NCBI GenBank assembly: GCA_020832825.1
Contig: JAJHRL010000003.1
Coordinates: 1-46,765 of the forward strand
Length of the DNA stretch: 46,765 bases
Direction: 5' to 3'
From: Candidatus Aenigmatarchaeota archaeon
GTDB taxonomy: Archaea > Aenigmatarchaeota > Aenigmatarchaeia > CG10238-14 > SpSt-28
Of the stretch, positions 1 to 46,765 are shown piece after piece; positions within the stretch are counted from its first letter, which is position 1; each line of letters starts with the position of its first letter. A program made the translations under genes and the position numbers. The notes under the pieces were generated by a model. It saw only the letters and a list, made by a program, of their open reading frames with translations. It was not told the origin of the DNA and did no database searches.

Positions 1-89
1 TTGGTATAGATAGGTTAACGATGATTTTGACAAATGTTCAATCGATAAGAGAGGTTATCGCATTTCCAACTTTGAGACCAGAGAAATAA
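1..89 (+). CDS. lysS: Class II lysyl-tRNA synthetase, C-terminal end (partial, not in ORF track)
   Basis: Frame from nt 3 reads GIDRLTMILTNVQSIREVIAFPTLRPEK*, the class II motif 3 and terminal FP motif typical of LysRS-II. Confidence 0.85.
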   Translation, partial: GIDRLTMILTNVQSIREVIAFPTLRPEK

Positions 90-148
90 GCTTAGTAGTA
101 CTGTAGTATTAATAGTAAAAAAAAAAATATAAAAATATAAAATAAACA

Positions 149-574
149 ATGACAAGCATAGATTTTATAAAAAACGATAAAGTAGTTGAATTAATTTTGA
201 TTGTAGTGATTGGAACCTCGCTCCTTGGGTTGTTCTTTTCTGCACAAAAAGTGAAAAATATGAGAGATATTAAAGAAATCTTCTTAAATAAAACATCTGT
301 GGTTTTAAGTATACAACCTGAATCTTTTTGTGGACCTTCATTTATGACAATAGTTGTTAAGAATGATGGACATAACGCAAGTGGACCTATAAAAGTAACT
401 GTTTCTGACCCAGAAGAAAGGGTGTCTTCAACATGCGTAATATCAAATATAGATCCCTTAAATATTGAAAGTTGTTCGATACAGAGAGGAGTAAGCCTAA
501 TGAAACCAGGATTTTATAAAATAACAGTATCTTCAGAAAAATCAAATGCAAGCGGAAAAATTTACTGTCCTTAA
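149..574 (+). CDS. Membrane-anchored hypothetical protein, pilin-like or Ig-like
   Basis: N-terminal hydrophobic helix (VVELILIVVIGTSLLGLFF) followed by a beta-rich domain with Cys pairs; no clear K-G/A class III cleavage site. Confidence 0.55.
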   Translation: MTSIDFIKNDKVVELILIVVIGTSLLGLFFSAQKVKNMRDIKEIFLNKTSVVLSIQPESFCGPSFMTIVVKNDGHNASGPIKVTVSDPEERVSSTCVISNIDPLNIESCSIQRGVSLMKPGFYKITVSSEKSNASGKIYCP

Positions 575-618
575 AAAATTAAAAACATCGGTTAATTAAT
601 GGCTAAAGAAATAAAATT

Positions 619-1623
619 ATGAGTGTTTTCAAAAGAGAGGAGGTTTTGTATCCGGAGTATTTGCCATTGAATTTACCACATAGAGAAGGACAAATAAGGC
701 TAATCTCTGAGAATCTTTCTTTGCTATTGAAAAACAGCAAGCCTATGAACATTTTCATTTATGGTCCACCAGGAGTTGGAAAGACTGCAGTTGCAAAATT
801 CATCTTGAGAGAATTTGAGCAATATTCAGGAATAAAAAACATTTACATAAATTGTTGGCAATACAACACTTCTTTTGCTATTCTTTCTGAAATCGGAATT
901 TCTATTGGTGCTTTTGTTTCCAGAAGAGGATGGGCAAAAGATGAAATATTCAGTAGAATTGTTCAAACAATGGAAAACAACAGATTAAATTTGATTGTAG
1001 TTTTGGATGAGGTTGATCAATTGGTAAAAAATGATTCAAGTGTTCTCTACGATTTGTTAAGAATAGAAAACTACACAAAACAAAAGATTGGTTTAATTTT
1101 CATTTCGAACGATAAGTATGTCTTCAGAAATGTTGAAGAGAGAATAAGAAGTAGTTTAAATTTGGAAGAAATAGAATTTAAACCTTACACTTTTCTAGAA
1201 ATGAAAGATATTGTTGAAGAAAGGATGAAAGAGGCCTTTGTTGCTTATGAAGATGGAGTTTCTGCTTTGATAGCTGCAAGAGCCGCTGAAAAAGGTGATG
1301 TTAGAATCGCTTTAGAAATTTTATTAAAAGCTGGAAGAATAGCAAAAGATAAGTTAAGGGTTGAAGACGTAAAAAAAGTGATAAAAGAAGAGATTAATCC
1401 AAAAGCTCAAGAAATAATGAAAGTTTTGAGTGAAGAAGAAAAAAGAATTATTGAGATATTGGATAGACCAAAAACAACTAAAGAGATTTTCGAGGAACTA
1501 AAGAAAAGTAGCAACATTAGCAGAGCGGAATTCTATAGAATTTTGAACGAAATGATTAAAAAAGGCTTAATTAAAATTCTCGGAAAAAAGAATCGTCTTT
1601 CAGTTTTACATAAAGTTTTATAA
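619..1623 (+). CDS. cdc6: Orc1/Cdc6 family replication initiator (AAA+ plus winged helix)
   Basis: YLPLNLPHRE, Walker A GPPGVGKT, YINC, Walker B VLDEVD, RIRSSL, FKPYT, GDVR; C-terminal wHTH. Confidence 0.92.
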   Translation: MSVFKREEVLYPEYLPLNLPHREGQIRLISENLSLLLKNSKPMNIFIYGPPGVGKTAVAKFILREFEQYSGIKNIYINCWQYNTSFAILSEIGISIGAFVSRRGWAKDEIFSRIVQTMENNRLNLIVVLDEVDQLVKNDSSVLYDLLRIENYTKQKIGLIFISNDKYVFRNVEERIRSSLNLEEIEFKPYTFLEMKDIVEERMKEAFVAYEDGVSALIAARAAEKGDVRIALEILLKAGRIAKDKLRVEDVKKVIKEEINPKAQEIMKVLSEEEKRIIEILDRPKTTKEIFEELKKSSNISRAEFYRILNEMIKKGLIKILGKKNRLSVLHKVL

Positions 1624-1665
1624 CCTTGCTGAACTCAATAAATATTAAAGCGGGAATATAGTATA

Positions 1666-1819
1666 TAGGATAGCGGGACTAGAAAGCGGGGTAGGGCAGC
1701 CTGGAGTGCCCGCCGACATCGAGGCGGAGGGCTCATAACCCGGAGGTCGTTGGTTCAAATCCAAAGAGGGTAAGCCAAGCTTACCCTCGGGAAACCCCCG
1801 CTATCATCCCGCTATCCTA
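1666..1819. repeat. Perfect 13-bp inverted repeat enclosing tRNA-iMet
   Basis: TAGGATAGCGGGA (1666-1678) is the exact reverse complement of TCCCGCTATCCTA (1807-1819). Confidence 0.9.
1685..1803 (+). tRNA. tRNA-Met(CAT), initiator type, with two introns (1716-1729 at 29/30; 1765-1794 at about 64/65)
   Basis: A1:U72 acceptor AGCGGGG/CCCCGCT, D-stem GGGC/GCCC, anticodon stem CCGGG/CCCGG with three G:C pairs, CT-CAT-AA loop and T-arm GTTGG-TTCAAAT-CCAAC, all restored once the two inserts are removed. Confidence 0.9.
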
Positions 1820-1867
1820 ATCTTATAGCTTTTTCCCATTCTGAATCTTCTGAATCCTCAGTAGTAA

Positions 1868-1900
1868 GTGTAAAATTCTGACTGTTTACGGATTTTACAC
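1868..1900. repeat. Intergenic inverted repeat or hairpin
   Basis: GTGTAAAAT (1868-1876) pairs with ATTTTACAC (1892-1900), extendable inward by T:G and C:G. Confidence 0.5.
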
Positions 1901-2136
1901 CATCTGTATATCTTATTCTTTGAAAAATTCTTTCAAAAACTCCTTTCTAATTTCGAATGATCGAAAATTCTTTTAAAGAAGTAGTATATCATAAGTTCTT
2001 AGTTCTTAATCTCAAAACTATTAGTAATTTTCTAACATCATTCCATTTCACTTTAATGTCTCAACTAGCTTATTACTAAGCCAATACTCGTTTAATTTTC
2101 CGATGAAGTTTAATTTTTCAATTTTCAAAATCACAA

Positions 2137-2991
2137 ATGCCAGCAAATTTACCAAGAGAATGGTACATTCTAGAAGAAGAATTTAGAAACGAGAAGAATT
2201 TAGAGAAAAAGATAGAACTTCTTAAGGAATTAATAGCTCTTACTCCGAAGCATAAAGGAACGGAAAATTTGCTAGCAGAGTTAAGAAGAAGATTATCTAG
2301 ACTAGAGGATATACTCGAGAAGAAAAGCAAGAGAGTCGGTAAAAAAATAAAGCTCATAGAAAAATGTGGAGATATTTTGGTTTCTATCCTTGGTTTTACT
2401 CAAGTCGGTAAAAGCACATTGCTAAAACTGTTAACGAATGCTAACGTAGAAATTGATGATAAACCATATACAACAAAAGAGCCGGCAACAGGAGTTTGTT
2501 TTTATAAAGGTGTCTATATTCAATTCGTAGAAATTCCTTCATTTTTCCTTAAAAAACATTTGAGTATTTGCCATTCTTCTGACTTACTTCTTTTATTGAT
2601 AAGAAATGAAGAAGAGTTAAGAGAACTTGAAAAGATTCTTGATGAAAACAAGCTGAAGAACAAACCAAATATTGTTGTTAAAAGAGTTGGCGGTAGCATT
2701 TTCTTCGAAAACACAGAAGTAAATGAAAACTTCTGTAAACTCCTGGATAGCATCTTGAAGCAGACAAAAGTTATTAGAGTATTCATGAAACCTCCTGACA
2801 AAGAGGTTGAAAGAAGAGCAGTTGTTCTTAAAGAAGGTGCAACGATAAAAGAGCTTATAGAAAAATTAAATACATCTTGGCTAAAAACTTTCAAGTTTGC
2901 AAGAATTTTTGACAAAACAAAATTCTCTGGTAGAAGAGTTGGTTTAGACTATCAGCTAAAGGATGAAGATATTGTAGAACTACATTTTTAA
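2137..2991 (+). CDS. DRG/OBG-family GTPase-like protein with C-terminal TGS domain (degenerate G motifs)
   Basis: MPANLP start, PKHKGTE, G1 GFTQVGKST, G2 YTT, TGS end GRRVGLDYQLKDEDIVELH. Confidence 0.85.
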   Translation: MPANLPREWYILEEEFRNEKNLEKKIELLKELIALTPKHKGTENLLAELRRRLSRLEDILEKKSKRVGKKIKLIEKCGDILVSILGFTQVGKSTLLKLLTNANVEIDDKPYTTKEPATGVCFYKGVYIQFVEIPSFFLKKHLSICHSSDLLLLLIRNEEELRELEKILDENKLKNKPNIVVKRVGGSIFFENTEVNENFCKLLDSILKQTKVIRVFMKPPDKEVERRAVVLKEGATIKELIEKLNTSWLKTFKFARIFDKTKFSGRRVGLDYQLKDEDIVELHF

Positions 2992-3012
2992 TTTGGAACT
3001 CAAATAACTGAA

Positions 3013-4095
3013 ATGAGAGTTGGAGAAGTGATGACAAAAAATATTTATACATTGAGTAAAAACGATACAGTAGCTAAAGCAATTTCATTGATGATTGAAA
3101 AGAGATTTCATCAGATTCCGATAGTGGAGAAGAAATATGAAGGGATGGTCTTTTTGAAAGATTTAATAAAATGTAGGTCAGATCCAACAAAGACCAAACT
3201 CGAGAATTTCATAACCACCACGCCTATATTGAAAGAAAGTATGGATATTTTAGAGGCTACGAAAGTGCTTATAGGTTCTGGTTTAAGAGCGCTGCCTGTT
3301 GTTGAAGACAAGAATATTGTTGGAATATTGAGTGAGACGGATGTAATTTTAAGAATAAAGAGGAAAGAGTTAAGAAATGTTAAAGCAAGCGAAGTAATGA
3401 GCAAGGTAATTGTTGCATCTGAAAATGAAAGATTAAGAACAATTTTAAGGATTATGGAAAAAAATAGAATAAGTTCTGTCCCTCTTGTGGACTGGAAAGA
3501 AGAACTTTCTGGATGTATAAATCTTTTTTCAATTGCAAGATTTCTTTGCAAAAAGAAGGAAAGAATAGAATCGCTGAGATCAGCAAAAGAAAGGGAAAAT
3601 ATCTTGGATAATCCTGCAAAGAATTTTTCCTTTATGCCAAATACTGCAGCAGAGGATACTACACTCGAAGAAATCGTAAAACTTTTGCAAAATGGGGAGG
3701 AAGTCGTTATAACAGAAAAAAATAAGCCAAGAGGAATCATAAAAGCTAGAGATGTGTTAGAAAGACTAAGCTTTAAGGAGAGGGTTCCTGTACTGATATC
3801 AGGAATGGAAGAAGGAAGAGAGAAAATTGTGGAATTTTTTGAAAGGACATCTGAAAAATGGAAGAAGCTTGATGTTCAGCAAGTAGTTATTCAAGTGGAG
3901 AAACTAGGAGCAAGGGAAAAATACTTTGGTAGAATAAAAGCTTACACACGAGGCGAAATTTTAATAGCTTCTTCACAAGCTTTTGATCTTAATACTCTGG
4001 TAAGAGAGTTAAGAGAAAAAATAGAAAGAGAAATAATAAAGAGGAGAGAAATAAGAAGGGATAAGAAAAAAATGATTAAGATAATGGGTGAATAG
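3013..4095 (+). CDS. Four-CBS-domain protein with C-terminal HPF-like domain (candidate archaeal ribosome hibernation factor)
   Basis: CBS repeats (VGEVMTK...QIPIV; ALPVV...GILSETD; SSVPLV; GIIKARD) then a beta-alpha-beta3-alpha tail ending AFDLNTLVRELREKIEREI. Confidence 0.75.
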   Translation: MRVGEVMTKNIYTLSKNDTVAKAISLMIEKRFHQIPIVEKKYEGMVFLKDLIKCRSDPTKTKLENFITTTPILKESMDILEATKVLIGSGLRALPVVEDKNIVGILSETDVILRIKRKELRNVKASEVMSKVIVASENERLRTILRIMEKNRISSVPLVDWKEELSGCINLFSIARFLCKKKERIESLRSAKERENILDNPAKNFSFMPNTAAEDTTLEEIVKLLQNGEEVVITEKNKPRGIIKARDVLERLSFKERVPVLISGMEEGREKIVEFFERTSEKWKKLDVQQVVIQVEKLGAREKYFGRIKAYTRGEILIASSQAFDLNTLVRELREKIEREIIKRREIRRDKKKMIKIMGE

Positions 4096-4653
4096 ATGAG
4101 TATAACACTTTTTTTGATTTTCTTAATGCTCTTTACTTTTGCTATTCAAGATTCTTTTAACTTACTGCCCTACTTTTCTTTTATTCCACATTATGCAATT
4201 GTGCAACCATGGAGATTCGTAACCTCAATATTTTTGCATGCAAATTTTCCACATTTATTTTATAATATCCTCGCGCTCTTCTTCTTTGGACATTACCTTG
4301 AGAGAATCATTAGCAAAAAATCTTTTCTATTGATTTTCTTCCTCTCCGGAATTTTTGGCAACCTACTATTTTTCCTAACAACATCCAATGCTTTATCGCT
4401 TGCCGTTGGAGCGTCTGGAGCTATTTATGGAATAGTAGGTGCATTAGCAGCGTTAAGACCTTTTGCGATTGTATATGTTTACTTCACCCCCGTACCCTTA
4501 ATTACCATGGCTTTTATCTGGGCTTTCCTTTCTTTTTTAGGAATTTTTGTTCCAAGCAACATAGCACATGCTGCACACTTTTCTGGCTTAGTAACAGGAT
4601 ATGTTTTAGGACGCTACATAGGAGAAAGAGGAAGAAAGTTTAAGAGGGGATAA
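4096..4653 (+). CDS. Rhomboid family intramembrane serine protease
   Basis: PWRFVTSIFLH, HLFYN, catalytic GASG, AHAAHFSG. Confidence 0.93.
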   Translation: MSITLFLIFLMLFTFAIQDSFNLLPYFSFIPHYAIVQPWRFVTSIFLHANFPHLFYNILALFFFGHYLERIISKKSFLLIFFLSGIFGNLLFFLTTSNALSLAVGASGAIYGIVGALAALRPFAIVYVYFTPVPLITMAFIWAFLSFLGIFVPSNIAHAAHFSGLVTGYVLGRYIGERGRKFKRG

Positions 4654-4670
4654 AAAACATAGTTGGTTGC

Positions 4671-4964
4671 TTAAGATTTTTGTATTTCCTCCTTGGATAT
4701 TTCTCCTTCCTGCGGTGCTGAGGCAACTATGTGCTTCGTTATAACTACATCACCAATCGCTTGGACTACAGAATAAGGAATTATGACCCTCTTTGCTCCT
4801 AAAAGCTTTCCCATCTCGCTGCTTGTATCTGTTTCCACAACTATGGACTTTAATCTAAATGTGCTCAGATCTATCTCCAGATCTCTGAGCTTACCAAGAT
4901 AATATCCTTTGTTTGTAAATACGTCTCTTTCTATCGCTTCTGTAACTTCTTTGACACTCACCAT
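4671..4964 (-). CDS. PRC-barrel domain protein
   Basis: DVFTNKGYYLGKLRDLEID and IIPYSVVQAIGDVVI; SD-like GGAGG upstream. Confidence 0.85.
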   Translation of the reverse strand: MVSVKEVTEAIERDVFTNKGYYLGKLRDLEIDLSTFRLKSIVVETDTSSEMGKLLGAKRVIIPYSVVQAIGDVVITKHIVASAPQEGEISKEEIQKS

Positions 4965-5001
4965 CCTCTCGCCTCCAATATTAGTATATTAATTTAGAGT
5001 A

Positions 5002-5008
5002 TTTAAAA
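5002..5008 (+). promoter_or_regulatory. TATA box of tRNA-Ser
   Basis: TTTAAAA beginning 30 nt upstream of tRNA position 1. Confidence 0.55.
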
Positions 5009-5031
5009 CCTGTAATTAAAATGAAATTAGT

Positions 5032-5132
5032 GCTGGGGTCGCCTAACCTGGTAGGGCACCAGCCTGCTATAGTTCGACTATGGAAAGCTGGTGGGGTTTA
5101 TCCCCTTGCGGGTTCAAATCCCGCCCCCAGCG
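5032..5132 (+). tRNA. tRNA-Ser(GCT) with 16-nt intron at 37/38 (5070-5085)
   Basis: Acceptor GCTGGGG/CCCCAGC, G73, long variable arm GGGG-TTTAT-CCCC, anticodon stem CCAGC/GCTGG, BHB with one C-A mismatch. Confidence 0.88.
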
Positions 5133-5141
5133 AGGGGAAAA

Positions 5142-5762
5142 ATGAAAACTCTTCAACTAGAGGAAGCATTAAGAAGTAGGAAATTCTCTTTTTTATCTCC
5201 ATCTCTTCTTATAGCAAAGGAATTGGGTTTGAAGTATGTAATTGTTGAAAAAAATTCAATAACTGGTCCTGCTATCGGCCTTTCAATAGTTGTAGATAAA
5301 TTAACAAAAAACTTGCCAATAAAATCGATGATGGATTTATGTTGCGGTACTGGTGCATTAGCTAAAATTGCATACAGAAATGGCGTTGAGAAGATCGTAT
5401 GCATAGATAAAAATATCAATGCAGCTAAAAGAAATCTGAACGGAAAGAACATAAGAATAATAAAAGCCGACATTCTTCGGTTTAAAATCAATGAATTCTT
5501 CGATTTGATAGTTTTAGATGCTCCAAGAGGAATACTACCAAAACTTTTTAAAAGATTTGAAGAGTTTCTCCGCCATTCCAACATTTTCATTCTTTGGCAT
5601 GGTAGTTGTGAGGAAGAAGAATGGAACAAAAGTGTTAGAGAAATTCTTCGAGGCGTTTCCAACACTGTTTATTCTTTTTCAGTTTATGGAGAAGAAATAT
5701 CCGCAGCTTCTTCAACAAAGAAAGGAGTAAGATGGTTGAAAAAATTTTATAGAAAGTGGTAA
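5142..5762 (+). CDS. Class I SAM-dependent methyltransferase
   Basis: MDLCCGTG, CIDKN, KADIL, FDLIVLDAPR; start moved to ATG 5142 because the ORF-track start lies inside tRNA-Ser. Confidence 0.8.
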   Translation: MKTLQLEEALRSRKFSFLSPSLLIAKELGLKYVIVEKNSITGPAIGLSIVVDKLTKNLPIKSMMDLCCGTGALAKIAYRNGVEKIVCIDKNINAAKRNLNGKNIRIIKADILRFKINEFFDLIVLDAPRGILPKLFKRFEEFLRHSNIFILWHGSCEEEEWNKSVREILRGVSNTVYSFSVYGEEISAASSTKKGVRWLKKFYRKW

Positions 5763-5763
5763 G

Positions 5764-6213
5764 ATGGAGTGTGAAATTTGTGGAGAGAAAGCGAAAAGAA
5801 TTTTCGTTGTTGAAATAGAAGGAGTTAGAGTTAGAGCTTGTGAAAAATGCTCAAAAAGCGGAAACATTTTAACTATCATTGAAGAAAAGAATGAGGAAAG
5901 AAAAGAAAAGAAGTTGTATAGAGAAATGACAGATGAATATCTACTCGTTGAAAACTACGGAAAAATTATAAGCGAGGCAAGGAAAAAGGCTGGACTTAGT
6001 ATAAGAGAAATAGCTGAGAAAATTGGGGAAAAGGAAAGTTTAGTTAAAAAAATTGAGAAAGAGGAAATAAGACCATCAGAAGAACTTGTTAATAAACTTG
6101 AGAGAATTTTGAAAGTAAATCTTAGAGAGAAGATAAAAGAAGAAAGGGAAAGCAGGAAGAAGGAGACTGGAAAAAAACTAAGAATAGCTGATGTTGTAAT
6201 TATAAGAGACTAG
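5764..6213 (+). CDS. mbf1: Archaeal multiprotein bridging factor 1 (Zn ribbon plus HTH)
   Basis: MECEICG...CEKC, LVENYGKIISEARKK HTH, C-terminal LRIADVV. Confidence 0.9.
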   Translation: MECEICGEKAKRIFVVEIEGVRVRACEKCSKSGNILTIIEEKNEERKEKKLYREMTDEYLLVENYGKIISEARKKAGLSIREIAEKIGEKESLVKKIEKEEIRPSEELVNKLERILKVNLREKIKEERESRKKETGKKLRIADVVIIRD

Positions 6214-6482
6214 AGAGCCTTCTTAAATTTTTCTCTAAATTCTTTTGTAATCTCTATTAGTTCCTCTGCCGCTTTTTTTAATGCATCCTTGACTGTCCCT
6301 TCTTTAACTTTTACCCATATTTTCGGTTCGCTGAGGTAAGGATGTTCTCTGAAGGAGGCTGCCTCAGTAACGTTCTTATTTTCCCAAAGCTGTTCTTCTA
6401 GGGCACTAGTTAGTGTGAACGTCTCCTCTTTTACTTCTATCAAGGCGCTCTTTGCATCGCCTTTAAGTTTAATTATTCTCAT
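6210..6482 (-). CDS. rpoL: RNA polymerase subunit L (Rpo11)
   Basis: EETFTLTSAL...ASFREHPYLSEP; about 90 aa. Confidence 0.85.
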   Translation of the reverse strand: MRIIKLKGDAKSALIEVKEETFTLTSALEEQLWENKNVTEAASFREHPYLSEPKIWVKVKEGTVKDALKKAAEELIEITKEFREKFKKAL

Positions 6483-6519
6483 GCGTTCTATTTTACCTTC
6501 GCTATTTATAAAACTTCAA

Positions 6520-7752
6520 CTATGGGTATGAAATTCTTAGCACAACTTTATATGGTTCATACATATCGTAGTTCTGAATATCTAGGTATGTAAGCGTGTA
6601 CGCACTTGTTGGCTGTGGAAAGTAAGGCCTTCTGTTTGATACACTCAAAATTAAAGAAAGTAAAGCAAGTTTTTGGTCGTGAGTCGTTTTATTCTCTCTA
6701 TCAAAATCCGCTATCCACGCTATTTTAGATGTATTTAACACTGCTACAGGAACTTTGGAAGTCGGTAAACCTTCGTAGAGAAATATTCTGTCCTCTTTCC
6801 CATCTATTAAAGTAACGTTATTACTGCCTCGAAAATCAGTAAAATTATAAATCTTCTTGAAGGAAACTGCAAAGCTTGAATTCGATAAAATATAGGAAAG
6901 GAAAAAATTGTAGTCATAAAGAGAGAAGCTCTCTCTTTCTGAAACAGAAACTATTGTTGTTGAAGTTTTAAAATAAACTTTCTTTGAAGCATAATCTATT
7001 TCAAAAGGTACAACATAGTTTCTAAAGGTGAAATTGCCGATGTAATTCCCTGTTGTAGTGTTTAGAGAAGTCGCATTAACGATAAGCGGAATATTGTAGA
7101 AAAATTTATAGGGATAATAAATGTCACTAGAAGCTGCAGAAGGTATGTTTATGTAAACATCACTGGTAACCTGTTGAGGAGAAATTTCTATACCAAAAAT
7201 TTCTTTCGTTGCACTATCTATTACAGAAGGGAAATCAGAAATTTCAATGAGACCTTTTCCTTTTGAAATGTAGTTTAAAACATTGCTCTTGTAGTCTGTC
7301 AGGTTAATGTAATTACAAATGAGCAGTAGATCTGAATATTCTGGAATGCTTGTTAAATTAACTGGAATGAAAAAAATGTTAATTACTCTTTTGTTAACAA
7401 CAAGAGAACCATACCATTCTGAAAATCTTTTTATCTTCTCTTCGCTACAATTAGCTGCAACTATTATAGCTTTCTTAAGAGTTTCTTCTGGGAAAACATC
7501 TACAATTAAAGACTGATTAGCAATGGTAGTTTTACTTAAGAATTCTTTTAAGGATACTTCAAAAAAGGAAGCATTATACAGCTTTTTGCTAAAATCGAGT
7601 GCAACTAGTATATCCCTTCCAAGTATAGCTAATGTTGCTTTTTCCCAATTATCTTGGGAAACTATAGGTTTAAAAATAAAATAAAAAGATGCAAACAAAA
7701 TGAGCAAAGCAGAAAGAACTTCAAGTGTGCTTATCTGAGCTAGTAAAGCCAT
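6520..7752 (-). CDS. Large minor pilin or adhesin-like protein of the type IV pilus operon
   Basis: N-terminus A|QISTLEVLSALLILF resembles a class III signal peptide; many N-x-S/T sequons; last gene of the operon. Confidence 0.6.
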   Translation of the reverse strand: MALLAQISTLEVLSALLILFASFYFIFKPIVSQDNWEKATLAILGRDILVALDFSKKLYNASFFEVSLKEFLSKTTIANQSLIVDVFPEETLKKAIIVAANCSEEKIKRFSEWYGSLVVNKRVINIFFIPVNLTSIPEYSDLLLICNYINLTDYKSNVLNYISKGKGLIEISDFPSVIDSATKEIFGIEISPQQVTSDVYINIPSAASSDIYYPYKFFYNIPLIVNATSLNTTTGNYIGNFTFRNYVVPFEIDYASKKVYFKTSTTIVSVSERESFSLYDYNFFLSYILSNSSFAVSFKKIYNFTDFRGSNNVTLIDGKEDRIFLYEGLPTSKVPVAVLNTSKIAWIADFDRENKTTHDQKLALLSLILSVSNRRPYFPQPTSAYTLTYLDIQNYDMYEPYKVVLRISYP

Positions 7753-8213
7753 ACAACCAGCTCTCCATAACTTCCATTATCAAAACTTACAATCCTAGAA
7801 AACTTTATCCCAGTATCTGCCCCTCGATAACAGCTCGCTATTAACTTCCCTTCTAAGTAAACAAATAGATTTATTTCATTTTTTAAGTCAAGCATTTTTT
7901 TAAACTTCTGATAATCTGAATTACAAATTGTAATTGCACTATTCACTTTAAGAAGCGAAAGAACGTTGGTTTTGTTTAAAGTTTCATTCATTAGTCCTAT
8001 CCTTTTGATTTCCCCTTCGTACCAATTAGCAGGACTGCCAACGTCATTCACAAGAAGTTCAGAAACTTGATACGCTTCTGAAAGTAAAAACATTCTTTTA
8101 ATTTCAGTAAGATAGGTAGAATAGTAAGTAAGCAGTTGATAAATGAGAAATAGTACTGCTGAAACGAAAATAGAAATGGCTGCAAATTGTTCAAAACCGA
8201 CTTGCGTCTTCAT
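7740..8213 (-). CDS. Type IV pilin-like protein
   Basis: MKT|QVGFE followed by a hydrophobic helix; GSPANW motif. Confidence 0.65.
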   Translation of the reverse strand: MKTQVGFEQFAAISIFVSAVLFLIYQLLTYYSTYLTEIKRMFLLSEAYQVSELLVNDVGSPANWYEGEIKRIGLMNETLNKTNVLSLLKVNSAITICNSDYQKFKKMLDLKNEINLFVYLEGKLIASCYRGADTGIKFSRIVSFDNGSYGELVVWLY

Positions 8214-8215
8214 TC

Positions 8216-9133
8216 TTAAACACCTATTAGACCTATTCTTGCTAAAAGCAAGTAAGATGCCATTATTATGCTTGCTAATATTAAGCAGTGTTTCAAACCA
8301 GCTCTGATAGAGCCTTCTGAAATCTGACCTGCCGCTAATCCAACAAAAATCGCTTGTATTAAAGAGAGGAAGAAGAAAATAGAAAAATAGTAAGGACTTC
8401 TGGATTTAAATCCAAAAACAGATTGTGTTAAAAGAGAGAAAAAATCGCATACGTTACATACAGCACCACTACAAGTAAGGCAAGGATCAAATAAACCCAT
8501 ACTGGTTCCTATTCCGATAAAATGTGGACTAGCAAAAATAGGTAGTAGGACTTTAGTTATCATTACTACTACTCCTAAGAAAATGAAGGAAATAACGTAC
8601 ATCATGAGAGTATACTGATTTAGTATTGATTTCCTCTCTTTTTCCATTTGTTGCAACATTTCTAACGATTCTGAAAGAGTGGTGAGAACTGCTAGCGTAT
8701 TTCCCCCTGAGATATAAGCTTCTCTCAATATTCTAAATGCTGTAGAAATCCTCTTATTCTTTCTCATCCTTTCAACAAACTTATCGAGCGCTTTATGGAT
8801 AGGAATATTCCAGCTTAATTGATTAGCAAGAAGTTTTATTTCGCTGCTTAAGCTTCCATAGTCATTTTTGCTAACAATTCTGATAGCTTGAGGTAGTGTC
8901 ACTCCGCTTCCTAGCGTTTCAGTTAAGTCACGCAAAAAAACTGGAAGTTTCTCCTCCATTTCCTTCCACTTTCTATAGTGTACGTATTCGAAAAACGCAA
9001 AGGTTGAGAAAGAAGCGAATATTGAGATGATAAGAAGATTTGCCAAAATTCCAACATCTTTTGAAAAATATCCGAGCAGAATTAGGATAGTAGAAACAAG
9101 GATAACCAATATTTTCACGTTTCTCTCATTCAT
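8216..9133 (-). CDS. Type II/IV secretion system F family platform protein (TadC/ArlJ-like)
   Basis: LPVFLRDL...SGVTLPQAI...DYGSLSSEI; multiple TM helices. Confidence 0.88.
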   Translation of the reverse strand: MNERNVKILVILVSTILILLGYFSKDVGILANLLIISIFASFSTFAFFEYVHYRKWKEMEEKLPVFLRDLTETLGSGVTLPQAIRIVSKNDYGSLSSEIKLLANQLSWNIPIHKALDKFVERMRKNKRISTAFRILREAYISGGNTLAVLTTLSESLEMLQQMEKERKSILNQYTLMMYVISFIFLGVVVMITKVLLPIFASPHFIGIGTSMGLFDPCLTCSGAVCNVCDFFSLLTQSVFGFKSRSPYYFSIFFFLSLIQAIFVGLAAGQISEGSIRAGLKHCLILASIIMASYLLLARIGLIGV

Positions 9134-9160
9134 AAGCTATATTTTTTGGCATAATTAAAT

Positions 9161-10030
9161 TTATTCCCAGAAAGGCTGAGCCCTTCGAACCATGAAGAGA
9201 AATAGAAGGGAAACTGCAGGTAAGAAAACAAAAATCATGAAGAGCTGTAGAGGTAAAATGTTTTGAAGGGTTCCAAGCGTTGAAACTATTGATGTCAAAA
9301 CAACAAAGAAAATGGTTCCAAGTATGACAGAGACTAAGTAGATTTCGGTATAGATTGTCATGCTGTGTGAAAACTCAGAAAGCTTTCTCTTGTAGTCTAA
9401 GAAAAAATCTGCAGTCTTCTCTTTGACAAAAATATAGACATTTCCACCACTTCTTATCGTCGATAAAATACCATATAAAAATTCCCTAAACTTTCTTGAT
9501 GGTGTTCTAGCTATTGCCCTTTCCAAAGCTGATAAAACATCTAGTCCGTAAAACTCGATATCATAAACAATCTTCCTAAACTCATCAACAACTGCATTTT
9601 TCTCACTAAATTCTGTAAAAGTATGAAATGCTTTATGTAAAGGTAAGCCAGAGCCAAGTATTGAGGAAAGATGGAGGGTAGAAAAGGGTAAAAAAGTGTC
9701 TATCTCCTTTTCTCTTTGCATAACAAGAGATTTGGGATACCTTATATAGATAAAGAAAACAAGAAGGGGTAACAAAGTGGCTAAAGTTACTGAAGTTAAG
9801 TAACCGAACAAGAAAGAGGCAGAAGCTAAAGATATAGAAAACGCCAGTATTGGCAATATGATTATAAACGTTAGCAAGGAAGCAAAAAACGCGTTAGCTA
9901 GGTATTCTTGAGAGGAAATTTTCAGGTTAGCTTTTTTTAAATCTTCTCTTAGCTCAGGAAAATACGGCTCTGCTTTTTTTGCCAAATCTCCAAAAAGTCT
10001 AAATGCATAGGTGGATATCATCCTACCCAC
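9161..10030 (-). CDS. Type II/IV secretion system F family platform protein (TadB/ArlJ-like)
   Basis: EIDTFLPFST...GLDVLSALERAIARTPSRKFREFLYG...SGGN. Confidence 0.88.
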   Translation of the reverse strand: MGRMISTYAFRLFGDLAKKAEPYFPELREDLKKANLKISSQEYLANAFFASLLTFIIILPILAFSISLASASFLFGYLTSVTLATLLPLLVFFIYIRYPKSLVMQREKEIDTFLPFSTLHLSSILGSGLPLHKAFHTFTEFSEKNAVVDEFRKIVYDIEFYGLDVLSALERAIARTPSRKFREFLYGILSTIRSGGNVYIFVKEKTADFFLDYKRKLSEFSHSMTIYTEIYLVSVILGTIFFVVLTSIVSTLGTLQNILPLQLFMIFVFLPAVSLLFLFMVRRAQPFWE

Positions 10031-11732
10031 TTTCTATTAGAGCCAAGACCCTATTTGGTGTTGAGTAATATGCAGAAAGAATGGCGTAAACTTCCTTAAA
10101 GTCTGTAATATTCTTTTCTTTCATCCATTTTAAAATGGCCACTCTTCTTTGAAATTCATCTAGAATTTCCTTCTCACTTAATCCGAAAGATTGTGAAATT
10201 CTTTTCAAAACTACACTTCTTTCCCCAATTTCAAACGTATCGTTAAATGGATTCCATTTAAATACATAATTAACAATTGGGTTCCTTTCCTCTTTAGGAA
10301 ATTCGATCATCTCTACCACTTCGGTTATTCTCCTTACAGATTTTTGTTTGTATTTAATTCTTTGTAAAAACACTATAATGTCCAAACTTCCAATGAGAGA
10401 ATGTGGAAGAGAAATAGGTGGTGATGTTAATCTATCTACTAGTTTACTAAGATTTTCTGCGTGAATAGTTGCAAGAGATGGATGTCCTGTAGCCATTTGT
10501 TGGAATAAAACATATGCCTCTTGACCTCTTACCTCTCCCAAAATAAGATAGTCTGGCCTTTGTCTTAAGCTTTCTTTAAGTAGTTGAAAGAGATCAATCT
10601 CGCCTTCTTTCCCTGTAGAAATTGGTGTTCGTGCTACATGAGAAACCCAGTGCGGATGTGGTAAAATTATTTCCGCTGTATCTTCGATAGAAACTATCTT
10701 TTTTTCGGGCCTTATGAACAAGGACAGAACGTTTAAGAGGGTTGTCTTCCCGCTCGCTGTACCCCCTGCCACTAGTATGCTTCTTCCGTAATCAACAACT
10801 AACCAAAGATATGCTAATATTCTCTCATCAGCTGTACCATAGTTAATTAAATGGATTGGAGTTAGTGGCTCTTCTGAAAATTTCCTTATTGTAAAGTTAC
10901 TTCCTCTTCTTGCTATATCTGTTGCTAGTGTTGCTTGCAGTCTTGAGCCATCTGGCAGAGTACCGCTAACCAAGGGTTGGGAAATCGACACACTCTTTCC
11001 TGCAAGCTGCGCCAATTTTATAACAAAAGAATCCAGCTCATCCGGATCGCTGAAAACTATGTTTGTTGGAATAGAGCCAATTCGAGGATCCCTATGAAAA
11101 ACAAAAACAGGTATGTCTAATCCGTCACAGCTTATATCCTCGATATTAGGATCTTTCATTAATGGCTCGATTCTACCTAAGCCAAGAAAATCTCTCTCTA
11201 TGTAATACCTCACAACTTCAATTTCCTCTGCTGTAAGTTTAAATTTAAAGTATCTAATGATATCCTCAATTTGTTTTTTCAGGTATTCCTTAGCTCTCAT
11301 TAGATTCAACTTAGATAGGTCAACATCCAGCCTCTGCTCTAATAGCTCTTTTATCCTTTTAATCGTTTCCTTCATTTTATCATTTAGTTTTGGTTCAACC
11401 AGTTCGTAGAAGTAGGTTTGTCTCCTTCGATCCCAATATATTTTAGCAAATGCAAATATTTTCTCGCCTTCCTTTGGACTTCTAGGAATCAAAGGATAGG
11501 AAAGAGAAACTTCTTCTGGCTGAGGTTGAGGTGAAGGTGGTATTATCCTGAGTTGTCTTGGAATGGCTATGCCTTCGATTTCTTTCTTCTCTTTATCTTC
11601 CTTTTCTTCACTCATGATTGAAACGACGGGTTGTAGAGGAGGTAGTTGTGTTTCTAACTTTTCTTCTGATCTGCTTGAAATTTTCTTCCACCCTTCTGTC
11701 GCTTTCTTAAAAATTTTCCTAGCTAATCTCAT
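10023..11732 (-). CDS. Type IV pilus assembly ATPase (ArlI/TadA/VirB11 family)
   Basis: DPNIEDISCDG, Walker A GGTASGKTT, SIEDTAE, LRQRPDYLILGEVRG, TGH. Confidence 0.95.
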   Translation of the reverse strand: MRLARKIFKKATEGWKKISSRSEEKLETQLPPLQPVVSIMSEEKEDKEKKEIEGIAIPRQLRIIPPSPQPQPEEVSLSYPLIPRSPKEGEKIFAFAKIYWDRRRQTYFYELVEPKLNDKMKETIKRIKELLEQRLDVDLSKLNLMRAKEYLKKQIEDIIRYFKFKLTAEEIEVVRYYIERDFLGLGRIEPLMKDPNIEDISCDGLDIPVFVFHRDPRIGSIPTNIVFSDPDELDSFVIKLAQLAGKSVSISQPLVSGTLPDGSRLQATLATDIARRGSNFTIRKFSEEPLTPIHLINYGTADERILAYLWLVVDYGRSILVAGGTASGKTTLLNVLSLFIRPEKKIVSIEDTAEIILPHPHWVSHVARTPISTGKEGEIDLFQLLKESLRQRPDYLILGEVRGQEAYVLFQQMATGHPSLATIHAENLSKLVDRLTSPPISLPHSLIGSLDIIVFLQRIKYKQKSVRRITEVVEMIEFPKEERNPIVNYVFKWNPFNDTFEIGERSVVLKRISQSFGLSEKEILDEFQRRVAILKWMKEKNITDFKEVYAILSAYYSTPNRVLALIESG

Positions 11733-12191
11733 TTAACCCCCTATTTTGAATTTGACTTCAGTTTTATTAAAGAAAATGGGAAGTGGGGATGCTCCTGTTA
11801 GGTTATAAAGTGAAGAAGACATCCCTGTCGAATAGAAGCCAAGAAATTCTGCCGTGTAATTCAGATTGTGTACCGATGAAGAGCTCTGTTTTTGAGTTGG
11901 TGTGCTTCTGATGTAGATCATATCACTTGCTGCAACTACTTCATGAAAATTATCAAAAACTTTGTAAGGTATCCAATATGTTGCATTAGAATAGTTACAG
12001 TATTTGCAATTTGCATAGGTAGTTATGAGAGAACCAGAAATGTAAGAAGTAAATAACTCGCGAAAAGAAGAGAGAAGTCTGTCTTGGGAAGAATAAGAAA
12101 AGTAGAAAATATAACTTGAAACGAGCGAAAAAATAGAAAGAGAAATTAAAAGGAGGAGCACAAACTGAATAACTTGAGTTTGCGACTTCAT
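11733..12191 (-). CDS. Type IV pilin-like protein
   Basis: MKS|Q class III-like signal then hydrophobic helix; inside the pilus operon. Confidence 0.6.
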   Translation of the reverse strand: MKSQTQVIQFVLLLLISLSIFSLVSSYIFYFSYSSQDRLLSSFRELFTSYISGSLITTYANCKYCNYSNATYWIPYKVFDNFHEVVAASDMIYIRSTPTQKQSSSSVHNLNYTAEFLGFYSTGMSSSLYNLTGASPLPIFFNKTEVKFKIGG

Positions 12192-12817
12192 GATATTTCT
12201 ATTTTTAATTTTATAATTGTGCTATTTAACATTCTTTCCGTGCTAATTCTACTTATTCGAATTGTCTTTCCTGTCCTTCTTATAACTCCTATCGGAGAAA
12301 ATAATTGTAGTGAATAAATTTCACCAGCTATAGAAGTTAGATTCCGAAGAAAAAGAAAGTAAGTTATGTTAAAACCGTCATAAAGAGGAGTTCCAGAAAG
12401 GCAGATAACAGAGAAAGAATCTTTTCCCGCAATACCTCCCGATGGCGGGCAACTCGCACCCGGAGTTAATGAAATTGGTTGTTGCGTATTGATATTCGTT
12501 ACCCTTGAAAAAAAAGAAAAGACAATAGAATTGTTGAGAGGAGAGGGATCATCAAAAGGGTGAATTTCCCACACGCCTTGAGCATCCAAAGTTAAAACTT
12601 CTGTAGAGCCTGTAGCTGCAACAGACTCTATTTTTCTCGGTAAAGAAGATGGATTATAATAATTGAAAAAACTGATTACCCTTTCAAGTGTTGATTTATC
12701 TTGAGATTTCTGTAAGAGAGGTAAACCATACATGTAAGCTGCAGAAATTAAACCGATAGAAATGGCTATTATCATAACAACAGAAACTATCTCTGAGATT
12801 GCCTTTATCTTAATCAC
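12188..12817 (-). CDS. Archaeal type IV pilin
   Basis: KIKA|ISEIVSVVMIIAISIGLISAAY, a typical archaeal pilin N-terminus. Confidence 0.75.
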   Translation of the reverse strand: MIKIKAISEIVSVVMIIAISIGLISAAYMYGLPLLQKSQDKSTLERVISFFNYYNPSSLPRKIESVAATGSTEVLTLDAQGVWEIHPFDDPSPLNNSIVFSFFSRVTNINTQQPISLTPGASCPPSGGIAGKDSFSVICLSGTPLYDGFNITYFLFLRNLTSIAGEIYSLQLFSPIGVIRRTGKTIRISRISTERMLNSTIIKLKIEIS

Positions 12818-12821
12818 CTAT

Positions 12822-13295
12822 TCACTGCGTAGTTTTAAGAGGAAAAGGAGGTTTAGGTGGTGGTAAAGGCCTTGCCAGCTTTCTTGAAATCTCCTCTAGT
12901 AAAGATATTAATGTCTCATTGTTTTCCAGTATTTTGTTGTTAATTTCTGTAAGTTTCTCGATTTTTTCTATAAGTGGTTTACTCTCAAGCTGAGGTTTTG
13001 CCTCTTCTTCCCCTGCACTCTTTATAAGTTCTATAAGCTCGTCGAGCTTCTTTACCAACTCCTCTAGTTTTAATGGAAGTTTAGAAAGCTCTATTCTCAA
13101 AGCATCATTAGCTTTTATTAAAGCATCTACAATCTCCTGATTCATTCTAATAATCTGGATAATCTCCTTGTAAAGCTCTCTCTCATTTATAGAAGCTTTT
13201 TTCTCTAATTCCTCGATTCTTTTCTCCAATCTCCTCAATGGAGTCACAGGAATTAATTCAAACTCTTCTTGCTTTTTTTCAACCTCAGTCTCCAT
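12822..13295 (-). CDS. Coiled-coil hypothetical protein heading the pilus operon
   Basis: Heptad-rich, Pro-rich C-tail, stop 4 nt from the pilin start. Confidence 0.7.
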   Translation of the reverse strand: METEVEKKQEEFELIPVTPLRRLEKRIEELEKKASINERELYKEIIQIIRMNQEIVDALIKANDALRIELSKLPLKLEELVKKLDELIELIKSAGEEEAKPQLESKPLIEKIEKLTEINNKILENNETLISLLEEISRKLARPLPPPKPPFPLKTTQ

Positions 13296-13378
13296 ACTCT
13301 TAATTGATTTGAATTATTTAAATGTTCTTCTCTCTAATTTCTAACCCCGTAACCTCAAAAAAGAAAAAAGGAAAAAGA

Positions 13379-15034
13379 CTAGTATTCTTCACTTGGCGTC
13401 TCCGTCTTCTTTCCTTTCTCTTTTTCTTCTTTTCCTATTCTGCTCGCAGCTATAACATCATCTATCCTTAATATCATCTCTGCAGCCTCTGCAGCACTTT
13501 TTATTGCCTGGGATTTCACTTTAAGAGGTTCTATTATTCCTGCTTCCAATGCATCAACAATCTTTCCTGAAAAAACATCTATTCCATAATTTATTTTGCC
13601 TTGCTCATGAGCCGCTCTCAACTCGACAAGAATATCTATAGGATCTAAACCAGCATTCTCTGCCAGCGTCCTTGGAACTATTTCTAAAGCGTTCGCAAAT
13701 TCCTGAATGGCTAACTGCTCTCTTCCTGAGAACTTTTCTGCAAATTCTCTTATCCTTCTTGCTAACTCTGCTTCAATCGCTCCTGCACCCGGAACTATTT
13801 TACCACTTTCCAGAGCCGATACTAATGCTCCTATTCCATCTTCAACATTTCTGTCAATTTCATCAACCACATGCTCTGTGCTCCCTCTTACAAGAATTGT
13901 TACTGCTTTTGGATTCTTGCATCCCATAACAAAGGTCATTGCTTCTCCTGCAATCTTTCTTTCTTCAACCAACTCAGCATAACCTAAGTCTTTTTCTGTT
14001 AGATCATCTAGATTGCTAACTATTCTTGCTCCTGTAGCCTTTGCTAAAGCTTCTAAATCAGAACGCTTTATTCTTCTGCAAGCAGCTATTCCTTTCTTTG
14101 CTAAGTAATGCTGGGCCAAATCATCAATTCCTTTCTCACAAAATACAACATTGGCTCCAACTGCAGCTATTTTATTTACCATCTCTCTTAACATTTTCTG
14201 TTCCTGCTCTAAGAAGGCTTGTAACTGTTCTGGTGATGTTATCCTGATTTGAGCATCTGTTTCTGTTTTTTCTATTTCAAGTGGACAATCTAGTAAAGCT
14301 ATCTTCGCATTCTTAATTGTCTTTGGCATTTGTGGATGAACTATTTCTTTGTCAACAATTATTCCTCTTACTAACTGCGTTTCTTCGACAGAAGCCCCAT
14401 GTTTTTTAACCCTTTTTATATTGTCTTTATCAATCTTTAACTTACCATTTTTCACTTCTGCCACAGTTCTAACAGCTTCTATAATTAGCTCTGCAATCTT
14501 TGGTGCAGCCTCTTTTCCCGATTTTCCGGACATAGAAGTAACAACTATTTTTTTCAAAGTTTCTGTATCATCAATCTTAATTGGAATAGCTAGTTCATCT
14601 AAAACTCTCAGTGCTTCTTCCTTGGCCAATTGATAACCTTTAGTTATCACTGTAGGATGAATTTCTTGATCTAAAAGCGTTTCCGCTCTTTTCAAAAGCT
14701 CTCCTGCAAGAATTACTGCCGTTGTTGTTCCATCTCCAACTTCCTCATTTTGTGTTTTAGCCACTTCTACCATCATTTTTGCTGCTGGATGTTCGACTTC
14801 CATTTCTTCTAGAATTGTTACTCCGTCGTTTGTTATCGTTATGTCGCCTATTGAATCTACTAGCATTTTATCCATTCCTTTTGGTCCTAGTGTTGTCCTA
14901 ACTATGTCAGCTACTGCCTTAGCTGCCGCTATGTTAGCCTTCTGAGCATCTCTTCCTGTTGATCTAACTGTACCCTCTGGCAATATTAATACTGGTTGTC
15001 CTCCTATTTGAGCCAAGTAAGCTTGTTGAGGCAT
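13379..15034 (-). CDS. ths: Thermosome subunit (group II chaperonin)
   Basis: [32 protein letters not shown]. Confidence 0.97.
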
Positions 15035-15122
15035 TTTATCACCCTAGATAAGCGTAAGCGAGTTTTAAACACTATTATTATTATCCCTTAAAAACTTTAA
15101 AAGTTTAAGCCCAATCATTCAC

Positions 15123-15407
15123 ATGGACTTCTATAAAATGAGGAAAGTAGGATCTATAGGAAAAGAGGATACTAAGTTTTCTTTAGTAGGTAGGATTAAA
15201 GAAGTAGAAAATAATCGCTTTATTCTTGAAGATGAAACTGGTGAAATAAGTATTATCAGTAATTTTAAAGTCAAAGCTGGTGAGCTAGTAAGAGTTTTCT
15301 GTAGGAAAATTGATGACGAGATAATTGCGGACTTCATTCAGAGTATGGAAGGTTTGGACTGGGAACTATGGAAAAAGGTAGAAAGTTTATATTTAAAGCT
15401 CTTATAA
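15123..15407 (+). CDS. Small single OB-fold protein (RPA14/RPA3-like)
   Basis: SLVGRI...FILEDETGEI...GELVRVF plus C-terminal helix; directly upstream of PCNA. Confidence 0.7.
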   Translation: MDFYKMRKVGSIGKEDTKFSLVGRIKEVENNRFILEDETGEISIISNFKVKAGELVRVFCRKIDDEIIADFIQSMEGLDWELWKKVESLYLKLL

Positions 15408-15426
15408 CTAGATTTATGGTGAGAAA

Positions 15427-16170
15427 ATGAAAGCAACTATTGCCGAACCTGAGGTGTTAATAACAACAATTGCAACAGCCGCAGAAATAATTGACGAAGG
15501 TATACTAAAATTTGGAAAAGAGGGAATTAGTCTAACAGCAGCTGATAGAGCAATGGTTGCTGTTATAGATTTGCTGATATCAAAAGATGCATTTGAAGAG
15601 TACAATGTAGAAGAGGAGAAGGAAATAGGATTGAATATGACAAACTTTCTCTCCCTTCTAAAAAGAGCTAGAGGCTCGGAGAAAATTAGCCTAGAGTTAG
15701 TGGAAAACAAAATGCTTCTTACAATTCACAATGGAGTTAAAAGAAGATTTGTTGTTCCTTTATTACAGTTAACAAGAGAAGAAATACCTCCTATAGAACA
15801 GCTAGAATTTAAGGTAGTTGCAACGTTAAAGCCTGATGTTTTGGAAGATGCTATTAAGGATGCAAGCGTAATAACTGACGCTATAACCTTTCAAGCCACT
15901 AAAGAATATTTTAAAATATCGGCAGAAGGAGATGTTAGTCAAACAGAAATTGAATTGAGAGAAGGAGATGAAGGTCTCATAGATCTACAAGTCAAAGAGG
16001 AAAGTAAAGCAAAATATCCCCTCGACTACCTTGAAAAAATACTAAAGGCTGCGAAAATTGCAGATGAAGTAACATTAAAGTTTGCACAAGATTACCCAAT
16101 GAGACTCGATTTTAAGTATGAAGGTAAGGCAAGGATATCTATGGTTGTGGCGCCACGAGTTAGCGAGTAA
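15427..16170 (+). CDS. pcn: PCNA sliding clamp
   Basis: AADRAMVAVIDL, IGLN, KYPLDYL, DYPMRL, VAPRVSE; 247 aa. Confidence 0.95.
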   Translation: MKATIAEPEVLITTIATAAEIIDEGILKFGKEGISLTAADRAMVAVIDLLISKDAFEEYNVEEEKEIGLNMTNFLSLLKRARGSEKISLELVENKMLLTIHNGVKRRFVVPLLQLTREEIPPIEQLEFKVVATLKPDVLEDAIKDASVITDAITFQATKEYFKISAEGDVSQTEIELREGDEGLIDLQVKEESKAKYPLDYLEKILKAAKIADEVTLKFAQDYPMRLDFKYEGKARISMVVAPRVSE

Positions 16171-16173
16171 AGA

Positions 16174-16287
16174 TTATTGTTGCTGTTTGAACCTACAAAT
16201 AGCAATGTGCTTGAGAAAACCTATGTAAATAGGTTTTCCGCAGTATGGACAAACCCCCTCGGGTTCCGGTAATTTTTCTTTAGTCAT
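16174..16287 (-). CDS. 37-aa C2HC zinc-finger microprotein (not in ORF track; alternative start 16308)
   Basis: MTKEKLPEPEGVCPYCGKPIYIGFLKHIAICRFKQQQ*, G-rich SD-like GGTGGGGG upstream, fills the gap between HIT and PCNA. Confidence 0.65.
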   Translation of the reverse strand: MTKEKLPEPEGVCPYCGKPIYIGFLKHIAICRFKQQQ

Positions 16288-16320
16288 TATACAACCCCCA
16301 CCGCTCATACCAATTTTACA

Positions 16321-16806
16321 TTAGGCAATCTGCCAATCTCTTTTAAGCCAAAAAATTTCTTCCTCGCTTCTATCTCTGCTTTCTTTTGCGGTTTCTGTTT
16401 TTTGCACAACTTCTCCTTCCATACTATTTCTAATTGTCTCTGCAAGCCTCTCCAATTCCTCTTTTTTTACTTCTACAGGCTTGTTTTCTATTAGTGGAAT
16501 TTCGTTCTCAAAATAAGGATAAATTCTTAGATGCAAATGCTCAACGTGAGAAGGTAAATATGCAATAGCTATGGCTTTCGGAGAAAGAGCCCTCATTATG
16601 GCTCGTGCGATTTTTATGCAAGTAAGGAAGAGTCTTCCTGATAAATCCTCGTCTTCATCAAGGCTTTTAACATGTTTCTTAGGAATAACAAGCGTCATTC
16701 CTTTACTTCTAGGATAGATGTCTAGAAAAGCAACAAAATTTTCATCTTCATAAACTATCTTGCTTGAGATTTCTTTTCTAGCTATTTTACAAAAATGACA
16801 TTCCAT
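16321..16806 (-). CDS. HIT family protein
   Basis: CHFCKI, VYEDE, AFLDIYP, LVIPKKH; HIT motif reads HLHLR. Confidence 0.88.
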   Translation of the reverse strand: MECHFCKIARKEISSKIVYEDENFVAFLDIYPRSKGMTLVIPKKHVKSLDEDEDLSGRLFLTCIKIARAIMRALSPKAIAIAYLPSHVEHLHLRIYPYFENEIPLIENKPVEVKKEELERLAETIRNSMEGEVVQKTETAKESRDRSEEEIFWLKRDWQIA

Positions 16807-16898
16807 AATCTGGTTTTAAACTTTGAGTTTAAGAATATTGTTGACTTAAATTTAAAGGTATAAATTAAAGCATAGAAATAAAAATCATCGGTGATCAA

Positions 16899-17876
16899 AT
16901 GCCGGACATAAAAAAACCACGAGAGGGAAGCCTCGCGTTTTACCCTAGGAAGAGAGCTGCAAGAATCTATCCAAACATAGATACTTATCCTTCTTTAGAT
17001 AAAACCATTCCCCTTGCCTTTGCTGCCTATAAGGTTGGAATGGGGCATGTAATTGCTTTAGATAACAGGAAAACTTCACCAACTTATGGACTTCAAATTT
17101 CAATCCCTGTAACCGTTCTAGAGGCGCCTCCTCTCAAAGTTATTGGTGTTAGAATATACCAAAAAACGATAAAAGGTTTGAAGGCCTTAACAGAAGTATA
17201 CGCCAAAGAATTACCCAAGGAGCTAGAGAGAAAAGTAAAAATTAATTCTAACTATTCTGATGGAAAAATTGAAGAAATGAAAAAATTGGTTGATAAGATT
17301 TCGAATGTAAGACTGATAGTTGCAACACAACCGAAAAAAGCTGGAATTGGAAAGAAAAAACCGGAAGTTTTTGAAATTGAAATTGGGGGGAAAGATGCAA
17401 AAGAAAAAATCGAGTATGCGCTAAGCCTTTTAGGAAAGGAGATCTCTGTAAGCGAGATTTTTAAAGAAGGGGAAATAGTCGACGTTATAGCTGTTACAAA
17501 GGGTAAGGGAACTCAGGGTCCTGTAAAAAGATTTGGTGTTAAAATTCAAGGAAGAAAGGCAAAAGAAAAGAGAAGACATGTAGGAAGCTTAGGCCAAGAA
17601 AGACCAGGCAAAGTCAGGTGGACTGTTCCTATGGCAGGTCAAATGGGTTTTCAAACGAGAACAGAGTTAAACAAGAGAATCGTTAAACTTGGTAATGGAA
17701 ATGAGATAAATCCAAAAGGAGGATTTAAAAGGTATGGAATTATAAAGTCTTCTTTCATTCTTATAGAAGGTTCTGTGCCAGGAAGTAAAAAAAGATTAAT
17801 TATGATAAGAAAAGCAATTAGATCTAAAGAGCCGCCTGTACTACCTTATGAGGTGAAAAGGATAGAGGTGGGATAA
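16899..17876 (+). CDS. rpl3: 50S ribosomal protein L3 (uL3)
   Basis: PREGSLAFYPRKRA, YKVGM, TKGKGTQGPVKRFG, AGQMGFQTRTE. Confidence 0.97.
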   Translation: MPDIKKPREGSLAFYPRKRAARIYPNIDTYPSLDKTIPLAFAAYKVGMGHVIALDNRKTSPTYGLQISIPVTVLEAPPLKVIGVRIYQKTIKGLKALTEVYAKELPKELERKVKINSNYSDGKIEEMKKLVDKISNVRLIVATQPKKAGIGKKKPEVFEIEIGGKDAKEKIEYALSLLGKEISVSEIFKEGEIVDVIAVTKGKGTQGPVKRFGVKIQGRKAKEKRRHVGSLGQERPGKVRWTVPMAGQMGFQTRTELNKRIVKLGNGNEINPKGGFKRYGIIKSSFILIEGSVPGSKKRLIMIRKAIRSKEPPVLPYEVKRIEVG

Positions 17877-17877
17877 A

Positions 17878-18684
17878 ATGGTTAGTGTTTTTGGAATAGA
17901 TGGGAGGGAAATTGAAAAAATTGAACTACCAAAAGTGTTTAATCAACCTGTAAGAGAAGATTTGATACTAAGAGCTTTTCTGGCTATTCAAAGCCATAAA
18001 AGACAGCCTTACGGGCCAAATGAGCTCTCTGGAATGAGAACTTCTGCCCATTATCATGGGAAGAGACGCTCTAGGTATACAATGATGAACAGAGAAATAG
18101 CAAGACATCAAAGATTACACAGCAAAACTGTTCCTTTCCTATTTTGGCAAGCAAGAGTTGCTCCTCAAACTAAAGGAGGTAGGCCAGGACATCCGCCCAA
18201 GCCAGAAAAAGATTGGTATCAAAAAATTAACAAGAAAGAAAGGATAAAAGCAATAATTTCTGCAATAGCTGCTACGTCTCTGAAAGAATTCGTAAAAGCC
18301 AGAGGACATAATGTAGATGAGATAAAAGAATTACCAATAGTCGTTGATGATAAACTTGAAGAAATCAAAAAAACCAAGGAAATTGTGGAATTTTTAGAGA
18401 AAATTGGATTGAAAAAAGAATTAGAAAGAGTTAAAAAGAAGAAAGTTAGAGCAGGCAAGGGAAAAATGAGAGGTAGAAAATACAAGAAAAAAGTTGGAAT
18501 TTTGTTTGTGGTTAACGAAGATAGAGGAATAGGTAAGGCTGTTAGAAATTTACCAGGATGCGAAGTGGTACTAGCTAAGGATTTATCTGTTGAACAACTA
18601 GCTCCTGGTGGCAAACCTGGTAGATTGACGATTTTCACAAAATCGGCAATTTTAAAACTGGGTGAAAAATATGGATCCTTTTAA
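17878..18684 (+). CDS. rpl4: 50S ribosomal protein L4 (uL4)
   Basis: [35 protein letters not shown]. Confidence 0.96.
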
Positions 18685-18931
18685 AGTTCTTCTATATCCA
18701 CTGATAACAGAAAAGACTGTTGGAATGATTGAAAGAGAAAACAAAATAGTTTTTATCGTAGATAGAAGAGCGAACAAACAACAAATAAAGGAAGCATTTG
18801 AAAAACTTTTCGGAGTTAAAGTTGAAAAAGTGAATACCTTAATAACAAGAGATGGAAAGAAAAAAGCGTTTATAAAATTGAAGAAAGAATTTAAGGCAAG
18901 TGATGTAGCTGTTAAATTGGGGATATTGTAG
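18671..18931 (+). CDS. rpl23: 50S ribosomal protein L23 (uL23)
   Basis: PLITEK, ANKQQIK, KVNTL, KKAFIKL; SD GGTGA before ATG 18671. Confidence 0.96.
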
Positions 18932-18939
18932 GTGGTTGA

Positions 18940-19635
18940 ATGGGAAAGCGTATAATTGCTAGAGCGAGAGGGAAAGGAGGACCAAGATATAGAGCTCCTT
19001 CTCATCGATACTTAGGTAAAGTTGAGTATTACGATGGTGTGGGCGAAGGAGTGATTAAAGATATTCTTCATGATCCTGGTAGATCAGCACTGGTAATGCT
19101 AGTAAAAATTGGAGGAAGAGAAATTTTGCAAATCGCACCAGAAGGAGCTTATGTTGGGCAGGTAATAAAGTACGATGGGGAAATAGCCCCTGGAAATGTT
19201 GTTGAACTAGGAAAAATTCCAGAAGGAACAAAAATTTTTGGAATCGAAAGCTATCCTGGTTCTGGACCAAAATATTGTAGAGCCGCTGGAAGCTTTGGTA
19301 TTGTTATAGGGAAAAGTGGGAATAAGGTCGTAGTTCAATTTTCCTCAGGAAAACAAAAAGTATTAGATGCGAGATGTAGAGCAACCATAGGAATTCCTTC
19401 TAATGCAGGTAGAATCGAAAAACCCTGGGTAAAGGCTGGAAAGAAATATATCGCATTACATGCAAGAGGGAAGCTATTTCCTAGGACAGCAGCCGTAGTA
19501 ATGAATCCTGTAGATCATCCATGGGGTGGTAAAAGAAAGAGGCCGAGACCATCAAAGTTTGTTAGTAGAAATGCTCCTCCAGGAGCGAAAGTTGGGAGTA
19601 TTTCACCAAAGCCGAAGAAAAAAGCAGAAGCTTAG
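18940..19635 (+). CDS. rpl2: 50S ribosomal protein L2 (uL2)
   Basis: MGKRIIARARG, HDPGR, MNPVDHPWGG, APPGAKVG. Confidence 0.96.
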   Translation: MGKRIIARARGKGGPRYRAPSHRYLGKVEYYDGVGEGVIKDILHDPGRSALVMLVKIGGREILQIAPEGAYVGQVIKYDGEIAPGNVVELGKIPEGTKIFGIESYPGSGPKYCRAAGSFGIVIGKSGNKVVVQFSSGKQKVLDARCRATIGIPSNAGRIEKPWVKAGKKYIALHARGKLFPRTAAVVMNPVDHPWGGKRKRPRPSKFVSRNAPPGAKVGSISPKPKKKAEA

Positions 19636-20345
19636 ACAAACTTCTGTAGTCCTGGTTTTATTTTTTCTGTATCAATTATCACGAGATTTTTATTAGCCGG
19701 AAAAGCTACGTTGTAAACAGGAACTGTATCAATCCAGGCAAACCTTTTCCCCAGATGGGCGTGACCATGAATGACTAGATTTGGTCTAGTTTCCAAAATA
19801 ACTTTTTCCATCTCAAGACTTCCAAGATTGGAGTAGAAAAGAGGATTTTCTCCTTCTAGAGTTTTATAAGTTGGAGCATAATGTGTAAGGAGAATTTTGA
19901 AACCTTTATAGCTTTTCAGACAAGACCTAGCTTTTTCCACTCTCGCTTTATAAATCTGAGTTATGTTTGGAAGATGAGTCTTTTGCCATCTAGTTGGTTC
20001 ATCCAAGCTTCCTGTTGTGCCAAAAATTAACACGCTTTTTTCTTCTATCTTAAGCTCTATAGATTGATCATCTAAAAATCTTATACCAACCTCTTTCTTA
20101 ATTCTTTCACGATATTCTTCAAATTCGGTGTTTCCGAACACAGCAACAATCGGAACAAAAAATTTTCCAAAAAAAGAGTTGTATATTTTTCTATATTCTT
20201 CTACCTCCTTCTCAAGAGTATCCCTTTCAACCATATCTCCAGCTAGCAATATTAAATCGACTTTCTCACTAAAAGATTCTAAAGATTTTATAAATTCCTG
20301 GTAAAAAATTGGGGAGTGAATATCCGAACAAGCTAAAATTCTCAT
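19632..20345 (-). CDS. Calcineurin-like metallophosphoesterase
   Basis: SDIH, AGD, GNTE, THYAP, HGHAH. Confidence 0.9.
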   Translation of the reverse strand: MRILACSDIHSPIFYQEFIKSLESFSEKVDLILLAGDMVERDTLEKEVEEYRKIYNSFFGKFFVPIVAVFGNTEFEEYRERIKKEVGIRFLDDQSIELKIEEKSVLIFGTTGSLDEPTRWQKTHLPNITQIYKARVEKARSCLKSYKGFKILLTHYAPTYKTLEGENPLFYSNLGSLEMEKVILETRPNLVIHGHAHLGKRFAWIDTVPVYNVAFPANKNLVIIDTEKIKPGLQKFV

Positions 20346-20371
20346 ATTTTAGTTTTAAAAGCATTATTAAA

Positions 20372-20590
20372 TTACAACAAATTCATAAGGATTGTCCATG
20401 TCACAAACCATAAACCAAAGTATCCAAGTGCTGTTTCTCTTACGAATTCTTCAAACTTAAAGAGTTTTCCAAAAGCAAGATAACAGGAGAAATAAACGGT
20501 AAGGGAAATAGAAAAGGAAAGAAGGAAATTGGAAGAAAAGAAAGAAATTACACCAGAAAAAATTCCTAAAAGGAAAATTAACGTAAGCAA
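20372..20590 (-). CDS. Small three-TM membrane protein, EMC6-like
   Basis: Hydrophobic throughout; C-terminal GYFGLWFVTWTILMNL resembles the EMC6 W..W motif; TTG start with GGAGG upstream. Confidence 0.55.
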   Translation of the reverse strand: MLTLIFLLGIFSGVISFFSSNFLLSFSISLTVYFSCYLAFGKLFKFEEFVRETALGYFGLWFVTWTILMNLL

Positions 20591-20597
20591 TATTTTC

Positions 20598-21353
20598 TTA
20601 ATTTTCCTCCCCCCTTATAATTTTCTTTACAATAAAATCTTTTATCTTTTTTTGCCACGAATCCTGCTTTAATACCTCTCTAAAAACCCAACTTTTAATC
20701 TTTTTATTTTCCTCTAAAAGTTTTCTTGCTATATCCTCAACTGTTTCCCAATGGATCCGCAAATAGGGAGGGGGAGCTTCCTCTGTTTGTAAAATCTTTT
20801 CAATAAAAACTCTCGTTCTTTCATCGTGAGAGTATCCAACTCCAAAATCGAAGTTTACTTTTCTTTTGATTTTTTCTATCTCCCGATCCCTTTCGACCTT
20901 AGCTATTATAGAAGCTGCAGAAACTATCGGTACGCTTTCGTCTAAATAATTTTTTACAACCAATCTTACACTTTTACCTCTCGGTAAAAATTCCCTTATC
21001 ATTCTCTCGAACTTCTCACAGTTTTGCTCTATAGAATCAACGTATACCTTCTCGGCTTTAAGAATGCTAATAATATCTGCAATCTTCATAGCTTCTAGCT
21101 TATCAAGGTTTATTCCTTTAGCTTTAAACGAGGAAATTTTACAAGCAGAAACTTTGATTACTACGATTTCCTTCACCATTCTTTCTAATTCTTTTGCTAA
21201 TTCCTCTCTTTTTTCGGGAGTTAACTCTTTTGAATCCCTGATTCCCATTTTCTTAAGCTTCTTTGAGTCCTTGCTTTCGATGGAAACACCAGCTAGAACC
21301 ATTGGTCCAATTACTGCTCCTCTTCCAGCTTCATCTATACCAGCAATAATCAT
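20598..21353 (-). CDS. rnhB: Ribonuclease HII
   Basis: GIDEAGRGAVIGP, DSKEL, VSAASIIAKVERD. Confidence 0.96.
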   Translation of the reverse strand: MIIAGIDEAGRGAVIGPMVLAGVSIESKDSKKLKKMGIRDSKELTPEKREELAKELERMVKEIVVIKVSACKISSFKAKGINLDKLEAMKIADIISILKAEKVYVDSIEQNCEKFERMIREFLPRGKSVRLVVKNYLDESVPIVSAASIIAKVERDREIEKIKRKVNFDFGVGYSHDERTRVFIEKILQTEEAPPPYLRIHWETVEDIARKLLEENKKIKSWVFREVLKQDSWQKKIKDFIVKKIIRGEEN

Positions 21354-21422
21354 TCTAACACCTCACCTTTTTTCCATTATTTCTTTTATTTTCGCTCTTT
21401 ATTGCTATTAACTATAAAAAAT

Positions 21423-21854
21423 ATGAAGCTTGAAGATATTGAAGAGATGATAAGAGAAGGTAGGAATGTAGAGGAAATATTGAGTGCTGTAAATTGGAAG
21501 GAGTTTGAAGAGAAAGTAGAAGAAATCTTCCAAAGACATAACTTTAGAACAATGAAAAACTTTAGAATTAAAACCTCAAAAAGATTTGAAATCGATATAA
21601 TAGCTGAGAAGGGAAATTTGCTTTTCGTAGTAGATTGCAAGCAGTGGAGAAAAGGAAGATATAAACTATCTGCATTAAGAAAAGCGGCTGAGAAACAAAT
21701 AGAAAGGGCTGAAGCTATCAAACAGTCTCTTATCGGTCTAAATAAAAGAGTTATTCCCGTTCTCCTCACACTTTACGATGAGGGAATTTACAACTTTCAA
21801 GGAGTTTTCATAGTACCTCTTTTCAAGCTTAATAGTTTTTTGCTAGAGTTTTAA
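21423..21854 (+). CDS. PD-(D/E)xK restriction-endonuclease-like protein (Mrr_cat-like)
   Basis: WKEFEEKV...EIDIIAEK...VVDCKQW. Confidence 0.8.
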   Translation: MKLEDIEEMIREGRNVEEILSAVNWKEFEEKVEEIFQRHNFRTMKNFRIKTSKRFEIDIIAEKGNLLFVVDCKQWRKGRYKLSALRKAAEKQIERAEAIKQSLIGLNKRVIPVLLTLYDEGIYNFQGVFIVPLFKLNSFLLEF

Positions 21855-21912
21855 TAGCAATTAAAGATAAAAAGATAAAAACGTGCAAAACAACATTCGT
21901 ATGGTGAAAAAA

Positions 21913-22461
21913 ATGACAGACTTCGATATTAAAGTGGAAAACATTGTAGCATCTATTTCTCTCGGAGTTAAGGTTCCTCTAAACAAGTTACTCGACGAAA
22001 ACACAGAATATGAACCTGAGCAGTTTCCCGGTGTTGTTTATAGAATGGATGAACCAAGAGCAGCAGCACTTATTTTTAGTTCAGGAAAGATAGTATGCAC
22101 GGGAACCAGGAGCATGCAAGAATTAAAAAAGGCAATTCGACTAATTTTCAGGAAGCTTAGAAAGGCTGGCGTGAAAATTCCTCCAAATTATAAGGTAGAA
22201 ATTCAGAACATAGTAGCATCAGCGAAGTTTGAAGAAGGAATTAACCTGGATAAAATCGCATTTGAGCTAGAAAACACAGAATATGAACCGGAGCAGTTTC
22301 CCGGTGTTGTTTATAGAATGGATGAACCAAAGGTTGCCTTTCTCTTTTTTAGTTCAGGAAAGATAGTATGCACGGGGACTAGAAAGGTTGAAGAAATTAA
22401 GAAAGCGATAGAAAGAGTGTATAAGAAACTGAAAGAAATTAAAGCCTTCGAAAAATTGTAG
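21913..22461 (+). CDS. tbp: TATA-box binding protein
   Basis: Two repeats of NIVAS...YEPEQFPGVVYR...FSSGKIVCTG; SD GGTGA before ATG 21913. Confidence 0.97.
   Translation: MTDFDIKVENIVASISLGVKVPLNKLLDENTEYEPEQFPGVVYRMDEPRAAALIFSSGKIVCTGTRSMQELKKAIRLIFRKLRKAGVKIPPNYKVEIQNIVASAKFEEGINLDKIAFELENTEYEPEQFPGVVYRMDEPKVAFLFFSSGKIVCTGTRKVEEIKKAIERVYKKLKEIKAFEKL
21997..22376 (+). repeat. Near-identical internal direct repeat in tbp (273-nt offset)
   Basis: 21997-22057 vs 22270-22330 match at 60/61 nt; 22073-22103 vs 22346-22376 match at 31/31 nt. Confidence 0.9.
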
Positions 22462-22530
22462 CTTTTTTCTTCTTTTTTAAATCTTCATACTTTCATGAAA
22501 AACTTTAAATAAGTTTCTTTAAATTTCAAC

Positions 22531-24540
22531 ATGGAGAAAGAAAAGCTAGTGGAAAAATTTTTAACATTTCTGGAAGACTACTATAAAGATAAAATTTTAG
22601 TAGCGTTGAATGAGGGGAGAAATTCTATAGAAATAGACTTTCATGAACTAGAGAAGTATGACATTGAAATTGCTGATTATCTACTTGAAAATCCGGATGA
22701 ACTATTAACTGTTGTTGAAAGCTCTTTAGGCGAATTAGATCCTCTTCTCAGCGATAAAAGATTTCACTTGAGATTTTTTAATCTTCCTGAGGATAGGAAC
22801 GTTAGAATAAGAAATTTAAGAGCAGAACATATTGGTAAGTTAATAGTTGTTGATGGAATTGTTAAAAGAGCAAGTGAGGTTCGGCCAGAAGTTTACGAAA
22901 TAACTTTTCAATGTCCCTCCTGCAACGAGCTAATCGTAGTTAAACAAGAAGCTAGAAGCTTGAAAGGTCCGGATGCTTGTCCTAATTGTGGAAACAAGAA
23001 GGGATTTAAACAAGTTAGTGAGAAGTTTTATGATACGAGATGGATTGTAATAGAAGAGCCATTCGAAATAACGAGTGGGGAAAGACCTTCAGATTTAATA
23101 GTTTACTTAAAAGAGGATCTAGTTACCCCTAAAATGCAGTTTAAAACCGACCCTGGAAATAGAATAAAAGTTACTGGTATACTAAGGCAATTGCCAAGAA
23201 AAGTAAAAGGTGGCATTTCGAAGCAAATGGAAATATATTTAGATGCTATTCATGTAGAGAGCGTAGAAACAGAGTGGGAAGAAATAGAAATTACAGAAGA
23301 AGATGAAAAGAAAATAATCGAGCTTGCTAAAGATCCTCAGATTTATGATAAACTTGTCGCTTCCATAGCACCAACCATTTATGGACTGGAGGATATTAAA
23401 TTGGCTATTGCTCTACAACTTTTTGGAGGAGAAGAACATATTCAGAAAGATAAATCTAGAGTAAGAGGAGAAATTCATATCCTACTAATAGGAGATCCAT
23501 CAACAGCTAAGAGCCAGCTGATGAAGGTTGCATCTACTTTAATCCCTCGAGCGAGATATGTTAGTGGAAAAGGAATAACAGGTGTTGGCATAACAGCTAC
23601 TGTAGTAAGAGATGAAGAGCTTTTTGGCGGTTGGGTATTAGAAGCTGGTGCTTTAGTGCTCTGCAATAAATCTCTACTCGCAATAGACGAATTCGAAAAG
23701 ATAGAAAAACAAGACATGATAGCTATGCATGAAGCAATGGAAATGGGACAAATATCTATAGCCAAAGCAAATATAGTTGCCACACTGCCTGCAAAAACAT
23801 CAATCCTGGCTGGTGGAAATCCAAAATTCGGAAGATTTGATCCTTATCTACCTATTAAAGAGCAAATTGAGGTTCCTGAAACAATTTTGAGCAGGTTTGA
23901 TTTGAAATTTGCAATAAGAGACATACCTAATCCAGAAACTGACGAAAAAATTGTATCTCACATCCTACAAGCGCGACATTTCGGAGGAGAAGCAGCACAA
24001 CCTCCTATTCCACCTGAACTTTTTAGAAAGTATGTAGCATATGCCAGAAAGAATTGTCATCCCAAATTAACTCCTGAAGCAGCGGAAGAGATCAAAAAAT
24101 TCTTTCTTAATCTAAGAAGTAAGTATGTAGAAGGTTCTCCAGTTTCCATAACTTTCAGACAATATGAAGCCTTAGTAAGATTGGCTGAAGCTTCAGCAAG
24201 AGTTCAATTGAGAAACGAAGTAAGTAGGGAAGATGCACTAAGAGCTATAAGATTAATGAGCGTTTCACTAAGACAACTTGGCTTTGAACCACAAATTGGT
24301 ACTATAGATATTGATAGAGTAGAAGGTGCAAGAGCCACCGCAATGCAGAGGAGTAAAATAAGAACTGTAATTTCATTGATAGAGGAGTTAGAGAAGACTT
24401 ACGGCAAGGAAATTCCTTTTGATGAAATAGTGAAAAAGGCGAAATCGAGCGGAATTGAAGATATAGAAGAGATTTTGAGGAAAATGCAGCAAGAAGGCGT
24501 CATATATTCTCCTAGACCAGGATTTATAAGCAGAGTATAA
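22531..24540 (+). CDS. mcm: MCM replicative helicase
   Basis: Zn finger CPSC/CPNC, Walker A GDPSTAKSQ, IDEFEK, SRFDL, C-terminal wHTH. Confidence 0.97.
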   Translation: MEKEKLVEKFLTFLEDYYKDKILVALNEGRNSIEIDFHELEKYDIEIADYLLENPDELLTVVESSLGELDPLLSDKRFHLRFFNLPEDRNVRIRNLRAEHIGKLIVVDGIVKRASEVRPEVYEITFQCPSCNELIVVKQEARSLKGPDACPNCGNKKGFKQVSEKFYDTRWIVIEEPFEITSGERPSDLIVYLKEDLVTPKMQFKTDPGNRIKVTGILRQLPRKVKGGISKQMEIYLDAIHVESVETEWEEIEITEEDEKKIIELAKDPQIYDKLVASIAPTIYGLEDIKLAIALQLFGGEEHIQKDKSRVRGEIHILLIGDPSTAKSQLMKVASTLIPRARYVSGKGITGVGITATVVRDEELFGGWVLEAGALVLCNKSLLAIDEFEKIEKQDMIAMHEAMEMGQISIAKANIVATLPAKTSILAGGNPKFGRFDPYLPIKEQIEVPETILSRFDLKFAIRDIPNPETDEKIVSHILQARHFGGEAAQPPIPPELFRKYVAYARKNCHPKLTPEAAEEIKKFFLNLRSKYVEGSPVSITFRQYEALVRLAEASARVQLRNEVSREDALRAIRLMSVSLRQLGFEPQIGTIDIDRVEGARATAMQRSKIRTVISLIEELEKTYGKEIPFDEIVKKAKSSGIEDIEEILRKMQQEGVIYSPRPGFISRV

Positions 24541-24598
24541 TTTTTGAATATCTTGAGATTTTTTAATGCAAAAGTTTAAAACATGTTTAGTGAGAAGT

Positions 24599-25759
24599 AT
24601 GCAAAAAACGGTCTTAGTTTTAATATTGATAATAGCTCTACTTTTGCCAGTGATAGCTCTAGCACAGCAAAGATCTTTAGAAAGAAGAGAAACTACTGCA
24701 ACTGCTACGCCTTTTGAGTTCAACGAGACAGAAATAGAAGCAAGATTAAGAAAGGAAGAGGGAAAAGTTTGGGAGATTTTAGAAGAAAAATTCATAAAAA
24801 TCAAAAACTGCTCAAGGGATGAAGACTGTTTACACATCTTTTGCCCTGCAGTTATTGGTGGGGATACTCCAATGTGTGTGGAAGGAAGATGTGTTTGTGG
24901 TCCTGGTCGATTTCCAAAATATCCTATTAACGCAACTAAAATTACCATTTGTAGAGAAGTAAGAGAGAAGATGAAAGAATTTGTAGAGAAGATGAAAGAA
25001 GAGAAAAACCAATCAAGAATGGAAGAACTTCTCAACCAACTGGTAGAATTAAGAGAAAGGAATAAAGAATGTTTCCCACGACCAGCAAGAATTGTTCCAT
25101 TTATTGCTTTAGAATCGGCAGTAAAGAAAGCACAAGGTGTAGACGAATTCTTAGAAGGGATGAAAAATTTAAGGGAAGAACTACTCAATAATATAACATC
25201 TCAAAACTTAACAGGAAGAGAACTTGCACAAGTGATTAAAGAATACAACGAAAAAAGAAAGGAACTTGTTAAAGAATTTGTTCAAAAGATTCATGAAATA
25301 AACATGGAAAGAATGGAAGAAATTAAAGAAGTTGTAGTTGCAAGACATGTAAAGTGGGAAAACGAAACATTATTCAATGTAACAAGAATTGTAGTAACAG
25401 TAAATGGTAAAAACATTACAATAGAACCTGGAGATTATGTAACAATAAGCGTAGAGGGTGTTGTTGTTAAGTCAATAATTCCACTAAAAGTTAAAAACAA
25501 TACAATAGAAGATGCAGATACGAATCAAACAATTAGAGAAACTCCAGACAGAATTAGAGCCAGGATAAGAGAACAAATAAGAGAAATGAAATTAGAAAGA
25601 AAGGAAAATAAGCCAGTTTACATAGTAGCTGCAGCAAAACGAGGAAGGTTACTAGGAATTATTCCAGTAAATGTTAGTGTAAACTATGAGATATCAGCAA
25701 CTGATGGCAGTACAATAAAAGTAAATAGACCTTGGTGGAGCTTTCTTGTTATTGGCTAA
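24599..25759 (+). CDS. Secreted or membrane-anchored protein with six-Cys mini-domain and coiled coil
   Basis: Signal/TM VLVLILIIALLLPVIALA, CSRDEDC...C...C...CVC, C-terminal RLLGIIPV...RPWWSFLV. Confidence 0.8.
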   Translation: MQKTVLVLILIIALLLPVIALAQQRSLERRETTATATPFEFNETEIEARLRKEEGKVWEILEEKFIKIKNCSRDEDCLHIFCPAVIGGDTPMCVEGRCVCGPGRFPKYPINATKITICREVREKMKEFVEKMKEEKNQSRMEELLNQLVELRERNKECFPRPARIVPFIALESAVKKAQGVDEFLEGMKNLREELLNNITSQNLTGRELAQVIKEYNEKRKELVKEFVQKIHEINMERMEEIKEVVVARHVKWENETLFNVTRIVVTVNGKNITIEPGDYVTISVEGVVVKSIIPLKVKNNTIEDADTNQTIRETPDRIRARIREQIREMKLERKENKPVYIVAAAKRGRLLGIIPVNVSVNYEISATDGSTIKVNRPWWSFLVIG

Positions 25760-25786
25760 TTCTTTCTTTTTCTTTTTTATTTTTTG
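25760..25786 (+). terminator. Oligo-T intrinsic terminator (putative)
   Basis: T-rich tract TTCTTTCTTTTTCTTTTTTATTTTTTG immediately after the stop codon. Confidence 0.4.
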
Positions 25787-25802
25787 AAACAAGAATAATT
25801 TA

Positions 25803-27119
25803 ATGGACATTTATGAGATTTTAAAGAACAAAGGTATTTCTATTGGAGACAAAATAAGAGTAGATTCTATAGAAGGAATTTTGATGCCAAGAACAGAGTT
25901 TGTAGAGAACGATGTTATTGTTCTCAAAATGAATAATGGCTATAATATAGGAATAAAATTTAGAGACGATTTGAAAATTGAATTGATAGAGAAAAAGAAG
26001 GAACAAAAATTAGAGAAACAAAAGCATAAAGAATTCGATCCAAGTAAACCTACTGTTTCAATTTTAGCGTGCGGGGGAACAATAGCAAGTAAAGTTGAAT
26101 ATAAAACTGGAGCTGTTTTCCCATCATTTTCTCCAGAGGAATTAATAGAAGCTTTTCCTGAAATAGGAGAAATAGCAAACATAAAAGTAAGAAAACTTTT
26201 TGATTTGTTTAGCGAAGATATGCAACCTGAACACTGGAAAATTATCGCTCAAGAAGTTGCTAAAGAAATTGAAAGTGGAGTTGATGGTGTTGTTTTAATG
26301 CACGGAACTGATACAATGCATTATACAAGCGCAGCTTTAAGTTTTATGTTACAAGACTTGCCAGTACCAGTAGTTTTAGTAGGCGCCCAAAGAAGCAGTG
26401 ACAGGGGAAGTAGTGACAATAGAGTAAATTTAGTTTCTGCTATTTTGTTTGCTGCTAAAGGAGAAATAGCAGAAGTTGTTGTTTGCATGCATGAAAGTTC
26501 AAATGATGATTATTGCGCTGTTCATAGAGGTACTAAAGTTAGAAAAATGCATACTAGTAGAAGAGATGCATTTAAGTCAATAAACATTTCTCCTCTAGCA
26601 AGGGTCAATTACTTTGAAAGAAGAATAGAGTATCTCACAGCAAACTTTAAGAAAAGAGACAAAAGTAGAAAGTTAAAGCTTGATACTAATATTAATCCAA
26701 ATGTTGGAGTTTTTTATTTTCATCCTGGGTCAAAACCAGAATTTTTGAGAGAAATGAGCAAATTTTATGAAGGTATAGTCATAGCTGCTACTGGTTTAGG
26801 TCATATTGGAATAAATCCAGGAAATGACAAATTAGCAAAGAATTTTCTACCTGTAATAAAAGAGTTAATAGAAAAAGGCATTCCAATTGTTTTTGCTCCT
26901 CAAACAATTTATGGAAGATTGAATTTGAATGTCTATTCTACAGGAAGAATTTTAGAAAAAGCTGGTGTTATAGGAAGTCTTTGCGATTGGACAATTGAAA
27001 CAGCATTAGTAAAATTAATGTTTGTCTTGGGACATACGAAAGATATGAACGAAATAAAAAAGATGATGCTTACAAATATTGCAGGAGAAATAAATGAGAG
27101 AATTGAGTATGAATTATAA
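25803..27119 (+). CDS. gatD: Glu-tRNA(Gln) amidotransferase subunit D
   Basis: KMNNGYNIG, GGTIAS, HGTDTM, GAQRSSDRGSSD, KMHTSRRDAF. Confidence 0.96.
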   Translation: MDIYEILKNKGISIGDKIRVDSIEGILMPRTEFVENDVIVLKMNNGYNIGIKFRDDLKIELIEKKKEQKLEKQKHKEFDPSKPTVSILACGGTIASKVEYKTGAVFPSFSPEELIEAFPEIGEIANIKVRKLFDLFSEDMQPEHWKIIAQEVAKEIESGVDGVVLMHGTDTMHYTSAALSFMLQDLPVPVVLVGAQRSSDRGSSDNRVNLVSAILFAAKGEIAEVVVCMHESSNDDYCAVHRGTKVRKMHTSRRDAFKSINISPLARVNYFERRIEYLTANFKKRDKSRKLKLDTNINPNVGVFYFHPGSKPEFLREMSKFYEGIVIAATGLGHIGINPGNDKLAKNFLPVIKELIEKGIPIVFAPQTIYGRLNLNVYSTGRILEKAGVIGSLCDWTIETALVKLMFVLGHTKDMNEIKKMMLTNIAGEINERIEYEL

Positions 27120-28542
27120 AGAGTTAGGATTGAAAGTTGGCTTAGAAATTCATTTCCAGTTAGATGTAGACAAAAAACTTTTCTGCGATTGTTCTTCTAG
27201 CATGAAAGAAAAAGAACCAATAGCAATTGTTAAAAGAAAATTGCATCCAGTTGCTAGCGAGTTGGGAGAAGTGGATGTTGCTGCTCAATTTGAATATTTG
27301 AGAAATAGAACTTTCTTTTACGAAGTTTTTAAAAATGAAAGTTGTCTTGTTGAATTAGATGAAGAACCTCCACACAATCCAAATGAAGAGGCTTTAAAAG
27401 TTGCACTACAAATTGCAAAGTTATTTAATTGTAGAATACCAGAACAAATTTTTGTGATGAGAAAAACTGTTATTGATGGGAGCAACACTTCTGGTTTTCA
27501 AAGAACAATGATAATAGGATTTGATGGTTATTTTGAATTTAAAGGAAAGAAAATTCCAATAACTCAAATTTGCTTGGAGGAAGATGCGGCTGCGATAGAC
27601 AGAGAAGAAAATGGAAATGTTTATTACAAACTAAATAGACTTGGAATTCCTTTAGTAGAGATTGATACTGGAGTTATAGAAGGTTTTGAGCCAAAAGAAA
27701 TAGAAGAAATAGCTTACCAAATTTTCTTGATAGCATCCTCTACAAGAAAGATTAGAAAACAAATCGGAGCAATAAGGCAAGATGTTAATGTTTCTATAAG
27801 CGGTGGTGAAAGAGTTGAAATAAAGGGAGTGCAGAAACTTAGTTTGATATCAAAAGTTATAGAAAAAGAAGTTGAGAGACAACTCGAATTGATAAAAAAA
27901 GGTGAAAAAGTCCAAAAAGAAACTAGGGCAGCAAAGGAAGACGGTACAACAGAATTCATGAGACCTTTACCAGGAGCAGAAAGAATGTATCCTGAAACAG
28001 ACATAAAACCAATAAAAACTGAAGATATTTTGAAGAATTTAGAAATACCTGAGCTACTCAACAAACGAATAGAAAGATATGAAAAAGAGTACAAACTATC
28101 AAAAAGTTTGATAGAAAGTTTGTTGAAAACAGATTACTTTTTCTTTTTTGAAGATTTAGCAAGAAAATTTCCAAAAATTGAACCAACTGTTATTGCAAGT
28201 GTTCTTTCTTCAACCTTAAAAGAAATTGAAAGAAAAGAGAAAGTAGAAATTAAACTAAAAGAAGAACGATTAATTGAATTTTTTGATGCATTAAACAGAG
28301 GGTTTGTGTTCAAGGAAGCTGCATACGACATACTGAAAAAGATGAATGAGGGTAAATCTGTTGAAGAGGCAGTAAAAGAACTTGGATTAATTCCATTAAC
28401 AAAAGAAGAAATTCTAAAAATAATTGAAGAAACAAGAAAAGAAGTTGCTGATAAAAAGAAGTTGATTGGAGTAGTGCTTTCTAAAGTAAGAGGAAGAGCA
28501 AATATTTCGGAAGTTATAAAGATGATAGAAAAGTTAAGTTAA
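27109..28542 (+). CDS. gatE: Glu-tRNA(Gln) amidotransferase subunit E (short form)
   Basis: GLKVGLEIH, MRKTVIDGSNTSGFQRT, LEEDAA, RQDVNVSI, PGAERMYPETD; overlaps gatD. Confidence 0.93.
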   Translation: MNYKELGLKVGLEIHFQLDVDKKLFCDCSSSMKEKEPIAIVKRKLHPVASELGEVDVAAQFEYLRNRTFFYEVFKNESCLVELDEEPPHNPNEEALKVALQIAKLFNCRIPEQIFVMRKTVIDGSNTSGFQRTMIIGFDGYFEFKGKKIPITQICLEEDAAAIDREENGNVYYKLNRLGIPLVEIDTGVIEGFEPKEIEEIAYQIFLIASSTRKIRKQIGAIRQDVNVSISGGERVEIKGVQKLSLISKVIEKEVERQLELIKKGEKVQKETRAAKEDGTTEFMRPLPGAERMYPETDIKPIKTEDILKNLEIPELLNKRIERYEKEYKLSKSLIESLLKTDYFFFFEDLARKFPKIEPTVIASVLSSTLKEIERKEKVEIKLKEERLIEFFDALNRGFVFKEAAYDILKKMNEGKSVEEAVKELGLIPLTKEEILKIIEETRKEVADKKKLIGVVLSKVRGRANISEVIKMIEKLS

Positions 28543-28983
28543 AATTTCAACTATATCAGCTGAATTCTTCAAGCTAGAAGAAAATCCTGGCTCAGCACCA
28601 AAAACTATAACCTTTTTACCATATTCCTTTGCTTTTTGTATTAATGGTAAGAAATCCGCATCTCTTGTTGCTAAAGCAATTATTTGAATATCTTTTGTTA
28701 GAATTGCCTCCATAGCTTCAACTGCCAAAGTCACATCTACATCGTTTCCCTCATCTTCTTTTGTTGCCAATACTACTTTTGGTTCAAATCCTTCGTTTAT
28801 AATTGCCTCTATCAGCTTTTCTGGTGCAAATTGATTGATGAAAACTTTTGCTATTACAATTCTACCATACCTAGAAACTCTTTTTTTGAGCTCTTTTAGG
28901 TTTATGGAGAATTCTTTTCTAAGCATGTTAGGTCCATCTACAAAGAGTGCTATGTTTTCTGGTTCATACCTACTTCTTATCAT
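28534..28983 (-). CDS. NYN/LabA (PIN-like) domain protein
   Basis: LFVDGPN, DVDVTLAVEA, TRDADFLP. Confidence 0.88.
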   Translation of the reverse strand: MIRSRYEPENIALFVDGPNMLRKEFSINLKELKKRVSRYGRIVIAKVFINQFAPEKLIEAIINEGFEPKVVLATKEDEGNDVDVTLAVEAMEAILTKDIQIIALATRDADFLPLIQKAKEYGKKVIVFGAEPGFSSSLKNSADIVEILT

Positions 28984-29624
28984 TTTTCACACCAATAGTT
29001 TACTCTAGCTACTCCTTTTAATAGTGTTCGATTGGAAATTAGAATCTCTCCACTAAAATCTAATAGTTGAACTTTAGCACATGGAGGAAAGTTAATAACT
29101 GTTGAAATTTGTCCGTTTAAGAGTTTCTCCAATTTTCCTTTAAAGTTTTCGATCACCATGGACTGTATGAAGATAGGAGCGGAAAAGTAATTAACAATTG
29201 CTTTAAATGTTGTTTTCTCTCCTGTTTGGTAAAGCACGTTGTTAATCTTTAGAGAGTAAGTATGAGCCTCTACCGATATATTCTTCCCCTCCATTTTCAC
29301 TTCACCTTTAGAAACTTGAGCCTCTACTTTGCAATCTAAAGAAGGTAGTTGAATGAGGAGTTTTCCTATTGCTATAGGAGTTACGCAAAGCCCGTCAATA
29401 ACAAGAGTGCCGTTGAGCAAACGAAGGATCTGCTTCTCTTTCATATCTTCATCTAGATAAAGGTTAAAGTTGACTGGTTTCTGAGAAGAAAAAAGAGTTG
29501 AGAAAAAACCGGTCACGGATGGAAAAGATGGTAGCTTTACAAAGGGGGATTCTAGGGGCTTCAAACGAAGAAAAACAGCAAGGAGTAGTAAGAGAAAGAT
29601 AAATAATAGAATCTTCCATTTCAT
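28980..29624 (-). CDS. Membrane-anchored hypothetical protein
   Basis: N-terminal TM, beta-rich remainder, 4-nt overlap with the NYN gene. Confidence 0.7.
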   Translation of the reverse strand: MKWKILLFIFLLLLLAVFLRLKPLESPFVKLPSFPSVTGFFSTLFSSQKPVNFNLYLDEDMKEKQILRLLNGTLVIDGLCVTPIAIGKLLIQLPSLDCKVEAQVSKGEVKMEGKNISVEAHTYSLKINNVLYQTGEKTTFKAIVNYFSAPIFIQSMVIENFKGKLEKLLNGQISTVINFPPCAKVQLLDFSGEILISNRTLLKGVARVNYWCEK

Positions 29625-29680
29625 AACTTTATTTTGTAAAAAAACTATTTATATTTACATTACTATCAGTAAATGAAAGT

Positions 29681-30865
29681 ATGAGAGTTCCTCTCTTTCA
29701 ACTTCAATACGACATTTTTAACATTTTTTGGTTAGTAATCTTCTTCTTTATGATGTTTTTTTATCCGCGTCTGCTTTTATACCAACTCTTGGGCAGGTTT
29801 TTCAAAACTTCCCAACTTTTAGATGAATTAAATGAGAAGAGTAGAAAAAAGCTTTTGGATAGAATTGGAGGAGGTAAGGAAGAAGAAAGTAAAATTAAAA
29901 CTTTCCTCGACTTCTTCGTCATAACACCTGTCTCCTTAGATCCTTTTGGAATAATAAAGAAACTGGAACATCTAATCAATCAAGAAGAATTTAAATTCAG
30001 ATACTTTGCGGATAAAGTGGCAAAGAATCTAAATGAAGAGGAAAAATGGAATTTTATCTCGGCACTTTCAGCCCAAATAGCATTACACCAACTTTCGAAA
30101 ACCGTAAAACATTATATCAAGTTGATAGAAAAGACAAAAAGTTATCAATTAGGATTGCTCATTCAAATACAATTGCCTCTAATAGAGAGATATTCTAAAT
30201 CTCTCTACAAAGCTATCGAAGCCTTTAGTGCTGGTCAACCAATTGGAGACTCAGTAGGAGCACTTGTTGCTGCTTTAATGATGAGTAATAGATCAAGGGA
30301 AATTGATGACGTCGTATATACTTTAGAAAGAATTAATGGAAAAAAAGTAATAGTCGTTAAAGCCAAAGGACCTGGAGCTAGAATAGGTAAGATTGGAAGA
30401 GTTGTTGAAAAATTGGTTAAAATCTTCAAAGTTGAAAAAATCATAACAGTAGATGCTGCAGTTAAGTTGGAAAGTGAAAAAACGGGAGAAATAGCTGAAG
30501 GTGTGGGAGTTGCTATAGGCGGTATTGGAGTAGAAAAAGCAATAATAGAAGAAATTGCAACGAAGAGAGGGGTAACGTTAGATAGCTATGTAATAAAAAT
30601 GAGTCAAGAAGAAGCATTCTATCCTATGAAGGAAGAAATATTAAACGCTGCATTTGAGGTGAAGAAAAAAATAGAAGAAAACATTAGAGAAAGCAAAGAA
30701 AATGTAATAATGGTTGTTGGAGTAGGAAATACATGCGGTATTCCTAACAACAACAAGTTAGAGAAAGTTATTGAGAAGATCAAAAAAGCTTCAGAAGAGA
30801 TAAAACAATGGGAAGAAAGAGAAAGAGCCAAAGAGAAGGAAGTATGGAGTTTTGCAATGTATTAA
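29681..30865 (+). CDS. DUF1512 family protein
   Basis: PVSLDPFGII, GQPIGDSVGALV, KAKGPG, DAAVKLESEKTGEIAEGVGVAIGG, GVGNTCG. Confidence 0.85.
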   Translation: MRVPLFQLQYDIFNIFWLVIFFFMMFFYPRLLLYQLLGRFFKTSQLLDELNEKSRKKLLDRIGGGKEEESKIKTFLDFFVITPVSLDPFGIIKKLEHLINQEEFKFRYFADKVAKNLNEEEKWNFISALSAQIALHQLSKTVKHYIKLIEKTKSYQLGLLIQIQLPLIERYSKSLYKAIEAFSAGQPIGDSVGALVAALMMSNRSREIDDVVYTLERINGKKVIVVKAKGPGARIGKIGRVVEKLVKIFKVEKIITVDAAVKLESEKTGEIAEGVGVAIGGIGVEKAIIEEIATKRGVTLDSYVIKMSQEEAFYPMKEEILNAAFEVKKKIEENIRESKENVIMVVGVGNTCGIPNNNKLEKVIEKIKKASEEIKQWEERERAKEKEVWSFAMY

Positions 30866-30898
30866 AGCTATAAATATGTAAGACAAAATCTTAATTAT

Positions 30899-31684
30899 AT
30901 GACAACTAAGATTATAGTTTTTGAAAAACCAAAACTAAAGGATCCAATCTTTATAGAAGGATTACCTGGAGTTGGAAATGTAGGAAGAGTCGCTGCCGGC
31001 TATCTTGTGGAGGAATTAAAAGCTAAAAAGTTCGCTGAGCTTATTTCTTCACATTTCATGCCCATTGCTGTTATTCCAAGAGGCTCTCAAGTTGAGATGA
31101 TTAAAGCAGAATTTTTTTATTGGAAGGCAAAGAACAAGAATCAAAATGATTTAATAATAATGATTGGAGATAGCCAAAGTGCAGATCCGGAAGGACATTA
31201 TGAAATAGTGGAAGAAGTTTTAAGATTTTTAAAACAGCTCGGCGTTAAAGAAATATTCGCACTAGGCGGACTCAACATTGGCATACCAACAGAAAGACCA
31301 AAAGTGGTGGGGGCAGTTAACGATGTTTCTCTCGAAAAGAAATACCAAAAATACAATATAGTTTTTGACACAAGCCAAAGAGTTGGGAGCATAGTAGGTG
31401 CAGCCGGTCTTTTTGTCGCCCTTGCGAAATATTACGACATCCCTGCAACCTGTTTATTGGGAGAAACATCAGGAATGCCCTTTCTACCCGATCCAAAAAG
31501 CGCAGAGGCTGTTCTCAAGGTGCTCTCTGATATTCTTAACTTAAAGATTGACACCACTAAGCTTGAGAAAAGAATAAAAGAAATGAAAGAATTCATGAGA
31601 AGAGTAGAGGCTATGCAATCGCAACTCTTGCGCTCTCATCTACCACCAACGGAGAAGAAAGAAGAGCTTAGCTACATTGGTTAG
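30899..31684 (+). CDS. Proteasome assembly chaperone (PAC2) family protein
   Basis: IEGLPGVGNVG, GDSQ, CLLGET, DPKSA, C-terminal YIG. Confidence 0.9.
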   Translation: MTTKIIVFEKPKLKDPIFIEGLPGVGNVGRVAAGYLVEELKAKKFAELISSHFMPIAVIPRGSQVEMIKAEFFYWKAKNKNQNDLIIMIGDSQSADPEGHYEIVEEVLRFLKQLGVKEIFALGGLNIGIPTERPKVVGAVNDVSLEKKYQKYNIVFDTSQRVGSIVGAAGLFVALAKYYDIPATCLLGETSGMPFLPDPKSAEAVLKVLSDILNLKIDTTKLEKRIKEMKEFMRRVEAMQSQLLRSHLPPTEKKEELSYIG

Positions 31685-31850
31685 TCTTCTTCATTTCTTC
31701 TAACTCTTTCTTGAATCTCTCAATAACTCTTGGTAAATCTTTGTCTTCGACTCTAAAAATTTTTGCCGCCTCTTTTAGAATTCTGTATTTCTTTTTCAAT
31801 TCTTCAAATTCGTCTCTCATTTTCTCAACCTTTTCCTTTCTTTCTTCCAT
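31668..31850 (-). CDS. 60-aa helical protein homologous to the AlaRS C-terminal helical segment
   Basis: RILKEAAKIFRVEDKDLPRVIERFKKE vs AlaRS RILKEVAEKLGVEEEKVVEASKKLFEE; overlaps the alaS 3' end; GAGG upstream. Confidence 0.7.
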   Translation of the reverse strand: MEERKEKVEKMRDEFEELKKKYRILKEAAKIFRVEDKDLPRVIERFKKELEEMKKTNQCS

Positions 31851-34165
31851 TCCTCAAACAATTTTTTACTCGCTTCAACAACCTTTTCTTCTTCAACACC
31901 AAGTTTTTCAGCTACTTCCTTCAATATTCTCTCTTTTTCCTTCAAATAATTCAAAGCAATTTCCCCGCTACAAAATTCTATTCTAACAACACCATCTTGA
32001 ATTCTCTTTGACCTAATTATTTTTATGAATCCTACTTCCCCTGTTGAATCGCAATGCGTGCCTCCGCATGCCTCATGATCTATTTCATTTATAGATACTA
32101 TTCTCAACATTCTTTCTGAAACAGCTCCTCCTTGATATATTCCAAATCCGTATTTTTGTTCGGCTTCTTGTCTTGACAAAATCTCAGTTTTAACTATTAA
32201 GTCTCTTTCAACAATTTGATTAGCCAAACTTTCAATTTTTTCCAATTCTTCTTCACTTAAAGCATCATAGTGAGTTATATCTAGCCTTGCTTTATCTATA
32301 CCTTTGAAGGCAGAATGCTGAAATACATGTTTACCTAAGATTAACCTAGCTGCCGCGTTAAGTATGTGGGTTGCCGTATGATGTTTCTTTAAAATTTCCC
32401 TTCTTTTTCTATCAACTACACAGTGAACAATTTTGCCTTCTTCAATAGGTTCTTCCAATTTATGTAAAATCACTTTTCTGATTTTTTTCACGTCTAAGAC
32501 CTTAATTCCATTAATTTCACCAACGTCATGGAGCTGACCACCAGACTCTGGATAAAAAGCAGTTTTATCAAGCGCGACCCAATTGCCTTCAAACACTTTT
32601 AAAACTTTAGCGTTAAATTCAAAAACTTCTGGTTTTTGATAGTATAATATCTCAGTTGGTGGTAAACTGCTTACATCAAACTTTAATTCATGTTCTTTTA
32701 ACTTTCCTCCCTTATGTCTTTCTGTAACCTTGCTATAAAATTTTGGAGGAATGTTTATCCTTAAGCCTGCTTCAACGAGAAGTTCGGGATTTATTCCATA
32801 GGAATCATAAAGCGTAATCAATTCCTCTTCGCTTGGGGTTCTATTCTCTTTGAGTAAAATTTCAACTATCTTCTTCATTTTTTCCCTAGATTTTTTATAT
32901 CTTTCCATCTCGATTTTGATAGCTTTCTCTACATACTCTCTGCTCTCTTCAAGTTTTGGAAAAAGTTTTTTTAGATAATCAACATGCCAATTCATTATGT
33001 CTAAAACATTAATATCCCATTTGAATCTATCTATAAGGCTTAGTGCTCTTCTCAAAATAACTCTCAAGTTATAACCACCGCCAACATTGCTTATTACTGC
33101 GCCATCCGATAAAGCAAAAAGCAATGCCCTCGAATGATCTACTATAGAATAAAGAGCTTGTAATGGTTCAATATTTTTTTCTAACTCTTCTAATGATATA
33201 CCAAGCCGAGTTGCTATTTTTTTCTTAGCGGAAATCATATCCTCTATTTCATCTACATTTATCCTTCCAGAAATTTTAGCATACTTGAGAAAAAGGTTCT
33301 CATCATAATTTATTCCAATCACTTTCTTCAATTTCTCGATTATCGGTTTAAAAACTACATCATAGCTTGTGGGAGTTCCGTGTGTTATCCATGTTAGTCT
33401 TTCTAAACCTGCACCCATGTCTATTACTTTAACTTCCATTTCCCTGTACTTTTCAGGAGTCCCCTCAAATTGAGTAAAAACAGTATTTCCGAGCTCAAGA
33501 CCTCTTACATGATACTCCAGAGACGGACCAAATGCGACTGGACTAAGCCAAATATCTTCAATAAAAACTATTTCTTCTTTTGGTATTCCAAGAATTTTTG
33601 TTAAAAACTCAAAATCTAATTCAATAGCTTCATTTTTCCAATATCCGCTTTTCCCGTCGAAAAGAGATGTTTGCTGAACCATCAAAAATGAGGTATAAGA
33701 TCTACCATTTACTCCAACATTTTGTATGTCGTTAAATCTAAGGCATGGTTGAAGCATAATAGTTGGATTTGCGGGAGCTTCAAAATTCAAGTTACCATTC
33801 TCATCAATCCTATAAAAATTTACAATTCCTGCATCTGTAAAATAGAGAGAGGGCCACCACCTACATAATATTGGATAGGCATTCAAGAAAGTATGACCTC
33901 TCTTAACAAAAAAGTCTTTTATACGTTCCCAAGCCTCAAAATACTCCATTCTCTTTTTCGTTGGCGGATCACCAATAAAATCGTAAGATCTACAGGATGA
34001 GTCATTACAAGTTTCTTGATTAGTTAGACTCCAAAAATATTTTCCACAATTTTTGCACTGCTTTCTTTCAAACCCTTCTCTTTCAAACAATTCAACTTTC
34101 CAGTATTTCTCTGGCTCTTTTTGGAAGATTCTCAATATCTCAAGCTTATTGGTCATATTCCTCAT
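31817..34165 (-). CDS. alaS: Alanyl-tRNA synthetase (archaeal type, lacking C-Ala globular domain)
   Basis: QPCLRFNDI, GLELGN, IDMGAGLER, IVDHSR, GGGYNLR, editing HHTATH and ACGGTH. Confidence 0.95.
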   Translation of the reverse strand: MRNMTNKLEILRIFQKEPEKYWKVELFEREGFERKQCKNCGKYFWSLTNQETCNDSSCRSYDFIGDPPTKKRMEYFEAWERIKDFFVKRGHTFLNAYPILCRWWPSLYFTDAGIVNFYRIDENGNLNFEAPANPTIMLQPCLRFNDIQNVGVNGRSYTSFLMVQQTSLFDGKSGYWKNEAIELDFEFLTKILGIPKEEIVFIEDIWLSPVAFGPSLEYHVRGLELGNTVFTQFEGTPEKYREMEVKVIDMGAGLERLTWITHGTPTSYDVVFKPIIEKLKKVIGINYDENLFLKYAKISGRINVDEIEDMISAKKKIATRLGISLEELEKNIEPLQALYSIVDHSRALLFALSDGAVISNVGGGYNLRVILRRALSLIDRFKWDINVLDIMNWHVDYLKKLFPKLEESREYVEKAIKIEMERYKKSREKMKKIVEILLKENRTPSEEELITLYDSYGINPELLVEAGLRINIPPKFYSKVTERHKGGKLKEHELKFDVSSLPPTEILYYQKPEVFEFNAKVLKVFEGNWVALDKTAFYPESGGQLHDVGEINGIKVLDVKKIRKVILHKLEEPIEEGKIVHCVVDRKRREILKKHHTATHILNAAARLILGKHVFQHSAFKGIDKARLDITHYDALSEEELEKIESLANQIVERDLIVKTEILSRQEAEQKYGFGIYQGGAVSERMLRIVSINEIDHEACGGTHCDSTGEVGFIKIIRSKRIQDGVVRIEFCSGEIALNYLKEKERILKEVAEKLGVEEEKVVEASKKLFEEWKKERKRLRK

Positions 34166-34197
34166 TTTTTTGTAGGGTTTTAAACTTTAGATTGAAT

Positions 34198-34203
34198 TTT
34201 AAA
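34198..34203 (+). promoter_or_regulatory. TATA box of tRNA-Ile
   Basis: TTTAAA beginning 29 nt upstream of tRNA position 1. Confidence 0.55.
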
Positions 34204-34226
34204 TGCTAATCCAAAAAATTAATATT

Positions 34227-34318
34227 GGGCTCGTAGCTTAGCCTGGTGGAGCACCCGCCTTATATGGCGATGCTCCTAGGAAAGCGGGGGGTCGTGGGTT
34301 CAAATCCCACCGAGCCCA
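34227..34318 (+). tRNA. tRNA-Ile(TAT) with 18-nt intron at 37/38 (34265-34282)
   Basis: Acceptor GGGCTCG/CGAGCCC plus A73, anticodon stem CCCGC/GCGGG, CT-TAT-A|A, complete BHB (CTTA:TAGG helix, TAT and AAA bulges). Confidence 0.92.
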
Positions 34319-34356
34319 CTACTTCATTCTTATTAGTATGGGAGATAAAAATAGAA

Positions 34357-35250
34357 ATGAACAGTGGGCAAACAAGCGAGGAGAAAAAGAGCTCTCCTAT
34401 AACTCTTCTAGTAATTATTGGCCTCGCTACTGTTTTCGTAGTACTTATTTTTGCTATGTTTACTCCTTCTTCCAAATCCTCCCGTCAAATTGCAAGTATA
34501 GTAGCAAAGTTCAATGGAAATACAACTTTGAAGTCAAACAGTTTTTTCAACTTAAATTTCACAATCGGTAACCCTTATGACATTTCACTAGAGAACGTAA
34601 GAATATGGGTAGAGGCTGCTCCTGAATTGTTTAGTTTCTCCTATAATCCTTTAAATGAAACTACTACTTTGAGAAGTTTTTCCTCAATTTTACCGAGAAA
34701 AAATGTAACTTACTTCTTGGCAAATGTTAAAGTTGAAAGAGTATATACGCAAATGAAGAACATTCCTGTAGTTCTGAAAATTTTATACACTTCAAAAATT
34801 TCAAAAAATTTCACTATAAATGTTGCTAGGAAAGAGGCTTTAAAGTGGTATGGTGGTGTTGAAAATTTGGGAATAAAAAGTTTAGGAAAAAACGAGAAAG
34901 CGCCTCTTGTTATTTCTTTCTTGTTTGATCCTAAAAGGTTTATTTTCGAAAAAGGAAAGAACGAAGTTGCTACATTTAAGATAGTTATCGAAGATGTAGG
35001 AGGTGGAAGATGCGTAAAAGATATGAAAATTAAAGGCAGCAGCAATGCAAATTTAGTATGTAAATATGAAAACAATAAGCTTGTAGGTTCTTTCGAGTTT
35101 TTAGCAAAACCATCGAAAAAGATAGAGATACCATGCAACTATACATTTTCATATCTAGAAAACAGAAATTTTGACAGTGTGCCTTCCTCTCTTGAAGTAA
35201 GTTGCGAATATTTAGAAACCAAAACCTTTTTATTCACGATAGCTCCTTAA
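34357..35250 (+). CDS. Membrane-anchored beta-rich (Ig-like) hypothetical protein
   Basis: TM ITLLVIIGLATVFVVLIFAMF; start moved to ATG 34357 because the ORF-track start lies inside tRNA-Ile. Confidence 0.75.
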   Translation: MNSGQTSEEKKSSPITLLVIIGLATVFVVLIFAMFTPSSKSSRQIASIVAKFNGNTTLKSNSFFNLNFTIGNPYDISLENVRIWVEAAPELFSFSYNPLNETTTLRSFSSILPRKNVTYFLANVKVERVYTQMKNIPVVLKILYTSKISKNFTINVARKEALKWYGGVENLGIKSLGKNEKAPLVISFLFDPKRFIFEKGKNEVATFKIVIEDVGGGRCVKDMKIKGSSNANLVCKYENNKLVGSFEFLAKPSKKIEIPCNYTFSYLENRNFDSVPSSLEVSCEYLETKTFLFTIAP

Positions 35251-35257
35251 TCAAACT

Positions 35258-36418
35258 TCACGCTCTATGAACAATCTCAATTACATCCCCATCTTTAAGC
35301 TCATACTCAGATGAAAGCCTCATCTTAGTTCTAGCATCAATGCCACAAATAAATTTTTCCCCAATTTCTGTATGTATAGAAAATGCAAGCTCTTTAAGTG
35401 TTGTTCCTTTTCTAACTAATAAAGCATCAGGTAAAATATTTCCTTTCGTATCAGAGAGCCTATCTTTATTGGCAACAGGATAGACAACTATGTAACCTAG
35501 CACTTCGAAAACTGTAAAGTTTAATGCTTTTTGAATCCCTGTTGATCCAAACTTTTTGAGTACATTTTCCTTTATTAATTCCAACGCTTTTTGTTGCTCA
35601 TAGGTTAGGTTGCCTTTAATGACAAAATTTTCGCTTCCTGGAAAGTAGTCTATTAATCCTTTAGCAGCAGCTAGTCTTAAAGCAATCTCAGCCTCAGCAC
35701 TAGCTGGGATTATGTTTTTGTACCTATCCTTTAGTCTCTCGTAGTTTTTTTGTGCACTTTCCAAGTCTACCTTATTCGCAACAATAATTATAGGCTTTGA
35801 AATTTCCCTCAGACACCTAGCAAAATCTTCTAGATTTTCTATTCCACAAATCTCTAGAGCTCTTTCTATCTCTTTCCTTTCCACTTCCAACCCACTTAGT
35901 TGCTTCATTAGAATGGTAATTAATTCCTCTTTGGAGAGATTTTTCAACCTTGATTTATATTTTTCAATTCCCCTCTCTATAATACTTCTAAACCACGCAT
36001 TTATCTCATTCTCAACAAATTCTATATCCTTCTCAACATCATAGTTTTCAGTCGGTTTTCCTTCTTCATCCGTCAAACCAGAAAAGTCTACAACATGAAT
36101 TAAAGCCTTCGTTTTTCTTGCCTCATCTAAAAACCTTAAACCTAATCCTTTTCCTTCATGTGCTCCAGGAACTATTCCTGGCAGATCCCATAATTCTATT
36201 GGAATAAATCTTATACCATTTATACAAGCTCCCTGTTTTGGGTTACACTTTACGTTGAACTCCTTACATACGCATTCTTTAGTTACATATGCTATAGCTA
36301 TATTTGGTTTAAGTGTAGTAAAAGGAACTGGTGATATTTTAACATCTTGTAGTGTTGCAGCCTTCAAAAAGGAGGATTTCCCCGCATTCGGTTTGCCAAC
36401 TAATCCAATTTCTATCAT
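35258..36418 (-). CDS. ychF: YchF/OBG-family NTPase (archaeal type) with TGS domain
   Basis: GKPNAGKSS, PFTT, DLPGIVPGAHEGKGLG, NKVD, LPDA, TGS end. Confidence 0.92.
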   Translation of the reverse strand: MIEIGLVGKPNAGKSSFLKAATLQDVKISPVPFTTLKPNIAIAYVTKECVCKEFNVKCNPKQGACINGIRFIPIELWDLPGIVPGAHEGKGLGLRFLDEARKTKALIHVVDFSGLTDEEGKPTENYDVEKDIEFVENEINAWFRSIIERGIEKYKSRLKNLSKEELITILMKQLSGLEVERKEIERALEICGIENLEDFARCLREISKPIIIVANKVDLESAQKNYERLKDRYKNIIPASAEAEIALRLAAAKGLIDYFPGSENFVIKGNLTYEQQKALELIKENVLKKFGSTGIQKALNFTVFEVLGYIVVYPVANKDRLSDTKGNILPDALLVRKGTTLKELAFSIHTEIGEKFICGIDARTKMRLSSEYELKDGDVIEIVHRA

Positions 36419-36456
36419 TTCCTTCAATTAATTAAAAAAAAAAATAAAAATAAAGT

Positions 36457-37056
36457 TTAAAGGGGTAGTGATGTAGTTCTGAATGAACTGAAGAGTTGAA
36501 GTAGTGAAGAAAGTGAAACTGATCTAGAGATGTAAATTGCCAGTGTTAAGTAAAAGGTTGCACCAACTGCTAGCATGAGTAAGCTTACTGCTACCCAAAT
36601 TGTAACTATATCTAGCTTGAAACTTTCCTTTAAAACTCTAAACGCCCCAGCAAAAGCAATTGCGAAATAAAGGGTAAAAAGTAAAGCTCCTAGAGCTACT
36701 GCAACCTTTTCTTGCCATCTGAAGATTACCGAAATCAATAGCGAAGAGAAAGCTACTCCAAAGAAAGGATAGACGAAAGCTATTAAAGCACCTGTAAAAT
36801 CTCCTTTACCTCCAAGTGTTGTTAGAATGGTTTGGGTAAAGAAGGCAACCACTAAAGTTCCTATTATTCCTCCGGTAAGGACTAGAGGTATTAGCGAAAA
36901 ATTCTGTGAAGGTAATCCTAGAGCTAAACTAAGAAAAATCCAGTCAATTACTAGCATTACTAACGCCTCGTTTGCATTTTTTTCCTTCGCTACTTTCGCT
37001 AGCGTCTCATGCGGTGCTGTTAAAAGCTCTTTTAGGAGTCGAGCCGTTATTGGCAT
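36457..37056 (-). CDS. YIP1-family multi-TM membrane protein
   Basis: LLTAPHETL, LGGKGDF, about five to six TM helices. Confidence 0.7.
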   Translation of the reverse strand: MPITARLLKELLTAPHETLAKVAKEKNANEALVMLVIDWIFLSLALGLPSQNFSLIPLVLTGGIIGTLVVAFFTQTILTTLGGKGDFTGALIAFVYPFFGVAFSSLLISVIFRWQEKVAVALGALLFTLYFAIAFAGAFRVLKESFKLDIVTIWVAVSLLMLAVGATFYLTLAIYISRSVSLSSLLQLFSSFRTTSLPL

Positions 37057-37086
37057 AATGGTTGTTAAATTTTATATTTAAATGCT

Positions 37087-37332
37087 TCAAGCTTCTTCTT
37101 TTGCCATTTGATAAATCTCTCTTACCATCTTCTCTATACTTGAGATTTTCTCCGCTAGCAACTCATATTGAAGTTTTAAAGCGTCTATCTTTGCCATCAA
37201 GATTTCCATTTCTGGTTTTTGTTTCTCTTGAGTTGGTGCTTCTACATTTTTTACTTGCTGCAGTTGTTGGATAGGCGGAAAAACGGGCTCTTCCTTCTTC
37301 TCCTTTCTAAACGGGTTTCTAATCTTAAACAT
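37087..37332 (-). CDS. Small coiled-coil hypothetical protein
   Basis: MEILMAKIDALKLQYELLAEKISSIEK heptads. Confidence 0.7.
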   Translation of the reverse strand: MFKIRNPFRKEKKEEPVFPPIQQLQQVKNVEAPTQEKQKPEMEILMAKIDALKLQYELLAEKISSIEKMVREIYQMAKEEA

Positions 37333-37360
37333 TCTTGATTTTGCTTCTCTAACTTAAAAG

Positions 37361-37858
37361 CTATTCTAACTTAAGCAAAGATTTATAAGCTCGTAGAATC
37401 TTCTCGATCATCTCGCTACACATTTTTATATACTGTCTCCTTACTCTAAAGTAAAAAAAGAAATTGTAGAGCCAGAGAAGAGTTTTATAAAACGATGACT
37501 GTTGAAATGGTGTAATCAGCTTAAATTCAGTTTTAAGTTTACCTCCAATAAGGATAGTAAGCGTTCCATCTTTAGATGGATCTGTAGGTTGATTTCCGTC
37601 CATTACTATTTCAAAATAAATAGTGCTTCTTGCATCCATTCTTTTCTCAACAATTATTCTTGCATGAAATCCTCTTGGGTCAGAAGCTATACTCCACACA
37701 AATTCCCTTTCCTGATAATCTGCAGGATCGATCTCAATAGCTGCACGAAGAAGGCTATAAGCGGATTGATAAGCTTGGAATGGATTTGGTCCTTTATATA
37801 CAATTTTGACATGTCTCTCTGGAGCCAAACAATCGTCTTCTAAAATCCATACTGGCAT
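37361..37858 (-). CDS. Hypothetical protein, paralog B of tandem pair
   Basis: Shares EDCL-like, Y.GPNP, ER.F.W, K.MD and G.L.T.Y/F motifs with 37860-38408. Confidence 0.8.
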   Translation of the reverse strand: MPVWILEDDCLAPERHVKIVYKGPNPFQAYQSAYSLLRAAIEIDPADYQEREFVWSIASDPRGFHARIIVEKRMDARSTIYFEIVMDGNQPTDPSKDGTLTILIGGKLKTEFKLITPFQQSSFYKTLLWLYNFFFYFRVRRQYIKMCSEMIEKILRAYKSLLKLE

Positions 37859-37859
37859 A

Positions 37860-38408
37860 TTATCTCCTAGGTAGCGTATTTAGAAACTCTTTAATCGAGG
37901 AATGTAACTGCATCATGAGATTTGCACACTCTCGTTTATACTTCATTCTAGCTTCTTCATATATGAATTTATGATAAAACGTCCTAAAAAGTTCGTAAAG
38001 CAAACTTCTTTGCCAAAGTGTATCTTGTGGATACTCTGTTCTTAGCATACCCTCAATAGTAATAGAAAGATCTCCTTCCTTTCCTACTTCCTTACTTGGC
38101 CTTATTTTTCCTTTCATCGTTACACTTATTTGAATGTAGCTAAACCTATCCATATCTTTTATTACATCAAACCTTACAGAGAATTTTTCTTCCATTCCTT
38201 CTCTCATCCAACTAAAATCTCTTTCTATTATTTCGGTTTCCGGAACTTTGGTTATTTGAGATAGAATCTTTTTTGTTTGATAGTATGCTGCTTGAGGATT
38301 TGGACCGGAATATTCTAAAGTTATAAACTTCTTGCCTGGAAAAGGAGACCCAGGCACTTCCAAACAATCCTCATGAATTACCAACTTTGTTCTCGCAAAT
38401 ATTGGCAT
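37860..38408 (-). CDS. Hypothetical protein, paralog A of tandem pair
   Basis: Same motifs as paralog B; TATTAA box 26 nt upstream of the ATG. Confidence 0.8.
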   Translation of the reverse strand: MPIFARTKLVIHEDCLEVPGSPFPGKKFITLEYSGPNPQAAYYQTKKILSQITKVPETEIIERDFSWMREGMEEKFSVRFDVIKDMDRFSYIQISVTMKGKIRPSKEVGKEGDLSITIEGMLRTEYPQDTLWQRSLLYELFRTFYHKFIYEEARMKYKRECANLMMQLHSSIKEFLNTLPRR

Positions 38409-38519
38409 AAATATTTTTTGATGCTACATTAATATTATTTATGGAGCAACCACATTATACAACTCAAACAATTTTGGTAAATATTTTCCTCTGTTGTGTT
38501 TACTTTTTGAGGTGAAAAA

Positions 38520-38678
38520 ATGCAGAAAATTGTTGGATTTATGTTAATCTTGATTGGTCTTTCCATGATAATTTTTTTTCCATTTTTAGACAGATATCAA
38601 CCTGAAGAAATGGCCAAAACTGCTGCCTTAATTGGAGCAATACTAACTTTTGCTGGAATTTTTCTTCTCAAAAGTTAA
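38520..38678 (+). CDS. 52-aa two-TM microprotein (not in ORF track)
   Basis: Strong SD GAGGTGA then MQKIVGFMLILIGLSMIIFFPFLDRYQPEEMAKTAALIGAILTFAGIFLLKS*. Confidence 0.75.
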   Translation: MQKIVGFMLILIGLSMIIFFPFLDRYQPEEMAKTAALIGAILTFAGIFLLKS

Positions 38679-38700
38679 TATTCACAAATAAAAATTAGTT

Positions 38701-40473
38701 ATGATTGAGTATCCGCGTTATCCTGCAGATTTTCCTCCGAAGATGAGACCTGGGGAAGGAGTAAATTCAAATCCCAATGATCAAAATGAAACTTTGGTTT
38801 ATAGTGCTCCGTTAGGAGGATGTACTAAAGTTTACTACAGTCTGATGGTTTGGCTTGGAACATGGGGGTTTCAAACCTTCAAAGTTGAAGAGAGCATATT
38901 CGTTTCTCCAGTAAATAAGAATTACTATGAAATCGTGTTAGGAGAGAAAGAAAGACTGGCCCAGCAGATTAAAACTGGTTTAACAAGCATTGCTCAAGCT
39001 TATGCGGATCTTGAGCTAATTTTACATGATCTAAGAAAGTACAAAGAATATGTAAGGCTTTTCAACGAAATTGAAGAAGCAGAAAATATTTTAAAGAAAG
39101 AAAAAGATGAAAAGAAAATTGAAGAGGCGAAAAATAAGAAGATAAAGGCCTTACAAACATTAAGATCCATTTTCATAGATCAAGTTGACGTGCATACAGA
39201 TTTACCAAATGTTCCTATAGCCCTTCGCTCTATTGCTTCAAGATGGCCAACTATAATCTCAGATTTTATGAAGCTTGATAATGAAAGCAAACCAGAAGAA
39301 ATAAAATTAGATGTTTCCTATGCTGAAAAAGTTGTACTAGCTACAAAGAATAAGCTATTCTGGAGTTGGTTGGAAATGTTTAAGAATACGGTTAAACAGA
39401 GGTACGAAAGGTTAAAAGAGCTGGCTGTGGCAAGGGAAAACTCTGTAAGAGAATATAAAGAGATGCTAAAACCAATTGCAGCAAGATATAAGATGATAAA
39501 TGACATGCTTAGCTTTCCTGAAAAGAGGGGGAGAATGTATGTTCACGTTTTTAGACCAGAGGCTCAGGCTTTTTCTATAGATACTATGACTGTGTGGGCC
39601 TGGAAACCGTTTGCACCAGAGGAAAAATGGAAAGCGAGCAGGCAGCAATTTGACAAAGTACCTGCAAAACAAGCCGGTTTTACTGATGAGGAAATAGAGG
39701 AGATAAAAAAAATTCAAAAAGAGAAAGGTAAGAAGTATGTCGATGAGAATGGAATGGTAGAGGCTTTGCCAATAGAGCCTTCTATTGATGGTATTGTAAG
39801 AGAAATAGTGAGAAAAATAAATGAAGATTCGGAATATAAAAAGTTTGGAGTAAAAATTACTACGGAAGACCTTTTTGAAGCAAGAAAAAGACTTTTAGAG
39901 AGATACCGCAAACTACCTGAAGGATCTGGCGGTGTAATTTGGCCTTTTAGTCCGTATTTCGTATTTGTTGAGATTCCAATGAGAAGAACATGTCTGCTCC
40001 TGCCAGATGGTACCCAGCTTGAAAGTCTGGCTATAGAAAATTTAAGAACATATGTTAAGACTCAAAACATAATAATTGGGCACATTCTGGAGGTAATGGC
40101 AAGAGAGAAAATATTAGAGAATTACATAGGCCAACTACTAGGAGAATTTGGAATAGATAAGGAAGGGAAAGTGAAAAAAGTTGAAGAAATGTTAAAGGAG
40201 GAGTTTCCCTATATTTATGGAGAAGTTAAAAAAACAACGGAAACAAAAGAGAAAGAAAAGAAAGCTGGTGTGTTGGATTTTCTGAAGAAAATCATGGACT
40301 ATTTTGGAATTCAACTAACATTCTTAAGATCGTATGGACCTTACGAATTTAATGTAGCTTATCGATTAGCAAAACATTACTTTAAATTCTCTGGAGAAGT
40401 GTTTAAGCAAATCAAAAGTTTTCTTGACTCTTCTTTCCAAGTTCCAGGGGCCTCTGCGGAGGTTAAAATATGA
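38701..40473 (+). CDS. Large helical or coiled-coil hypothetical protein (590 aa)
   Basis: Long ORF with native codon style, no recognisable catalytic motif; ATGA overlap with next gene. Confidence 0.85.
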   Translation: MIEYPRYPADFPPKMRPGEGVNSNPNDQNETLVYSAPLGGCTKVYYSLMVWLGTWGFQTFKVEESIFVSPVNKNYYEIVLGEKERLAQQIKTGLTSIAQAYADLELILHDLRKYKEYVRLFNEIEEAENILKKEKDEKKIEEAKNKKIKALQTLRSIFIDQVDVHTDLPNVPIALRSIASRWPTIISDFMKLDNESKPEEIKLDVSYAEKVVLATKNKLFWSWLEMFKNTVKQRYERLKELAVARENSVREYKEMLKPIAARYKMINDMLSFPEKRGRMYVHVFRPEAQAFSIDTMTVWAWKPFAPEEKWKASRQQFDKVPAKQAGFTDEEIEEIKKIQKEKGKKYVDENGMVEALPIEPSIDGIVREIVRKINEDSEYKKFGVKITTEDLFEARKRLLERYRKLPEGSGGVIWPFSPYFVFVEIPMRRTCLLLPDGTQLESLAIENLRTYVKTQNIIIGHILEVMAREKILENYIGQLLGEFGIDKEGKVKKVEEMLKEEFPYIYGEVKKTTETKEKEKKAGVLDFLKKIMDYFGIQLTFLRSYGPYEFNVAYRLAKHYFKFSGEVFKQIKSFLDSSFQVPGASAEVKI

Positions 40474-42296
40474 GCTATAAAATTGGTGTTTCGAGCGGAT
40501 GGTGGAGTATTGCAAGAAGTGAGGAATTATTGGGTATAGCGAGTAAGATAGGTTCTGTTGCAACTTATGGTGTAAACTTCGTTCAAGTTGATTTTGAGAG
40601 CATAGCGGAGTTTCAAGAACCAGAGGTTATCAAAAAAATAAAGAGACTTGTGGATACTCTGCAAGTAGATTGGGGTATGCATGGGGAGATTGGAGAAATG
40701 ATGGCTCTTGAAAGCGCCCTTGAAGTTTTTTGGAAGCATAGTCATAGGAGGCTTCATCAATATTTAGATACAATCTATTTGAAATTCTGGATAGAAGGAG
40801 ATTATAGAGAATACATTCCAAAATACATCGTTTTTCATGCTTCTAATACATTGACAATAGCTATGATTGTTGAAAGATATAGATATGCTGGGCAAATGAC
40901 TGTAACACCATTTGGAGATGTTAATTGGATAGAATTCATCAATAGAAATAAAAAATTAAAGGAATGGGTTGAAAAAAGCAATTTGCTTTACTTTTTAATT
41001 GGAAAGGAGAGCGGTCTCGGTTTTGTATCTGTTGAAGACATAAAAAAGAAGATTTATGAAAAAATAGGAGAAGAGGTTATGAAAGAAGGCGAATCTCTTA
41101 AGGAAGAGTTAGAAAAGGAAGTAGAAACTCATAGGCATGCATGGGAGTTTTTCAGAGAGATTACAAAACTTAGGTTTGCAGAAGGCGCAATAACCTATGA
41201 AGACATAGCATATCTTATAGTAGCAAGATATCTTTTCGAGGAAAGGAATAATCCGAACGAGCCTCTATGGAATCTTTTCTTTCCTAACTATTCAACAGAA
41301 AATGGATGGGAAAAACTTGAAGAAGATTTGATGGGAAAGGAAGTAAAATTCTTAAATATTGAAAAGGGAGAGGTAAGATTACCTCCACAAATAGTAGCTT
41401 TAGTTGCAGCAAGATACATTCTTGGTCATTTCACAGAAAGAAATAAGGAAGAATTTATAGCAGAGGAGAAGAGACAGTTGGAAAGAATTCTACCAAAAGA
41501 CAAATTGAAAGAAATAGAGGAGAATTTCCTAAAGAAAACACCATTCGAGAAACTTGCAATATTAAACAATCTTATCTCAGAAAAAGTAGGAAAGGAGAAA
41601 AGAAAATTCATGATACTTTTTGAAAATCCTGAACTTAAAGCGGCTGGGGAAGAAGGATTACAAAGGCTTATCCACGCTGTTGACATCTACAAAATGGTTA
41701 AAGCTGCAGAAAAAATTGCTAAAGATGTGTACATAGGAATGGTTTTTGATCAGGAGCACTATTTGCACAATAACTTAGACCCAATGAACGAGATAAAAAG
41801 TCTTAAGAGCGAAGCAAGCGACTTAGGAAAGTTTCTTCTCGTTTTCCATGTCGGTGCTCCTAAACCTTATCATCCTGCTCATGAACCGATAGATATTGGT
41901 AGTGAGGCACAATTTTGGATTTACAAATATGCATACGAACTTAGAAAACTTGGATTTGGAGTGGGAGAAAATGAAGGAATTTTTATTTTTGAGAGAGGCG
42001 GAGCCAGAGGACAAACTCCAGCTCAATTTATAGGTCAATCGGCTGCTGCACTAAGAATTATTGTTGAATATCTAGAGAAAAACGTGGAACCAGAAAAGCT
42101 TCCACCAGAATTTTATGGTATTTCCCCGAAAGAGATACTTGCTGAAGAAAGACAGCTTGCTATTATTAGAGAGCATTTCTTCGATCCGCTAAAAGGTTTG
42201 TTGCAAGTTCCTGAGGAAGAATACACATTCTTAGGAAGTAAAGCCATAGAGAAAGGGAAAAGACCTGAAGAATGGAAGAAAGAAGAGATAAGATAA
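40470..42296 (+). CDS. Endonuclease IV / xylose-isomerase-like TIM-barrel metalloenzyme with large insertion
   Basis: Ordered ligands H71 (GMHG), H123 (VFHAS), E385 (FENP), D427/H430 (FDQEH), H460, H471, E508 (IFERG). Confidence 0.78.
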   Translation: MSYKIGVSSGWWSIARSEELLGIASKIGSVATYGVNFVQVDFESIAEFQEPEVIKKIKRLVDTLQVDWGMHGEIGEMMALESALEVFWKHSHRRLHQYLDTIYLKFWIEGDYREYIPKYIVFHASNTLTIAMIVERYRYAGQMTVTPFGDVNWIEFINRNKKLKEWVEKSNLLYFLIGKESGLGFVSVEDIKKKIYEKIGEEVMKEGESLKEELEKEVETHRHAWEFFREITKLRFAEGAITYEDIAYLIVARYLFEERNNPNEPLWNLFFPNYSTENGWEKLEEDLMGKEVKFLNIEKGEVRLPPQIVALVAARYILGHFTERNKEEFIAEEKRQLERILPKDKLKEIEENFLKKTPFEKLAILNNLISEKVGKEKRKFMILFENPELKAAGEEGLQRLIHAVDIYKMVKAAEKIAKDVYIGMVFDQEHYLHNNLDPMNEIKSLKSEASDLGKFLLVFHVGAPKPYHPAHEPIDIGSEAQFWIYKYAYELRKLGFGVGENEGIFIFERGGARGQTPAQFIGQSAAALRIIVEYLEKNVEPEKLPPEFYGISPKEILAEERQLAIIREHFFDPLKGLLQVPEEEYTFLGSKAIEKGKRPEEWKKEEIR

Positions 42297-42324
42297 GCTT
42301 TAAAGTTTGAAAACATATTAAAAA

Positions 42325-43152
42325 ATGATTGAAAAGCTGGAAAAAGAATTAGAAAATGTTAAGCTTGTAAAGAAAGACGAAATAGAGGAAAGGAAAAATT
42401 TCTTAATCGAAAAAAGTGTGAAGCTAATGAATGAAGTTAGAAAAAAATTTGGAGAAATAGTTAAATCTGTTTTAATATTTGGCTCCGTTGCGAGAGGCGA
42501 CCTTAAGCCAACTTCAGATGCTGACGTATGGATAATACTCGATGATACTCTTTCAAAGACATCTGTAGATCTAGAAAGAGTGAAAGAAGAGATAGTAAGC
42601 ATGGCAGAAAGTCTGAAGGATTTACATGTACAAACTACATATCTAACTGAATTCTGGCAGTGGGTTAGGGCAGGTTCACCAGAATTGGTGAATTTCCTAA
42701 GATATGGCCTAGTTCTTTACGATACAGGATTTGTAAAACCTGTACAGCGCATGCTTCAACTTGGATTACTTCCTCCTAGTGAAGAAGTCATTAAATTAAA
42801 GCAAAAAACCTCGGAAATAAGACTAGAAAGGATAAAAGGAGATTTGAAAAACCTGGTTTTTGATTTGAGGTATTGCGCGAGCGATATGATACAAGCTGTT
42901 GTTATGTACTATTATAAAACTCAGCCGGATCCAAAAGACATTCCTAAGTATTTGGAAAAAATGATAGAAGAAGGTAAAATAGAGAAAGAGATCCTAGAAA
43001 AGTGGAAAGAGATTGATAAGCTATGGAAAGATGTAGACCATCAAATTGTCAAGGAAGTTGATGGAGAGTATGTTCAAAAAACTTTGAAATTAACACAAGA
43101 AATAGTTGAAAGAATGAAGAAATTGCTTCCTCAAGAAATATTGGAGGTGTAA
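42325..43152 (+). CDS. Pol-beta-type nucleotidyltransferase fused to HEPN-like domain (paralog 1)
   Basis: FGSVARGD...SDADV; helical C-domain with WKDVDH. Confidence 0.85.
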   Translation: MIEKLEKELENVKLVKKDEIEERKNFLIEKSVKLMNEVRKKFGEIVKSVLIFGSVARGDLKPTSDADVWIILDDTLSKTSVDLERVKEEIVSMAESLKDLHVQTTYLTEFWQWVRAGSPELVNFLRYGLVLYDTGFVKPVQRMLQLGLLPPSEEVIKLKQKTSEIRLERIKGDLKNLVFDLRYCASDMIQAVVMYYYKTQPDPKDIPKYLEKMIEEGKIEKEILEKWKEIDKLWKDVDHQIVKEVDGEYVQKTLKLTQEIVERMKKLLPQEILEV

Positions 43153-43155
43153 AAA

Positions 43156-44289
43156 GTGAATGAAAGAGAGAAAAGAATGCAAGAGGCAAGAGAGTTTGCA
43201 AAGAGGGCATTAGAAAAATATGGCAACCTGATAAAATCTATTGTCTTGATGGGCTCGCTTGCTAGAGGAGAATTTAAGCCAGAAAGTGATATAGACATAA
43301 TAGTAATATTAGATGATACGCTAGAAGAGTTAAGCGAACAAAAATTAGAAGCGATAGATGATGATTTGGAAAAAATAGCAAAAAGTATTTCAGATAGACT
43401 ATCAATTCAACCATCTTACACTTTAACTGAGTTTGTTGATTATGCAAAATCTGGTCATCCCATAGTTTACAATTTCATCAAAGAGGGGGAACCTCTTTTT
43501 GATTCTGGCTTCTTCATGCCATGGAAAAGACTACTTAAACTTGGAAAGATTCAGGGGACGAGGGAAGCAATAGAGAATTATATGGAAGATGCTCCAAAAA
43601 AGTTAGCTAGGGCAAAAACTGTAAAATTGTTAATGCTTGCCGAAGATTGCTATTACGCTATGGTAAACTCAACCCAAGCTGTTCTAATGTTCATGGGTTT
43701 GGAACCACCTGTACCAAGTAAGTTGTATGACGAAGTAATGGAATATCTCGTTAAGCCTGGTCTTTTAGAAGAAGAATATGCAAAATGGTTGAAAGAAATT
43801 GTTCAAATAAGAAAAGACATAGAACATAAAAAACTTTTGGATGTTAAAGGAGAATTTGTAGATCAATGGATTGAAAGAGCGGAAAAATATGTTGAAAAAA
43901 TGTTTAACTTGCTTAATGCGCTTGAGATAAGAAAGAAAGAGAAGATTCTTGAAAGAACGCATGAGGTTATGATTAAAGCTGCAGCAACGGCCATAAAAGC
44001 CTTACATAAGTTGCCAGAAAACATGCAAATAGATGAATTGGAAAAACATCTAGGAATTAGTATAAGAGATGCTTTTAAAAGAGACTTCATAGATTCAAAA
44101 AGAATTGAAGGATATTACTTTGACATTTGGAAAAGAATTGAAGAATTGAAGAAAGAAGTTATAGATGAAAAGAAATTGGAGAAGTTAAAAGGAAATGAAG
44201 TAGAGCAATTGAGAGAATATGTAAGAAAGCTTATTCATGAGCTCTCTAGAGCTTTGAAAGAAGAAAGGAAAAACATTGAACAAAGCTAA
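43156..44289 (+). CDS. Pol-beta-type nucleotidyltransferase fused to HEPN plus second HEPN-like repeat (paralog 2)
   Basis: MGSLARGE...SDIDI; CYYAM and RKDIEH (Rx4H); GTG start with SD GGAGGTG. Confidence 0.87.
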   Translation: MNEREKRMQEAREFAKRALEKYGNLIKSIVLMGSLARGEFKPESDIDIIVILDDTLEELSEQKLEAIDDDLEKIAKSISDRLSIQPSYTLTEFVDYAKSGHPIVYNFIKEGEPLFDSGFFMPWKRLLKLGKIQGTREAIENYMEDAPKKLARAKTVKLLMLAEDCYYAMVNSTQAVLMFMGLEPPVPSKLYDEVMEYLVKPGLLEEEYAKWLKEIVQIRKDIEHKKLLDVKGEFVDQWIERAEKYVEKMFNLLNALEIRKKEKILERTHEVMIKAAATAIKALHKLPENMQIDELEKHLGISIRDAFKRDFIDSKRIEGYYFDIWKRIEELKKEVIDEKKLEKLKGNEVEQLREYVRKLIHELSRALKEERKNIEQS

Positions 44290-44292
44290 TTA

Positions 44293-44523
44293 TTATTCCA
44301 TTATTAAATCAGTATGTTTACCGACTCCACTAAGCTGAATAGATATGGGGTTATATCCTTTCGTTTGTTTAAATGCATTAAGAATTCTATCACACTCTCC
44401 TTTGATAAACCTTCTTTCTTTTGAAGTAAATCGCTTGAGAACTCCTGCACTACTATTGCACATTATTTCAATAATTTCTTTTTCACTAACCTCAGTTATT
44501 TTTGAAACACATGAAATTACTCT
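44293..44523 (-). pseudogene. Possible gene remnant or short ORF (76 sense codons; first ATG 44463)
   Basis: Open frame RVISCVSKITEVSEKEIIEIMCNSS...DLIME* fills an otherwise unexplained gap of about 250 nt. Confidence 0.3.
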
Positions 44524-44544
44524 TTAAAAAACAATTCAACAAAA

Positions 44545-45360
44545 TTAAAATTTTGAGGATAAATTACTAGCTTCATGCTTTTCTGACCGAAAGATCTTTA
44601 AGGCCTTTTCATAACTTTTCATATCATTGATCGGTAGCCAAACATCTGGCGGAACAACTAGACTGTAAAGTTTTCCTTGAGAGGCAAGCCGAGGTATAAT
44701 AACATCTTCAAACTCAATTGGTTTTGGTAGAGTAATTTCTATCTCTTCTCTTATTAAATCAAGGACCTCTTTTTCAAACATATAGAGACCAATGTTAGTT
44801 AAGGTATCTACTAATGGTTTCTCAACGAAAGAAATAACCTTTCCCTCTCCATTCAATTTAGCAACACCGAATGGAAACTCTATTCCATTTACTAAAGTTA
44901 TCGTACCTAGTGAGCCATATTTATTAACAAAAGAAAGATGTTGAAGAAAGAGCTTTAATGGTAGTAGAGAATCGAACTTCAGATCATCTGGAAAAGAAAT
45001 TATAAACCTTTCCTTTTTTATTTTTCCTTGATCAAGTGCATATTTCAAAGCTTTTCCTTTTCCCCAATTCTCCGTTGTTGGATCAACCGAAATTTCCACG
45101 CTAAATCTCTTCTTATAACCCATTTTTTCCACATGCTCTTCTATTTGTTCATGCATATGACCAAGAACTAAAACAAAATTTTTAAATCCACATTTAGCAA
45201 AGAAATCTAACTCATTGTCTAATAGTGTCCATCCTTCCCTCAATTCGAGTAATGCTTTTGGTTTATCTATTTTTCCCATTCTTTTTGCGGAACCGCCAGC
45301 AAGAATAACAACTTGAGTTTTTTCTACCTCTTTCTTAAGATTTTCTAAAATCTCTACCAT
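44545..45360 (-). CDS. NDP-sugar pyrophosphorylase / nucleotidyltransferase family protein
   Basis: VILAGGSAKRM...PKAL, PFGVA, FVEKP, NIGLYMF. Confidence 0.9.
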   Translation of the reverse strand: MVEILENLKKEVEKTQVVILAGGSAKRMGKIDKPKALLELREGWTLLDNELDFFAKCGFKNFVLVLGHMHEQIEEHVEKMGYKKRFSVEISVDPTTENWGKGKALKYALDQGKIKKERFIISFPDDLKFDSLLPLKLFLQHLSFVNKYGSLGTITLVNGIEFPFGVAKLNGEGKVISFVEKPLVDTLTNIGLYMFEKEVLDLIREEIEITLPKPIEFEDVIIPRLASQGKLYSLVVPPDVWLPINDMKSYEKALKIFRSEKHEASNLSSKF

Positions 45361-45398
45361 ATGAAATTTTAGAGAACATTTTTAAAGTTGCAGATAAT

Positions 45399-45498
45399 AG
45401 CCCTGGGAGGGATTTGAACCCTCAACCCCCCGCTAGCTTGCTATCATCAATCAAACTAGCGATACAAGGCGGGTGCTCTACCGTTGAGCTACCAGGGC
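45399..45498 (-). tRNA. tRNA-Thr(TGT) with 28-nt intron at 37/38 (45435-45462)
   Basis: Acceptor GCCCTGG/CCAGGGC plus U73, CCCGC-CT-TGT-A|A-GCGGG, BHB central helix CTTG:CAAG. Confidence 0.92.
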
Positions 45499-45521
45499 AA
45501 TTTTTTCTTTTAGATTTTTAC

Positions 45522-45527
45522 ATTAAA
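45522..45527 (-). promoter_or_regulatory. TATA box of tRNA-Thr
   Basis: TTTAAT on the minus strand beginning 29 nt upstream of tRNA position 1. Confidence 0.5.
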
Positions 45528-45539
45528 TCTTTAATTTGT

Positions 45540-46765
45540 TTAAGTAATCTCTATAATCTGAGCATAACCATCCGCACTTTTATCTCTTTCCAATTTATAT
45601 GCTTTTCCTGTAACTGCTTCTTGCAATCTTTCATCATGAGTTATAATAAAAACTTGATCCATAAATTCAGAAACATTCTCTCTCAAAACTTTTGCTAATT
45701 CTTCTACAGCCTTTTGGTCTAAGTTATGAGTTGGTTCATCTAGAATTAAAATTCTTAATTGAGGGGCCAAGGCCAAAGAAAAAGCAATTCTCAAAGCTAA
45801 ACAAGCTAAGCTTCTTTCCCCCCCAGAAGCTATTCCCTCTACATTTACCCATTTTCCGCTTCTTTCCTGCAATTGCAGAACATAGTCTCCTTCTTCAATT
45901 TTTAAGGCAAGAGAAACATAGTCGCCGTAAGGGTAAAGGTTTGACCATATGCTTGCCATGTAATGATTGACCGTTTCAACAAAATCCTCCCTAATTTTAA
46001 CTTGAGTCATTTCCAACGCCTGTTTAAGAACTTTTAAGTCAACCAAAATCTTATTTAACTTCTCAACTTGTGTTCTTTCTTTTTCCATGAACTCCAAATT
46101 TTTCTCTATCTCTTCTTTTCTCTTCGTTTCCCTTCTCACAATTTCTTCCATTCCCTTAATCTCAGTTGCAATCTCTCTTTCTACGCTAATTAATTCTACA
46201 AGCCTTTTTTCCATTTCATCCACATTCTTTCCTTCGAGCAACTTTGTTAATTCTGAAATTTTCCTCTCAATCTCTTCCTTCCTTCTTTCATATTCTTTCC
46301 TTCTTTCAATCAAATTCTCCAAATCTATAATCCTTTGCCTGATTGTTTCAAAATTAGATTTTTCCTCCAAAACCCTTCTTAATAATTCCTCTTTCTCCTT
46401 TATTTCATTCCTCAAACTTTCAATCTCTTTGATAACGCTTGCTTTGTTGTCTTCATTAATTTTTAAAGCACTCTTACTGAATTCTAGCTCTCTCAAAAGT
46501 CTCTCTTTGTCTCCAATTAAAACTTTCATCTTCTCGATTTCTTTTAACTTCGCTTTAATTTCTTCTATTTCCTTTCTCATTTCAGCTTCTTTTTTTATCA
46601 ATTTTTCTACCTCTTTTTTTCCCTCTTCTATTTCCTTCTGCTTTTTCTCTATAATCCTCTTCTTTTTATCTTCCGTTAGTCTTGTCTCACAAACAGGACA
46701 TTTGCTTTCTGCAGAAGAAAGTTGAAGTATTGCCTCTTCAGCCTTTTTAATTTCATTTCTTAGCA
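45540..46765 (-). CDS. rad50: Rad50 double-strand break repair ATPase, C-terminal half (partial, runs off window)
   Basis: Zn-hook CPVC near 46690-46700 in the same frame upstream of the ORF-track start; coiled coil; SGGER signature; ILDEPT; ITH. Confidence 0.92.
   Translation of the reverse strand, partial: LRNEIKKAEEAILQLSSAESKCPVCETRLTEDKKKRIIEKKQKEIEEGKKEVEKLIKKEAEMRKEIEEIKAKLKEIEKMKVLIGDKERLLRELEFSKSALKINEDNKASVIKEIESLRNEIKEKEELLRRVLEEKSNFETIRQRIIDLENLIERRKEYERRKEEIERKISELTKLLEGKNVDEMEKRLVELISVEREIATEIKGMEEIVRRETKRKEEIEKNLEFMEKERTQVEKLNKILVDLKVLKQALEMTQVKIREDFVETVNHYMASIWSNLYPYGDYVSLALKIEEGDYVLQLQERSGKWVNVEGIASGGERSLACLALRIAFSLALAPQLRILILDEPTHNLDQKAVEELAKVLRENVSEFMDQVFIITHDERLQEAVTGKAYKLERDKSADGYAQIIEIT

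Follow-up and report, generated by a model that had tools for sequence, protein, structure and literature searches.

The pair of NTase-HEPN fusion genes encoded in the window, the whole 46,765-nucleotide stretch of DNA analysed here (contig JAJHRL010000003.1 of a Candidatus Aenigmatarchaeota archaeon, assembly GCA_020832825.1), raises the question of whether its two products belong to a toxin-antitoxin module or to the standing equipment of the cell. Of all toxin-antitoxin systems, MNT-HEPN modules are considered the commonest. HEPN domains fused to an NTase are mostly seen as catalytically inactive and as binding the substrate. The second protein of the pair, P2, is a fusion with a complete HEPN catalytic signature, yet its gene belongs to the core set of an entire archaeal phylum. 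The gene pair is laid out as follows.

42325..43152, + strand: P1, an NTase-HEPN fusion with an R-less HEPN motif, 275 aa (ORF, Pfam, BLASTP, alignments)
43143..43149, + strand: GGAGGTG, Shine-Dalgarno-like, within the 3′ end of P1 and 6 nt 5′ of the GTG start of P2 (sequence)
43156..44289, + strand: P2, NTase-HEPN1-HEPN2, 377 aa, the phylum-wide core ortholog (ORF, Pfam, alignments, model)

P1 and P2 are paralogous NTase-HEPN fusions. The motifs on which a sequence-only reading of the locus had been based are all present in the two + strand ORFs, namely GSVARG, SDADV, LHVQ, YLTEFWQ, VNFLRYG, DTGFVKP, and WKDVDH in P1 and GSLARG, SDIDI, LSIQ, YTLTEFVD, YNFIKEG, DSGFFMP, and RKDIEH in P2, and the resemblance is real paralogy, with 35% identity across 233 aa (BLASTP, E 2e-33). 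Both proteins match Pfam NTP_transf_2 (P1, E 5.9e-10; P2, E 4.2e-12), and P1 also passes the Pfam HEPN model (23.3 bits; cut-off 22). The GGAGGTG element may serve as the ribosome-binding site of P2. A scan for promoters and terminators gave hits rarer than in shuffled sequences; it is not informative here, because its consensus is bacterial and the host is an archaeon. Predicted as a complex, P1 and P2 scored 0.28 and 0.17 (mark, 0.32) in a run without controls, a result that weighs neither way on binding. Silencing or tuning of an RNase by heterodimerisation, as the sequence-only reading had it, is a conjecture.

The domains of P2 were delimited as follows.

43156..43542, + strand: NTase domain, residues 1-129, with G33-S34, R37, D45-x-D47, and Q85 (PF01909, E 4.2e-12)
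43543..43923, + strand: HEPN1, residues 130-256, with E163-D164 in helix 2 (2hsb match, invariance)
43810..43827, + strand: HEPN motif R219-K-D-I-E-H224 (RKDIEH) at the end of helix 3 (translation)
43924..44286, + strand: HEPN2, residues 257-377, a degenerate duplicate of HEPN1 without R and H (hhalign)

The model of the whole P2 protein has a pLDDT of 87.3, and conservation was judged on 48 P2 sequences, 32 from genomes that also carry P1 and 16 from P2-only genomes. Residues G33, S34, D45, D47, Q85, E163, D164, R219, K220, E223, and H224 are invariant in all 48, as is R37 of the NTase domain. That domain resembles minimal NTases (2rff, Z 10.8; 8xeh_E, Z 10.1; VIA). The strand that usually carries the third Asp of such enzymes had been read as LSIQ in P2 and LHVQ in P1. 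This stands in so far as LSI forms strand 82-84 of the P2 model, adjoining the DxD strand, and the Gln that follows is invariant; that the Gln occupies the expected third-carboxylate position is plausible rather than observed. With Gln at this position in both proteins, the two NTases are possibly poor catalysts or inactive.

Residues 135-257 of the model, in HEPN1, match 2hsb, the AF_0298 HEPN, with a Z of 17.1 and an rmsd of 2.4 over 122 aligned residues, followed by 1ufb (Z 14.1), 1wol (Z 13.9), and the sacsin HEPN (Z 13.8; all VIA). PF05168 and PF01934 each match five of 41 P2 orthologs. In the model, the stretch from R219 to H224 closes helix 206-223 and opens the loop that leads to helix 232-283, and E163 and D164 lie inside helix 158-179; this is the placement of the HEPN active site given in the available part of PMC3710099. 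HEPN1 thus has the four-helix fold, the Rx4H at a helix end, and the helix-2 acidic residue of a catalytic HEPN domain. It departs from the usual pattern in one respect: the residue after the Arg is Lys in 48/48 P2 sequences, and Lys is likewise found at that position in 29/29 P1 sequences, whereas HEPN RNases typically have N, D, or H directly after the Arg, as described in the same part of PMC3710099.

The C-terminal segment of P2 had been taken for a further HEPN-like repeat lacking the motif, and profile comparison agrees. Aligned by hhalign, residues 257-377 match residues 130-256 with a probability of 97.9% (E 5.8e-13, 93 columns), and two control comparisons with the NTase domain gave 0.1-0.4%. 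K stands opposite R219 in this alignment and E opposite H224, and HEPN2 is therefore a repeat without the motif; it has a conserved R353-E354-Y-V-R357 of its own. HEPN2 found no clear structural match in VIA, where it was barely probed.

P1 carries the corresponding elements in altered form.

42481..42525, + strand: P1 NTase motifs, G53-S54 to D65-x-D67 (invariance)
43024..43041, + strand: WKDVDH, the P1 HEPN motif, with W replacing R (translation)

The G53, S54, D65, and D67 residues of P1 are invariant in two alignments (27/27 and 29/29 sequences), and Q103 is invariant in 29/29. Two positions before H101 there is D or E in all 29, an acidic residue that P2 does not have. The HEPN motif is fixed as W-K-x-x-x-H, with W234, K235, and H239 in 29/29, so that P1 lacks the Rx4H of a catalytic HEPN. 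Helix 2 reads F179 followed by D or E at 180 (acidic in 28/29). P1 is a shorter paralog without HEPN2 in which the helix-2 Glu has been fixed as Phe and the Arg as Trp. The contrast between RKDIEH and WKDVDH is accordingly not an accident of one genome, R219/H224 being present in 48/48 P2 and W234/H239 in 29/29 P1, and the count of one intact Rx4H and two degenerate HEPN-like domains agrees with both motif invariance and hhalign. The sequence-only reading had staked itself on conservation of the Rx4H in orthologs, and the motif is invariant in 48/48.

What had been taken as an asymmetry of the pair is indeed an asymmetry, but it is present already inside P2, between HEPN1 and the degenerate HEPN2. 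Since P2 stands without P1 in most orders, the asymmetry is intrinsic to P2, and P1 is an addition. Two HEPN domains that build a composite site within one polypeptide are familiar from two-HEPN RNases such as Cas13. The resemblance of P2 to Cas13 is one of analogy, and P2 differs in having R and H in one HEPN only and no crRNA-binding part.

P2 was found in 197 of the 201 sampled genomes of the phylum (E ≤ 1e-5), which is Aenigmatarchaeota as judged by source names, and in 91/92 of those of high quality. At E ≤ 1e-45 it is still found in 192/201, full-length and with 37-47% identity in other orders. P1-type orthologs (E ≤ 4e-61) have a much narrower range, occurring in 66 of the 67 genomes of the order to which the window belongs and in two of the 134 outside it, both of one family (f21). 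Wherever P1 is present it adjoins P2 on the upstream side. In the tree, P1 is sister to all P2 on a long stem (1.07), with the rooting assumed on the second-locus pairs described below; given the assumed root and the long stem, the age of P1 is not fixed by the tree. No tblastn match to P2 was obtained in 72,556 plasmid and 50,697 phage records. A locus search for P2 relatives returned at least 80 loci, and the 80 that were kept came from Aenigmatarchaeota or from archaea given no finer name, one of them titled Thermoplasmata; the search stayed near the phylum because its patterns are family-specific. It is well supported that P2 is a near-universal, vertically inherited core gene of the phylum and not a mobile toxin-antitoxin gene.

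P1 and P2 are not a lone gene pair, as had been supposed, but form the 3′ end of a four-gene operon, P590-P608-(P1)-P2, whose first two genes are as follows.

38701..40473, + strand: P590, the first operon gene, 590 aa (ORF, AF2 model)
40470..42296, + strand: P608, a putative endonuclease-IV-like (xylose-isomerase-fold) TIM barrel, 608 aa (PF01261, profile)

The start of P608 overlaps the stop of P590 by 4 nt. The gene order is kept in 15 of 20 loci with wide flanks, across many families, and all four genes are found in 49 of 80 further loci, the remainder being cut by contig ends; P590 orthologs lie 5′ of P608/P2 in the same proportions (15/20 and 49/80). In some lineages the operon is dispersed, as in one genome (G005) with P2, P608, and P590 on three contigs. 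P608 is present in 60 of 61 genomes, and the sole exception (G004, 94% complete) is also without P2, P1, and P590. Among the neighbours of the operon are housekeeping genes for AlaRS, an Obg-like GTPase, Rad50, and tRNAs. Thus the earlier suggestion of a domesticated module is upheld by presence in 197/201 genomes, by a conserved operon among housekeeping genes, and by the lack of any plasmid or phage match. From core genes in a fixed operon it follows that the job is probably a housekeeping one, on nucleic acids.

The probable likeness of P608 to endonuclease IV (EndoIV) concerns its fold and its metal ligands. PF01261 matches 11 of 17 P608 orthologs (best E 3.8e-14), and the family profile matches Thermotoga maritima EndoIV with E 3e-4. 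H71, H123, E385, D427, H430, and H460 of P608 align with the H, HPG, LEN, DTCH, and HLND elements of the T. maritima enzyme, and these six, together with H471 and E508, vary little or not at all among the 17 sequences. An insertion of ~220 aa separates the second His from the Glu ligand. We take the four-His ligand pattern to be that of a trinuclear nuclease site and not of sugar isomerases. The fold also includes sugar isomerases, and the nfo model is not reached: at E ≤ 0.01, TIGR00587 did not report P608, while it matched, below its cut-off, another TIM-barrel gene of ~280 aa in 5/5 genomes.

P590 is confidently folded in the AF2 model (pLDDT 85.4, pTM 0.78), which combines an alpha/beta body with a long antiparallel coiled-coil hairpin at about residues 73-267. 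It gave no family match in Pfam, NCBIfam, or PADLOC, nothing below E 0.49 against the PDB by sequence or profile, no usable match in the ESM Atlas, and no Foldseek match to its fold at E ≤ 0.001; VIA returned generic coiled-coil look-alikes only (Z ≤ 11).

Distribution and operon bear directly on the explanation that the locus would receive by analogy with other fused systems. If P2 were a type VII toxin-antitoxin in fused form, or a defence module of that kind, its NTase would oligo-AMPylate the protein and sterically block the HEPN RNase, which would be freed under stress or infection and arrest growth; P1 would be a decoy or an extra antitoxin. The model for such a module is FhepTA of Shewanella prophages, which, in the available part of PMC13000451, has the domain order of P2, starting with an MNT that bears GS and DxD and ending with a HEPN that bears R-x4-H. 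Its HEPN activity is regulated by dimerisation, and it is a protein of 276 aa that belongs to mobile elements and has an acceptor Tyr near the motif, according to the same part of that paper. P2 has further links to this class, as it matches the NCBIfam MntA antitoxin model weakly (E 3.9e-7; 29.9 bits, the cut-off being 60), matches the PADLOC candidate models PDC-S09 in the NTase domain only (E 2.9e-14), and has the HepT structure 5yep_B among its HEPN matches (Z 11.7). Unlike FhepTA, P2 is core chromosomal and lacks the acceptor Tyr, has an additional degenerate HEPN, and keeps fixed operon partners. It does not show the patchy, mobile-element-linked distribution typical of type VII systems but a near-universal and vertical one, and the two large partners are not toxin-antitoxin genes. 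Positions 225-227 of P2 are K (45/48), E or K, and L or I, so that no Tyr completes an Rx4HxY, and P1 is likewise without it. HepT/MntA-type AMPylation, the known precedent from the two-gene type VII system, is therefore unlikely as such, the Tyr two residues past the His, AMP acceptor of both HepT and FhepTA, being missing. We give a module of the FhepTA kind only a slim chance.

The family to which P2 belongs extends beyond the phylum. A P2 profile retrieved 268 cluster representatives at E ≤ 1e-30, and of ten representatives looked up, two are named by source, one as 'Woesearchaeota archaeon' and one as 'DPANN group archaeon'. As judged by sequence, other DPANN archaea have full-length relatives of P2; where these are long forms with an N-terminal extension, the extension contains no Pfam domain. 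Among the best 150 representatives, 145 of which cover the motif, Arg is present in 67, Lys in 127, Glu in 105, and His in 101. As the Arg is less constant family-wide than the other three, the conserved core of the family is K-x-x-E-H and not Rx4H, and this core could serve a task besides RNA cleavage. Gln is found at the expected third-carboxylate position in 84 of 130 representatives. Other orders of the phylum have a second tandem pair, consisting of a long protein that has the NTase motifs but not the R, then a short one without NTase motifs that reads WKDVEH, WKDYDH, MKAVEH, or YKEIEH. There is therefore one R-bearing copy, together with R-less paralogs, per genome examined.

These family data, along with the structural matches, lend some weight to a KNTase-type small-molecule nucleotidyltransferase, in which a P1/P2 dimer would use the helical domain of one subunit to complete the NTase site of the other, without RNase activity. 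K-x-x-E-H and E-D would bind or deprotonate an acceptor, for instance a metabolite or a sugar, and the TIM barrel would be a sugar isomerase or epimerase of the same pathway. Kanamycin nucleotidyltransferase (KNTase, ANT(4′)) and its aminoglycoside and lincosamide NTase relatives, like P2, join a Pol-beta NTase to a helical domain of HEPN fold. The top whole-protein structural matches of P2 are indeed aminoglycoside nucleotidyltransferases, with KNTase 6un8 matched by Foldseek (E 2e-4) and 6nlt matched by the first two domains over 225 residues (Z 13.3; VIA), and a KNTase is the best PDB sequence match (E 3.6e-5; by profile 2.1e-9). PF01261 is primarily a sugar-isomerase-fold family, and R is less conserved family-wide than the other motif residues, K, E, and H. 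According to the available part of PMC3710099, a HEPN domain fused to an NTase is usually substrate-binding. The sequence likeness between P2 and KNTase is confined to the first ~60-80 residues of the NTase domain, and ANT family cut-offs are missed about tenfold (NF033061, 33.5 against 350 bits; NF012212, 27.7 against 340). P2, unlike KNTase, keeps the full HEPN catalytic signature: R219, present in 48/48 core orthologs, takes the canonical catalytic position and is accompanied by the acidic residue of helix 2. Substrate-binding HEPN domains in fusions typically lose the Rx4H motif, which also weighs against a KNTase-type enzyme. Moreover, P608 aligns with six EndoIV metal ligands, four His among them, and the NTase has Gln where its third carboxylate, or general base, is expected. 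We consider this explanation unlikely. As for another nucleotidyltransferase role, substitution for a CCA-adding enzyme is ruled out, a canonical one (TIGR03671) scoring above cut-off in 60/61 genomes, that of the window included.

The same Gln, invariant in P1 and P2 and frequent in the family, would suit a non-catalytic regulator, whose NTase would sense NTP while its HEPN domains bind RNA or DNA and guide or regulate the EndoIV-like enzyme. Many family members lack the R, and non-catalytic roles of HEPN domains are noted in the available part of PMC3710099. The full invariance of GS, DxD, E163/D164, R219, and H224 across the phylum is, in contrast, the pattern of an active site and not of a binding surface, and a purely regulatory role appears quite improbable to us.

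Our preferred explanation, which we hold at about even chances, is that P590, P608, P1, and P2 form a constitutive four-protein complex that processes nucleic acids at an asymmetric HEPN site. Paralogy, domain architecture, motif conservation, distribution, and gene order are observed; complex formation, RNase activity, substrate, and the role of the NTase are inferred. P1 and P2 would be ancient paralogs within an NTase-HEPN family that is DPANN-wide and vertically inherited, not a selfish toxin-antitoxin. P2 would be the core enzyme, combining a Pol-beta-type NTase with a HEPN of complete catalytic signature; P1, which is kept in one order and one other family, would always be translated just before P2. 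Both would be co-transcribed with P608, a putative endonuclease-IV-like metallo-phosphodiesterase, and with P590. The complex would cut and trim nucleic-acid ends, most likely those of RNA. The sole complete R/H set would come from HEPN1 of P2, and a non-catalytic HEPN face, that of HEPN2 or of P1 if present, would complete the asymmetric site. EndoIV-like P608 could then handle the resulting 3′ ends, while the NTase domains would bind NTP and either regulate the complex or nucleotidylate a partner or an RNA end.

It is tempting to go further and suggest that the operon encodes a new, DPANN-wide, essential RNA cut-heal-tail machine, a proposal that we rate as decidedly unlikely. The single-Arg asymmetric HEPN site, formed by HEPN1 of P2 with HEPN2 or with P1, would cleave a specific cellular or host-derived RNA; P608 would remove the 2′,3′-cyclic or 3′-phosphate end; the Gln-type NTase would tail the same end or sense NTP; and coiled-coil P590 would be the scaffold. 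In nucleotide-scavenging symbionts, such a machine might perform RNA repair or quality control, or salvage imported host nucleic acids.

Whichever the activity, the family acquires several new features here: a degenerate HEPN as the third of its kind, an R-to-W paralog that is conserved, long/short pairs that recur, and fixed operon partners in a putative EndoIV-like phosphodiesterase and the confidently folded P590 without a fold match. Should the complex act on RNA ends, it would represent a new housekeeping use of a conflict-system scaffold and, if true, could hint at how genome-reduced symbiotic archaea handle nucleic acids.

A family of matching description has been flagged before. The available part of PMC6393860 (2019) lists a DPANN cluster as 'MNT fused to HEPN ... 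typically in house-keeping context' and marks it as archaeal dark matter and a priority. Compared by description in that part, the cluster (cls.004259, NEQ050) and P2 share the MNT-HEPN fusion, the DPANN conservation, and the housekeeping neighbourhood; the description given there does not mention HEPN2, the R-to-W paralog, the tandem order, or the operon with the EndoIV-like protein and P590. Among the matches listed for the DPANN/Aenigmarchaeota HEPN-nucleotidyltransferase and NEQ050 literature, no functional study of the P1/P2 family was found. Three family proteins of more than 1000 aa contain TPR repeats, which offered no functional lead. The sequencing runs, 8/8 of them from three studies, are DNA metagenomes of hot springs or sediment.

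The sequence-only reading saw in this window an asymmetric pair of NTase-HEPN fusions, with one intact Rx4H motif and two degenerate HEPN domains, and took it for a domesticated MNT-HEPN module in which heterodimerization silences or tunes an RNase. The observation is confirmed, and the interpretation is partly supported, in its term domesticated; the RNase-tuning heterodimer is hypothetical. Both open reading frames are present, and all the motif strings that had been quoted are found in their products:

42325-43152, + strand: P1, 275 aa, NTase-HEPN
43156-44289, + strand: P2, 377 aa, GTG start, NTase-HEPN1-HEPN2

The P1 stop and the P2 start are 3 bases apart, with GGAGGTG just 5′ of the latter. 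P1 and P2 are paralogs (35% identity over 233 aa, E 2e-33); the minimal nucleotidyltransferase domain of Pfam is found in each, and P1 passes the Pfam HEPN cut-off. For P2, AlphaFold2 run with 41 orthologs gave a confident model (mean pLDDT 87.3). Residues 135-257 of the model match the stand-alone HEPN protein AF_0298 (2hsb; Z 17.1, rmsd 2.4, 122 residues) and, with Z of 13.8-14.1, those of TT1696, ST0689 and sacsin. Residues 257-377 are an internal HEPN duplicate (profile-profile probability 97.9%, E 5.8e-13; 0.1-0.4% for the NTase domain as control). From this duplication and the domain matches it follows that P2 is organized as NTase-HEPN1-HEPN2 and P1 as NTase-HEPN. HEPN2 is degenerate since the Arg and His of HEPN1 are aligned to Lys and Glu.

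Conservation was compared in 29 P1 and 48 P2 sequences; of the latter, 32 come from genomes with P1 as well and 16 from genomes that have P2 alone.

Motif residues in P2 (48 sequences) and P1 (29 sequences)
NTase GS: P2 G33, S34 invariant; P1 G53, S54 invariant
NTase DxD: P2 D45, D47 invariant; P1 D65, D67 invariant
Expected third-carboxylate strand: P2 S83 mostly, Q85 invariant; P1 D/E99, H101, Q103 invariant
HEPN helix 2: P2 E163, D164 invariant; P1 F179 28/29, D/E180 28/29
HEPN motif: P2 R219, K220, E223, H224 invariant; P1 W234, K235, H239 invariant

R37 of P2 is likewise invariant in the 48 sequences. The Rx4H motif is therefore conserved in P2 orthologs, R219 and H224 being kept in 48/48, and with W234 in P1 and Lys/Glu in HEPN2 the count of one intact and two degenerate HEPN domains stands. 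In the P2 model, helix 206-223 ends with R219-E223, the next loop begins with H224, and helix 158-179 holds E163 and D164. The Rx4-6H motif and a second acidic residue occupy the same positions in the HEPN census (PMC3710099), and P2 is an exception to the generalization made there, that HEPN domains fused to NTases are usually substrate-binding domains. P2 departs from the HEPN norm in having Lys after the Arg, instead of N, D or H. P1 is not decaying, since 38 columns are invariant in 27 sequences; it has fixed Trp in place of the motif Arg and Phe in place of the Glu of helix 2. A purely regulatory, non-catalytic role is improbable, for the invariance resembles that of active sites.

Among 1.84 billion cluster representatives, 268 proteins matched a P2 profile at E<=1e-30, many of 500-670 aa with an N-terminal extension followed by a full-length P2-like part; two of the ten representatives checked carried source names, Woesearchaeota archaeon and DPANN group archaeon. 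In three proteins of 1083-1220 aa (P0279, P0316 and P0338), N-terminal TPR repeats are fused to a C-terminal P2-like NTase-HEPN part.

Representatives with the P2 residue (best 150 of the 268; denominators are those spanning each motif)
G33, 129/130; S34, 123/130; D45, 128/130; D47, 128/130; Q85, 84/130
R219, 67/145; K220, 127/145; E223, 105/145; H224, 101/145

Across the family, then, K, E and H are more constant than R, which favours the main rival explanation, a KNTase-like small-molecule transferase whose HEPN residues would assist in the NTase reaction. The first two domains of P2 jointly superpose on kanamycin nucleotidyltransferase (Z 13.3, 225 residues; Foldseek E 2e-4). We regard this explanation as rather unlikely.

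Other orders of the phylum have a second tandem NTase-HEPN pair at a separate locus (L134 1664-3530, L135 1510-3488, L136 1353-3204 and L137 1299-2731). In its long protein (251-370 aa), GS and/or DxD are present and the HEPN motif is without the Arg; in its short one (224-288 aa), GS and DxD are lost and the sequence is WKDVEH, WKDYDH, MKAVEH or YKEIEH. In the window's own small archaeal genome (703 kb, 86 contigs, 82.5% complete), P1 and P2 only were seen; almost identical proteins in public databases are assigned to Candidatus Aenigmatarchaeota. The recurring picture is of one Arg-bearing core copy per genome together with Arg-less paralogs.

Two genes precede P1 and P2 in the operon:

38701-40473, + strand: P590, upstream of P608
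40470-42296, + strand: P608, upstream of P1

At the P590 stop and the P608 start the two genes share 4 nt. The order P590-P608-(P1)-P2 is found in 15/20 wide-flank loci from many families, and all four genes in 49/80 further loci, the others ending at contig breaks. Judged from its sequence, P608 is a probable endonuclease-IV-like TIM barrel, broken by an insertion of ~220 aa: PF01261 is matched by 11/17 orthologs, and in the family profile H71, H123, E385, D427-x-x-H430 and H460 align to the ligands of endonuclease IV from T. maritima. It is present in 60/61 genomes. P590 is conserved phylum-wide, with H109, D110, R112, D160 and D163 among its invariant residues; its confident AlphaFold model (pLDDT 85.4, pTM 0.78) combines a coiled-coil hairpin of ~190 residues with an alpha/beta body, and no match came from searches for known families, PDB sequences or folds.

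P2 is matched in 197/201 sampled genomes of the phylum (192 at E<=1e-45) and in 91/92 high-quality ones. The absences in three of the four P2-negative genomes look like assembly gaps, since P590 is recorded in these three, at a contig end in two; in G004 (94% complete), P2, P1, P590 and P608 are all absent. P1 orthologs occur in 66/67 genomes of the window's order and outside it in only two, both of family f21, directly upstream of P2 in every case. In a maximum-likelihood tree, P1 and P2 are single clades (SH-aLRT 99 and 96). Because the root, placed on more distant paralogs, is assumed and the P1 stem is long, P1 may be either an old gene that was lost many times or a younger one that evolves fast.

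The operon neighbours are housekeeping genes (alanyl-tRNA synthetase, Obg-like GTPase, Rad50, sugar nucleotidyltransferase and tRNAs), and tblastn of P2 against plasmid and phage collections gave no match. Together with the near-universal distribution and the conserved operon, this bears out the term domesticated. Neither the distribution nor the operon suits a classical toxin-antitoxin, or a role in defence. The AMP acceptor of HepT and FhepTA is a Tyr two residues past the His (PMC13000451); P2 lacks such a Tyr, which fits poorly too, and we consider a role of this kind improbable.

From the architecture, invariant residues, distribution and synteny, which are direct results, we infer that P590, P608, P1 and P2 may act jointly on nucleic-acid ends; we give this preferred reading about an even chance overall, and its details less. 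HEPN1 of P2 would be the sole complete catalytic HEPN face, forming an asymmetric site with a non-catalytic one, that of HEPN2 or, where present, P1. The EndoIV-like P608 would process 3′ ends. The NTase domains, with Gln at the expected third carboxylate, could use bound NTP either for control of the complex or for nucleotidylation of a partner or of an RNA end.

The family is already in print as conserved dark matter. By its description in PMC6393860, it resembles the DPANN cluster of MNT fused to HEPN with representative NEQ050, present in 36/67 DPANN genomes and usually among housekeeping genes. New, as far as our literature searches show, are the three-domain anatomy of P2, the paralog with its fixed change of R to W, the long/short pairs that recur, and the linkage in one operon to an EndoIV-like enzyme and to a protein without recognizable fold.

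On contig C11 of genome G005, P608 (2171-3904) lies ~3.4 kb from a second NTase-HEPN pair (7312-9284), with P2 and P590 on other contigs; the link between the EndoIV-like enzyme and NTase-HEPN fusions may thus survive rearrangement, in this one family. A further TIM-barrel gene of ~280-293 aa (open-frame length; G000 contig C15 1857-2273, with equivalents in four relatives) matches the endonuclease IV model weakly (E 1e-12 to 1e-16, below cut-off), and therefore P608 is not the only EndoIV-like protein of the phylum.

The window is low in G+C and has these other features:

5032-5132, 34227-34318 and 45399-45498: tRNA genes, 92-101 nt by Rfam
38521-38679, + strand: small ORF, ~52 aa, directly upstream of P590, from by-eye DNA reading
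45540-46763, - strand: Rad50-type ABC ATPase with zinc-hook CxxC (Pfam Rad50_zn_hook, E 7.2e-8), running off the window end

Given their Rfam lengths, the three tRNA genes are likely to have introns; of the three, ARAGORN finds just one, with its anticodon undetermined. By the same by-eye reading, the small ORF encodes a hydrophobic, membrane-like peptide. The Rad50-type gene and the operon are convergent, separated by a tRNA and the sugar nucleotidyltransferase gene.
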